From: Octopus vulgaris
Lineage: Eukaryota
Direction: 5' to 3'
NCBI GenBank assembly: GCA_951406725.2
Contig: OX597830.1
Coordinates: forward strand, 66,216,001 to 66,280,000
Length of the DNA stretch: 64,000 bases
This document shows, one piece after another, positions 1-64,000 of this stretch; position 1 is the first letter of the stretch; the number at the start of each line of letters is the position of its first letter. The translations under genes and the position numbers were made by a program. The notes below the pieces were generated by a model. That model ran no database searches. It was not told the DNA's origin and worked only from the letters and a program-made list of their open reading frames with translations.

Positions 1-212
1 AAGCAAAAAAGACAGGACATTTTAAAAAATATTTCATCATCAACATCCATTTCCCATGCTGGTATGGGTTGGATGGATTGACAGAAGCTGGCCAGCCTGG
101 AGAGCTGCCCGGGCTCTACTTTGTCTGGACATGGTCATTGATAGCATACCAACCACTTTAGAGATCGTACTGAGTGCTTTTGATGTTGCACCGATATTAT
201 GTATGTGCATGT

Positions 213-245
<33 letters not shown>

Positions 246-550
246 ATGCAACAACACCATTCAAAGCAGTAACCATTTTTTAAAAGCATTTTACACTACA
301 TGAACCAAGAGAGAGAGAGAGAGAAAGGGAGTAAAATTTCATTATCTTATATAATTTCTTCCGTATCACTAATATACTGTATTGACCTGCATACATGTTT
401 GGCATAAGGAAGGGCATCCAGCCATAGAAACCATGCCAAATCAGACTGGAATCTGGTACAGCTTACCAGTTTTCAGTCAAACCGGCCAACCCATGCCAAC
501 ATGGAAAACAGACGTTAAATAATGATCATGATCATGATGTTCACACTATA

Positions 551-870
551 TAAAAGGGTAAAGACCCCCTTCGGTCATGAATGACCATGGGATTGCACCT
601 AGAAAGATACCCTCCTAGACACAAGTCCGGGCAAGGTTGTTTATGGAAGACCAGCAGTCGCCCATGCATACCAGCACCCCTCTCCACGCCACCAGTGTTA
701 TCCAAGGGAAAGACAAAGGTCGATACAGCTTGGCACCAGTGACGTTGCAACTCATTTCTACAGCTGACTGAACTGGAGCAATGTGAAATAAAGTGTCATG
801 CTCCAGAACACAACACGCACCCCGGTCCGAGAATCGAACTCACAACCTCACGATCGTAAGCTCGATGCTG
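551..870 (-). mobile_element. tRNA-derived SINE (5'-truncated head)
   Basis: Minus strand has B-box GAGTTCGATTC, then a central domain (...cactttatttcacattgctccagttcagtcagctg) shared with copies at 35110-35240, 36625-36710 and 38418-38560. Confidence 0.7.
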
Positions 871-1281
871 GTGCAACCATTCAAACATCTTCACTATTTT
901 TCCAAACCCTGCTGAATTTCACTTGGAAATTTTGATCCTCCGAAGATATCATAAGTCAACCTATCTGTTTTAGCTGCAAATTTTGGTGTGAAAAATTCAA
1001 CTTATACACCAGAAAATTGGTGCAAGGGCTTGAGATAATCTTTCCCACTCACACACGTACACTGTTGATTTAGCAGGAGCATAGTTTCTGAAGAACTATT
1101 TCCAGATAAAACTCTAAAAGCAATATAGCTTTTGCTTTACTTATCTCTCACACAGTCACTGATTCTAGTATTAACATTCACAAACTCTGTTAATTTTAGC
1201 TTTAAACCCATTCCCTCCTTCTCAATATCCAGTGTTGCCACAGCAGTAGTCACTATTGACAATAAAATCTTATTAGTAACA

Positions 1282-1849
1282 ACACTGGCCTATCACGCCT
1301 AGGTCTATGCTTCTTCAAATGATTCTGTTTCATGGGGCTGTAGTAGAAGATGCTTGCCCAAGGTGTCACACAGTGGGACTGGACCCAAACCAACATGACA
1401 CTGGCCTATCACGCCTAGGTCTATGCTTCTTCAAATGATTCTGTTTCATGGGGCTGTAGTAGAAGATGCTTGCCCAAGGTGTCACACAGTGGGACTGGAT
1501 CCAAACCAACATGACACTGGCCTATCACGCCTAGGTCTATGATTCTTCAAATGATTCTGTTTCATGGGGCTGTAGTAGAAGACGCTTGCCCAAGGTGTCA
1601 CACAGTGGGACTGGATCCAAACCAACATGACACTGGCCTATCACGCCTAGGTCTATGATTCTTCAAATGATTCTGTTTCATGGGGCTGTAGTAGAAGACG
1701 CTTGACCAAGGTGTCACACAGTGGGACTGGACCCAAACCAACATGACACTGGCCTATCACGCCTAGGTCTATGATTCTGTTTCATGGGGCTGTAGTAGAA
1801 GACGCTTGCCCAAGGGGTCACACAGTGGGACTGGACCCAAACCAACATG
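1282..1849. repeat. Tandem array, 5 copies of a 116 bp unit, about half derived from a SINE head
   Basis: Unit acactggcctatcacgcctaggtc...accaacatg starts at 1282, 1398, 1514, 1630 and 1746; the fifth copy has a 13 bp deletion. Confidence 0.95.
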
Positions 1850-2554
1850 GCTGAGAAGTGAACTTCTTAACCACATAATTATGCCTGTACCTATTCATCA
1901 TCATCATCACCGTTTTAACTTCAACATTTCCATGCTTGCATGTGTTAGAGGGAATTCGTTGAGACAAGTTTACCATGACTGTATATCCTTCCTGTTGCCA
2001 ACCCTCACCTATCTCCAAGCAAGGTAATATTTCCTTTTGGCCAGGTATGCTTTGCACAGAAGACCTGAAACGAGCATTATTTGTATGATGATGATGCACA
2101 TTTACGACCATGGTATGATGTCTTTACACAAACATACACACAAACACACACACAATGGGCTTCTTTCAGTTTACATCTACCAAATCATCTCACAAAGCTT
2201 TGGTTGGCCTGGGGCTATAATAGAAGACACTTGCCCAAGGTGCCATGAAGTGGGACTGAACTCGAGACCACTTGGTGAAGTTTGAAGTTACCTTCTCGAG
2301 TCATGCTGACCCATGGCATACAAATTTCCCACCTGCATGAGACACCACTCCATCACAGCGTTACTCATTTTTGCCAGCTGAGTGGACTGGAGCAATGTGA
2401 AATGAAGTGTTTTGCTCAAGAACACAACATATTGCCCAATCCTGGAACTGAAACCACAATCTTACGATCACGAATCCAACACCCTAAACCACTAAGCCAA
2501 CTTCTTAACCACATAGCCCATGCTGGTGCCTACTGTAAAATAAAATTCACTTAC

Positions 2555-2700
2555 AGCATTTTCCAAATTGTCCAGGAATATAGTTGCCATGAATGAAATA
2601 CCACCAAAATCGTACACTTGCTGACAGAATTCATTTCTTACTAACAACAGAGGAAGTGTTGTGAAGAGTTCCTTAAGAATAGTATTATCTTTACTATAAT
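2555..2700 (-). CDS. ARMC6: ARMC6 third coding exon (146 nt, (H)YSKDNTILKELFTTLPLLLVRNEFCQQVYDFGGISFMATIFLDNLENA); gene continues beyond window start
   Basis: Acceptor tttctgtttcag|AT completes the phase-1 codon C|AT from the previous exon; donor GCT|gtaagt. VRNEFCQ.V.D.GG is a conserved ARMC6 motif. Confidence 0.9.
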
Positions 2701-3391
2701 CTGAAACAGAAAAACAAAAATGACAATACAAACTCATATTTTATATTTCTATTATCTTACTTATTATACAAGATATAATGGTCTTTTAGGACCATTCTTT
2801 TGGCTTCCTGTAGATTTAACCCTTTGTTTTCATATTTCTGTTGAAATATGTTACCTTAGTTTCAAATAAATTTTGAAAACAATGAAGTCTTCAGGAAAAT
2901 AACTGGCGCTTTTAAGCTGGGGTTTGGAATATTTAATATTTTCTCAAAGGGACTTGGTATTTGACAGTTTGAAAACCACAGGCCCGTCACTGTCTTGCTC
3001 CCTACACATTCCAGGCTCCGCAATAAACACAGTGCTCAATCCGTCCTTGCCAAGAGAGCAAACCCATGAAATATTTCCTTCCCTTCTGCATTTCACCAGC
3101 ACACACTGATTTACTGATGTTTATATTGAACATTGACCAAATCAATGTCACCAGTCTTGGAAGACCTGCTCCATCCCTCTGACTAAGCCATTTTTACAAA
3201 AAAATATGCAATTATAGGTGCCAGGTTTTACAATGATTAGTACCAGGCTTGATTGGTTTGACTGAAATTCGTCGAGGCAGTTCCCCAGCATGGCTGCAGT
3301 CCAATGACTGAAACAAGTAAAAGATAAAAAATAAAACAAGAAGAAAAATTACAAAAAAAAAAATGTTTCAAATACTTCAAGACCTACTCAC

Positions 3392-4055
3392 GTTTGCACA
3401 GCTCCAAAATCAAAAGAAGACCAGAATCTTCAGTTGCTATCAACCTACAGGTTTCGTGAGCATTTCCAAAGGGCACAGATGAATCATCATCAGCTGTTAA
3501 CACACAGAATAAAGAGCAGATTGCTTTCACAAGTTCCTTTTCATCTTTGTAAGTTCTAAGTAAGTCCATTGCCTTACTAACAATTTGACCATCGATATAA
3601 CTCTTCTTGTTGGCTTCGTTAGTAATACAAGAAGTACTAATTACTTTGACAGTCTGTAGCAAAATATCAGTGTCAGCACGATATAGCTCAAGTAATTGCA
3701 AGAAATATTTCGTATCTGTTGGTTTCATTAATTTAGATTGCCCCACCAAAAGTACATAAACAGCATTAATAAACCTCTGTAATAACTTGTTGTTCTGGGA
3801 ATCTTGTAGCTTTTGCAAGAATTTATATAAAGTAGTATAAGCATCATTGGTACCGGCAAGCGAACTTTTGGCAAAATCTGCACATTCTTCGACAAAATCC
3901 ATGATCAGTTTCTCTAATTCTACTTCATTGATGTTATCATCAGCCAGGAACTGTTTTAACTGGTTTGTTATTTTTACAGAGGTATGGACGACAGGACCGT
4001 TGTTCTCCGAGGAATAAACTTGGGAGTCTTTCACAATTAAACTCAAATCTACATC
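3392..4055 (-). CDS. ARMC6: ARMC6 second coding exon (664 nt, DVDLSLIVKD...LTADDDSSVPFGNAHETCRLIA...ELCK)
   Basis: Acceptor ttttacgcag|GAT at 4056/4055; donor AAA C|gtgagt at 3392/3391; stop-free (part of ORF 3384..4163). VDLS.IVK and LT.DDD..VPFG.AH motifs match ARMC6. Confidence 0.9.
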
Positions 4056-4122
4056 CTGCGTAAAAGAAAGAGAAAGAGTAAGAATTAGTAAGAGAAAGAA
4101 ATCACACAAAACATTAACACTA

Positions 4123-4512
4123 ACAGGAGTGGCTGTGTGGTAAGTAGCTTGTCTACCAACCACATGGTTCCGGGTTCAGTCCTACTGCGTGGCACCTTGG
4201 GCAAGTGTCTTCTACTATAGCCTCGAGCTGACCAAAGCCTTGTGAGTGGATTTGGTAGAGGGAAACTGAAAGAAGCCCGTCGTATATATGTATATATATA
4301 TATATATATGCGTGTGTGTGTTTGTCCCCTAGCATCGCTTGACAACCGATGCTGGTGTGTTTATGTCCCCGTTACTTAGCGGTTCGGCAAAAGAGACCGA
4401 TAGAATAAGTACAGGGCTTACAAAAGAATAAGTCCCGGGGTCGAGTTGCTCGACTAAAGGTGGTGCTCCAGCATGGCCGCAGTCAAATGACTGAAACAAG
4501 TAAAAGAGTAAA
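4123..4512 (+). mobile_element. SINE family A (head caggagtggctgtgtgg...ggttcagtcc; internal (TA)n; tail ...gactgaaacaagtaaaagag) inside an ARMC6 intron
   Basis: tRNA-like A/B boxes; near-identical to more than 10 other copies in the window. Confidence 0.9.
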
Positions 4513-4569
4513 TGAAAACTAACTGATTTATGAATTCTATAAAAAAAATATAATGCTTTAGTAAATCAC

Positions 4570-4686
4570 CTGAGTTTTGAACTGGCTGAGGGCATCATCC
4601 AGAGCTTCTTCGGGGCTCATTTCAAATTCTTCAATATTTTCAACAACAGCATCATCAAAAGTCTCCTGACTGATCAATTTAGACAT
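4570..4686 (-). CDS. ARMC6: ARMC6 first coding exon (39 codons, [39 protein letters not shown])
   Basis: Minus strand reads ttctttctactttctag|ATG TCT AAA...ACT CAG|gtgatt; 117 nt, phase 0. The [20 protein letters not shown]....QF..Q motif is the ARMC6 N-terminus as I recall it. Confidence 0.9.
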
Positions 4687-4725
4687 CTAGAAAGTAGAAA
4701 GAAAGGATTTATGACATTACATTAT

Positions 4726-5106
4726 GGAAGCACTCCGTCGGTTACGACGAGGGTTCCGGTTGATCCGAATCAATGGAACAGCCTGCTCGTGAAATTAACA
4801 TGTAAGTGGCTGAGCACTCCACAGACATGTGTACCCTTAACATAGTTCTCGGGGATATTCAGCGTGACACAGAGAGTGACAAGGCCGGCCCTTTGAAATA
4901 CAGGTACAACAGAAACAGGAAGTAACAGTGAGAGAAAGTTGTGGTGAAAGAGTACAGCAGGGATCACCACCATCCCTGCCGGAGCCTCGTGGAGCTTTAG
5001 GTGTTTTCGCTCAATAAACACTCACAACGCCCTGTCTGGGAATCGAAACCGCGATCCTATGACCGCGAGTCCGCTGCCCTAACCACTGGGCCATTGCGCC
5101 TCCACT
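4726..5106 (-). mobile_element. SINE family B, full length, with TSD ACATTACATTAT
   Basis: Head TGGAGGCGCAATGGCCCAGTGG...GGTTTCGATTCC; direct repeats at 4714-4725 and 5107-5118. Confidence 0.9.
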
Positions 5107-7439
5107 ACATTACATTATATTCATTAATTGTATTGTTAAATATTTTCATATCATCATCATCATTTAACACCAGGTTTCCATGTTCACAAGGGTTGGACAG
5201 GATTTGATGAGTTGAAGGACTGCATAATGCTTTGGTATAGTTTCTACAGCTGGATGTCCTTCCTAAAGCCAACCATTTCACAGAGTGTATTGGATGCTGT
5301 TTTCATGGTGCCAGCACTAGCAATGATTATCTCATAACATGCAAGGCTAAGGGCCTAAAGTGGCCCCTTTAAGTAAAGGAAATGTCATTTATTCATTCTG
5401 TTGAAATGTAAGTCTGAAGGTATAATTATATTCTCAAGCAATCCTTCTGTCGTATTTGAAAAAAAAATATTACCTCTTATAATATTTTGTATTTCAATTG
5501 TTACAAGTCATATAAAGACTAGAAGGCCATTCCTTTTTTTGTTCTAGGTGATAGTGGCATCAAACTACCTGGCTCAACATCACTCATGGGAGTCTTCAGG
5601 GAGTTCGTTATTTTGCAAGCTTTTACACCTGGCTTTTGGCAAGGGCTTTACAATGACCAGTCCAAGGACCATTGCCCTCTACATTTCCTCTATGATCCAA
5701 AACCCTTTTGGTTTATTGTCGTTTCACCTTAAGTGAGCATAGATTAAGCAAACAGCTCAAAAATATTCCAGTCATGATCATTTCATCTTTTTGTAGGACA
5801 CAGTGTACTTAGGACCCCAATATCTAATGAACCCTTTCACCTCAGAATTGTAATAAACATATCTGTTAGAGATCAAATACAATAAAAGTTGACTTCAACC
5901 TTTTACTGTTGAAATCAGATTTATCCATTCAAAATTTCATTACTCTTAACTACGGAAAGCAGTTTATATACGAATCCATCTTTTGTTGAGAAATGTCATA
6001 TTCGAACAAATTTTCTTTCATCAAGATATCTCAAGCTTATTAAAGCAAAGTGATTTTTAGAGAATATCAATTCTATTTTTAATTTTTTGGTAGATATTTG
6101 ACATCATTATTGGAATAACTATGAAATTCAACTTTGCAGTTAAAGAGTTAACTTTTAATCTGGCTGGGATTGAATAATCATTTCATTACTATCATGAAAT
6201 TATTGTCATGGCCAATGCCAGTACCGCCTGACTGGCCCCCGTGCTGGTGGCACGTAAAAAACACTTACTACACATTCAGAGTGGTTGGTGTAAGGAAGGG
6301 CATCCACCTTTACAAACCTTGCCAGATCAGATTGGAGCCTGGTGCAGCCTCTTGTCTTGCCAGCACAGAAAGCGGACGTTAAACGATGATGATGATGAGA
6401 TGATTTCTAAAAAAATACACAACATATGTGTTTCAATTAATTTTTAAAATAATCAGGAATTTGAATAGAATTGAGTAAAATAACTAACGTTTTATTAAGA
6501 TGGTGTCTGAAACTTAACATACCAAATGGGGTCTTCCAGAAAATTGTGATAGAAAGTTTTGATTTAAGTAAGAACACTTCGACCTTTTTGCTACATATTT
6601 CTGTCGAAATACTCAGCATTTGTTTCAATTAATTTTGAAAATAAGGAAGAATTTAGTAAAAGAACATTCCCTTTGCTCAACCCTTCTCCATTTCTACACA
6701 GATGGATGCTATGACTGGGTCTCTTATAGCCCTTCTCACAATGCAGCAAAGCCAATTCCAAGAGAGAGATGGATTAGTCCCGGTACATGATGGCATTATT
6801 AAGATGGTAACAGTCTTCAGAATTGCTAGCTCCTGTCAATCTGTCCAACCCATGCCAGTATGGAAAGCAGATGTTAATGATAATGATGACATACATGCAT
6901 TCTTACATGAATATATAAAACAGAGCATACAAACATACACACACATTGATTAACACACATCAGATAAAAATAGAGACAAGGAAAGTGATATGATATAAAT
7001 AACTATCATCATCATCATCCTCCTCCACATCATCGTCATCAGTCGTCCATAATTCCAACCATATAATCACTCCACCCCTATCACCTAAAATAAGTCCACC
7101 CTGCTTTCCATTTTCCATGCTTTACATCTAACATTTCATTCACTATGCCAGTGTGGGTCAGGTTAAGAAAATAAATTTTTTTTCAGTGCCTCCTGGTAAA
7201 TTTTCTGTGTTAATTAATCCCAGTTGTTTAAAATTAGTCATAATCAACCATGTTCTAATTACATCTCACATCATGTACTTTATTTTACTCTCCTTCTACT
7301 ACGAAATAGCAACATTCCTTAACTCAGCTGCTTGGCCTGCAAGACATAACCAAATCTTCCTCAAAGTAAATCTTATTTGCTCTAAGCAAGACAGACACAC
7401 TGAATAATGCAACCCACTTGCCCACATTGAAAGGTCACA

Positions 7440-7705
7440 GCTTTAGTACTACAGACATGTGGTCAAAATGCCACAAAAATGGATTGTAAGACAGATTCTT
7501 CAAGCCAAGCCAACTAGCAGGAGATATAGGGGTAGACTAAGAATGAGATGGTCAGATAATAGTCATAGTTTCAGTTGGTCGTTTTTAGGGACCAGCAGAA
7601 AAGTGTAATGATGGTTGCTTCTGATAGGACTCGTATGAAGACGATGCCTGAAGACTTTACTCTGACAACATTCCCAGGTTTAGCAGGTAACAAAACTGGA
7701 TGGAT
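7440..7705 (+). mobile_element. Decayed RTE-clade LINE 3' end
   Basis: Translates YYRHVVKMPQKWIVRQILQAKPTSRRYRGRLRMRW (RTE C-terminal GH...RGRP..RW pattern); ends in a tggatgga tail. Confidence 0.6.
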
Positions 7706-7863
7706 TGGAAAAATATTGGTAAGTGCCTTCTACTATAGACTCAGGCCAACCTAAGCCTTGTGAGTGGATCTGGTAGACAGAAACTGGAAGAAGCTCAGCA
7801 TATATATATGTATGTGTATGTATGTATATATATATATATATATACTTTATTTAAAGTATTTCT

Positions 7864-7917
7864 AACAAAAACTGTCTGATGAACGGCAACGAGAAACTCA
7901 GAGTAACAGATTTTGTT
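7864..7917 (+). ncRNA. Type I hammerhead ribozyme motif (Penelope-like remnant), GUA site
   Basis: Stem I AACAAAAACTGT/ACAGATTTTGTT; CTGATGA 7876-7882; short imperfect stem II; GAAA 7893-7896; stem III ACTC-A-GAGT; cleavage would follow A7905. Confidence 0.65.
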
Positions 7918-8012
7918 GAATTTTCTGCTGCTTTAAATAAAGCATATTACTCTACCACTGGTATTTGAGTACTCTTTTTTTCCACCTTGTTTCACATTTA
8001 TGTGTTTACTCC

Positions 8013-8053
<41 letters not shown>

Positions 8054-8198
8054 TTCAATTAGAGGTTGGATGCCCTTCCTAACGCCAACCACTCCGTGAG
8101 TGTAGTGGGTGCTTTTTACATGCCACTGGCTCAGGGGCCAGAGGAGGCTGGCAACGGCCACGATCAGTTGGTGCTTTTTACATGCCACCAGCACGGAA

Positions 8199-8238
<40 letters not shown>

Positions 8239-8445
8239 CAAGAGTAGAGTGTGGAGAATAAGGATATATATGATGAGCTTCTGTAAAGTTTCCATTTACC
8301 AAATTCCATTCACAAAATACTGGCAATCTAAAACTTGTCTAAATTACCGTGTAACAGAATCGAACCTAGAGTCACATGGTTGCAAAGGGAAATTCTTAAA
8401 CATAAGGCTATGTTGCAGCTAGCATTAGTATAAATTTAAAAAATA

Positions 8446-8750
8446 AACAAGAGCACTCAGAGACGGCATCCGCCAAGGCAACACCAACGTCCAAAAATGA
8501 ACCCGACCGTTCTCAAAGATTAAGTTTTTTAAAATAAAACAACAACAGGAAAAACAATCCAGAATCCTTGTCCGGGACCGGATCGATCCCAGTATCTAAT
8601 CAGTTCGTGCCAGTCACGAGGCCAAACATCCCTGCAAGTTTCATCCCAATCCATCCTGCTGTTCTTGAGATATCTTGTCAACGGATAAACACACAAACAC
8701 AACTGAAAACAATATCCCCGGAAAATAATAATGACGCCGGATGCAACAAA
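8446..8750 (+). mobile_element. Helentron-associated / DINE-1-like non-autonomous element
   Basis: Starts AACAAGAG; short inverted repeat gcatccg/cggatgc near the two ends; typical aagtttcatcc...ttgagatatc...(ACAC) microsatellite...aaaacaatatcccc layout. Confidence 0.5.
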
Positions 8751-10300
8751 TTTTTTTATTATATATATATATAAAACGGAAGAACAGTTTTCTTTCCATA
8801 ATTCTATATTTGAATAGAGGAACAAAGACGGAAAATTTGGATTCTGTTGTTCTATGCCACATTATAGATTTTAACGGATTTATCCAGCAAGTTCATCACG
8901 GGGTAACATAAATAGTCAAAACGAGAAAATCCGTTGTACAGGGTTCATCGTTCTTTGCCTTTCATCCTTTCGGGGTCGATAAATTAAGTACCAGTTACCC
9001 ACTGGGGTCGATGTAATCGACTTAATACCTATGTCTGTCCTTGTTTGTCCCCCTCTGTGTTTAGCCCCTTGTGGGTAGTAAAGAAATAGGTTTACCAATA
9101 ACCCGAGTCTGCTGCTATTTGTGCAACAGACAAGGGATGGGGAAATGGAACTAGTTTCAGTCTGTGAATCAACCATTCTCTTAGAAACGGTCGGAAAATG
9201 GTCAACTGTAATTCCAAGTCTCTTTGTTTTGAAGTAATGGTAATTTTTTTTATTTTAGTCTAATTAAATTAAATATAGGGACGAGTTCTTTGAAACTGAA
9301 AGCAAACGCTAAAAGAGAAATACACATACCAACACACGCATAGAATACCTTTGTGTAAAAGGTAAATTAGGGGAAACTTTTTAAGCGGTCGTTCAACCTG
9401 CTAGAAATAGCAACTAAATCTCTCCATCAAACCACATCATACCGTCTTAAACAAGGAAGGAAGCATTGAATAATGTAATCCTATATATATATACTATGTC
9501 TGAAAATGAGATAAAAGGGAGGTTGTGACTGGAATTACCATCATGAAATACCTTTGTGTAAAAGGTAAATAGGGGAAACTTTTTAAGCTAGAAATAGCAG
9601 CTAAATCTCTCCTTCAAACCACATACCACCGTTTTAAACAAGGAAGGAAGCATTGAATAATGTAATCCTATATATATATACTATGTCTGAACATAAGATA
9701 ATAGGGAGGCATAAGATAATATGTTTGTGTGTCTGTGTTTGTCCCCCCAACATCGCTTGACAACCGATGCTGGTGTGTTTACGTTCGCGTAACTTAGCGG
9801 TTCGGCAAAAGAGACCGATAGAATAAGGGAGGTATAAGATAATAGGAATTACCATTTATCATAAGACAACCGAATCAAAACGGACCTGGAACTCCAAAAC
9901 CGATGGCCAAAACCGGCAATCTGCTAAAAGATTGGAACAGCAACCAAAATTCTTCAACTCTCAGACACCAGAGGTACATCATTTGAGCAGTGAGGGAAAG
10001 AGGAATCGCATCAAAACATAAAAACTGAGGGTTTGCCTAATTAATATTAATAATGGGGGAGATTTAATGACTTAAGGTGTTCATAATTGAACTACTAAAG
10101 AAAATACGCCGGTTTCTAATTAGCGTCTTTCTATTTTCCCCCACTGTCCCCTGATCATTTAGTTTTCTAATGGAAAAAAACCCTTATTTGCCTGTGTGTG
10201 TGTATATATACATATACATACACATATATAAATAAATATGTATATATAATAATTAGATGTGAAAAAACTGAACCGAAATTGTTGGTAACAGAAGACTTAC

Positions 10301-10354
10301 GATGATGAATGAAAACCAAGAAATCCGCAGTCGGAAATAAACGCGTCTTTAGTC

Positions 10355-10360
<6 letters not shown>
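10301..10360 (-). other. Candidate non-coding first exon (5'UTR) of ARMC6
   Basis: The first coding exon starts with ATG directly after an acceptor, so an upstream UTR exon is required. This unique CpG-containing segment ends in the donor catc|GTAAGT (plus-strand acttac 10295-10300), has no ATG, and splicing gives A at -3 (CATC|ATG). Inference only. Confidence 0.5.
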
Positions 10361-10705
<345 letters not shown>

Positions 10706-10811
10706 TCATTTAGATTTATTTCCAACAAAGGAATTAATCTCTTTACATTCTGAGTCAAAATCTCGCTAACGTTGGTGATGTTCTACTCTTAATCTCTCTT
10801 CACTCTCTTCT

Positions 10812-11202
10812 TACTTTTTTACTTGTTTCAGTCATTTGACTGCGGCCATGCTGGAGCACCGCCCTTTAGTCGAGCAAATCGATCCCCCAGGACTCATTCT
10901 TTGTAAGCCTAGTACTTATTCTATCGGTCTCTTTTGCCGAACCGCTAAGTAACGGGGACGTAAACACACCAGCATCGGTTGTCAAGCGATGGTGGGGGGA
11001 CAAGCACAGACACACAAACACACACACACACATATATACGACGAGCTTCTTTCAGTTTCCATCTACCAAATCCACTCACAAGGCTTTGGTCGGCCCAAGG
11101 CTATAGTAGAAGACACTTGCCCAAAGTGCCATGCAGTGGGACTGAACCCAGAACCATGTGGTTGGTAAGCAAGCTACTTACCACACAGCCACTCCTGCGC
11201 CT
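10812..11202 (-). mobile_element. SINE family A, full length
   Basis: Reverse complement of the 4123-4512 element. Confidence 0.9.
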
Positions 11203-11733
11203 ATCTAGGCATAATCTTTACATTTCTTCACATTCTGAATTCAAATCTCGTTGTGGTTTACATTCATTTCTAATATAGGTGCAAAGCTCTTTAACTCTCT
11301 CTTTCTTTGGGAGTTTTAGCATTTGTTTCTACTACAGGCATCAAGCTCTTTACATTTTAACAAACTTGTTCGTGCAATGAATGAAGTGTTTTGCAATGTG
11401 CATTCCGGCTCTTTGTGTTCATAGTTCTAATCTTGTGGGGTCAACTTTGCTTTTCATCTCTCCGGGGTCGATACAATAAAGTACTAAGTCAAGTACTGAT
11501 ATTGATATAATCGATCGTGACCCCTTCCAGAGACTTCTGGCCTTGTGTCAATGTCACAAAACCTGTTAAATTATTTCAGCGGATATGGGAGACAACTCTT
11601 GATATATTTTGGTCTTATTATGTCCCCATCAGCGAAATAAATTTCGACTGACTTCCCGGAGAGATAATAGAAAAATCATAAAGTTAATGTACAAAATTAT
11701 ACATTGGGTGTTGAAAAACAGATGAGTTTAGAG

Positions 11734-11862
11734 CAGGTATAAGAAACATTTTTCAAGATGCAGCCTGCTGAGACGTGGCTCATTATTAAGCGAGCCGAAT
11801 TACTAAAAACGTTCAAGGTAAATTTTCAGAAAGTCCCACAGGCCTCTGTTTGTTCATGCCTG
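11734..11862. mobile_element. hAT (Charlie-like) MITE
   Basis: Imperfect TIRs CAGGTATAAGAAACA / TGTTTGTTCATGCCTG; 8 bp TSD GTTTAGAG (11726-11733) / GTTTAAAG (11863-11870). Confidence 0.65.
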
Positions 11863-12260
11863 GTTTAAAGAATAAATAGTTCAGAGGTGCCATCAGCGCA
11901 GAAAACAGAAGTTAAGTTAGTGTTAACATATTTAACACACAGAGTATTAAAAATCAAATTATTTGAAATAATTAGATCGTATCAAGAACTGAACTTGTGC
12001 ATTTGTTTTAATATTAAAGAAATTTCATCATTAATATTTGCAAGTCACAACATTGTATTTAAGACTATACTGCGAATGTAAAATAAAATTACTTCGAAAA
12101 TGGAAATCATATTTAGCTGTTGTTTCTTTCTCCATACCTACACATCTGTGTCCCCACCACCGACTTTGTTTCTTCATAACTTTCAGCAAAATGGATATTC
12201 CTAAATAAATTTTCTATATATATGCTTCAGTTGATGTAGATGCCAATTATATCGGAATTT

Positions 12261-12417
12261 ATTTACATTATTTACATTTGACGGATATTTGTCCTCATCT
12301 TGTTTGTTCTTAACACAACGTTTCGGCTGAAATACCCTCCAGCCTTCATCAGGTGTCTTGGGGAAATTGCGAACCTGGGTTCTCATTCCTAAGGTATTTT
12401 TTATGTTGTTGTTGTTG

Positions 12418-12479
<62 letters not shown>

Positions 12480-12676
12480 TAGTTTTATTTTTATAGCATG
12501 CTTTCACTTCACTACCAAGTGCAGCTCTGTGTGCCTTGGGTATGTGTTGTGATTTGTTGTGTATTATTATTATTAATATTATTATTATTATTATTCAGAT
12601 CACTGCTGGGAATCGAACTCGGAATCTTGGGGTTAGTAGCCCGCGCTCTTAACCACCATGCTATATGCCAGTGGGC
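12261..12676 (-). mobile_element. tRNA-headed SINE with (AAT)n linker and hammerhead-bearing 3' tail (copy 1), 12 bp TSD
   Basis: A-box TAGCATGGTGG, B-box GAGTTCGATTCC; TSD ATATCGGAATTT at 12249-12260 and 12677-12688; other copies at 37018 and 60973. Confidence 0.85.
12312..12357 (-). ncRNA. Minimal type I hammerhead ribozyme motif in SINE tail, GUU site
   Basis: Minus strand: GACAC CTGATGA A GGCTG-gagggtattt-CAGCC GAAA CG TT GTGTT. Stem I GACAC/GTGTT, stem II 5 bp, palindromic AACGTT stem III region. Confidence 0.7.
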
Positions 12677-13170
12677 ATATCGGAATTTGTTGTGAAAATG
12701 TTTTTCAGGATTTGCGTAGAATATTTTCAGAAGTTTCATGCGAGTCGAAAAATAGATGAGTTTAGAGCTATGTTTCCTCATAACTCACAGAAAATTGAAC
12801 ATTTTTTGATGAAAATTTTCTACGAATACCTCTCAGGTGGTGTAGATTACAATAATACCAGAATTTAGTGAAGAAAACGGTAAAACAAATAAGTGGGAAC
12901 GTACACGTACATACTGACACACTTCACATATATATCTATATAATGAAAATTGAAACTAAAAAAAAAAAAAAATGTGATGTGTATCAGTAAACGTGTGCAC
13001 ACCCATCATTTTTTTTTTGTTTTTTGTTTTCTCACATTAAATTCCGATTTAATCATAATCTATACCATCTGAAATGAATTTCTAGAAAAATTTCACCGAA
13101 AGATGCCCGTTTTTCTTAAATTTACAAGGAAACAAAGTCAGAAGTGTGAGGACATTTGTATTGGTATGCC

Positions 13171-13586
13171 AGATCTTTTCGGTTTGAACAGCAGTTTTTT
13201 CTAGCGGTGTCATATGAAATTGTCACCCATAATTATGACCCTAGTATCGATCTATTGCATTTCAATCTGTTTTAGGGTTAGGGGTGGGGGGAAGGGTATC
13301 TTTTTTTTTCTTCAGAAATGTAAATAAACCTAATCTGTTTCTTAAACAAGGGACATATTCATATGGCACAGAAAGTTTTCACCTCAATAGACGTCATTGA
13401 TTGGTTGAAATTGCAGAAATTGAAGAAAAAAAACCAACAAATATCTTACAAACTATAGAATGTTCTCAATAAAGCCAAAAGAAAAAGATGTTTTATGTAA
13501 CACATTCTACCAGTATACGAAGTTTAAAAGTGTTTAGTTATGTGGAAATTATATTTTAAAAACTGTCGGTCAAACCGAAAAGATCC
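13171..13586 (+). mobile_element. Merlin-like MITE (copy 1) with TTAGGG repeats
   Basis: ~28 bp TIR (G/A)GATCTTTTCGGTTTGAAC.GCAGTTTT; perfect 8 bp TSD GGTATGCC (13163-13170, 13587-13594). GG termini plus an 8 bp TSD fit Merlin; hAT not excluded. Confidence 0.75.
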
Positions 13587-13841
13587 GGTATGCCTTTCTT
13601 TCTAGAATTGTGGTCAAACTTGTCATCCATCAATCAAGTTGGATCTCTTGTTGATAATGCTACTCAAAATCTCTCTTTTTTTTTTTATTTAGTTTCCAAC
13701 TATACACGTGTGCACACACGCATATCCACGCTCGCTCACAACACCAACAACAACAATCACTATCACCACAACAACTTTAATAGTGGAACCTATACATTGG
13801 TCATTTTCGATCTTCAAGAATTGGCAATTAAGTCTCTCTCA

Positions 13842-14292
13842 GGATCTTTTCGGTTTGAACGGCAGTTTTTAAAAATAATTTCCACTAAACACTTTCAAAC
13901 TTCGTATACTGGTAGAATGTGTTTATAAAACATCTTTTTCTCTTGGCTTTATTGAGGAAATTCTATAGTTTGTAAGATATTTGTTGTTTTTTTTTCTTCA
14001 ATTTCTTCAATTTCAACCAATCAGTGACATCTATTGAGGTAAAAAACATTCGGTGCTGTATGACTATGTCCCTCGTTTAAGAAACAGATTGGGTTTATTT
14101 ACATTTCTGAAGGAAAAAAGATACCCTTCCCCCACCCCCACCCCTAACCCTAACCCTAATCCTAAATAACCCTAACTAACCCTAACCCTAAAACAGATTG
14201 AAATGCAATAGATTGATACTAGGGTCATAATTATGGGTGACAATTTCATATGACACCACTAGAAAAAACTGCCGTTCAAACCAAAAAGATCC
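13842..14292 (-). mobile_element. Merlin-like MITE (copy 2, inverted relative to copy 1) with expanded CCCTAA repeats
   Basis: Same TIRs; TSD CTCTCTCA (13834-13841) / CTCCCTCA (14293-14300); internal sequence is the reverse complement of copy 1. Confidence 0.75.
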
Positions 14293-15062
14293 CTCCCTCA
14301 AATGATACTCTATTATCTTGAAAAAAAAAATAGGGATATATTGAATACTGATATATTCTATAGACACAGGCATATCTGTACAATAAGTTTGATTCCCAAC
14401 TACAAGATGCTAGTTTCGGTCCCCTTATGTGACATCCTGGGCAAGCATCTTCCCCAATAGCTAGGGCTGCCTAAGGCTTTGTGAGTGGATTTCATATACA
14501 ATAACTGAAAGAAGTCTTGTATATTACATTCTTTTATTTGTTCCAGTTATTTGACTGTGGCCGTGCTGGAGCACCACCTTGGAAGGATTTTAGTCAAACA
14601 AATCGAGCCCGGGAGTTATTTTTTAAGCCTTGTACTTATTCTATTGGTTGCTTTCACCAAACAGCTAAGTTATGGGGACAGTTTTAAAGTCCACTTTTCT
14701 GTACTTGCATGGATCAGAAAGAGTTCATTTAGAAAGATTTTATTTTTACAGCTGGATGCCTTTGCTGCCACCAACCTTCACCTATTTCCAAGCACAGTAA
14801 TATTTCCCCTTGACCAGGCATATTTTTGCAGAATATTGGAAATGAACAACACTACTGTACGACAGCAGTGGCACACTAATTAACATCTATCACATGATAT
14901 CAAGACAAAGAGACAAACATACACACACTCATGTATACACCATATAACTAAAAAATATGGATTGGCCCAGGAATTGAAATAACAGCTTCATCGTCATCAC
15001 TATCATCATCAGCAGCAGAAGCATCATTTATTGTCCATTTTCCTTGCTGGCATAAGTTAGAC

Positions 15063-15363
15063 CTGGGGGTCAGCAAACGAGGGTAAATTACCACAAGTGG
15101 GGCAAAAATGAAATTCTTGAGGTTAATGAGGACTCGTTAGACATAAGTAAAATTATATAAAAAATGTGTTTTTCTTCTCTCAACGCTGCATTTATCTAAT
15201 GTCATGGACTTGTAAATAGATTCATATAAATAGATTTAATAAAATAGATGCAATAAACCTTTTAAATTCAAAGAATCTATGATCTTCTTCCTTTCAAATC
15301 AAGGGTGTAATATCAGCATAAATAAATATATTTTGGGTTAATTGGTTAAAAAAGTTTCCCCTA
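15063..15363. mobile_element. hAT-like MITE nested in a (GAT)n-tailed repeat
   Basis: Ends ctgggggtcagcaaac...gtttccccta; 8 bp TSD AGTTAGAC / GGTTAGAC; the host repeat resumes after it. Confidence 0.55.
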
Positions 15364-15507
15364 GGTTAGACAGTTTGACTGGAGATGGTGAGCCAGAGAG
15401 CTGCACCAGGCTCCAGTCCATTTTGGCTTGGTTTATACAGCTTGATGCCCTTCCTAATGCCAACTACTCCACAAAGTGTACTGGGTGCCTTTTACATGTC
15501 ACCTACT

Positions 15508-15866
15508 ATCTATTGTTCGACCGTGGACGAGACAATGGAATTTACTATGTTATGCCAGACTTCACGGTCCATCATAGCATTACGGAGGTCCTGTTGTTGG
15601 ATGCTTGTATCCCTGGAGATTACATCAGGGTAGGAGAGTGTGCGCCCTCTGGTATCATGAGCAGATGGCTTCCAGGGGAGAAGAGTAGAAATTACCTCTT
15701 TTTCAGCTCTATAACAATGTCCAGCAAACTGGACTCTTCTACCTTTCACAAGAGATGATACAGGTGGTAATTTCCCATATATTTGTACTTTGGTTGGATG
15801 ATGCTTCCACGAGAGATTTTGAGCTCTCATAAGGAGGCGAGTGTAAGTTCCATCCAACCGCCTCTC
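15508..15866 (-). mobile_element. RTE/RTEX-type LINE ORF2 3' end fragment
   Basis: ORF 15510..15857 DGTYTRLLMRAQNLSWKHHPT...RRVQFAGHCYR...AMMDREVW is a typical LINE C-terminus. Confidence 0.75.
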
Positions 15867-16573
15867 ATGGGTGCCTTTTAAGTGTCACTGACATGGGTGC
15901 TGTTCACATGTCACGAGCAGTGGCCACGACCACAGTTTCGCTTGGCTCGACGTATCTTCTCAAGCACAGAAATTTGCCAGAAGTCCTGGTCACTTGACAT
16001 TGCCTCTGTGGGACTCAACATCCAAAGACCACCACGTCCCATTTCTTCATGGGTATACCTCTTTCACAGGTTCCTTCCATAATTAGAGATTGGCACTTTG
16101 TTATGCAGCTGTCCTCATCCGTTCACAGCTTGACTGAGTCAAACATTAAAACCACCACCACCACCATCACCACCACCACCACCAATACCACCACCGCAAC
16201 AACAACAACAAAGAATTTCTGTATTTAAGGCTAGGGTTAGTTGTAGCAGCAGAAGTCACAATTGCAGCAGTTTATATATAAAATATGATTAAATGAGTCA
16301 TTTCACCATTATGTCTTTGATATTTTTGTATTCATTGTCATTATATAATTATGCTTTTATCACTGATTCAAATAAAAAGATCAGTAACTATTTTCTTTTT
16401 ATCACAAATACTTCTGACTAAAATACATAGCAGCAATCAACAATCTCTCTGAACATTTGATCCTCTTGCAGAACAGACTGGAGAAGGTCCAAAATGAGCC
16501 AAGATGCAAGGAATTATGCCAAAAAAAATCATTGGGACTTTTTAGAAGATAAAGTATCTAATTAATCTTATTT

Positions 16574-16611
16574 ATGATAATAATAATAATAATGAAAAGA
16601 ATAATAATGAA

Positions 16612-16679
<68 letters not shown>

Positions 16680-16684
16680 TGAAA

Positions 16685-16731
<47 letters not shown>

Positions 16732-16761
16732 AATAATAATGATAATAATAATAATAATGAA

Positions 16762-16808
<47 letters not shown>

Positions 16809-16809
16809 A

Positions 16810-16841
<32 letters not shown>

Positions 16842-16884
16842 TGATGATGAAAATAATAATAATAATAATAATAATGATGATGAA

Positions 16885-16937
<53 letters not shown>

Positions 16938-16945
16938 AAATAATG

Positions 16946-16985
<40 letters not shown>

Positions 16986-16986
16986 A

Positions 16987-17045
<59 letters not shown>

Positions 17046-17046
17046 A

Positions 17047-17088
<42 letters not shown>
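16574..17088. repeat. (AAT)n/(GAT)n triplet array punctuated by GAA
   Basis: Direct reading; it produces the poly-Ile and poly-Tyr/His ORFs. Confidence 0.95.
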
Positions 17089-17089
<1 letters not shown>

Positions 17090-18123
17090 TGCTCTGATGC
17101 AGTACCAGGCAGTGGCTCTCATAGCTTCTGATCTTAACTGATTGGAAGTGTTATCATGTACATTGTTTTGTCTTGGTATAAAAGATGGGCTACAGCAAAT
17201 ATTCTGCTCAACACCACAGATTTGCTTATCAGTTGTTTGACCATAACCAGTTGAGCATGTCCCTTCTGTGGCTGACAATATATGCATTTCTGATCATGAG
17301 CAGAAGTAGTGGGGGAGTATCATAGCTGTGTGTTGAAAGGGATTCTTTGGGGTTTGAATAATTCACCTCTGGAAACATGGGTATTTCATTCAACATACTT
17401 AAACAACTCTTATTCAGGGACCTTTTGAGCGGGATGGGTTACTCGACCAGAAGAAAATTCTAACTGGGCTCCACCTGCAAGGTCATGTGCTGTTTATCTT
17501 GATATGAGATCACCATGTCACACACATATGGTTGTGATACATGTGCGTAGTGTACCCTTATCAAATGGATAGTCATGATGGGTATACTGGGCTTCATATA
17601 TTTTACCCCAGTGTCACTTTGATGGCATGCACTGCTCTCTCACTCAATAATAATAATTTCTATTATGGGCATAAGGCCTGAAATTTTGTAGTTGATGGCT
17701 ACCTGAGATTTCCTTGGTCCCCAGTGCTTGACTGGTACTTATTTCATCAGCCCCAAAAGGATGAAAGGTGAAGACGTCCCCAGAGGAATTTGAACTCAGA
17801 ACATAAATAGGCATAAGATATGCCACTAAGCATTTAATCTGATCTGCTAATGATTCTACCATCTTGCCATCTTTATAAATGTTCCAAATTTTGACAAAAT
17901 GCCAAAAAGTTTCGGTGGTGGAGGTATTTAGTTGATTGTGTTGACCCCAGTAGTTGACTGGTACCTAATTTTATTGAAACCCTTGAAAAGATGATTAGCA
18001 GAGTTACCTGAGCAAGTGCACAAACTTGCAAATATGAATATTATCAATTTCGTTTGTGTGTGATGCGAAGTGATACATTTGGATGAGTTTGCATGTTAAA
18101 TGATTGCTCTACAGTTATACGTA

Positions 18124-18430
18124 GTGGAGGCACATGGCTTAGTGGTTAGAGCAGCAAACTCGTGATCAAGAAATTGCAGGTTCAAATCTCAGACCAGGCG
18201 ATGTGTGTGTTTATGAGCAAAACACCTAAGCTCCATGCGGCTCCGGCAGAAGGTAATGGTGGACTTCTGCGGGGTCTTTCGCCACAACTTTCTCTCACTC
18301 TTTCTTCCTGCATCTAGCAGCTGACCTGCAACGGACCGGCATCCCATCCAGGTGGGGAGCCTATATGCCAATGAAACCAGGAAACTGGCTGTTATGAGCC
18401 AGGGATGGCTTCAGAAGGAACAAACAACAA
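18124..18430 (+). mobile_element. SINE family B head with alternative tail
   Basis: gtggaggcacatggcttagtgg...ggttcaaatc head, tail gacctgcaacggaccggcatcccatccagg..., (AAC)n end. Confidence 0.7.
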
Positions 18431-18561
18431 CAATAGTTATATGTAAGTAAACACACTTGGTCTTGTAGTGAAACCTCTTCCTCTTTTTTTCTTTTTTTCT
18501 TTCTATTTGTTTTTGCTGTTGAACAACATGTTAAGAAGAGAAAGTTATGATCATGGTTCTT

Positions 18562-18780
18562 TTACTCTTTTACTTGTTTCAGTCCTTTTGACTGTGGTCA
18601 TGCTGGAGCACCACCCTTTAGTTGAGCAAATCGACCCCAGGACTTATTCTTTGTAAGGCTAGTACTTATCCTATTGGTCTTTTTTGCCAAACCGCTAGGT
18701 TACAAAGACATAGACACACCAGCATCGGTTGTCAAGCAATGTTGGGGACACACACACACACACAAACATATACACACACA

Positions 18781-18832
<52 letters not shown>

Positions 18833-18975
18833 GTTTCCATCTACCAAATCCACTCACAAAGCTTTGGTCAGCCTGAGGCTATAGTAGAAGACACTTGGAC
18901 AAGGTGCCACGCAGTGGGACTGAACCTGTAACCATGTGGCTGGTAAGCAAGCTACTTACCACACAGCCACTCCTC
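18562..18975 (-). mobile_element. SINE family A
   Basis: Reverse complement match to family A. Confidence 0.85.
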
Positions 18976-19671
18976 TCTACTGTGTGGTTTTGAGATAGAG
19001 TACCACTGCATGACACATTGGACAAGTGTCTTCTACTATAACCTCAGGCTGACTAAAGCCTTGTGAGTAAGTGACTTTTGTGGATGAAAACTAAAAGAAG
19101 CCTGTTGTACACATGTGTGTGTGTGTGTGTGCATGCATGTGTGTATGTGTGTGCATGTATGTGTGTGTGAGCATATGCATATATGTACATATGCATGCAT
19201 ACATGTATGTATGCATGTAAGCATGCAATCATGCATGCATGCATACATGTATGTGTGTATGTACGTATGTATTCATGGGTGTATGTGTATGCAGTGTATG
19301 TGTGTGTGTGTATGTATGTATATATGTATGTATGTATGCATGCATGCATGGGTGTATGTATGTGTGTATGTATGTAGGCATGCATGTGTATGTATGTATG
19401 TATGTACATGCATGTATGTGTGTATGTATGTATGTCATTATTCAGTTTTATATCAAGATTTCTTGCCAAAAGAGAAAGAGCCAGTTTCTAACCTAGATCC
19501 AAGACTCCTTCATTGGAATTTCAACATCAACAACAGGGTATTTTTGTTTGCATGTATATGTACGTATGTGCGTATAAATATAGATATGTATGTGTATGTG
19601 AATGCGTGTATATATGTATGTCTGTGTGTGTCTATGATTATGTATGTATGCCTCTTCTGTATTTAATCATC

Positions 19672-20047
19672 TGTGGAGGCGCAATGGCCCAGTGGTTAGG
19701 GCAGCGGACTCGCAGTTTTGATTCCCAGACCGGGCGTTGTGAGTGTTTATTAGGCGAAAACACCTAAAAGCTCCCCGAGGCTCCGGCAGGGGATGGTGGT
19801 GATCCCTGCTGTACTCTTTCACCACAACTTTCTCTCACTCTTACTTCCTGTTTCTGTTGTACCTGTATTTCAAGGGGCTGGCCTTGTCACTCTTTGTGTC
19901 ATGCTGAATATCCCCAAGAACTACGTTAAGGGTACATGTGTCTGTGGAGTGCTCAGCCACTTACACGTTAATTTCACGAGCAGGTTGTTCCGTTGATTCG
20001 GATCAACCGGAACCCTCATCGTCGTAACCGACGGAGTGCTTCCATCA
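19672..20047 (+). mobile_element. SINE family B, TSD ATTTAATCAT
   Basis: Direct repeats at 19661-19670 and 20048-20057; same sequence as 4726-5106 with a small head deletion. Confidence 0.9.
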
Positions 20048-20422
20048 ATTTAATCATTTGAATTTTTCCTCTGAAGAAGGTGCTGGTTCCTAACAAAGAT
20101 AAAAAGTTACGTCTTTGGAACGTAGATGATGAAAACAATGTCACATTTTAAACTTGAGAAAAGTTTTGCAGAGTTTTACTGCTCCACTCACAGATTGTAT
20201 TTTTAATGTGCGAATCATTTGGCTGATTTCTTTTACTGAAAATCAAAGTTTATTCAGACTGACAGTTAGGCAATTACTAAAACCAAGTGCTCCAATTATT
20301 TTTGGTATAAATGCAAATTTGTAACCCAGATATAGAAGCTGGCGGTTTCAAAGCAGTTATCCATAATTATCCTCTTTCTCTTTGATTATGTATGTATGTA
20401 GGTAGGTAGATATCCATGTATT

Positions 20423-20589
<167 letters not shown>

Positions 20590-20738
20590 TACATAGATGG
20601 CGTGGCTGTGTGGTAAGAAGCCTGCTTCCTTACCACACAGTTTTAGGGTTCAGTCTCCCTGCATGGCATCTTCTGCTATAGCCTTAGGCTGAGCAAAGCC
20701 TTGCGAGTAAATTTGGTAGACAAGAACTGGAAGAAATT

Positions 20739-20790
<52 letters not shown>

Positions 20791-22497
20791 ATATACATGT
20801 GTGTGTCTGTGTTTCTGTCTGTGTTTGTCCCCCATGGTGTCGGTGTGTTTATGCCCCCATAACTTAGCAGTTTGGCAAAAGAGACCAATAAGATAAGTAC
20901 CAGGCTTGGCAAAAAAATTAATGAACCAGAGTGGATTCATTTGATAAAAAATTCTTCGAGGCATTGCCCCAGCATTTTTGCAGTCTAATAACCGAAACCA
21001 GTAGAAGAATATTTACAACTAGCAGAACCGGTGAATACTTCATGGAATTAATGGTAAACCTATCAGGTTATTTCTGAAAACTTTATCCAAAAATCCTGAA
21101 AGCATAGCCTGCCTGTGTTGTGTCTGAATCAAAAGATAGTCGCTCATCTGCTACTCATTGAAAAGTGAAGGAAATTGGAATGTGATGATTACTTAATGCA
21201 CTTTATATATACACTTTATATACTTTATGCATAATTTTATAGACTGGCTACACAGCACTCATAAAATAAAGATTCACACTTATTTTTCCAGTTTTCCCAT
21301 AAACCAAAAAAAAAATATATATATATTGCATACATAACCTTTTGTTAAGTTGAATATATCTACCACATAAACAATCACTAATATTTTATGGAAATTGCTC
21401 TTACGCACTTTCAATAGTCTTGCAACTATTATAAAAGTTGCAAGATGCAACGAAAATTTTAGGAAAATAAAAATAAGAAAAAGGTGGAAATTTTACCGGT
21501 GGGTGTGTTAAATTATAAGGCACAAAAAGAAAATGACTCTCCCCAGACACAACAGAATATGCTTCAACACACGAACTCACATAAAGAATCTTGCAAACCA
21601 AATCCAAAAACGAGATATAAAAAAAAACTTTGTTTAATTTTTTAAAAATACACTTTTCACTATCCAATCACCACCACCTCCATCTCCACCACCACCACCA
21701 CCACCGCCATCACCACCACAACCACTACCACTATCTCTCTCCCCCCTCTCTCCTCCCTCACTGCCTTTCTTTAACTTCACCATCAGAACATCACCCATCT
21801 ACTAAAATTATTACATTCGCCCCCCCCCTCCACATCACATCATGGATGCTTTTCTCTCTGTCTTTTTCTCACTCTTTCTTTTTCTTTTTCCCTCTTTCTG
21901 CCTTGCCTTATTCTCTCTTTTTCTCTCTCCTTTTTCTTCTCTTCTCTTTTCTTTCAATCAATCCCATGAAATCATTACAATTACATTCCTCCTATCTTAC
22001 ATCATGGACGCGTCTTTCTCCCTCTTTTCTCTCCCTCCCTCCTTTTCTCTCACCCTCTTTTCTTTCTCCCTCTTTTTCTCTAATAATGTGAAAGCATTAA
22101 CAACAGGCTAAGTAACGCAATGACAAACAGAATTATTCTAAGATTGACTACTTTCACTTTCTCTCTGCCAAATCCACTTAGGAAGCTTTGGTAAGCCCAA
22201 GACTAAAGAAGAAGATATTTGCTCAAGATGCCCTGCTCTAAGATTGAACCTGGGAAGCCAGCTTCTTACCACAACTGTTCCCTGTGAATCTACAATCACA
22301 TGCTTAATGTAAGAAGTCAAAATTAGGACACTGTTTCATATTTTGCAACAACCCACGCTTTTGTTTCTTTAAGCTAAAGTCAACAGCTTTGACCCTTTTG
22401 CCTCTGATCTACTTGAGACACGCCTGCTTCTTGTTTTGTAAAAACAAGCTTTCCTGTTTTAAAGTTATCTAAACAAAAACTATCCTTCAGAATTTCA

Positions 22498-22990
22498 TGG
22501 GCGTGGCTGTATGGTGTGAAGCTTGCTTCTCAGTCACATGGTTCCAGGTTCAATCCCACTGCAGGGCACTTTCAGCAAGGGTGTCTTATACTATAACCTC
22601 AGGTAGACCAAAGCCTTTTAAGTGAATTTTGGTAGATGGAAACTGAAAGAATCTTGTTATATAGGCACAGACATTGCAGAGTTGTAAGAAGTTTGTTTCC
22701 CAATCACATAGTTCTGGGTTCAGTCCCACTGCAGGGCACTTTTGGCAAGTGTGTCTTCTACTATAACCTCAGGCAGACCAAAGTGGATTTGGTAGATGGA
22801 AACTGAAAGAAGCTTGTTATATAAACGCAGACATTGCAGAGTTGTAAGAAGTTTGTTTCCCTACCAAATGGTTCTGAGTTCAGTCCCACTCCATGGCACT
22901 TTCAGCAAGTGTCTTCTACTATAGCCTCGGGGCCAAGCAAAGCCTTGTGAGTGGATTTGGTTAATGGAAACTGAAAGAAGCCCATCATGT
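22498..22990 (+). repeat. Three tandem SINE family A heads (~160 bp period)
   Basis: Heads begin at ~22498, ~22664 and ~22824; copies 2 and 3 share the private variant gcagacattgcagagttgtaagaagtttgtttccc. Confidence 0.8.
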
Positions 22991-23238
22991 GTGTGTGTGT
23001 GTGTGTGCATGTGTTTGTTTGTCCTGCTCCATCACCCCCAGCTGGTGTTGGTATGTTTACATCTATGTAAGTTACTTATTTGTTATGAAACTATACAATG
23101 TAAATTATTTACATGCTTTTAAGTTATGAAACAATTTGTCATGATATTAAAATTTTCTTATTGTTAAATAAAAATTTCATCAAGTCATTTATGACTTTTG
23201 AAATGAACGAAACCAGATTTTTGAATTTTTATTCTGTA

Positions 23239-23409
23239 GGCGCAGGAGTGGCTGTGTGGTAAGTAGCTTGCTAACCAACCACATGGTTCTGGGTTCAGTC
23301 CCACTGTGTGGTATCTTGGGCAGGTGTCTTCTGCTATAGCCTCGGGCTGACCAATGCCTTGTGAGTGGATTTGGTAGATGGAAACTGAAAGAAGCCTGTC
23401 GTATATATG

Positions 23410-23440
<31 letters not shown>

Positions 23441-23655
23441 ATGTGTTTGTGTGTCTATGTTTGTCCCCCTAGCATTGCTTGACAACCGATGCTGGTGAGT
23501 TTACGTCCCCGTCACTTAGCGGTTTGGCAAAAGAGACCAATAGAATAAGTACTGGGCTTACAAAGAATAAGTCCCGGGGTCGATTTGCTCGACTAAAGGT
23601 GGTGCTCCAGCATGGCCGCAGTCAAATGACTGAAACAAGTAAAAGAGTAAAGAGT
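23239..23655 (+). mobile_element. SINE family A, full length
   Basis: ggcgcaggagtggc...aagtaaaagagtaaagag. Confidence 0.9.
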
Positions 23656-23754
23656 AAGGAGAGTATATAAGTACAAACAGTGTATTTGTGCTGTGGGGCC
23701 TTTCTGTTTCATGGCCATGTATTTTGTTCGTATTTATATGTATTGATTGGGTTA

Positions 23755-23816
23755 TATTACACTGATGACAGAAAAAGAGATTACCCCTTAATCTTGAAAT
23801 CGAGTGATATGTAATA
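23755..23816 (+). ncRNA. Type I hammerhead-like motif, AUA site, with an 8-nt insertion before stem II
   Basis: Stem I TATTACA/TGTAATA (7 bp perfect); CTGATGA 23762-23768; stem II GAGATTA/TAATCTT; GAAA 23796-23799; stem III ATC-GAGT-GAT; H = A23809. Confidence 0.55.
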
Positions 23817-24048
23817 CATCTGTTTCATGAATCTGTTTCGTTTATTTGCATGAGTACACCATGTGTTTATACTAAACAGTGGTATCTTAAGGTAGATTTT
23901 AGACATTGGCATCTCTTTCTAGCATGCTGGTGACTTGTATACGTACTCACTTGCCCTTGATATATATCTATAAATCGATTAATGTAACCTTAACCGGTTG
24001 ATTGCATGCTAACTACTTGATAAAATCTAACATAGATTTTATCCTTAA

Positions 24049-24080
<32 letters not shown>

Positions 24081-24495
24081 GCCGCAGGAGTGGCTGTGTG
24101 GTAAGTAGTTTGTTTACCAACCACATGGTTCCGGGTTCAGTCCCACTACGTGGCACCTTGGGCAAGTGTCTTCTACTATAGCCTCGGGCCGACCAAAGCC
24201 TTGTGAGTGGATTTGGTAGACGGAAACTGAAAGAAGCCTGTCGTATATATGTATATACATATATATATGTGTGTGTGTGTGTGCGTATATGTTTGTGTGT
24301 CTGTGTCTGTCCCCCTAGCATTGCTTGACAACCAATGCTGGTGTGTTTATGTCCCCGTTACTTAGCGGTTCGGCAAAAGAGACCGATAGAATAAGTATTG
24401 GGCTTACAAAAGAACAAGTCCCGGGGTTGAGTTGCTCGATTAAAGGCGGTGCTCCAGCATGGCCGCAGTCAAATGACTGAAACAAGTAAAAGAGA
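24081..24495 (+). mobile_element. SINE family A, full length
   Basis: Family match. Confidence 0.9.
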
Positions 24496-24651
24496 GATAT
24501 ATATGTATATATACACACACATGCACACACACACATACATATACACACACACACATACATGCACATAGACACACTTCTGTTCACTTCATCCACTGAGCTT
24601 TTCTGAGATTATTTTTTCTGCTCCTCTCCGGACTTTTCTTCTTTCTTCCTT

Positions 24652-24678
24652 CTGATGAAGAGCCATGCTCGAAACATC
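24652..24678 (+). ncRNA. Degenerate hammerhead core (Penelope-like remnant)
   Basis: CTGATGA A GAGC-cat-GCTC GAAA CATC; stem I not recoverable. Related to the motifs at 59447-59481 and ~62841. Confidence 0.4.
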
Positions 24679-25066
24679 ACATATCCCCTCTTTTTTCCAT
24701 CTTAAACTGAGCCTCAACCTAATACATTGACTCTGTACGTCCTATGGACTTTTGTTCTTTTATTTTTGTTTTTGTTTTTTTCCGATTTTTATTTTTGCTT
24801 TTCCATCTACCAAACCCATTCATAAGGTTTTGGTCAGTCCAAGGCTATAGTAGAAAACATTTGCCTAAGCTTCCACACAGTGAGACTGAACCTAGAATCA
24901 TTTGGTTGGGAAGCAAGCTTCTTCTCCTGCAGTTGCACCTGCACCTGTATGTGTAGATAGATAGATAGACAGATAGATAGATAGATAGATATACACATAT
25001 ACACATATACATACATATATATATACACACATATATATATGTATGTATATATATATATATTTATAG

Positions 25067-25120
<54 letters not shown>

Positions 25121-25175
25121 TACATACATATATATATGTGTATATATATGTATGTATATGTGTATATCTATCTCC

Positions 25176-25229
<54 letters not shown>

Positions 25230-25239
25230 GTGCAGGTGC

Positions 25240-25274
<35 letters not shown>

Positions 25275-25723
25275 CATGGTACTTTGTCGGTTATGACAAT
25301 GAGGGTTCCAGTTGACCCAATCAATGGAACAGCCTGCTTGTGAAATTAACGTGCAGGTGGCTGAGCCCTCCACAGACACATGTACCCTTAATGTAGTTCT
25401 CGGGGAGATCCAATGTGACACAGAGTGTGACAAGGCTGGCCCTTTGAAATACAGGTACACCAGCATCGGTTGTCAAGTGATGTTGGGGGGACAAACACAG
25501 ACACACAAACATATACACACCCATATATATATATACGATATATACACATATATACGACGGGCTTCTTTCAGTTCCCATCTATCAAATCCATCCACAAGGC
25601 TTTGGTTGGCCTGAGGCTATAGTAGAAGACACTTGCCCAAGGTGTCACACAGTGGGAATGAACCCAGAACCATGTGGTTGATAAGCAAGTTACTTACCAC
25701 CTTACAACACAGCCATTTCTGCA

Positions 25724-25758
<35 letters not shown>

Positions 25759-25964
25759 TCTCTCTCTCTCTTTCGGACAGGCACTGAGCAGCTATACGCA
25801 CACATACACACACGGCAGTAACTTCCACCTACCAAATTCAATCACAAAGCTCCGGTCGGCTCGGGGCTATAGTGGAAGACACCTACCCAAAGTGTCACGC
25901 AGTGGGACTGAACCCAAAACCATGTAGCTAGGAAGCAAGTTCCCTAACCACACAGCCATGCCCA

Positions 25965-26002
<38 letters not shown>

Positions 26003-26546
26003 GCACACACACACATTATATATATGTCTATCACATTTGACAAATAGTTATTGTATGAAGAGAATTCTTTCCTTTGTTATCAGAATACATTGAAATTGCC
26101 CACATTTAATTCCTATTTACTCGGTTGTAATATCTGTCTTGGCTATTGGCCAGTCCCTAGACAAATAAGACATCAGACAAGGTTGACAAGAAGTAGTTAA
26201 CCTCACTTTGTAAAAACGATGTCTGTAGAATATAAAAGAAAATGATGGCAAATTATTGTTCCAAGGAAGAGGTAAATGAAAAACACATATTCACTTCAGT
26301 AAAAGTCCAGGACATTTCTAAAAGAAGTCTATTTTATTGGTTAGTAACCCAAGAAATGATGTCTGTAAATTTAGTTGAATCAGTTAACCAAATTGATTTC
26401 AAACAATATAACTAAGTTAGTGTAAATGTTTAATATACAATCATAAATCATTTTAAACTTGCTAAAATAACATTTGAAGTGGTTTACCCGATTGAAAATT
26501 TGATTTTGAAGTGTTTGTGGTTTCATAGGGAAGATCTGATCAAAGA

Positions 26547-26935
26547 GTGGAGGCGCAATGGCCCAGTGGTTAGGGCAGCGGACTCGCGGTCATAGGATCG
26601 CGGTTTCGATTCCAAGACCGGGCGTTGTGAGTGTTTATTGGGCGAAAACACCTAAAACCCCACGAGGCTCCGGCAGGGGATGGTGGTGATCCCTGCTGTA
26701 CTCTTTCACCACAACTTTCTCTCACTCTTACTTCCTGTTTCTGTTGTACCTGTATTTCAAAGGGCCGGCCTTGTCACTCTCTGTGTCACGCTGAATATCC
26801 CCGAGAACACGTTAAGGGTGCACGTGTCTGTGGAGTGCTCAGCCACTTACACGTTAATTTCACGAGCAGGCTGTTCCATTGATTCGGATCAACCAGAACC
26901 CTCGTCGTTGTAACCGACGGAGTGCTTCCAACAAC
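26547..26935 (+). mobile_element. SINE family B, full length, TSD CTGATCAAAGA
   Basis: Direct repeats at 26536-26546 and 26936-26946. Confidence 0.92.
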
Positions 26936-27194
26936 CTGATCAAAGACTTTGCTATTAGAAATAGGAGAAAACTTTTCAAATAAAATAAAGTGGATGTATA
27001 GAAAATAAAACATTATTTTCCATCTTACTGTTAGTTTCGTTCCATTTTGAAAAATAGAAATTTATTTTATGGTTTTTTATTGTTTATAGTTTGAATTTCA
27101 TACATCAGGAGGAACCAAAATCTTTCAAGTGCTTGGGGACTCCATGAATCATAACCTTGCCATGACAATACATACTATTTTATTTTTATATTTA

Positions 27195-27503
27195 GGCACC
27201 CTTTTCAAGCCTAGCCAGGCTCATGAGCCCGGCTTCCCGGTTTCTATGGCGTATGTGTCCCCCCCTCCCCGGCTGGACGGGACGCCAGTTCATCACAGTG
27301 TTACTCAAAAAACAGGAAGAAAGAGCGAGAGAAAGTTGTGACGAAAGAGTACAACAGGGGTCGCCACCACCACTTGCTGGAGCCTCGTGGAGCTTTAGGT
27401 ATTTTCGCTCAATAAACAAACACAATGCCCGGTCTGGGAATCGAAACCGCGATCCTCCGACTGCGAGTCCGCTGCCCTAACCACTGGGCCATTGCGCCTC
27501 ACA
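27195..27503 (-). mobile_element. SINE family B head with V-domain-like tail
   Basis: Head shared with 26547 up to ...ttcctgtt, then diverges into ctgtgatgaactggcgtcccgtccagcc... Confidence 0.75.
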
Positions 27504-27694
27504 TAATATTTACATGGACAGAAAAAAGGGGATCAGCCTTTCCTAGCAATACAATGATAATTGAAGTACAGAGAACCTTATTTACCCTTAACTCATCAGC
27601 AGCACTATGATGATTTGTTCAGCTTTATCAACAGCAGCCACTTCAGTGAATAAGCTTGAGGTCCATCATCAGCAGCCAATTATAAGGATTTCTT

Positions 27695-27975
27695 TATTCT
27701 CTTTTACTCTTTTATCCTTTTATTTGTTTCAGTCATGTGACTGTGGCCATGCTGGAGCACCACATTTAGTCGAGTAAATCGACCCCCAAGACTTATTCTT
27801 TGTAAGCCTAGTACTTATTCTATTGGTCGCTTTTGCCGAACAGCTAAGTTACAGTGATGTAAACACACCAGCATCGGTTGTCAAGCGATGTTGGGGGGAA
27901 CAAATACAGACACACAAACATACACACATACACATATATATACATACATATACATACATACATACATATACATAC

Positions 27976-28020
<45 letters not shown>

Positions 28021-28180
28021 CATATATATGATGGGCTTCTTTCAGTTTCTGTCTACCAAATCCACTCACAAGGCTTTGGTTGGCCCAAGGCTATAGTAGA
28101 AGATACTTGCCCAAGGTGCCACGCAGTGGGACTGAACCCGGAACCATGTCAGCAAGCTACTTACCACACAGCCACTCCTA
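27695..28180 (-). mobile_element. SINE family A
   Basis: Family match. Confidence 0.85.
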
Positions 28181-28532
28181 CTATTCAATTGGTAATTTAT
28201 TTTACCTCTAAAATATCTGGTTATGTGCTAATGTAAGATAGCTTTTGCCTTTTATTTGTTTTAATCATTAGACTACTGCCATCCTGGGGCACCACCTTGA
28301 AGGATTTTAGTTGAATAAATCAACTTCAATTGTTAAACAGTGTAGGGTCCAAACACAGATACAAAGACACACACAAACATGAAAACATATGTGTGTGTAC
28401 ACACACACATATGTATATATTATTATTATTATTGTAATTATCATTATCAAAAATAATATGGTGGTGAGCTGGCAGAATCGTTAGCATGCTGGGTAAAATA
28501 TATATATATATATGTGTGTGTATATAAATGTA

Positions 28533-28762
28533 TTCTTTACTACCCACAAGGGGCTAAACACAGACAGGACAAACAAGGACAGACAAACGGATTAAGTCGA
28601 TTATATCAACCCCAGTGTGTGACTGGTACTTAATTTATCGACCCCGAAAAGATGAAAGGCAAAGTCGACCTCGGCGGAATTTGAACTCGGAATGTAACAA
28701 CAGACGAAATACAGCTACGCATTTCGCCCAGCGTGCTAACGTTTCTGCCAGCTCACCGCCTT
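28533..28762 (-). mobile_element. tRNA-derived SINE with Meta-domain-like core (family M)
   Basis: Minus strand GCCGAGGTCGACTTTGCCTTTCATCTTTTCGGGGTCGATAAA; copies also at 8953-9090, 32427-32660, 35323-35547, 41993-42206 and 62992-63216. Confidence 0.75.
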
Positions 28763-28777
28763 ATATATGTGTATATA

Positions 28778-28860
<83 letters not shown>

Positions 28861-28865
<5 letters not shown>

Positions 28866-29870
28866 CACAAAGCGTAAGGATGCAGAAAAACATCAACCTG
28901 CTAGAAATAAGAGCTAAAGTCTTAAACCACCATAAAGCACCAAAGTAACAGAGAAATAAAAGTAGGCGAGGAAACAGAAAGAATTAATATATTCAAAAGC
29001 ACACCTATGAAAGATTATGCTATTTAGGATATATCTACATATCCGTGTTTCGGCTTCTGAAAATTTAATCCTTAAGCCTCTTCAGTGTAGACTTCCTGGT
29101 AAAAATTCTAATCTGCCACATTATATATCCGTTAATAAACTGGTCTTGTTTTTTTGCGCCAAAAACACAGCACAAGGTGCAAGAATATTTATGAAGAAAA
29201 CATTAAAACACTAAGGTTTGAAATAAGATGCCACTACTGTTAATATCATCTATGGATAAAATTTGAAATTGATGGAATCAACGGTAGGTGTTATCAACAT
29301 AGGTGCTTCATAGGCAAATAGTGTTATTAAGATATAATATACGAATTAGCATGAAGCGTAAAGATGACGAAACTCAGGTATATAGATCTCTTAAATAGCA
29401 TAATCTTTCATACGTGTGGTCTTGATTATATCAATTCTTTCCATTTCTTCGCCTACTGTTTTACTTCTCTGTTATTTTGGTGCTTTATGGTGGTTTAATT
29501 AAGACTTTAGCCCTTATTTCTAGCAGGTTGATGTTTTTCTGCATCCTTACACTTCAAGCTAATTTGTCTATTATAGCTTAATAATGCTATTTGCCTGTGA
29601 ATCACCTATGTTATTACTGTTGATACCTTCAATTTTATCCATTAACAGTAGTGACATCTTATTTCAAGCCTTAGTGTTCGAATGTTTTGTTTATATATAT
29701 ATATATCAAATATAAATTAAAAACAATACACTGATGTAATAACAGATTGTTTATAAAGCTTGAAACACGTGTACCGCGATATCCTTTGTGTTCTGTTTTT
29801 AATTTATATTTTATACATACTCTCTCACCTCTGCCACTATCTGGCATATACAGGTGATTACACTTATCAA
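28861..29870. mobile_element. Penelope-like element remnant with direct plus inverted pseudo-LTR segments
   Basis: 28861-29052 is inverted at 29368-29563; 29195-29345 is inverted at 29563-29690. Contains hammerhead cores at 29033-29092 (-) and a decayed one at ~29731-29773 (+). Confidence 0.65.
29033..29092 (-). ncRNA. Type I hammerhead motif (stem III decayed)
   Basis: Minus strand: GTCTACA CTGAAGA GGCTT...AAGCC GAAA CACGGATA TGTAGAT; stems I and II intact. Confidence 0.6.
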
Positions 29871-29899
29871 GTATTCACTCTAAATTTACAGTACCTACT

Positions 29900-29962
<63 letters not shown>

Positions 29963-29972
29963 TATATGTATA

Positions 29973-30853
29973 CAGGGTATGATTGATAAATTATCGCCAT
30001 TTTGTAGTTTTAATTTTGCGCATGTGCATTGTTTTTGATTTTGTCAACTACACAGTATAGTAGGGTCAATTGGGCACCATCTGTGAAAAAAACAGTACCG
30101 TGACGCAATTCGCTCTGCTAGAAATTTGGAAACAACATGCAGCACTGCTGGGCTTTCATGCTGGAAGCTCCAATACAAACAATTCAGAGTGTCTGGGTGT
30201 CAATCTGAGGACAGTGCAATCTGAGGACATGTACCGAGAGTGATAAAAATCAAACATCCATGTCAACATCATGGTACTTGGAGTGATCACTAGCGATGGC
30301 AACGTTATGCCTCCATTCATGTCATATGGCCTCAGTCTCAACACGGAGGCCTACATCAAGTGCCTGGAGGAGGTAGAGCTGCCCTGGGTCAAGAGAGTGG
30401 CTGCTAGGAGACCCTATGTCTAGCAACACGACTCTGTACCATGCCGCACAAGTGAGAGAACCCAGTCATGGCTGTCAAACAATTACTGTAACCACATCAC
30501 CCCTAACATCTGGTCACCTAACTCCCCAGACTGCAATCCCCTTGAATATTATGTGTGGGGTGCAGTTGAGTGACAGACCAACAAAACTCCTTGTAACACC
30601 AAAGATGAACTGAAGGCAAGGACTATGGCAGCATTCACGAATTTAAACAAGGAGACCATCCAGAAGAGTTGCAGGAAATTCTGTAGTCATCTGGAGGCAT
30701 TGGTTGAAGCCAATGGTGATTTCATTGAATAAATTTTCTCTTCAGTATTTCAAGATATTTTTATGTAATTTTGCTAAATATATCTGTTAAAATGAGATAA
30801 GTGTTATTTTTATTTTTGTGTAATTTAGATGACAGTTTATTCACCACACCCTG
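29973..30853 (+). mobile_element. Internally deleted Tc1/mariner (maT/DD37D-like) element, copy 1
   Basis: TA-flanked TIRs CAGGGT...ACCCTG; decayed transposase motif WSPNSPDCNPLEYYVWG. Confidence 0.8.
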
Positions 30854-31708
30854 TATATATATATATATATAGATAGATATGTATACATGTGTGTGTGTGT
30901 GTGTGTGTACACACATATCAGTTACCATACAGTTTCAGTCTATCAAATTCACTCACAAGGACATTAGTCAGTCCAGAGCTTATAGGGCTTCTGTAGAAGA
31001 CACTTACTTACCCAAAGTTCAGCGTAATGGGGCTGACCCCCAAACAACAGGGTTGCAAAGTGAGTCTCTCAACCAACACATAACTTTCTCTTGTTTAGTT
31101 TAGCTTAGTTTAGTTTTTCTTCTTTATTAATAATAATAATAATAATAATAATAATTTATTTGTAATCATTCAGTCAAAAGCAAAGACAAAAGCAGGCTTC
31201 CTACAAGTTTTTATCTCTCTTTATCCCCTCGTTTTATTATCTTTTGTACAAGTTACATCGCATTTTATGTTATTTCCTTTTGTTATTTCATTAGTTTTTA
31301 CTTCCCTGTCATTGTCCTTCAAAAGCTGTCCGTAGTATTGATGCGACAGTCATTAAGAAAATATATTTCCAGTGCACAGAGCAACAGCCTGCTTTACAAC
31401 TTCCCTAACATTTTGAATAAGTGCGTAACAATTGCATTTCTACTGTTTAAAATGCATTAGCCAAGTTACTGGTACGATTGGGTGTTGTTTACATTGTGAC
31501 TACAACAAAAAAAAAAAGGAAAAAGAAAAGAAAGAATTGTAAGTAAATAAAGAAAAAAAAAGCAAAGAAAAAAAAACAACATGATAGGCAAAACTACAAA
31601 AAAGAGAAGAAAAAAAAAGAATGCAATAATAGATAAATTCTATTAACTGAAAACCTTAATCAATATTAGGGTTGAGCTGGAGATAATAATAATAATAATA
31701 AATAATAA

Positions 31709-31783
<75 letters not shown>

Positions 31784-32413
31784 GTGACGATGATGATGAT
31801 GATGATGATGACGACGACGACGACGATGATGACGAAGACGACGACAATGACAATGATGATGATGATGATGATGATATGAAGAAGAAGAAGAAGAAGAGTG
31901 TGGGAGAAGTGGGGGAATAATGAAAATAACAATGATGATGATGACTGACAACAATGATGAGGAAGAAAAAGATGATGACAATGACAAAGATGGCGACGAC
32001 GACGATGACGATTAAAATCGATAAAAGATCTTATTCTGAACCCATAAAAGACCCTCCCAAAGATAGAAGCTACCAATAAAATAACAACAACAACAACATT
32101 AAAAAAAAATAGGGAACATGCAAACCTGGCTATCATAAAACGTGAAAACAGATACGAACATCAATATCACCAAGATAACCCAACTAATACTTATAGTAGC
32201 CAGAGTAATTAACAAGAGAATGTGTGCACTTTCCACAAATACAGAAAGAGACCAGAAATTAAATGTAATGATCTCTCATTCCCTAATGAAAAGACATATA
32301 GAGAAAAAAAAAATGACAAATAATACAGATGAAACTGGAAAAATCAAAATCAAAATCATACAAATTTAAAAAAAAAATTTAAGTCATACTCAAAAATTAA
32401 AGAATGGCTTTAA

Positions 32414-32862
32414 CCCTTTCATTATTGTGGCGGCGAGCTGGCAGAAACGTTAGCACACTGGGCAAAATGCTTAGCAGTATTTTTTCTGTCGCTACGTTTC
32501 TGAGTTCAAATTCCGCCAAGGTCGACTTTGCCTTTCATCCTTTCGGGGTTGATAAATAAAGTACCAGTTACGCACTGGGGTCGATGTAATCGACTTAATC
32601 ACTTTGTCTGTCTTTGTTTGTCCCCTCTATGTTTAGCCCCTTATAGGCAATAAAGAAATATATTTTGAGATGCTCTGTGTTTCTTTCAATTATTTTAAAT
32701 ATAACAAAGAATTTAACAAAATAACTTAGTTATCATTAAGCTAGTGTTAGGAACGTAAATTGTGACTAAGGTTTGGTGGAAGATTTTGATTCAAAACTTA
32801 TGAAAACAAGACATTTGTACTCAGAGCTAGAGCCGGTTTCAGTCGGGCTGGTAACGAAAGGG
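32414..32862. mobile_element. piggyBac-like MITE containing a nested family M SINE (32427-32660)
   Basis: TTAA|CCCTTTC ... GAAAGGG|TTAA. Confidence 0.75.
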
Positions 32863-33427
32863 TTAACAAGAGATCCTTAATAAAATGACAAAAAACTAAA
32901 ATTTTAACTTCATGGAAAGTGTCAGCAATTTTAAGAATAAAACAAAATGTTTGAATCCAGTTAAAACAATTTTTGCAGTGTGATTGCAAAGCAAAGCTCT
33001 GGTAGAAGATACTTGCTGTACATTGGGATTGAAACTGAGATTATTTGGCTGCAAAGCAAAATTCTCGACCAAATGGTCATGTCTGTATCTAACATATTTT
33101 CAATGCTCCTTTGCTACATCGGCATCATCATTATCATCAACATCATCGTCGTTGTCGTCATTGTTGCCATCGTTAACATCCTCCTCCTCATCATCTCTAC
33201 CATTGCCACAATGTTCTCACAGAATATTGGCAATGAATGACCTCGCTTGTACGACAGTGAGAATCATTTTACAACTGTCATGCAATGTCATGGCATGGAG
33301 ACATAAACATACACACACTCACACACACACACACCCATACACATGCATATGTAAATATATATGCATGCGAGTGTGTGTGTGTGTGTATATATATCTGTAT
33401 ATGTTATATGTGTGTATATATATATAT

Positions 33428-33795
33428 CATCATCATCTTCGTTTAACGTCTGCTTTCCATGCTAGCATGGGTTGGACGATATGACTGAGGACTGGCAAAC
33501 CAGATGGCTGCACCAGGCTCCAATTTGATCTGGCAGAGTTCCTACAGCTGGATGCCCTTCCTAACACCAACCACTCTGAGAGTGTAATGGGTGCTTTTAC
33601 GTGCCACCGGCACAAGGGCCAGTCAGGCAGTACTGGCAACACCCACACTCAAATGGTGTTTTTTACATGGCACCTGCACAGGAGCCAGTCCAGTGGCACT
33701 GGCAACGAACTCACTCGAATGTTTTTCCATGTGCCACCGGTACAAGTGCCAGTAAGGCAATGCTGGCAACGATCACGCTCAGATGGTGCTCTTAG
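33428..33795 (-). mobile_element. (GAT)n-tailed retroelement 3' end (family C) with internal ~58 bp tandem subrepeats
   Basis: Tail ...agacgttaaacgaagatgatgatg on the minus strand; subrepeat ggtgcttttacgtgccaccggcac...ctggcaac. Copies at 6205-6398, 8063-8195, 43158-43465, 47985-48148 and 62035-62407. Confidence 0.7.
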
Positions 33796-34180
33796 TGCTC
33801 ATATATGCATATATATATATATAACTATGTATGTATGTATGTTTATATATGATGGCTGTCCACTCATGACCAAAGAAGACTGTCACTGACCATTGCCCAT
33901 GCAAAATGGCACCAGACCCCATGCATAAGGTTATTGCGCTTGTGATTGTTATACCTGTGGTTTCCATCGTCACCACACCACCCTCCTACCCATCAAAACA
34001 TTGGAAAGCGATCTCACCAGTAATTGCAGAACAGGAAATTTTAAGACCAATATGGGTTGTGCAACACCTAACAGACCCTCTCCACCCCACGGACATGATC
34101 TAGAGGCAAGTCAGGGCAAGATATCCAGTGCCACTATGGGTCACAGACTCAGGAATGTGGGAGTGCCATGATCTCAAGTA

Positions 34181-34600
34181 CAGTGTGTCCCAAAAGTAAC
34201 TGATGAGTTTCAATTCTCAATAACTTCCTTAACTTTACAAATAAACGCATGACATTTTGATACAATATAAAGGACATAATGGAAATTAATATGCACAAGT
34301 CAAATTTTGCAACACCACTACATTGTATATGTAAAAAGGACATCGCTTAAATGGCAGCCATTTTCAGATTTGCACTCCTGTGCACTTTCCAAAAATTGCA
34401 CCATAAAACCCTCAAGAGTTTCAGACCCTACTTCTCTGATTTCTCATTTGATGTTCTCTTTCAGTTGCACCAGGGTCTCTGGTTTGTTGATGTAAACCCT
34501 CTCTTTCTGGTATCCCCATAAGAAAAAATCCTGGCTAGTCAAGTTTGGTGAAGGCCAGTTGACATTGCCATAGCTGGAGATTATTCTCTCTCCAAAGCAC
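34181..34600 (-). mobile_element. Tc1/mariner (maT-like) 3' fragment
   Basis: TA|CAGTGTGTCCCAAAAG terminus; minus strand translates WPSPNLTSQDFFLWGYQKERVYINKPETLVQLKENI. Confidence 0.7.
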
Positions 34601-35874
34601 TGATGATGATGGTGGTGGTGGTGGTGGTGGTGGTGATGATGATATTACTGCTCTAATTATTTAGCCAGCTCCTTGTGAAACTGTTCAACCCATGCCAGCA
34701 TCGAAAACGGACGTTAAATGCTGAGGATATAATATTCATATATGTATATATGACGGGCTTCTTTCAGTTTTTGTTTATCAAATCTACTCACAAAGCTTTG
34801 ATCAACCCAGGGTTATAGTAGAAAACTCTTGCCCAGCATGTCATGCAGTGGGACTGAACTTGGAACCACGTGGTCGGGAAGCAAACTTCTTACCTCACAG
34901 CCCCACCTGTAAACAGAGATCCTTCATCCAGCTCAACAAGGACACATACAACATACATATTGGTTCTCTGTTGGTTACGATGACAAGGGTTCCAGTTGAT
35001 CTGATCAACGGAACAGCCTGCTCATGAAATTAATGTGTAAGTGGCTGAGCACTCCAGAGACACACAAACCCTTAATGCAGTTCCCAAGGACCCTTTGAAA
35101 TACAAGTGCTACTCACTTTTGCCAGCTGAGTGGAATGGAGAAATGTGAAATAAAGTGTCTTGCTCAAGAAGACAATGCACCACCAGGAATTGAACTCATG
35201 GCCTTATGACTGTAAGCCAAATTCCCTAATCACTAAGCCATCACACAACATATATACATATGCATGTACATACACATATACAAATGCATTCATACACCCC
35301 CATAAATTGTTATACATATATATTTCTTTGCTGCCCACAAGGGGCTAAACATAGAGGGGGACAAACATACAAAGGGATTAAGTCGATTACATCGACCCCA
35401 GTGTGAAACTGGGACTTTATTTATCGACCCCGAAAGGATGAAAGGCAAAGTCGACCTCGGCGGAATTTGAACTCAGAACGTAACGACAGACAAAATACCG
35501 CTCAGCATTTCGCCCGGTGCGCTAACGTTTCTGCCAGCTTGCCGCCTTTGTTTATACATATAGCAATACGAACACATATACACCCACACAGTGTGTACAT
35601 AAATGTACACGAAATAAAAGAATGTACTGAAAATACTCAAAATAAGAAATAAAATAAAATAAAAGCAAATATAAATGATAAATAGCAACAAAATAATCAG
35701 GAAAAATTTTGGAAAAGACAATAATTTAGAATGAAGATAAAAATGCAATCAATGGAATTGATCCTGAGTGGGGAAAAGTTTAAGAAAAAGTTTTCAAATT
35801 CCTTCACTGTTAACAAAAGATAGGATATACATACATGCATAGACACACACATATATACAGACATATACATGCAC

Positions 35875-35927
<53 letters not shown>

Positions 35928-35954
35928 GGTATATTCCTCCATTTTCTGATTTTG

Positions 35955-35997
<43 letters not shown>

Positions 35998-36112
35998 ATA
36001 TACATATACATATATATACATGTATCTATATATATTTATTATATAGAAGGAGCTTCTACAGGACTAGTACTGTTTCATTCAAGAGAAATCTTATACATAT
36101 ATATATAAATAT

Positions 36113-36143
<31 letters not shown>

Positions 36144-37017
36144 ATATATATATACACATGCACATAATGCATGTATATATTTATATACACACATGTGTGT
36201 GTATGCATCATAAATATAGATATTTTATCTGATATATTGAATTCATATGACCTGCATTGAGTACTGTTTACAAAAGAGATTACTGTAGTTGTGTGGGAAG
36301 ACCAGATGGTCAAAAATAGGCTGGTCAATAAATTTCCTTATCAATGTCATACAGTAATCATTGGTTAACTATTCTTTGAGTTACAGTAATCCATTTTATG
36401 AGGTCACGTGATCTGCAAAAACGAAAAAAAAAAATTAAAAAGGTCAATGACTGAGGCAAAGGCACTTTTGTGAGGTTGAGGAACTTAGTTGCAATTACAG
36501 GATCTGAGGTTCAATCCCACTGCGAGGTACTTTGTGCAAGCATCTTTTACTAAAGTCTCTAATAATCATCCGAGAGTCGTTTCCCTTGATTGTTAAGTTG
36601 TTGCACATATGATTGCAAGATTCTGGGTTCAAATCCCTGACTGGGCAGTACATTGTGTTCTTGAGCAAAACACTTCATTTCGTGTTGCTCCAGTTCACTC
36701 AGCTGTGAATGGGTAACCCTGTGATGGAATAAACTTCCTATTTACGGAAATATTGGCCTGCTTGCCTAGTCAACAAGGTGACAACATTTGAAGGCTAAAA
36801 CTGTGCAAAGCGCATAGTGATCAGTGATGTATAAGAACATCCGATAGTCTGGTCAATACCAGGATACCACGATACACACATGCACAATGGCCTTTCAGTT
36901 TCCATCTACCAACTATACTCACAAGGCAGAGTTTCTACAGCTGGATGCCCTTCCTAATGCCAACCACTCCGAGAGTGTAGTGGGTGCTTTTACGTGCCAC
37001 CGGCACAAGGGCCAGTC

Positions 37018-37250
37018 AGGCATATGGCATAGTGGTTAAGAGCACGGGCTACTAACCTCAAGATTCTAAGTTAGATTCCAGGCAGTGACCTGAATAATAA
37101 TAATAATAACATCAAAAAATACCTTAGGATTGCGAACCCAGGTTCGAAATTTCCCCAAGACACCTGATGAAGGCTGGAGGGTATATCAGCTGAAACGTTG
37201 TGTTAACAACAAACAAGAAGAGGACAAATATCCATCAAATGTAAATAATG
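37018..37250 (+). mobile_element. tRNA-headed hammerhead-tailed SINE (copy 2); hammerhead at 37159-37204
   Basis: ggcatatggcatagtggttaagagc...(AAT)n...GACAC CTGATGA AGGCTG...CAGCT GAAACGTT GTGTT...aatgtaaataatgt. Confidence 0.85.
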
Positions 37251-37270
37251 TCCTCTGGAGATATTTTGTA

Positions 37271-37697
37271 GGTCCAGGAGTAGCTGTGTGGTAAGTAGCT
37301 TGTTTACCAACCACATGGTTCTGGGTTCAGCCCCATTGCATGGCACCTTGGGCAAGTGTCTTCTACTATAGCTTCGGGCTGACCAAAGCCTTGTGAGTGG
37401 ATTTGGTAGATGGAAATTGAAAGCCTGTTGTGTGTGTGTGTGTGTGTGTGCTCGCGTGTGCATGTGTGTGTGTGTGTGTTTGTGTGTCTAGGTTTGTCTC
37501 CCCCCACCCAGCATCACTTAACATCATATGCTGGTGTGTTTACATCCCCATAACTTAGCGATTCAATGAAAAGAGACCGATAGAATAAGTACTAGGCTTA
37601 CAAAGAATAAGTGCTGGGGTCGATTTGCTCAACTAAAAGGTGGTGCTCCAGCATGGCCGCAGTCAAATGACTGAAACAAGTAAAAGAATAAAAGAAT
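37271..37697 (+). mobile_element. SINE family A
   Basis: Family match. Confidence 0.85.
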
Positions 37698-37699
37698 AA

Positions 37700-38204
37700 G
37701 CACAAGATCCAAATTTTGAATGAAGGGCAAAAGAAGTTTCTACTACCATAACAAATGCTTCTGCAGGTTACCAGGAAATTTATAAAGAGCAAAGAAAAAA
37801 AAGCTTCTTCTAAGGAAACAACTTCAGACTTGTTTTTTTAAAAAAGAAATCCACAAGTCTGTCTATGAGTGCTTGTGAATCAGTGATCGTGTCTACAAGT
37901 GATGATGTGTACGTGTCTAGTGTGAGTGAAAATGATGAAGAAAACCATAATAATAATAATAATATCTTTAGTATAAGTGATCTTGACATTCTTTTTACTT
38001 TATATAAAATGTTCTTTATATTCTACTGTTGTTTTATTGCCATTTCTTTATGAGTATTATAAATTTTATAGGTAAAATATTTTTCTCGGAATGAATTATG
38101 ATTTATAACATTGCTACTATGGGAAATTATTGCCCTGATTTACAAGTTTTTGCTATTCAAGCAGACTCCGGGAACAAATGAACTCATATATCTAAGCATT
38201 ACTG
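37700..38204 (+). mobile_element. Tigger/pogo-like transposon 3' fragment
   Basis: QDPNFE...VSTTITNASAGYQEIYKEQRKK...DLFFKK resembles the Tigger transposase C-terminus; ends ...actg|TA. Confidence 0.5.
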
Positions 38205-38350
38205 TATATAATTAAATAAGATTTGTAGAATGGTATGCAAAGCTCATCCATAATTATTGGCTATCTGATGTCATCATACAATGAAAAAACTCCTGCTACT
38301 GGAGGAAAGATGTTTATCCATTTTCTATTATTTATCTCACTCACTTTCTC

Positions 38351-38417
<67 letters not shown>

Positions 38418-38753
38418 TGTGAAGGTACGTGGCTTAGTGGTTAGAGCATTCGGCTCACGATTGTAAGGTCGTGAGTTTTATTCCTGGCGATGCGTTGTGT
38501 CCTTGAGTAAGACCCTTTATTTCACGTTGCTCCAGTTCACTCAGCTGGCAAAAATGAGTAGTACCTGTATTTCAAAGGGCCGGCCTTGTGACACTCTGTG
38601 TCACGCTGAATCTTCCTGAGAACTACGTTAGGGGTACGTGTGTCTGAGGATTGCTCAATCACTTGCACGTTAATTTCATGAGCAGGCTGTTCTGTTGATG
38701 GGATCAACAGAACAGCCTGCTCATGAAATTATATATATATATATATATACATA

Positions 38754-39748
38754 TCAGGTTGAGTAAAAAGAAAGCAATGTTTTTGAACCACGAACAATTT
38801 GTATTGGATTTTTGCAGAGTTTTGAATTTTTTAAACCTTTTTTGCAATTGTCTGATAATACAGACATAGATTGCCCAAATGCATCAATAAATCAACATTG
38901 ATATTCTTTTCACTGTTGTTACAATCATCTGAAATGGAACTGTCAAAGCACGATATTCAAGCAATTTTGCTATTCAGCTTCAGAAAAGGATGTAAAGCAG
39001 CTGAAACCGCTCATGATATCAATGAAACATCTGGTGAGGAAATGACTAGTGAGTGGTCAACTCAAAAATGGTTTAAACGATTTTGGAATGAAGACCTGAG
39101 CCTTGAAGATCGTGAGTGTAGTGGACACCCATCTGTCATTGATGACGGTCAATTAGGGACCGTCATTGAGAAAGATCCACATAAAACCACTCGAAAACTG
39201 GCAAAAGAACTTCAAGTGAACCAGAAAACTGCCTGCAACCATTTGCATGCAACTGGAAAATCAAAAGAGCTTGACAAATGGGTACCACATGATTTGAATG
39301 AAAATCAGAAAATGAGCAGATATGAAATTTACTCATTGCTTCTTCTCCATAACCAGACTGATTCATTTCTTGACTGTATTGTAAGTTGCAATGAAAGGTG
39401 GATTCTGTACAATAATAAAAAATGTTCTTTATAGAGTTTGGACCAAAATGAAGCACTGGAAACCTTCCCTAAACCCGGGGTGGTCTTCAAAAAGAAGGTT
39501 ATGGTGAATATTTGGTGGTGCACTGCTGGACTCATCCACTATAACTTCTTAAACCTAGAAAAACCATCAACGCAGAAACATATTGTCATGAAATTGCCAG
39601 AATAAATGAAAAACTGCTCCTCTACCATTCCAGTCTGGTCAACAGAAGAGAGCCAATCATTCTCCATGACAATGCTTGACCATATGTTTCACTAATGACA
39701 CTCCAGAAATTGAGGGAACGTGATTGCAAAGCTCTTCTCCCCACACCC
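38754..39748 (+). mobile_element. Mariner (DD34D type) element, 3'-truncated pseudo-transposase
   Basis: TA|TCAGGTTGAGTAAAAAG TIR; ORF 38871..39434 with mariner HTH and KWVPHDL; downstream LHDNA; stops and frameshifts. Confidence 0.9.
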
Positions 39749-40168
39749 ATGGATTGACCCCCAAGATATTGTGTAAAAGGTGCCAAACAATGGAATTGAA
39801 GCGAGGCCCTTGCAAATGTGCAAAAATGTAAGCACATATGCACACGCCCACACCCACGTACATGCACACACGAACACACACACAATCACACACATGCACA
39901 CACAAACAGATATATGGGCACACACACAAACATACACAAACACACACACACACACAAATACACACACACACACATACACACAAGCACACACAAATACAAA
40001 CACACTCACGCATATACACAAGCACACACTCACATACACATACAAGCATACACACACACACACAATCACACACATGCACACACAAACACATACATACATG
40101 AGCACACATGAGCACACACACAAACATACACAAACACACACACACAAATACACACACACATACACACA

Positions 40169-40211
<43 letters not shown>

Positions 40212-40603
40212 GCACACGCACACACACATCCCTTGTTGGCTTGGGGATTTGTGCAATTTGCTCATCAGTTGAGATGAAGCTGCAAGGACCTTCGCCAGCA
40301 GCAAACGTCCATGAAACTCAATTTTAACTGGAAGCTATGTTGTAAAAAAAAACAACAAAAAGCAACAACAACAATAAAATACAAAAAAACCCCAACAAGG
40401 TAGAAAAAGCAATTTAGCTATTTACTTTCATTCATGTTTATTACTGTTACTATTATTACAATTAGATTATAGTAATGTTATATATATGTGTGTGTATATA
40501 TGTGCATATGTTGCATATATATATGTGTGTGTGTGTGTGTGTGTAAATATTTATATATATACATAATAAACATACATGCATACATACATACATATATACA
40601 TAC

Positions 40604-40804
<201 letters not shown>

Positions 40805-40924
40805 GTATATATATATGTGCATCTATGCATGTGTGTTTGTATAGTGTATGTCTTTATGTATGCATTGTGTATTTGTATGAGTGTGTGTGTGTGTGTGTGT
40901 CTTTGTGTGTATGAAGTGTGAGGG

Positions 40925-40977
<53 letters not shown>

Positions 40978-41122
40978 CTGTGTGAAATAGAGAAGATGGA
41001 TTGTTATAGGACAGTTCTGAGATGTGCAAATAGAGCTGAGTGTGATGCTTTATTGATTAGCAGATCAATAACATTAGTATGCACTATGATTGATAAACAC
41101 CAGGTGACTCTCAGAGAGCATG

Positions 41123-41186
<64 letters not shown>

Positions 41187-44100
41187 TGAGTTAAAGTTAA
41201 AGAGCAAGTTAGAAGAAAAAAAAAGGAAGGCTGAGATAATACAGACAGATATGTATACAATGGAACTGAGACACAGACAGATAACAAGTTAGACCGACAG
41301 ACAGATAGACCGATACACAGATAGTTAGACTGATGAGCAGATGGAGAGATAGACTGACTAAGAGATAGAACAGAGGCAGAGAGTAACTGAGTGAAAGAAC
41401 AAATTGTCTCCCCTGTCTTTTACAATCAGAATTAATCATTTAAATTATACTCTTTTACTCTTTTACTTGTTTCAGTCATTTAACTGTGGCCATGCTGGAG
41501 CACCGCCTTTAGTCGAGCAAATCGACCCCGGAACTTATTCTTTGTAAGCCCAGTACTTATTCTATCGGTCTCTTTTGCCAAACTGCTAAGTGACGTATTC
41601 ATTCTTGTAATTTAATTTAAATTTTAATTAATTTAAATTTCTTTTGCTTACTGAGTAACATATTGCTCACTTTACTATGAGGTTTTCATGCAGCAAGTAC
41701 CCCTGAGTAATCAGAGTTAAAAACCTATATCTCCTAGCACTTTTTCGTCTTCTTTCTTTTACTTTTTTTTCAGACATTGGACTGTGACCAGGCTGGGGCA
41801 CTGCCTTGAAGTGTTTAGTTAAACAGATTGACCTCAGATCTTTTATTCATTCCGTCAGTCCATTTTGCTGAACTGCTAACATATGGGGACATAAACAAAC
41901 CGATACGGGTTGTCAAATGGTCAGGAGATAAACACAAATGCCCAAAAATATACACATAGAGGCACAGGCATGGCTGTGTGGTAAGAAGCTTGTGGCGAGC
42001 TGGCAGAAACGTTAGCACGCCAGGCAACATGCTTAGTAGTATTTCGTCTGAGTTCAAATTCCGCTGAGGTCGACTTTGCCTTTCATCCTTTCGGGGTTGA
42101 TAAATTAAGTACCAGTTACCCACTGGGATCGATGTAATCGACTTAATCCCTTTGTCTGTCCTTGTTTGTTCCCTCTATGATTAGCCCCTTGGGGGCAATA
42201 AAGAAATAAGAAGCTTGCTTTCCAACCACATGGTTCTGGGTTCGGTCCCACTGCATCATGGCAGCTTGGGCAAGTGTCTTCTACTATAGCTTTGGTTAAC
42301 CGAAGCCTTGTGAGGTGTCTTGCATCCAGTCCAAGAACTCTGCATACTGGAAGCCAGCAAGTGTATCGGATCATCAGGAGAGAATGTGTGCCGTTTCTGG
42401 GCCTCCCTCTCAACAGCATCAATGCGCACCGGCCTCCCACCTCACTGATATGAGGTCCCACTTGTTAGATAAACTGGTTATTAAATATAGCTTAATATTC
42501 TTCTAGCCATTGCTCATCGTCTATTTTAAACTAAATCCAGTGGCTTGCCTTCTCCACTGTAATTTGGATATCAGTCATAATGTTATTTACTTTATGATGT
42601 GTTGGGCCTAACAATAACATCAGTCATCTCACACTGTGTCCAACAAACCCTCTACATCCGGCTTCAATTGGAAAATGCTCCACTTTCCAGCCTGTGTCTT
42701 CACATTCCTCGAGGAGGTTTACATAACGGTCAATCTTTCGATTATGCCTCCACCTCCTCTAATTTTTCATCATCTGACACAAGATCACTTCCTCCAATGC
42801 CTCCTCTCCTCTCAAAATTCCTTGTCTTGCAAGTTACTTGCTGACCCTGATGGTGCTGGTGCCACATAAAAAATCATCCAGTCCACACTGTAAAGTGGTT
42901 AGCATTTGGAAAGGCATCAAGCTGTAAAAACCACTCCCAAACTGACCTCACCTGTGCTGGAGCCATGTAAAAAAAGCACTATCCACTATGTGGAGTAGTT
43001 GATGTTAGGAAGGGCATCCAGCCATAAAAACCCTGCCAAAACAGAGACAGTAGACTAGGATAGTCTTCTACTAGGCCGGATCCTGTCAAACCATCCAATC
43101 CATGCTTGCATGGAAGGTAGGTGATAAACAGTGATGATGATGATGATGATGATATATATCATCATCATCATCGTTTAACATCCGCTTTCCATGCTAGCAT
43201 GGGTTGGACAAAATGACTGAGGACTGGCGAACCAGATGGCTGCACCAGGCTCCAATTTTGATCTGACAGAGTTTCTACAGCTGGATGCCCTTCCTAATGC
43301 CAACCACTTTGAGAGTGTAGTGGGTACTTTTACATGCCACCGACATGAGGGCCAGTCAGGCGATACTGGCAACGGCCACACTCAAATAGTGCTTTTTACG
43401 TGGCACCTGCACAGGAGCCAGTCCAGCGGCACTAGCAACGACCTCGTTCGAATGTTTTTTCACATGCCATATATATATATACATAATAATATTAGGGAGT
43501 AAATCCAAACTTACAGGGAAAAATTAGATTTAGGATTTATTTATATATTTATACATTTATACCACTAATAGTGGTTTTATCTCTAATTTAATATAATATA
43601 TATATACATATATATATATATATACATACACATACAATGGACTTCTTTCAGTTTCCATCTATCAAATCCATTCACAAGGCTTTGGTTGGCCCTGAGCTAT
43701 AGTAGAAAAATGCTTGCACAAGGTGTCATGCAGTGGAACTGAACCAGAAAACCATGCGATTGGGAAGCAAACTTCTTACTAGACAGCCACACCAGCGCCT
43801 GTCTTTGTATGATGAAAGTCAAGTATCTTAGTCATAGCAACAGCAACACCATGACAATGATAAGATAACCAGTCCTGTGGCCATCCGTGCCCTCCTACCC
43901 TCTGTATAGTTATGTCATTTTGATGAGGTGATGCCAGCTCTCACTTTACAACAGGATATTACAACTGGGTGTATATGAACGGAAGTGTGTAGAGAAGACG
44001 CTGTCAGCAGATAAGCAGTGTGAGAAGATAGGGAGTCAATGTCTTTTGTTTCTTCTCTTTATTCTTATTCAAATGATAGTGGGAATATCATGCTGACAGG

Positions 44101-44300
44101 ATGTGGAAATACATAGCTCCACAAATAAAGAATAACTATCTGCTGTTTCTTTAGGGTTAGGGATTTTGTGTTTTGTTTGTGTTTTATTAAAAGAAAGAAG
44201 GCTACTAGAGCCATATCTTTTCACCAAACACAATATAATCATATAGAAAAAATAAAAATAAAAACATTAAGAATAAATAAAAATGTATAAATAAATAAAT

Positions 44301-44715
44301 AGGTGCAGGAGTAGCTGTGTGGTAAGTAGCTTGCTAACCAACCACATGGTTCCGGGTTCAGTCCCACTGCGTGGCACCTTGGGCAGGTGTCTTCTGCTAT
44401 AGCCCCGGGCCGACCAATGCCTTGTGAGTGGATTTGGTAGACGGAAACTGAAAGAAGCCTGTCGTATATATGTGTATATATATATATATGTATATGTATG
44501 TGTGTGTGTGTTTGTGTGTCTGTGTTTGTCCCCCTAGCATTGCTTGACAACCGATGCTGGTGTGTTTACGTCCCCGTCACTTAGCGGTTCGGCAAAAGAG
44601 ACCGATAGAATAAGTACTGGGCTTACAAAGAATAAGTCCCGGGGTCGATTTGCTCGACTAAAGGTGGTGCTCCAGCATGGCCACAGTCAAATGGCTGAAA
44701 CAAGTAAAAGAGTAA
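44301..44715 (+). mobile_element. SINE family A, full length
   Basis: Family match. Confidence 0.9.
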
Positions 44716-45079
44716 ATGAAAACTAGACAGAAGATTATAGATGTGTGTGTTTGTGTGTGCATGTGTGAAGGTGCTGACATGGCTGGGTCATTAAGAAGCT
44801 TGCTTCTGAACCATGTGGTCTCAGGTTCAGTCCTACAGCACTGCACCTTAGGCAATTGCTTTCTACAGTAATCCTGGACTGAATCATAAAATTATATATG
44901 GGTTTGGTATAGAACTTCAGGTAATCCTAAGATGAGATCCAAAGTTGGAAGTCCATCACTAGCTGACTTGGTAAATCTGTAGTTGCATTACCAATTTGAT
45001 AAGGTATGTTTTCACAGGCTGATTATACAAGAAAAAGCATAAATAATGGGCTTTATACATTTATTTATTTGTGCATCAT

Positions 45080-45193
45080 AGACTTACAGCTGTTTCTGAT
45101 ATTCATTTTAGGTGTGCTCATGGTTCTATTTTGGTCAATTGATCAATTGTAAAATGTGAACAACTGTTATAAATGCTATCATCTTCAGAGTCT
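45080..45193 (-). ncRNA. Type I hammerhead motif with long stem-II insert, GUA site
   Basis: Minus strand: AGACT CTGAAGA TGATA...TATCA GAAA CAGCTG TA AGTCT. Palindromic stem III ACAGCTGT; embedded in the inverted repeat 45029-45095 / 45196-45266. Confidence 0.7.
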
Positions 45194-45377
45194 GCAAACA
45201 GTTGTAAATCTACAATAAACAAATAAATAAATGTAAAAAAAAACCCCATTATTTACGCCTTTTCTTAGACACAAACAGGGTGTCTAAGAAAAATTTAGCC
45301 ATTGATGTTTCTTAATTATTCAAAATAAACTTAAGATAGGATAATGATAGACGATACAAAGAAAACAAGGACAGGTC

Positions 45378-45471
<94 letters not shown>

Positions 45472-45473
45472 CA

Positions 45474-46747
45474 CAAGGGTTGGACAAAATAATGGAAACA
45501 CCTTAAAATTTCAAACAAATTTCTTTTAATATGGGATAGGACCGTCTTTGGCAATAATTACTGCTTGAATTCTATGAGGTATGGACTTGTACAAAGTCTG
45601 AATTGTTTCCACAGGAATTTTTCTCCATTCTTCAGCTAAAACAGTCTGCAGTTCAATAATATTGAGATCTGGGGACTGTAGTGGCCAGATAAGAAGTTCA
45701 ACTTCACTAGAATGTTCCTTGTGCCATTCAGTAACAACTTTAGCTGTGTGAATTGGTGCATTATCATCATGAATGATTGTGTTTCCCTCCGTAAACAGTT
45801 CCACAATCATACTATGAATTTGATCAGATAAAATGCTTAAATAGTCTTGACTATTAATTCTGACATGAAGATAAACCACCGGGCTGGCAGGTTTCCAGGA
45901 TATAGCCCTTCAGATCATCACAGATCCTCCTCCATGTTTAATAGTTGGAAGAGGGCAGTCTGGGTCAAATGCTTATTTTGGATGTCTCCAAGTATATACT
46001 CAGCTGGTGGTCAGAAATAAGGTAAAGGATTACTTGTCCAAGAAAATAACATTCTTTCACTGCTCTAGGGACCAATTGTGTAGGTTTTTTTTACTCCACT
46101 CTAAATGCTTTGCAACATTTGTTTTTGAAAGTAGTGGTTTTCTGATTGCAGCCCTCCCATGAAATCCGGCTTTGTGCAGCTCCTGGCAATCAGTTTTTAT
46201 GGAAACTGGGTTCTGGAGGTGGTCATTAAGCTCTGCAGTAATTTTAGGAGCTATAAACCATTCACACTGGTGTAACATCATCATCCTCATCGTTTAGCGT
46301 CAGGTATTGTTGTATGTTGTATACTTTTGTAATCCTTTCTAACAATTCATGTAAGAGTCTGACGGTCCCTATCTGAAAGTTTTGGTTTTCTACTGGAGTT
46401 TTGTTTTGATGAGGAGGTTTTTCCCTCTTTCTCAAGGCTGAGATTACTTTCAAAACTACTTCTTGATACACCAAACATTTCAGCTGTTTTTGTTACACTA
46501 GCGCCTGCCATACGAACACCGACAATTTGATCTCTTTGAAAGTCCGATTGATCTGTCATTTTAATGAATTTTAATTACCTTTTTCTGATGATATCTGAAA
46601 AGATACAACAATTTTAGCAAAACATATTAAGCAACACTAATAATAAATCAAAAAACATAAAAATAAACAAGCTTTTGACGGTTATATGGATATTTCAAAA
46701 TTATAATGCTATAGTGCTAGATGGTTCCATTATTTTGTCCAACTCTG
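45474..46747 (-). mobile_element. Tc1-like (DD34E) element, near full length, decayed
   Basis: TIR ..GTTGGACAAAATAATGGAA at both ends; transposase pieces MTDQSDFQRDQIVG...GVSR, AAIRKPLLS, HDDNAPIH...WPLQSPDLNIIE. Confidence 0.9.
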
Positions 46748-46767
46748 TATATGTGTATATATATCTA

Positions 46768-46813
<46 letters not shown>

Positions 46814-47607
46814 ACATACACATACACACACACACATACATACACACACACGCACACAAACACACGCACACACACACACACATACACACACACGCACGCA
46901 CACACACACACACGCACGCACGCACACATACACACACACACGCACACACACACATACACACAAACACACACACACACAAACACACACACGCGTGCACACA
47001 CACACATACACACACACACACACGCTCACACTCACACACACACGCACACACTCACACTCACACACACACGCACACACACACACACACACACACATATACG
47101 TGACAGTATTGATAAAACGAAAGAATCATCCCCTTCCAGCCTTGAACCTTGCTTTGTAGTCACATGTTGTTCATAGAATATGTGACACACATACGTCGGC
47201 GGTCGGTCGGTTGAGACGTCTCTTCTTTGCACAGCTGTATTTCTTATCAATGCCATCGATCCTTAAACTCTCAAACACATTAATCCAATGAAAGTACGTG
47301 TCAGCAGGATTCTTACTTGCGTGGGAGTTTCTCCAGTTTGGGATATCAGCTTTACAGCAGTCAGCTCTGAGTTTTCTTCCATATTGACTTTCTTCTGGAG
47401 GGTATTTAAGGTAACGGTTAGGCACAGGCCTGGCTGTGTGATTAGGGAGGTCATTTTGCAATCATGTAGTTCTGAGTTCAATCCCACTTCCCAGCACCTT
47501 GAGCAAGTATCTCCTGTTATAGTCCTTGGCAGACCAATGTCTTGGGAGTGAATTTGGTTGGCAAAAAATGTGTTGAAGCCAGTTATACATACATACATAC
47601 AAGCAGA

Positions 47608-47644
<37 letters not shown>

Positions 47645-47664
47645 CATCATCATCATCATCATCA

Positions 47665-47955
47665 TGTGACCGACCAGATCATCAGATGTTGCTACACATC
47701 GCTGGTCACAATGCGCTTCGCATTGTTTTAGCCTTCGAATGACGCCACCCCGCTGGCTAAGCGAGCAGGCCAACAGAAGAGTGAGAGAAAGAGTGGTGAA
47801 AGAGTACAGCAGGGATCACCACCCCCTGCTGGAGCCTCGTGGAGCTCTTAGGTGTTTTCGCTCAATAAACACACACAATGCCCGGTCTGGGAATCGAAGC
47901 CGCGATCCTACGACCGCGAGTCCCCTGCCCTAACCGCTGGGCCATTGCGCCTCCA
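47665..47955 (-). mobile_element. SINE family B head with a third tail type ending in (GAT)n
   Basis: Head as 26547; tail ctgttggcctgctcgcttagccagcggggtggcgtcattcgaaggctaaaac...; the same tail is seen at 36750-36870. Confidence 0.75.
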
Positions 47956-48147
47956 CATATATATATATATATATATATATCATCATCATCATCATCATCA
48001 TCGTTTAACGTCCGCTTTCCACGCTAGCATGGGTTGGACGGTTCAACTGGGGTCTGGGAAGCCAGAAGGCTGCAGCAGGCCCAGTCTGATCTGGCAGTGT
48101 TTCTACAGCTGGATGCCCTTCCTAATGCCAACCACTCCGAGAGTGTA

Positions 48148-48179
<32 letters not shown>

Positions 48180-48244
48180 GTTTAAATATTTGTTGTGCAA
48201 GATTTTTTATTGGCTAAACTGGCAATATGACCATTCCGAAATAT

Positions 48245-48290
<46 letters not shown>

Positions 48291-48343
48291 AAAAATAGGT
48301 ATGCATTTGTGTGTGTGTGTGTGTGTGTATATACATATATATG

Positions 48344-49603
48344 TCAGATTGAGCAAAAAGCAAGCAATGTTTTGAGCCATGAAGAATTTGTATCAGATTT
48401 TTGCAGAGTTAAAAATTTTTTTAAACATTTATTTTGCAATTGTCTGATAATAGAGACATAGACTTGTCCCAAATGCACCAATAAATCAACATTGATATTC
48501 TTTTCCCCATTGTTACAATCATCTGAAATGGAACTGTCAAAGCATGATATTTGAGCAATTTTGCTATTCAACTTCATAAAAGGATGTAAAGCAGCTGAAA
48601 CTGCTCATGATATCAACGAAACATTTGGTGAGGAAATGACCAGTGAGTGGTCAGCTTGAAAAAGGTTGCCTTGATGATTGTGAGTGTAGTGGATGCCATT
48701 CTATCATCGAGGATGGTCAATTAAAGACTGACATTGAGAATGATCCATGTAAAACCACTTAAGAACTGGCAAAAGAACTTCAAGTTAGCCAGAAAAATGA
48801 CTGCAACCATTTGCATGCAATCAAAAAACAAAAAAAGCTCGACTAATGGGTACCACATGATTTGAATGAAAATCAGAAAATGAGCAGATATGAAATTTTT
48901 CTAGTTGCTTCTTCTCCATAACCAGACTGATCCACTTCTTGACTGTATTGTAATATGTTATGAAAAGTGGATTCTGTACAATAATAAAAATGTTCTTCAC
49001 AGTGGTTAAACCAAAATGAAGCACTGAAAACCTTTCCTAAACTTGAGCTCTTCACAAAGAAGGTTATGGTGACTGTTCGGTGGTGTACTGCAGGACTCAT
49101 CTACTATAGCTTCTTAAAACCTGGAAAAATCATTACTGCAGAAACATATTGCCATGAAATTGCCAAAACGAACGAAAAACTGCTACTCCTCCATCCCAGA
49201 CTGGTCAACAGAAGAGGGCCAATCATTCTTCATGACAATGCTTAACTGCATATTTCACTAATGACGCTCTAAAAGTTGAGGGAACTTGACTATGAAGTTC
49301 TTCCTCACCCAGCTTATTCCCTGGACCTTTCTCCTACCAACTACCACTTTTTCAAGGACCTTGATGATTTCCTGCAAGAGAAGGAATTAAAAATTAAAAC
49401 CCATGTTGAAATGTGTTCAAAGAGTTCATCAGCTCCAGAACTCCAGATTTTTATGTTACCGAAATAAACAAACTTGTAACTCATCGACAAAAATGTGTTG
49501 ATTGTCATGGTACTTACTTTGATGAATAAAATTTCTGCAGTGTTGAAATATATTGTGATGAATTACATGTTTCAAAATGTTCCTTACTTTTTACTCAGCC
49601 TGA
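48344..49603 (+). mobile_element. Mariner element, full length (~1.26 kb), decayed; same family as 38754
   Basis: TIRs TCAGATTGAGCAAAAAGCAAG / CTTACTTTTTACTCAGCCTGA|TA; motifs WVPHDL, HDNA, HPAYSLDLSPTNYHFF. Confidence 0.92.
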
Positions 49604-49842
49604 TATGTATGAAAATTACTTTGACGTTACTAATATTTTATTCATATCTCTCTGAACAATTGATGAATTTGCAGGCATGACTGTGTGGTAAGAAGCTTGC
49701 TTCCCAACTACATGGTTCCGAATTCAGTCCCACTGCATGGCAAGTTGGGCATGTGTCTTCTACTATAGTCTCTTCTACTATAGTCTCAGGCTGACCAAAG
49801 CCTTGTGAGTGGATTTGGTAGATGGAAACTGAAATAACATTT

Positions 49843-49885
<43 letters not shown>

Positions 49886-50433
49886 ATGAACAAGTGTTTG
49901 TGTGTGACTTAATATTTGTATTTGATCTCCACACCCTCACTTGTCATCTGGTGTTGGTTTATTTACATCACCACAACTTAGTGGCGTGGCAAAAGATACT
50001 GATAGAATAAGTACCAGACTTTAAAAAAATGCAACTACCGGTGTTGATTTGTTTGATTAAACCCTATATGGCGATGCCCCAGCATGGCCACAGTGCAATG
50101 AATGAAACAAATAAAAGCCAAAAGGAGATAAAAGATACCATTTAGTCAAGTATAGAGTTTCTGCTAACTCCCAAGATAGGATTTACTTTGGAATTCAGAA
50201 CTTCCTCAGATGAGCTATCTGGCATATTTGATTTGGTAACCTTTAATCTTCCAGCCCAGTTTGCTTTGAATAAGAATGGTGTTATTCCTTATCTTATTTG
50301 TCTGGATAAACACAAAGGTGATTTGCAAATAGAAATTAAGGTGATTTGTGGTCAATAACAGTCCAACCCTCAGAAGCATACAGCAGCATACAGAGTAGTA
50401 TAACAGCATACCATAATATTATATATACATACA

Positions 50434-50469
<36 letters not shown>

Positions 50470-50519
50470 TGTATGTATGTATGTATGTATGTATGTATGT
50501 ATGTGTGTATGTATGTATG

Positions 50520-50562
<43 letters not shown>

Positions 50563-50578
50563 ATATATATATTACGTA

Positions 50579-50750
50579 ATATAATTAGGGTTCAGTAAAA
50601 TAATTTACTTTACCACACACCGAACTTTTAGAAATAGCATCCCAAAAATTTTAGCTATTTCCTCTACTATAAGAAAAGTCTCTTTTGTCTGCTATTTCTA
50701 AAAGTTCGGTGTGTGGTAAAGTATATTTTTTTACTGAACCCTAATTATAT
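50579..50750. repeat. Near-perfect inverted repeat, ~61 bp arms and 50 bp spacer
   Basis: atataattagggttcagtaaaa...ttttagaaatagca (50579-50639) versus tgctatttctaaaagttcgg...accctaattatat (50690-50750). Confidence 0.9.
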
Positions 50751-50853
50751 AACATAATGTTTTAAATATACCGTAAATGGTCTTTTTACATACTGAACAC
50801 TACTTGGTAAAATTATTAATTAATTAATTAATTTTAGCCTTTTATTATTGACA

Positions 50854-50896
<43 letters not shown>

Positions 50897-50897
50897 C

Positions 50898-50942
<45 letters not shown>

Positions 50943-51059
50943 TACACACACACATACACACATAGTCTATTTTCTTTGGCTAGGTATTTCTCAATTGTGA
51001 TGTCTCTAACTCTCTGACCATATGAAGGGTCCTTAAGCTTCCATTCCAAATCCTCTTTT

Positions 51060-51560
51060 TTTTCAGGAACCAATTCCATGGCCCCCATGAATAGCATGGA
51101 AGATACCAGGCTGCCATCTGACATGCCCATTGAAACCCCCATCCATGAAGATTAGATCATTGTCACTTGTCTTTGAGGTAACCTGCAGAAGAATATCATA
51201 TAAGTGGTCTGTCTGTTCATTTGGTAGGCCTGCGTGTGGGGCGTAGGCAGATATAATTGTAGCTATGCTATTCTGCAAGACTAGCCTGAGCTTAAGTACT
51301 TTATTGCAAACTCTGACTATGTCTATGACCTTATCCACCCTTTTCTCAGCAAGAAGTATGCCTACACCACCTACTCTATCACTGTTACCTTCCCAGAAGA
51401 TTTATACTTATGTGTCTTGCCTGTGAGGAACCTGGCTGAAGCTCCTCTCCATCTTACCTCTTGGATGCAACATACATCAACTCGCCTCCATTCAAACATC
51501 TCTACAATCTCATTAGACCTACATTTCAATGTGCCTACATTTACAGTACCAACTCTGAAT
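51060..51560 (-). mobile_element. RTE LINE AP-endonuclease domain fragment
   Basis: Minus strand: VDVCCIQEVRWRGAS...GGVGILLAEK.VDKVIDIVRV...IISAYAP...GGFNGHV. Confidence 0.85.
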
Positions 51561-52979
51561 ACTGGGAAAGGGATGTGGGAGGGAACATGGGAAAGAGAGA
51601 TGTTATTGAATGCCTGAAAAGACGGTTTCTGTGACCGTTTGATACTAGACCTGTCATAACAGTTGTTCTTGCTTTTAAGCTGTCATCATTCAAACATGTT
51701 AAAATTGTTGCATTTACTGTGGTTGAGAGAAAGGTAAGCATTGTAAATATATGCGTTACCGCAGCAACAAATATAAATATAAATATGGCAATGTTAAATT
51801 AAGTAAGGTCTATATATATAGTGTGAAAGAGAGAGAGGGAGGGATGAGAGGAAGAAAATGGTTTGGAAATAGAGGTAGAGATGGAGATATGTAGGTCTTC
51901 TGATGCAGATTTGAGGCAGAGCTCTGTGTGAGTTTTCAGTATAAGGGAAGAGATTTCCGGCATAAGAGAAGTGATTATTGGTATACGAGAAAGGATTTCT
52001 GGTATTGGCGATGGGGGTGGGAAAGGTTAGGTGCATCATGAACAAGAAATGGCAGAAATGGCTAGCTTTCCCACAAGAAAATCGAAATAGCAGCAAAGGG
52101 CAATAGTGAAGTAAAGAACGCTGGAAACACATGAGTATTTAAAGGGGTCCGATTCTAGAAATTATTAGAGAAAGTAACAAATTATAGGTTACAAAGCTAT
52201 TTTAATTCATGAAATGGAAGAAATGGCTAGCTTCACCAGTGGGTGTATATTATAACACATACACACACATAAATATATATATAAATATACACATATATAT
52301 ATCTAGTAAGTGAATTGCAACAGCTAATGCAGGCTTTTATTTCATGAAGCTTTTTGAGGCATTGTGGGTAGTTGATTCTGCCACGTACTGTTAAGGGAAA
52401 ATTGCACAGTGCATGGAAATAATCAGTAATTATCAATGTGGTAACACGACAAGCAATAGATGCAGTTTGCTGATTCCGTTCTTATACGACTTTTCAGTAC
52501 ACTTATACATATACATGCATAAATGCAGGCATGCAGGCATGCATACATACATACATATATACATACATATATACATACATACATACATACATACATACAT
52601 AGATACATACGTACATACATATGCACATACAACTATATATATATGTATATATATATGTATATATATATAAATACACACACTTATATATGAATGTATGTAT
52701 GTATGTATATATATATATATATGTATGTGTAATGTATGCATGTATGTAGATATGCATACCTACATACATGCATATATATATATATATACATATATACATA
52801 TACACACATATATATATATATATATGTCTGTATAATGTATGCATGCATGTAGATATGCATACATACATACATACATATATGCATATATATATACATACAT
52901 ATATATATATATATATGTATGAATATATATATATATATGAGTGTATATATATGTGTGTGTGTGTGTGCGCATATGTAAG

Positions 52980-53010
<31 letters not shown>

Positions 53011-53316
53011 GTGTATGTATGCGTTTATGTGTGTATGTATGTATGTATATATGTATGCATGCATGTGTATGTGTGTCGAATGACGAATCCTAGGACCAAC
53101 TGTTCCGGGGAACTTGGTAATGCCACTTAGAATTAAGTAGCCAAAGGATTAATGCTGAGTGTGAGAATATTTTAAATTAGAACGGTGAGTCAAGTGAGTA
53201 GACATTTTGTTTACCCTGCAGAAAACATGCGAGATAAAGGGACTAATTTGACTGACTATTCCTTGTATACTTATTAGCAGAGTAAAGTGCATTACTACAA
53301 ATAACTATACAGATGA

Positions 53317-53348
<32 letters not shown>

Positions 53349-53915
53349 CTGATGATGTTTGTGGCAGTGGTGGCGGTGGTAGTGACGATAATGCTGATTA
53401 TGATTGTGGTGGTGGTGGTGATGATGATGATGATGATGATGTTGGTGGTGGTAGTTGTGGTGATGATGATGATGATGTTGGTGGTGGTGGTGGTGATTAT
53501 GATGATGATGATGGTGGCAGTGGTGGTAGTGGTGGTGGTGATGATGATGTTTGTGGCAGTGGTGGCGGTGGTAGTGACGACGATGCTGATTATGACTGTG
53601 GTGGTGGTGGTGGTGATGATGATGACGATGGTGTGGTGGTGATGAGAATGATGATAATGGTGATGATGATGATGATGATGATGATGAAGATGATGATGAT
53701 GATGGAATAAAGCAAAGGGCGGGGTTAAAGGCGTATAAAAAAAAAACAGGACAAAATATGAGTAGATAAATAGGCATGTCTGTGAAAAATGAAAAGATAG
53801 ATGGAAAGATAGACAGGAAATAGATGGCAAAGTTAAGATAAAATTAAATTTAAAATGAGGGGGAAATAGATGAAGTGTTGAGTGATTCTGTACATAGATA
53901 GATATGTAGATAAGT

Positions 53916-53985
<70 letters not shown>

Positions 53986-54437
53986 GTTTCTTTATTAGAC
54001 ACACAGGGCTGAACACAGAGGGGACAGATTACAAAGTACAGCTTTTCTTTTTGGGGAGAAAAAAAGGGGGGTTAGGTTTTCGATCAAAAGGGATTGTAAA
54101 AAAAACGATCAATAGGGTCAATAGGTTAATAAAGAAACTTATCCATCCATCCATCCATCCATCCATCCATCCATCTATCTATCTATCTATCTATCTACCA
54201 CAGAAATGTCATGATGTAAAGTAGATAGATAGATAGATAGATAGATATGTTTCTTTATTAGCCACACAGGGCTGCACAAGATAGATAGATAGATAGAGGG
54301 ACATATGATAATGATGATGTCGAAGTAGTGTCCAGCCCCTGAGGGAGCAATCATGGCAGTGAAGTCAACACTTCCTTAACCCACAGCTACGACTGAGTTC
54401 AGACACAATACAACACAACACAGGCACACGCACGCGT

Positions 54438-54473
<36 letters not shown>

Positions 54474-54732
54474 GCACATACACTAAGATGCACATAGATG
54501 TACATATAAAAATAGACACACAAGTAAATACATCCGTATAAAAACACACACGCACACACATACACGTATATATATTTATATACACATAGACACATTCAAA
54601 TATATATATACAGGAACACATATAAAAAAATACATGCATATGCACTCACATATAAACACACATGCACACTTACATGTGCATGCAAATATAAATATGTACA
54701 TCTACATACTTTTATCCCTCCCTGTATACATT

Positions 54733-54770
<38 letters not shown>

Positions 54771-54776
54771 CATATA

Positions 54777-55662
54777 CAGGGTGCGATGGGTAAATTGTTG
54801 CCATTTCGTATTTTTAATTTCGTGCATGCGCATTGTTTGTTTTTGATTTTGTCGACTACACAGTATGGTAGGGTCAGTTGAGCACCATCTGTGAGAGAAA
54901 CAGCACCATGACGCAATTCACTCAGCCAGAAATTTGGAAACGACATGCTGTACTGCTTGGCATTTGTGCTGGAAACTCCAATATGAACACTGCAGAGTGT
55001 TGGGTGTCAATCTGAGGACAGTGCAATCTGAGGACATATACCGAGAGTGATAAAAATCAAACATCCAGTCAACATCATGGTGTTTGAACTGATCACTAGT
55101 GATGGTGACGTTATGCTTCCATTCATCTTCCCACATGGCCTCAGATTCAACATGGAGGCCTACATTAAGTGACTAGAGGAGGTAGTGCTGCCCTGGGTCA
55201 AGAGGGTGGCTGTTGGAAGATCCTAGATCTGACAACAGGTCTCTGCACCACGCTACACAAACAGAAGAATCCAGTCATGGCTGTCTGACAATTTCTGCAA
55301 CCACATAACCCTTAACATCTGGTCATCTAACTCCCCAGACTGCAACTCCCTTGTTAATAAGTGAGGGGTGCAGTTGAGCACAAGACCAACAAAATTCCTT
55401 GTAACTCCCGAAGATGAACTGAAGGCAAGGACTATGGCAGCATTTACCAACTTAAACAAGGAGACTGTCCAGAAGAGTTTCAGGAGATTCCGAAGTCATC
55501 TGGATGTCGTTTTTGAAGCCAATGGCGATTTTATTGAATAAATTTACTCTTCAGTATTTCAAGATATTTTTATGTAATTCTGGTAAATATAAATTGTTAA
55601 AATGAGATGTCGGTGTTATTTTCATTTTTGCGTAATTTAGATGACAGTTTATTCAGTACACC

Positions 55663-55665
<3 letters not shown>
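54777..55665 (+). mobile_element. Internally deleted maT-like element, copy 2
   Basis: Colinear with 29973-30853, including the same internal junction. Confidence 0.8.
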
Positions 55666-55704
<39 letters not shown>

Positions 55705-55754
55705 ATGCATGTGTGTAGTTATATTTATAAATATCTATACATACATTCATATAT

Positions 55755-56893
55755 GCATACATACATACATACATACATACATACATACATAATACATAGT
55801 TACATACATGCATACATACACACATACACACACATACATACATACATACATACATTCATACATACATACATACATACATACATACATTCATACATACATA
55901 CATACATACATACATTCATACAAACACACACACATACATACACACACACATACATACATACATTCATACATACATACATTCATACATACATTCATACAAA
56001 CACACACACATACATACATACATACATACATACATACATTCATACAAACACACACACACATACATACACACACACATACATACATACATACATACATACA
56101 TACATACATACATACATTCATACATACATTCATACAAACACACACACATACATACATACATACATACATACATACATACATACATACATTCATACAAACA
56201 CACACACACATACATACACACACACATACATACACACCCACATACATACATACATACATACATACATACATACATACATACATACATAGATACATACATA
56301 CATACATACATACATACATACATTCATACAAACACACACACACATACATACACACACACATACATACACACACATACATACATACATACATACATACATA
56401 CATACATACATACATACATACATACATACATACATACATACATACACACATACATACATACATACATACATACATAGATACATACATACATACATACATA
56501 CATACATAGATAGATACATACATACATACATACATACATACATACATACATTCATACAAACACACACACACATACAAACATACATACATGCATGCATACA
56601 TACATACATACATACATTCATACATACATACATTCATATATACATACATACATTCATACATACATACATTCATACAAACACACACACACACATACATACA
56701 TACATACATACACACACATACATACATTCATACATACGTACATTCATACATATATACATACATACTTACATATATACATACATACATGCATACATACATA
56801 CACACATACACACATACATACATACATACATACATACATACATACACACATTCATACACACACACATTCATACATACATACATATATACATAC
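55755..56893. repeat. ~1.1 kb (CATA)n tetranucleotide array with recurring ttcatacaaacacacac variant blocks
   Basis: Direct reading. Confidence 0.95.
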
Positions 56894-57646
56894 GTAATAC
56901 AGAAACAGAGACAAAGAGAGACAGACAGACACACACACACAAATGCATACACATACTTATGTCCACACACGTATACATATGCACACGCATATAACTGTGT
57001 GTGCATGTGTGCATGCATTTGTGTGTGTGTGTGTGTGCACGTGTGCATGTGTGGCTTTTTGTGTTGATTTTTTTGAGGAATGCCAGCAGTAACAACATGA
57101 ACATCACGTACATAGAATAACGCATAAATGTCAAAAAACACTCATAGACATTAAGTATGCATATGTGCATACATATAAATGCATATATACACAAATATAT
57201 ACACTCACTCTTTACACAAACACTTACAAGTACATGAGCAGATGTGGAAACTCACACACATGTAAGGATAGAAAAAATAGCTAACAAAAAATAGGTAAAG
57301 ACAAAAAAAGAACTAAAATAACTAAACTACTTAGGTGCAGGCATGGCTGTGTGGTAAGATGCTTGCTTCCCAACCACATGGTTTCAAGTTCAGTCCCACT
57401 GTGCACCACCTTGGGCAAGTGTCTTCTACTATAGCCTCAGGCTATAGTGAATTTTGTTGACAGAAACTGAAAGAAGCCTATTGTATAGGTGCAGAAGTGG
57501 CTATGTGGTAAGAAGCTTGCTTCCCAACCACATGGTCCTGGGTTCAGTCTCATCTTGGGCAAGTGTTTGCTACTATAGTCTCGGGCCAACCAAAGCCTTG
57601 AGAGTGGATTTGATAGATGGCAGCTGAAAGAAACCCAGCGTATATA

Positions 57647-57738
<92 letters not shown>

Positions 57739-58269
57739 TATACATGTATTTGTGTGCTTGTGTCTGTGTTTGTCCCCCATCCCATCGCTTGACAACCAAT
57801 GCTGGTGTATTTATGTCCCCGTAACTTAGCAGTTCAGCAAAAGAGACTGATAGAATAAGCACTAGGCTTACAAAGTCCTGGGGTCAATTTGCTTGACTAA
57901 AGGCAGTGCCCCAGCATGGCTGCAGTGAAAATGACTGAAACAAGAAAAAGAGTATATACATATATATACCTACATGTGTGTACCGCTGTATCTGTGTTTG
58001 TCCCCCACCACCCCTTGACAATTGGTGCCGGTGTGTTTGTGCCCCTGAAACTTAGTGGTTCAGCAAAAGAAACTGATAGAATGAATACCAGGCCTAAAAA
58101 AAATAACACCTAGGATCGATTCATTTGAGTAAAAAATTCTCTAAGGTGGTGCTCTAGCATGGCCACAGTTGAGTGGCAGAAACAAAAGAATAAAAGATAA
58201 AAGATGGGAGATAAAACCAAGACAGAAAACCCACAATAACATAGATGGGTCCTGGATAGGTAACTCTCT

Positions 58270-58437
58270 CTTTACTCTTTACTCTTTTACTCTTTTACTT
58301 GTTTCAGTCATTTGACTGCGGCCATGCTGGAGCACCACCTTTAGTCGATCAAGTCGACCCCGGGACTTATTCTTTTGTAAGCCCAGTACTTATTTTATCG
58401 GTCTGTTTTGCCGAACCGCTAAGTGACCGGGACGTAA

Positions 58438-58468
<31 letters not shown>

Positions 58469-58635
58469 CATATATACGACAGGCTTCTTTCAGTTTCCGT
58501 CTACCAAATCCACTCACAAGGCATTGGTCGGCCCGGGGCTATAGCAAAAGACACTTGCCCAAGATGCCACGCAGTGGGACTGAACCCGGAACCATGTGGT
58601 TGGTTAGCAAGCTACTTACCACACAGCCACTCCTG
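58270..58635 (-). mobile_element. SINE family A (internal deletion)
   Basis: Family match. Confidence 0.85.
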
Positions 58636-59018
58636 GTAAATGGATAAATCATTAATGATTTTATTCACTGTTTAATTATTAAGTTAATTGATAAATTGAT
58701 AAACTAGGGAAGTAAATCGATGACTGAATATAGGTCAATGAATGAAGAAATAAAAGAATATATAAAAAAAATGGAACAATCAGAAGAGCAGCAGGCATGG
58801 CTGTGTGGTTAAGATGTTTGTTTTGCTACCACATGATCATGGGTTCAGTCCTACTGCATGGCACTCTGTTATAGGTCAGGCCTGACCAATATCTTCTGAG
58901 TGAATTTAGTAGATGAAACTGAAGAGTTTGTCATATATATATATATAAGTAAATATATATATATATATATATATATTTAAGTAAATATAATGTTTTGTTG
59001 TTGAGATAGGTTCTCTTT

Positions 59019-59104
59019 CTTTCCTGATGAGAAGATTACATTATTTTACACCGTTTATTCCTTTGGAATAAAACCAATGTTGTCTTCGAAACATATGTCG
59101 AAAG
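59019..59104 (+). ncRNA. Canonical type I hammerhead ribozyme, GUC site
   Basis: Stem I CTTTC/GAAAG (extends to 11/13 bp, 59011-59112); CTGATGA 59024-59030; stem II GAAGA/TCTTC, extended by ACATT/AATGT; GAAA 59088-59091; palindromic stem III ACATATGT; C59099. Confidence 0.85.
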
Positions 59105-59298
59105 TAAAAGAATTTGAATAACATCTGCGTTCAGCTCCATTTATTTACTTATACTATACAAATTACTGCACATTAACCCGGAGTTTCTACCTTTGAGTAG
59201 GTCGCTACATCCTTGCTACTTGTGTGAATTTTGCTACCCTGGTGACTGTTTATTGAATTTTCCATGTTAACGGTAAACAAAGGATAATTCATTCATCC

Positions 59299-59340
<42 letters not shown>

Positions 59341-59446
59341 TTATATATAGAGTTAATCCAAACAAGAAAACACAAAAAAACACAACGCAAGGACGTGGAA
59401 GAAATATAGTATTATTGGACGCTCAGGAAAGAAGGGAAGAAGGAGG

Positions 59447-59481
59447 GTTTAACGTTTCGAGCGGATCTCTTCGTCGGAAAC
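59447..59481 (-). ncRNA. Minimal hammerhead motif with core substitution (CCGACGA)
   Basis: Minus strand: GTTT CCGACGA A GAG-atccg-CTC GAAA CG TT AAAC. Confidence 0.5.
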
Positions 59482-60419
59482 ATAGGAGAAGGAAAGATCC
59501 AGAGAAGGGAAGTCAGAGGAAAAAAAATCGCCAACGGTACACACGAGGTCACATTTTGAAAGACCAGAAGGAGAAAGGGTGAAGAAAGATGTTTTCAAAG
59601 ACAGAAGAGTAGAATGGTCAAAGACAAGCGAATGTAGGAGGGGGAATGTGTGTGTAAGTGTGGATGTGTGCGTGTGCGGAGGTCTGCGTGTGCGTGTGTG
59701 TGTGTATGTGTGCAATGATGACATGTGTGTGTGTGTGCGTGTGTGTACGTGTGTGTGTGGTTGTAGCAGTAAACAACAGGCTAGTAGCTGGCTAGTTTGT
59801 AAGAATAAGGAGTGGTTTTTTTTCTCTGCCACAGGTCAGTACAATGAAGTATGTGTGTGTGTGCGTGTATATATATGTATCGTGTGTGTGTTTTGTTTGT
59901 AGTGTGTGTGTGTGTGTGTGATACATACATACACATATCATCATCCTCATTGCTTAACATCTTCCTTCCATGCAGGTATGGGTGGGATGTATATATATAT
60001 ATACACACACATATATATATATATATATATTAATTTTAAAAAAAACAGAATAAGAACATAACAGATGACAACAAAAACATACGGACAGACAGACAATACA
60101 AAGACAGACAAGAAAAGCCAGGTTGGAACATTTATGGCTTTCTTTCATCAGTCAAGCTTCCAATCATCCTTACAGTTTCAGCCTGTTATACTTGAGACTG
60201 TTCAAAATTGGTAGGCCCTAAAAATCTAAGCTAAGGGCATTAAATTTTGGGAAGAAAGCGAGCGAATACATGCAACAACACAGACAAATAATTGAGAAAA
60301 AGGAGAAAATGTTACACAATTACAAATAGAAACCACAAGAACACACATATAACAAACTCCCCTGTTGATTTCAACATACGAGGGCTTGGAGGCTTAGTAT
60401 AATCATTATTACTTATGTT

Positions 60420-60797
60420 TGTGTCTCTGATGTGAATTTAATCCAGCTAAAGATTTACAAGATTGTCCATCCACCCTGAGGACAGGACACAGAACTCTTA
60501 CAATGTTCTGCTAGGATCGCATTTCTGTATTTTACCCCAGTTCTCTTTCCTTGAAGATGAATCAATAATTGACTTTTGAAGTTCTGAATTGCTTCAAAAC
60601 AGTTTGATCTTCATTTGCATCACACTTGAGCGAGTTCTTTAAAGTAAACTAGAGAAACAACCGCATGTTTGAGGTTTTTCCCTCAGTTTGTCCTTAAAGC
60701 GAAGCCAGGGCCTCCCAACATTTCTTTTACCCTTATCAAGCTGGTGGTACAAAAGCTACTAGGAATCCTATCTACACACATGTGCACGATATGTCCT
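60420..60797 (-). mobile_element. RTE (BovB-like) LINE 3' end, decayed
   Basis: Minus strand: GHIVHM..DRIP..LLYHQLDKGKRNVGRPWLRFKD ... CKSLAGLNSHQRH (terminal zinc-finger remnant). Confidence 0.7.
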
Positions 60798-60972
60798 TCC
60801 TATATGTACAGATCATTGTGTCTGTGTTTTTGCGTATGTGTTTGTCCTCTGCCACTGCTTAACAAATGGTGTTGGTTTGTTTATGTCCTTGTCACTTAGC
60901 AGTTTGGCAAAAGAACTGACAGAATAAGTTCCAGACTTTAAAAAAAAAAACAAGCACTGTGGTCAATATAAT

Positions 60973-61524
60973 ACAGTTCTATATTTCAGAGATGAGGAAT
61001 TATGTACATTACTCTTTTACTTGTTTTAGTCATTTGACTGTGGCCATGCTGGAGCACCGCCTTTTTAGTTGAGCAAATCGACCCCAGGACTTATTCTTTG
61101 TAAGCCTAGTACAAATTCTATCGGTGTCTTTTGCCGAACCGCTAAGTTACGGGGACGTAAACACACCAGCATCGGTTGTCAAGCGATGTTGAGGGGACAA
61201 ACACAGACACACAAACATATACACACATATATATATGATGGGCTTCTTTCAGTTTCCATCTACCAAATCCACTCACAAGGCTTTGGCTGGCCCAAGGCTA
61301 TAGAAGACACTTGCCCAAGGTGTCACGCAGTGGGACTGAACCCAGAACCATGTGGTTCATAAGCAAGCTACTCCTATGCCATTATTTACATTATTTAGAT
61401 TTGACTGATATTTGTCCTCATCTTGTTTGTTGTTAACACATTTCAGCTAATATAGCCTCCAGCCTTCATCAGGTGTCTTGGGGAAATTTCAAACCTGCGT
61501 TCTCATTCCTAAGGTATTTTTCGA

Positions 61525-61579
<55 letters not shown>

Positions 61580-61666
61580 TTTATTCAGGTCACTGCCTGG
61601 AATCAAACTCGGAATCTTGGGGTTAGTAGCCTGCGCTCTTAACCACTACGCCATATGCCAGTGGGC
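60973..61666 (-). mobile_element. tRNA-headed hammerhead-tailed SINE (copy 3, hammerhead decayed), interrupted by a family A SINE at ~61011-61380
   Basis: Head 61585-61666, (AAT)n, decayed hammerhead 61435-61477. The tail appears to resume at 60973-61010 (short catta duplication around the inserted SINE). Confidence 0.75.
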
Positions 61667-63639
61667 ATTAGCCCCAAGATTTCGAGTTTGCTCAAGGACA
61701 CTGCACATCATCAGGTATATGGCATATGCCTGATGATGGAGCACTTAGCTACTTGCTGTTAACTTCATAAGCAGGCTATTCCATTCTGTTGATCGGATCA
61801 ACTAGAACACTTGTCATCATAACTGAAGGAGTGCCAGTTTACATGTGTGTGAGAGTGTATTTGTATTGTTTAATCTATACAAATTAAGTAAGCTGTATAT
61901 GTATATTCTACTCTTTTGTATATATTTATTTTCTTGGCTACTGGGGATAAGTTAGGAAAATTGCTGTGCTGATGATGCCTGTTGAAGGCAGAAACATGCA
62001 TCCATGAATGGCCTCTTCTACCCAGACAATAAGCCCAGCAAACTGGCTTCTGTGCCGGTGACATGTAGGAGGCACCATTCGAGCGGGATCGTTACCAGCA
62101 TCGCCCCGACTGGCACCTGTGCCGTTGGCATGTGTAAAAAATTCGAGCGAGGTCAATCCCAGTACCGCCTGACTGGCACCCGTGCCAGTGGCACGCAAAA
62201 GCACCCACTACACTCTCGGAGTCTACCAAATCCACTCACAAGGCATTGGTCGGCCCGGGGCTATAGCAGAAGACACTGTAGAAACTCTGCCAGATCAAGA
62301 CTGGAGCCTGGTGCAGCCATCTGGTTCACCAGCCCACAGTCAAACTGTCCAACCCATGCTAGCATGGAAAACGGATGTTAAATGATAATGATGATGATGA
62401 TGATGATCGACTGCAGAGAATTCTTGATCCTTGAGATTGACTCCCCTTCTCATGTGGAGCTGGTCATAATTGCCATTTGGTAATTATTGTATTCTTTAGA
62501 GGCAGAAATAATTTTCATAACTTGAGAACTTATGTTGTATGGTATTTGATATACCTGTATATTTTATCTGTCTTGTACATGCCACTGCCCGTTCTTAGCT
62601 CGTTTTTGTTTCATAAAGTTTTAAGCTCACCCACGCATACATTCACAAGTGCTCACCCCCATTTACACATACATACTCCATCCTTACATACATAAATGTG
62701 CTTGCACACTCTAGTTCAGCCAGGTCACTGTTATTATCTCCCTTTCACTCAGCCTCTTTCTTGCAGTCATATCATTAAGCTGAACCATTAACCCCTACAT
62801 ATCTTCTTTCTCTCTCCATGTTTTCTCTTAACCATTTCTGCTGAAGTGCATAGGCTCGAAATATCAAAGACTTTTCCATTCTTCCTGAGCATCAAGCTGA
62901 TAAGGTTGCTTGTTGTTCCCCCACCTTGTCTTTGTCTTTTGATTTCTGTAAATTTGAACTAGATATATGTGTATGTCTCTGTCTATATGTATTTCTTTAC
63001 TACCCACAAGGGGCTAAACACAGAGGGGACAAACAAGAACAGACAAATGGATTAAGTCGATTACATCGACCCCAGTGCGTAACTGGTACTTAATTTATCG
63101 ACCCTGAAAGGATAAAAGGCAAAGTCGACCTCGACGGAATTTGAACTCAGAACGTAACGGCAGACGGAATACAGCTACACATTTCGCCCGGCGTGCTAAC
63201 GTTTCTGCCAGCTCGTCTCTGTCTATATATATGTATGTTGGTGTGTGTATGTGCATATATATATAGAAATATTCTTTTACTCTTATATATGTATCAGGGA
63301 TGTGCCATATACGTAGGCAGTGCCTATCTTGAATAAAATAGATTGATAGCAACATTTTCCTCTCATGGCAAAATATGCACCTAATTCAATAAAAAATAAA
63401 ATAAAAGGTTACTATGCATAAAATGCAAAATGTTTTATTTTTCTGTAGATTAGGTAGGCATAATTCACCCCTGCTTTTCAATCTCAGTATTTAAGCTACA
63501 CATAGTACTGCTGTAGTACATGTGCTGGGTACATTTCAACAACTCTGTTTTCTTTATGTGTAATAAAGGCAGAAATAGATCTGCCTTCAACTCAGTCGGG
63601 CAACTGTGTTTCATTTATGTTTTGTGTGCTGATATATAT

Positions 63640-64000
63640 ACTCTTTTACTCTTTTACTTGTTTCAGTCATTTGACTGCGGCCATGCTGGAGCACCGCCTT
63701 TAGTTGAGCAAATCGATCCCGGGACTTATTCTTTGTAAGCCCAGTACTTATTCTATCGGTATTTTTTTGCCGAACCGCTAAGTGATGGGGACGTAAACAC
63801 ACCAGCATCGGTTGTCAAGCAATGCTAGTGGGACAAACACAGACACACAAACATACACACACATATATACATATATATACATACATACGACAGGCTTCTT
63901 TCAGTTTTCGTCTACCAAATCCACTCACAAGGCATTGGTCGGCCCGGGGCTATAGCAGAAGACACTTGCCCAAGGTGCCATGCAGTGGGACTGAACCCTG
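63640..64000 (-). mobile_element. SINE family A (head cut by window end)
   Basis: Family match. Confidence 0.85.

Follow-up and report, generated by a model that had tools for sequence, protein, structure and literature searches.

The window analysed here is the whole 64,000-nucleotide stretch of Octopus vulgaris contig OX597830.1 (assembly GCA_951406725.2, positions 66,216,001 to 66,280,000, forward strand). It holds a long ARMC6 coding exon (3387-4055, minus strand; 100% identical to the O. vulgaris protein), remnants of Mariner/Tc1 transposases at 38859-39434 (plus strand) and 45526-45909 (minus strand; Pfam HTH_48 and DDE_3), and three copies of a dispersed, non-coding repeat that measures ~240-275 nt without its inserts. 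The three copies lie where a preliminary description had placed them, and all three are built alike, from a head resembling a tRNA, a linker of (AAT)n and a tail that contains a hammerhead motif, as follows.

12261-12676, minus strand: copy 1, whole, with the short (tail-less) end
12677-12688, minus strand: upstream target-site duplication of copy 1, 12 bp, AT-rich and containing ATT, identical to 12249-12260
12249-12260, minus strand: downstream target-site duplication of copy 1, the identical 12-mer
12597-12676, minus strand: tRNA-like head of copy 1 (A box 12653-12663, B box 12609-12618)
12402-12596, minus strand: (AAT)n/(AAC)n linker of copy 1, holding an unrelated insert of ~85 nt
about 12477-12562, minus strand: the ~85-nt linker insert, which itself ends in TG(AAT)n
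12261-12401, minus strand: Penelope-type 3' part of copy 1, short end
12312-12357, minus strand: minimal type I hammerhead of copy 1 (CUGAUGA core from 12352)
about 37019-37251, plus strand: copy 2, whole, its first ~7 nt missing
37019-37091, plus strand: tRNA-like head of copy 2, directly next to another repeat (A box starting at 37025, B box at 37070)
37092-37114, plus strand: short (AAT)n linker of copy 2
37115-37251, plus strand: Penelope-type 3' part of copy 2, short end
37159-37204, plus strand: hammerhead of copy 2 (N7 37168, G12 37192, predicted cut after 37199)
60972-61666, minus strand: copy 3, whole, including a different SINE nested in it
61669-61690, minus strand: inverted piece of copy 3's own head, 22 nt, directly upstream of its 5' end
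61587-61666, minus strand: tRNA-like head of copy 3 (A box starting at 61653, B box at 61608)
61522-61586, minus strand: (AAT)n linker of copy 3
61381-61521, minus strand: Penelope-type 3' part of copy 3 (hammerhead 61435-61477)
61012-61380, minus strand: a different, abundant SINE of ~370 nt nested in the end of copy 3, outside the family
60972-61005, minus strand: optional 3' tail of copy 3, 34 nt, absent from copies 1 and 2

The earlier proposal of a cephalopod tRNA-headed SINE with a Penelope-type 3' part is supported. The anatomy is constant in all three copies: in each, 45 nt separate the start of the A box from that of the B box, the head occupies ~75-80 nt, and the linker joins the 3' part at the same position every time. 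Between copies the heads are 86-90% and the tails 89-93% identical. The exact 12-bp duplication around copy 1 encloses both head and hammerhead, so the claim that the two moved as one unit stands; 12-mers of this kind were shared by only 24 of 20,000 random 30-nt window pairs (simple-repeat pairs being counted as misses). Neither copy 2 nor copy 3 has a target duplication of its own, so that a duplication is found in one of the three copies, as is a 5' inversion. BLAST of the window returned no head-only or tail-only copy apart from a 27-nt head match at 18128, where a different tRNA-like repeat has a head with the same A-box region (18120-18200, plus strand). The insert in the copy 1 linker has no second copy in the window and is likely the 3' end of another retroposon that landed in the microsatellite. 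Copy 3 owes its greater length to the nested SINE, which is absent from the preliminary description, is flanked by a duplication of 12 of 13 bp (61381-61393 and 60999-61011, read by eye) and may resemble the CORE-type octopus SINEs; this ~370-nt type occurs at many other places in the window.

The hammerhead is complete in copies 1 and 2; copy 3 lacks three nucleotides of stem III and its motif is predicted to be inactive. In copy 1 a 5-bp stem I is followed by an extra A after A9, an 8-bp stem II opening with G-C and a palindromic ACGU stem III, with the predicted cut between 12317 and 12316; copy 2 combines a 5-bp stem I, CUGAUGA, the extra A and a 6-bp stem II opening with G-U, and both copies have GAA, the palindromic ACGU and a GUU site. 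The minimal hammerheads of Penelope-like elements (PLEs) are described as having an intervening nucleotide between 9 and 10.1, a G10.1-C11.1 pair, a palindromic 15.2-16.2 and a long stem II beside a stem I of 4-5 bp, and as cleaving weakly as dimers and not at all as monomers (Cervera and de la Pena, PMC4209133). All four structural features given in that paper are present in copies 1 and 2, along with the CUGANGA and GAAA core and a stem II of up to 7-8 bp, and we agree with the earlier assignment of the tail to the Penelope type (PMC4209133). Predicted folding energies of monomers were no better than those of shuffled sequences (z from -0.8 to +0.8). The unconstrained dimer minimum (-36.6 kcal/mol) was other than the active form and the constrained partial dimer was weaker (-25.3), so folding lends the active dimer no support. 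A structure-aware scan returned five type I motifs in the window, of which two belong to copies 1 and 2; in 30 local shuffles the average was 0.07. Four unrelated hammerhead-like motifs lie at 29085 (minus strand), 61969 (plus), 7876 (plus) and 24652 (plus), of which those at 29085 and 61969 pass the stem test; these four are likely other PLE end fragments, and the flank of the one at 29085 has an inverted 79-nt partner at 29362-29438. Upstream of copy 3, a hairpin at about 61707-61739 (minus strand) holds in one arm CCTGATGA, which corresponds to the opening half of a hammerhead core, the other half not being seen.

The tRNA-like character of the head emerges only when thresholds are relaxed. 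ARAGORN called the head of copy 1 at -ps85 (0 of 500 shuffles) and that of copy 2 at -ps75 (9 of 500), and made no tRNA call at its default setting; Rfam tRNA and hammerhead models gave no match on the copy 1 region or the copy 3 head, nor any among the 150 of 239 whole-window matches listed. The copy 1 head has ACT in its anticodon loop and a short hairpin at its 5' end. TTTT is absent inside all copies, occurring first in the flank at +69, +12 and +22 for copies 1, 2 and 3, respectively, but RNA reads are equal on both strands and show no pile-up of starts. Equal strands are what read-through transcription would give.

The RNA sample covered some 6 in 100 of the reads in two cDNA runs, both belonging to a single study (9249 and 7430 matching reads), from libraries that would likely lose short Pol III products. 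Nowhere in these reads do molecule starts or ends pile up, the cut site included, and no circular or unit-length RNA bounded by the cut site was seen in this sample, among the joints listed. The preliminary description had called the repeat retrozyme-like and possibly self-cleaved or circularised, and had pointed to RNA ends at the GUU site and to circular junctions as its signs; neither sign was found, no going-back joint being present among the 15 of 126 RNA joints listed, and the copies are single with one hammerhead each. We regard the repeat as real, family-wide and unusual, and the retrozyme label as one to be dropped. Lack of RNA-seq ends at the hammerhead cut site is likewise reported for an active PLE of the anole (PMC11167929). 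Places with A>G or T>C changes numbered 53 and 58 in RNA, as compared to 14 and 12 in DNA. Six of the sites listed (37120, 37149, 37150, 37188, 37213 and 37229, the fourth within hammerhead stem II), taken over the whole family, reach 14-25% in RNA on both strands and stay under 1% in DNA contigs; RNA and DNA come from different animals, and these changes likely represent A-to-I editing of copies inside longer transcripts.

The SINE stops at either of two 3' ends, one of them some 52 nt and the other some 86 nt beyond the predicted cut site. Copy 1 ends 56 nt and copy 2 52 nt past it, and copy 3 runs 34 nt further. In the two RNA runs 2776 and 2026 reads continue past 37251, and the commonest continuation, taken as a consensus, is the 34-nt tail of copy 3; agreement with that tail is no higher than 0.55-0.57, which makes a mixture of tailed and tail-less forms likely. 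Among DNA contigs, 303 and 308 depart at 37251 into mixed, AT-rich sequence. The extension is thus found in one of the three window copies and in the loose ends of RNA, and DNA contigs also stop at the short site. An optional tail of 30-40 bp is described as unique to PLEs and is explained by two internal start sites for reverse transcription (Frangieh et al., PMC11167929), an optional tail of 31 bp having also been reported (Arkhipova et al., PMC3846280), and the two ends of the SINE match this pattern. According to the same sources, the PLE protein nicks at ATT, hammerhead mutants insert normally and the anole element primes without homology (PMC11167929), PLE inserts can carry duplications of 8-10 bp or none, head-to-head inversions occur, and pLTRs have mobilised unrelated DNA in trans (PMC3846280). 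Two features of the ends are LINE-like: the 9-nt unit at which the short end lies recurs many times over in the DNA loose ends, and the target of copy 1 and the start of the tail have 6 nt in common. At the 5' end, the inverted piece of copy 3 is identical at 20 of 22 positions, a score reached by none of 2000 flank shuffles, and 4 of the 15 RNA joints listed (126 in total) connect opposite strands there. This inversion and these joints fit the head-to-head inversions of PLEs; 5' inversions also arise by LINE twin priming.

Words of copy 2 were found in 20 sequencing runs from 14 studies, under five organism labels and as a small share of one metagenome. In two DNA runs 29,396 and 15,790 contigs match the copy 2 stretch (a share of them through a flanking repeat), and summed depth over the hammerhead is ~10^5 times that of single long contigs; such depth is no copy number, and it is the three copies in 64 kb that would imply tens of thousands of copies or more. 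Depth over the tail exceeds that over the head ~2 times in RNA and ~5 times in DNA, two contigs under a second organism label span head and tail together, and two going-back DNA joints (37250 to 37091 and 37251 to 37069) were seen at near single-copy depth. Inserted copies decay neutrally: CpG changes reach 8.7% and 6.7% at G12 and 15% and 14% in stem III, as compared to 9-17% elsewhere in the element. A transversion at N7, the one free position of the core, is found at 11% and 16% in the two DNA runs; once changes private to copy 2 are set aside, 37239 is the only other position with a transversion of at least 4%, in one run, and a non-CpG transition in loop II reaches 8% and 7%. These variants come from the 40 of 118 listed, among which are all DNA transversions of at least 4%; further transitions in the core may lie among the others. 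They hint that the core is under constraint in source elements, a hint given by the single site N7, whose variant may come from tail-only elements.

To place the motif, metagenomes were scanned for the same hammerhead core and stem II, which returned 19 matches in 18 loci. With 26 long homologs of a fragment of locus L014 as queries, tblastn found matches to reverse-transcriptase-bearing proteins just upstream of the motif in five of the 18 (L006, L008, L014, L015 and L018), belonging to two independent families; L006 and L014 are near-identical, and eight of the loci are one family from one assembly. The five short L014 fragments had no Pfam match, and their identity rests on homologs, of which the four that were domain-scanned all carry RVT_1 and two also GIY-YIG. 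In six loci (L002, L016, L019, L004, L005 and L009) no upstream coding remnant was found. In the PLE family seen in L003-L018, three of nine ends lie ~55 nt past the cut, five ~50 nt further and one earlier. Beyond the ~38-nt hammerhead that the search pattern demanded, these loci share nothing with the SINE, so they show the kind of motif and not the donor; nor do the 26 long PLE-like proteins match anything in the 64-kb window that could be an autonomous partner. At L013 a PLE end lies right behind (AAT)n. Locus L008 has, at 1325-1763, two hammerhead PLE ends in head-to-head inversion, one tailed and one tail-less. L002/L016/L019 and L004/L005/L009 form two repeat families with the same core, possibly non-autonomous PLE derivatives, and the latter three have G where the cleavage-site base is expected. 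A match in a phage-like viral contig (L001), with only 19 nt in common, was set aside as chance.

From the PLE-type hammerhead, the two 3' ends, the inverted piece at the 5' end and the presence of the motif behind PLE remnants we draw the reading that this is a SINE transcribed by Pol III whose RNA, left uncut, is copied in trans by a Penelope reverse transcriptase/GIY-YIG protein, which we think probable, if by a modest measure. The earlier suggestion that Penelope machinery mobilises the element gains indirect support from the ends, the inversion and the PLE remnants; the suggestion of cleavage and circularisation finds none here. One could envision the family arising by insertion of a PLE end, truncated on its 5' side, into the (AAT)n with which a simple tRNA-derived SINE ended, an origin made likely by the preference of PLEs for microsatellites (PMC8557442) together with the join seen at L013. 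Pol III would start at the internal A/B promoter and, because there is no TTTT inside the element, would read through the whole end into the flank. The PLE protein would bind this uncut RNA and nick AT-rich DNA, and reverse transcription would start inside the RNA, ~52 or ~86 nt past the cut site, yielding copies without or with the 34-nt tail, after which 5' joining would leave sometimes a duplication and sometimes a fold-back piece. That the template is uncut follows from the extent of the copies, which span the tRNA-like 5' end to beyond the cut site. Under such circumstances the hammerhead would have weak activity, dependent on dimer formation or on the help of a protein, and would be dispensable for insertion; because a cut would take the head off the template, it may serve instead as a brake or as part of the fold that is recognised. 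With a promoter inside the element, each insert could also be transcribed on its own, free of the partial tandems on which PLE transcription depends. More broadly, these octopus repeats may represent a class of SINEs with a PLE partner, in which a tRNA promoter joined to a pLTR end of 140-170 nt gives self-transcribing single inserts at very high copy in several octopod species, and in which source copies keep the hammerhead either for its fold, which a telomerase-like PLE protein would read, or for a cleavage that, assisted by protein, would hold the parasite in check; we regard this wider proposal as evenly poised.

Alternatively, the repeat could be a SINE mobilised by a LINE, with a captured PLE fragment as passenger, priming on the 9-nt AT-rich repeats and a hammerhead that is a relic. 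The 12-bp duplication of copy 1, the repeated 9-nt unit at the short end of DNA loose ends, the 6 nt common to the copy 1 target and the tail, and the decay of core CpGs at the rate seen elsewhere in the element all speak for it, as does the definition of SINEs as LINE-dependent (PMC3531059). However, both models predict that inserted copies decay neutrally, the family-level variants among the 40 of 118 listed spare the fixed core with the exception of N7, and both copy 3 and the RNA reads continue past the repeats into a non-repetitive extension of 34 nt, the size of a PLE tail. We consider a LINE-borne passenger unlikely.

Two further explanations seem to us less probable still. In a cycle like that of retrozymes or Sm-alpha, hammerheads in a tandem source would cut out monomers that circularise and are reverse transcribed, the dispersed copies being their offspring. 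The ribozyme class is the same, the Schistosoma repeat also has tRNA sequence (PMC6765202, PMC4918200), and the two near single-copy going-back DNA joints show that partial tandems exist. A cleaved monomer, however, would end at the cut, and the copies end 52-86 nt past it; all three are monomers whose first nucleotide coincides with the tRNA-like 5' end or lies no more than ~7 nt from it, RNA ends do not pile up, and no going-back joint is among the 15 of 126 RNA joints listed. Moreover, a Pol III RNA with a 5'-triphosphate and a single hammerhead cannot yield ligatable ends on one molecule. The predicted cut would also leave the head on a different molecule from the 3' end, where copying begins. 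We judge this cycle very doubtful. The last possibility, that head and tail are independent repeats brought together by PLE ends landing time and again in the (AAT)n of a simple SINE, would draw on the taste of PLEs for microsatellites (PMC8557442), on L013 with its PLE end directly behind (AAT)n, and on a tail depth ~2 (RNA) and ~5 (DNA) times that of the head, which makes tail-only copies likely. It is hard to reconcile with an identical head-tail junction in all three window copies and no single-part copy beside them, with a duplication that encloses head and tail, with heads and tails that have diverged alike and with the two contigs of the second organism label that span both; private changes in the copy 2 head also lower its depth. 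We consider independent assembly extremely improbable.

SINEs are defined as parasites of LINEs, to which Pol III-driven parasites of LTR elements have recently been added. If the PLE-partner reading is true, a SINE driven by PLEs would bring in the third retroelement class and complete the picture of Pol III-driven parasites; it would also supply many natural insertions from which to read PLE start sites, targets and 5' joins, and would provide the PLE protein with a minimal cis-element of natural origin. The purpose of the PLE hammerhead becomes testable, as subfamily consensuses either keep the catalytic core or lose it.

The octopus SINEs OK and OR1, reportedly described by Ohshima and Okada in 1994, are said to have Lys/Arg heads. 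The hammerhead SINE, with ACT in its anticodon loop, differs in this from both and resembles OK, OR1 and OR2 in being tRNA-derived; the comparison is by description only, and the family may already have a name. OR2 is a CORE SINE (PMC4758252). Titles and passages from a literature search described no PLE-mobilised tRNA SINE and no octopus hammerhead SINE, nor do passages of PMC6962438, PMC6685494 and PMC4758252; any existing name would probably come without the PLE-partner reading. Like tRNA-derived SINEs in general (PMC3531059), the octopus repeat is under 700 bp, headed by A and B boxes, non-coding, dispersed and of high copy. In contrast to them, its 3' part appears to be of PLE type and not LINE-derived, as far as the sequences compared allow, and in a share of copies its end passes the simple repeats.

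A close parallel in composition is with the Sm-alpha and Sj-alpha repeats of Schistosoma (PMC6765202, PMC4918200), which likewise join a tRNA-related Pol III promoter to a type I hammerhead. Those repeats are described as tandem units released by cleavage, whereas the octopus copies are monomers whose ends lie off the cut site, and the octopus motif is of the minimal PLE form, unlike that of Sm-alpha/Sj-alpha in these accounts. Animal non-LTR retrozymes (PMC7229834; 10.64898/2026.07.22.740005) are also non-autonomous carriers of type I hammerheads, for which, as for the octopus SINE, derivation from PLEs and PLE-driven mobility have been proposed (10.64898/2026.07.22.740005, PMC7229834); they differ in being defined by a tandem arrangement, at least two hammerheads and RNAs that are circular (PMC7229834). 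The 2026 preprint that derives retrozymes from PLEs (10.64898/2026.07.22.740005) mentions no tRNA, polymerase III or mollusc in its text. As in TRIMp3 elements (Cassandra, Helenus and Ajax; PMC10886601), a Pol III promoter is joined to cis-sequences of a retroelement other than a LINE, but the partner of TRIMp3 is described as an LTR retrotransposon with two LTRs, a PBS and a PPT, none of which the octopus SINE has. The 3' part can further be compared to the pLTRs of endonuclease-bearing PLEs themselves (Penelope/Poseidon, Neptune and Nematis; PMC4209133, PMC11167929, PMC3846280): as these elements are described, both have the same hammerhead architecture near the 3' end, an optional tail of 30-40 bp, an AT-rich target, duplications of variable occurrence and RNA-seq reads that do not end at the cut site, and the inverted 5' piece of copy 3 resembles theirs. 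The octopus SINE differs in having no open reading frame, its tRNA-like promoter and (AAT)n taking the place of the rest of the element, and in occurring as single copies where PLEs are partial tandems.
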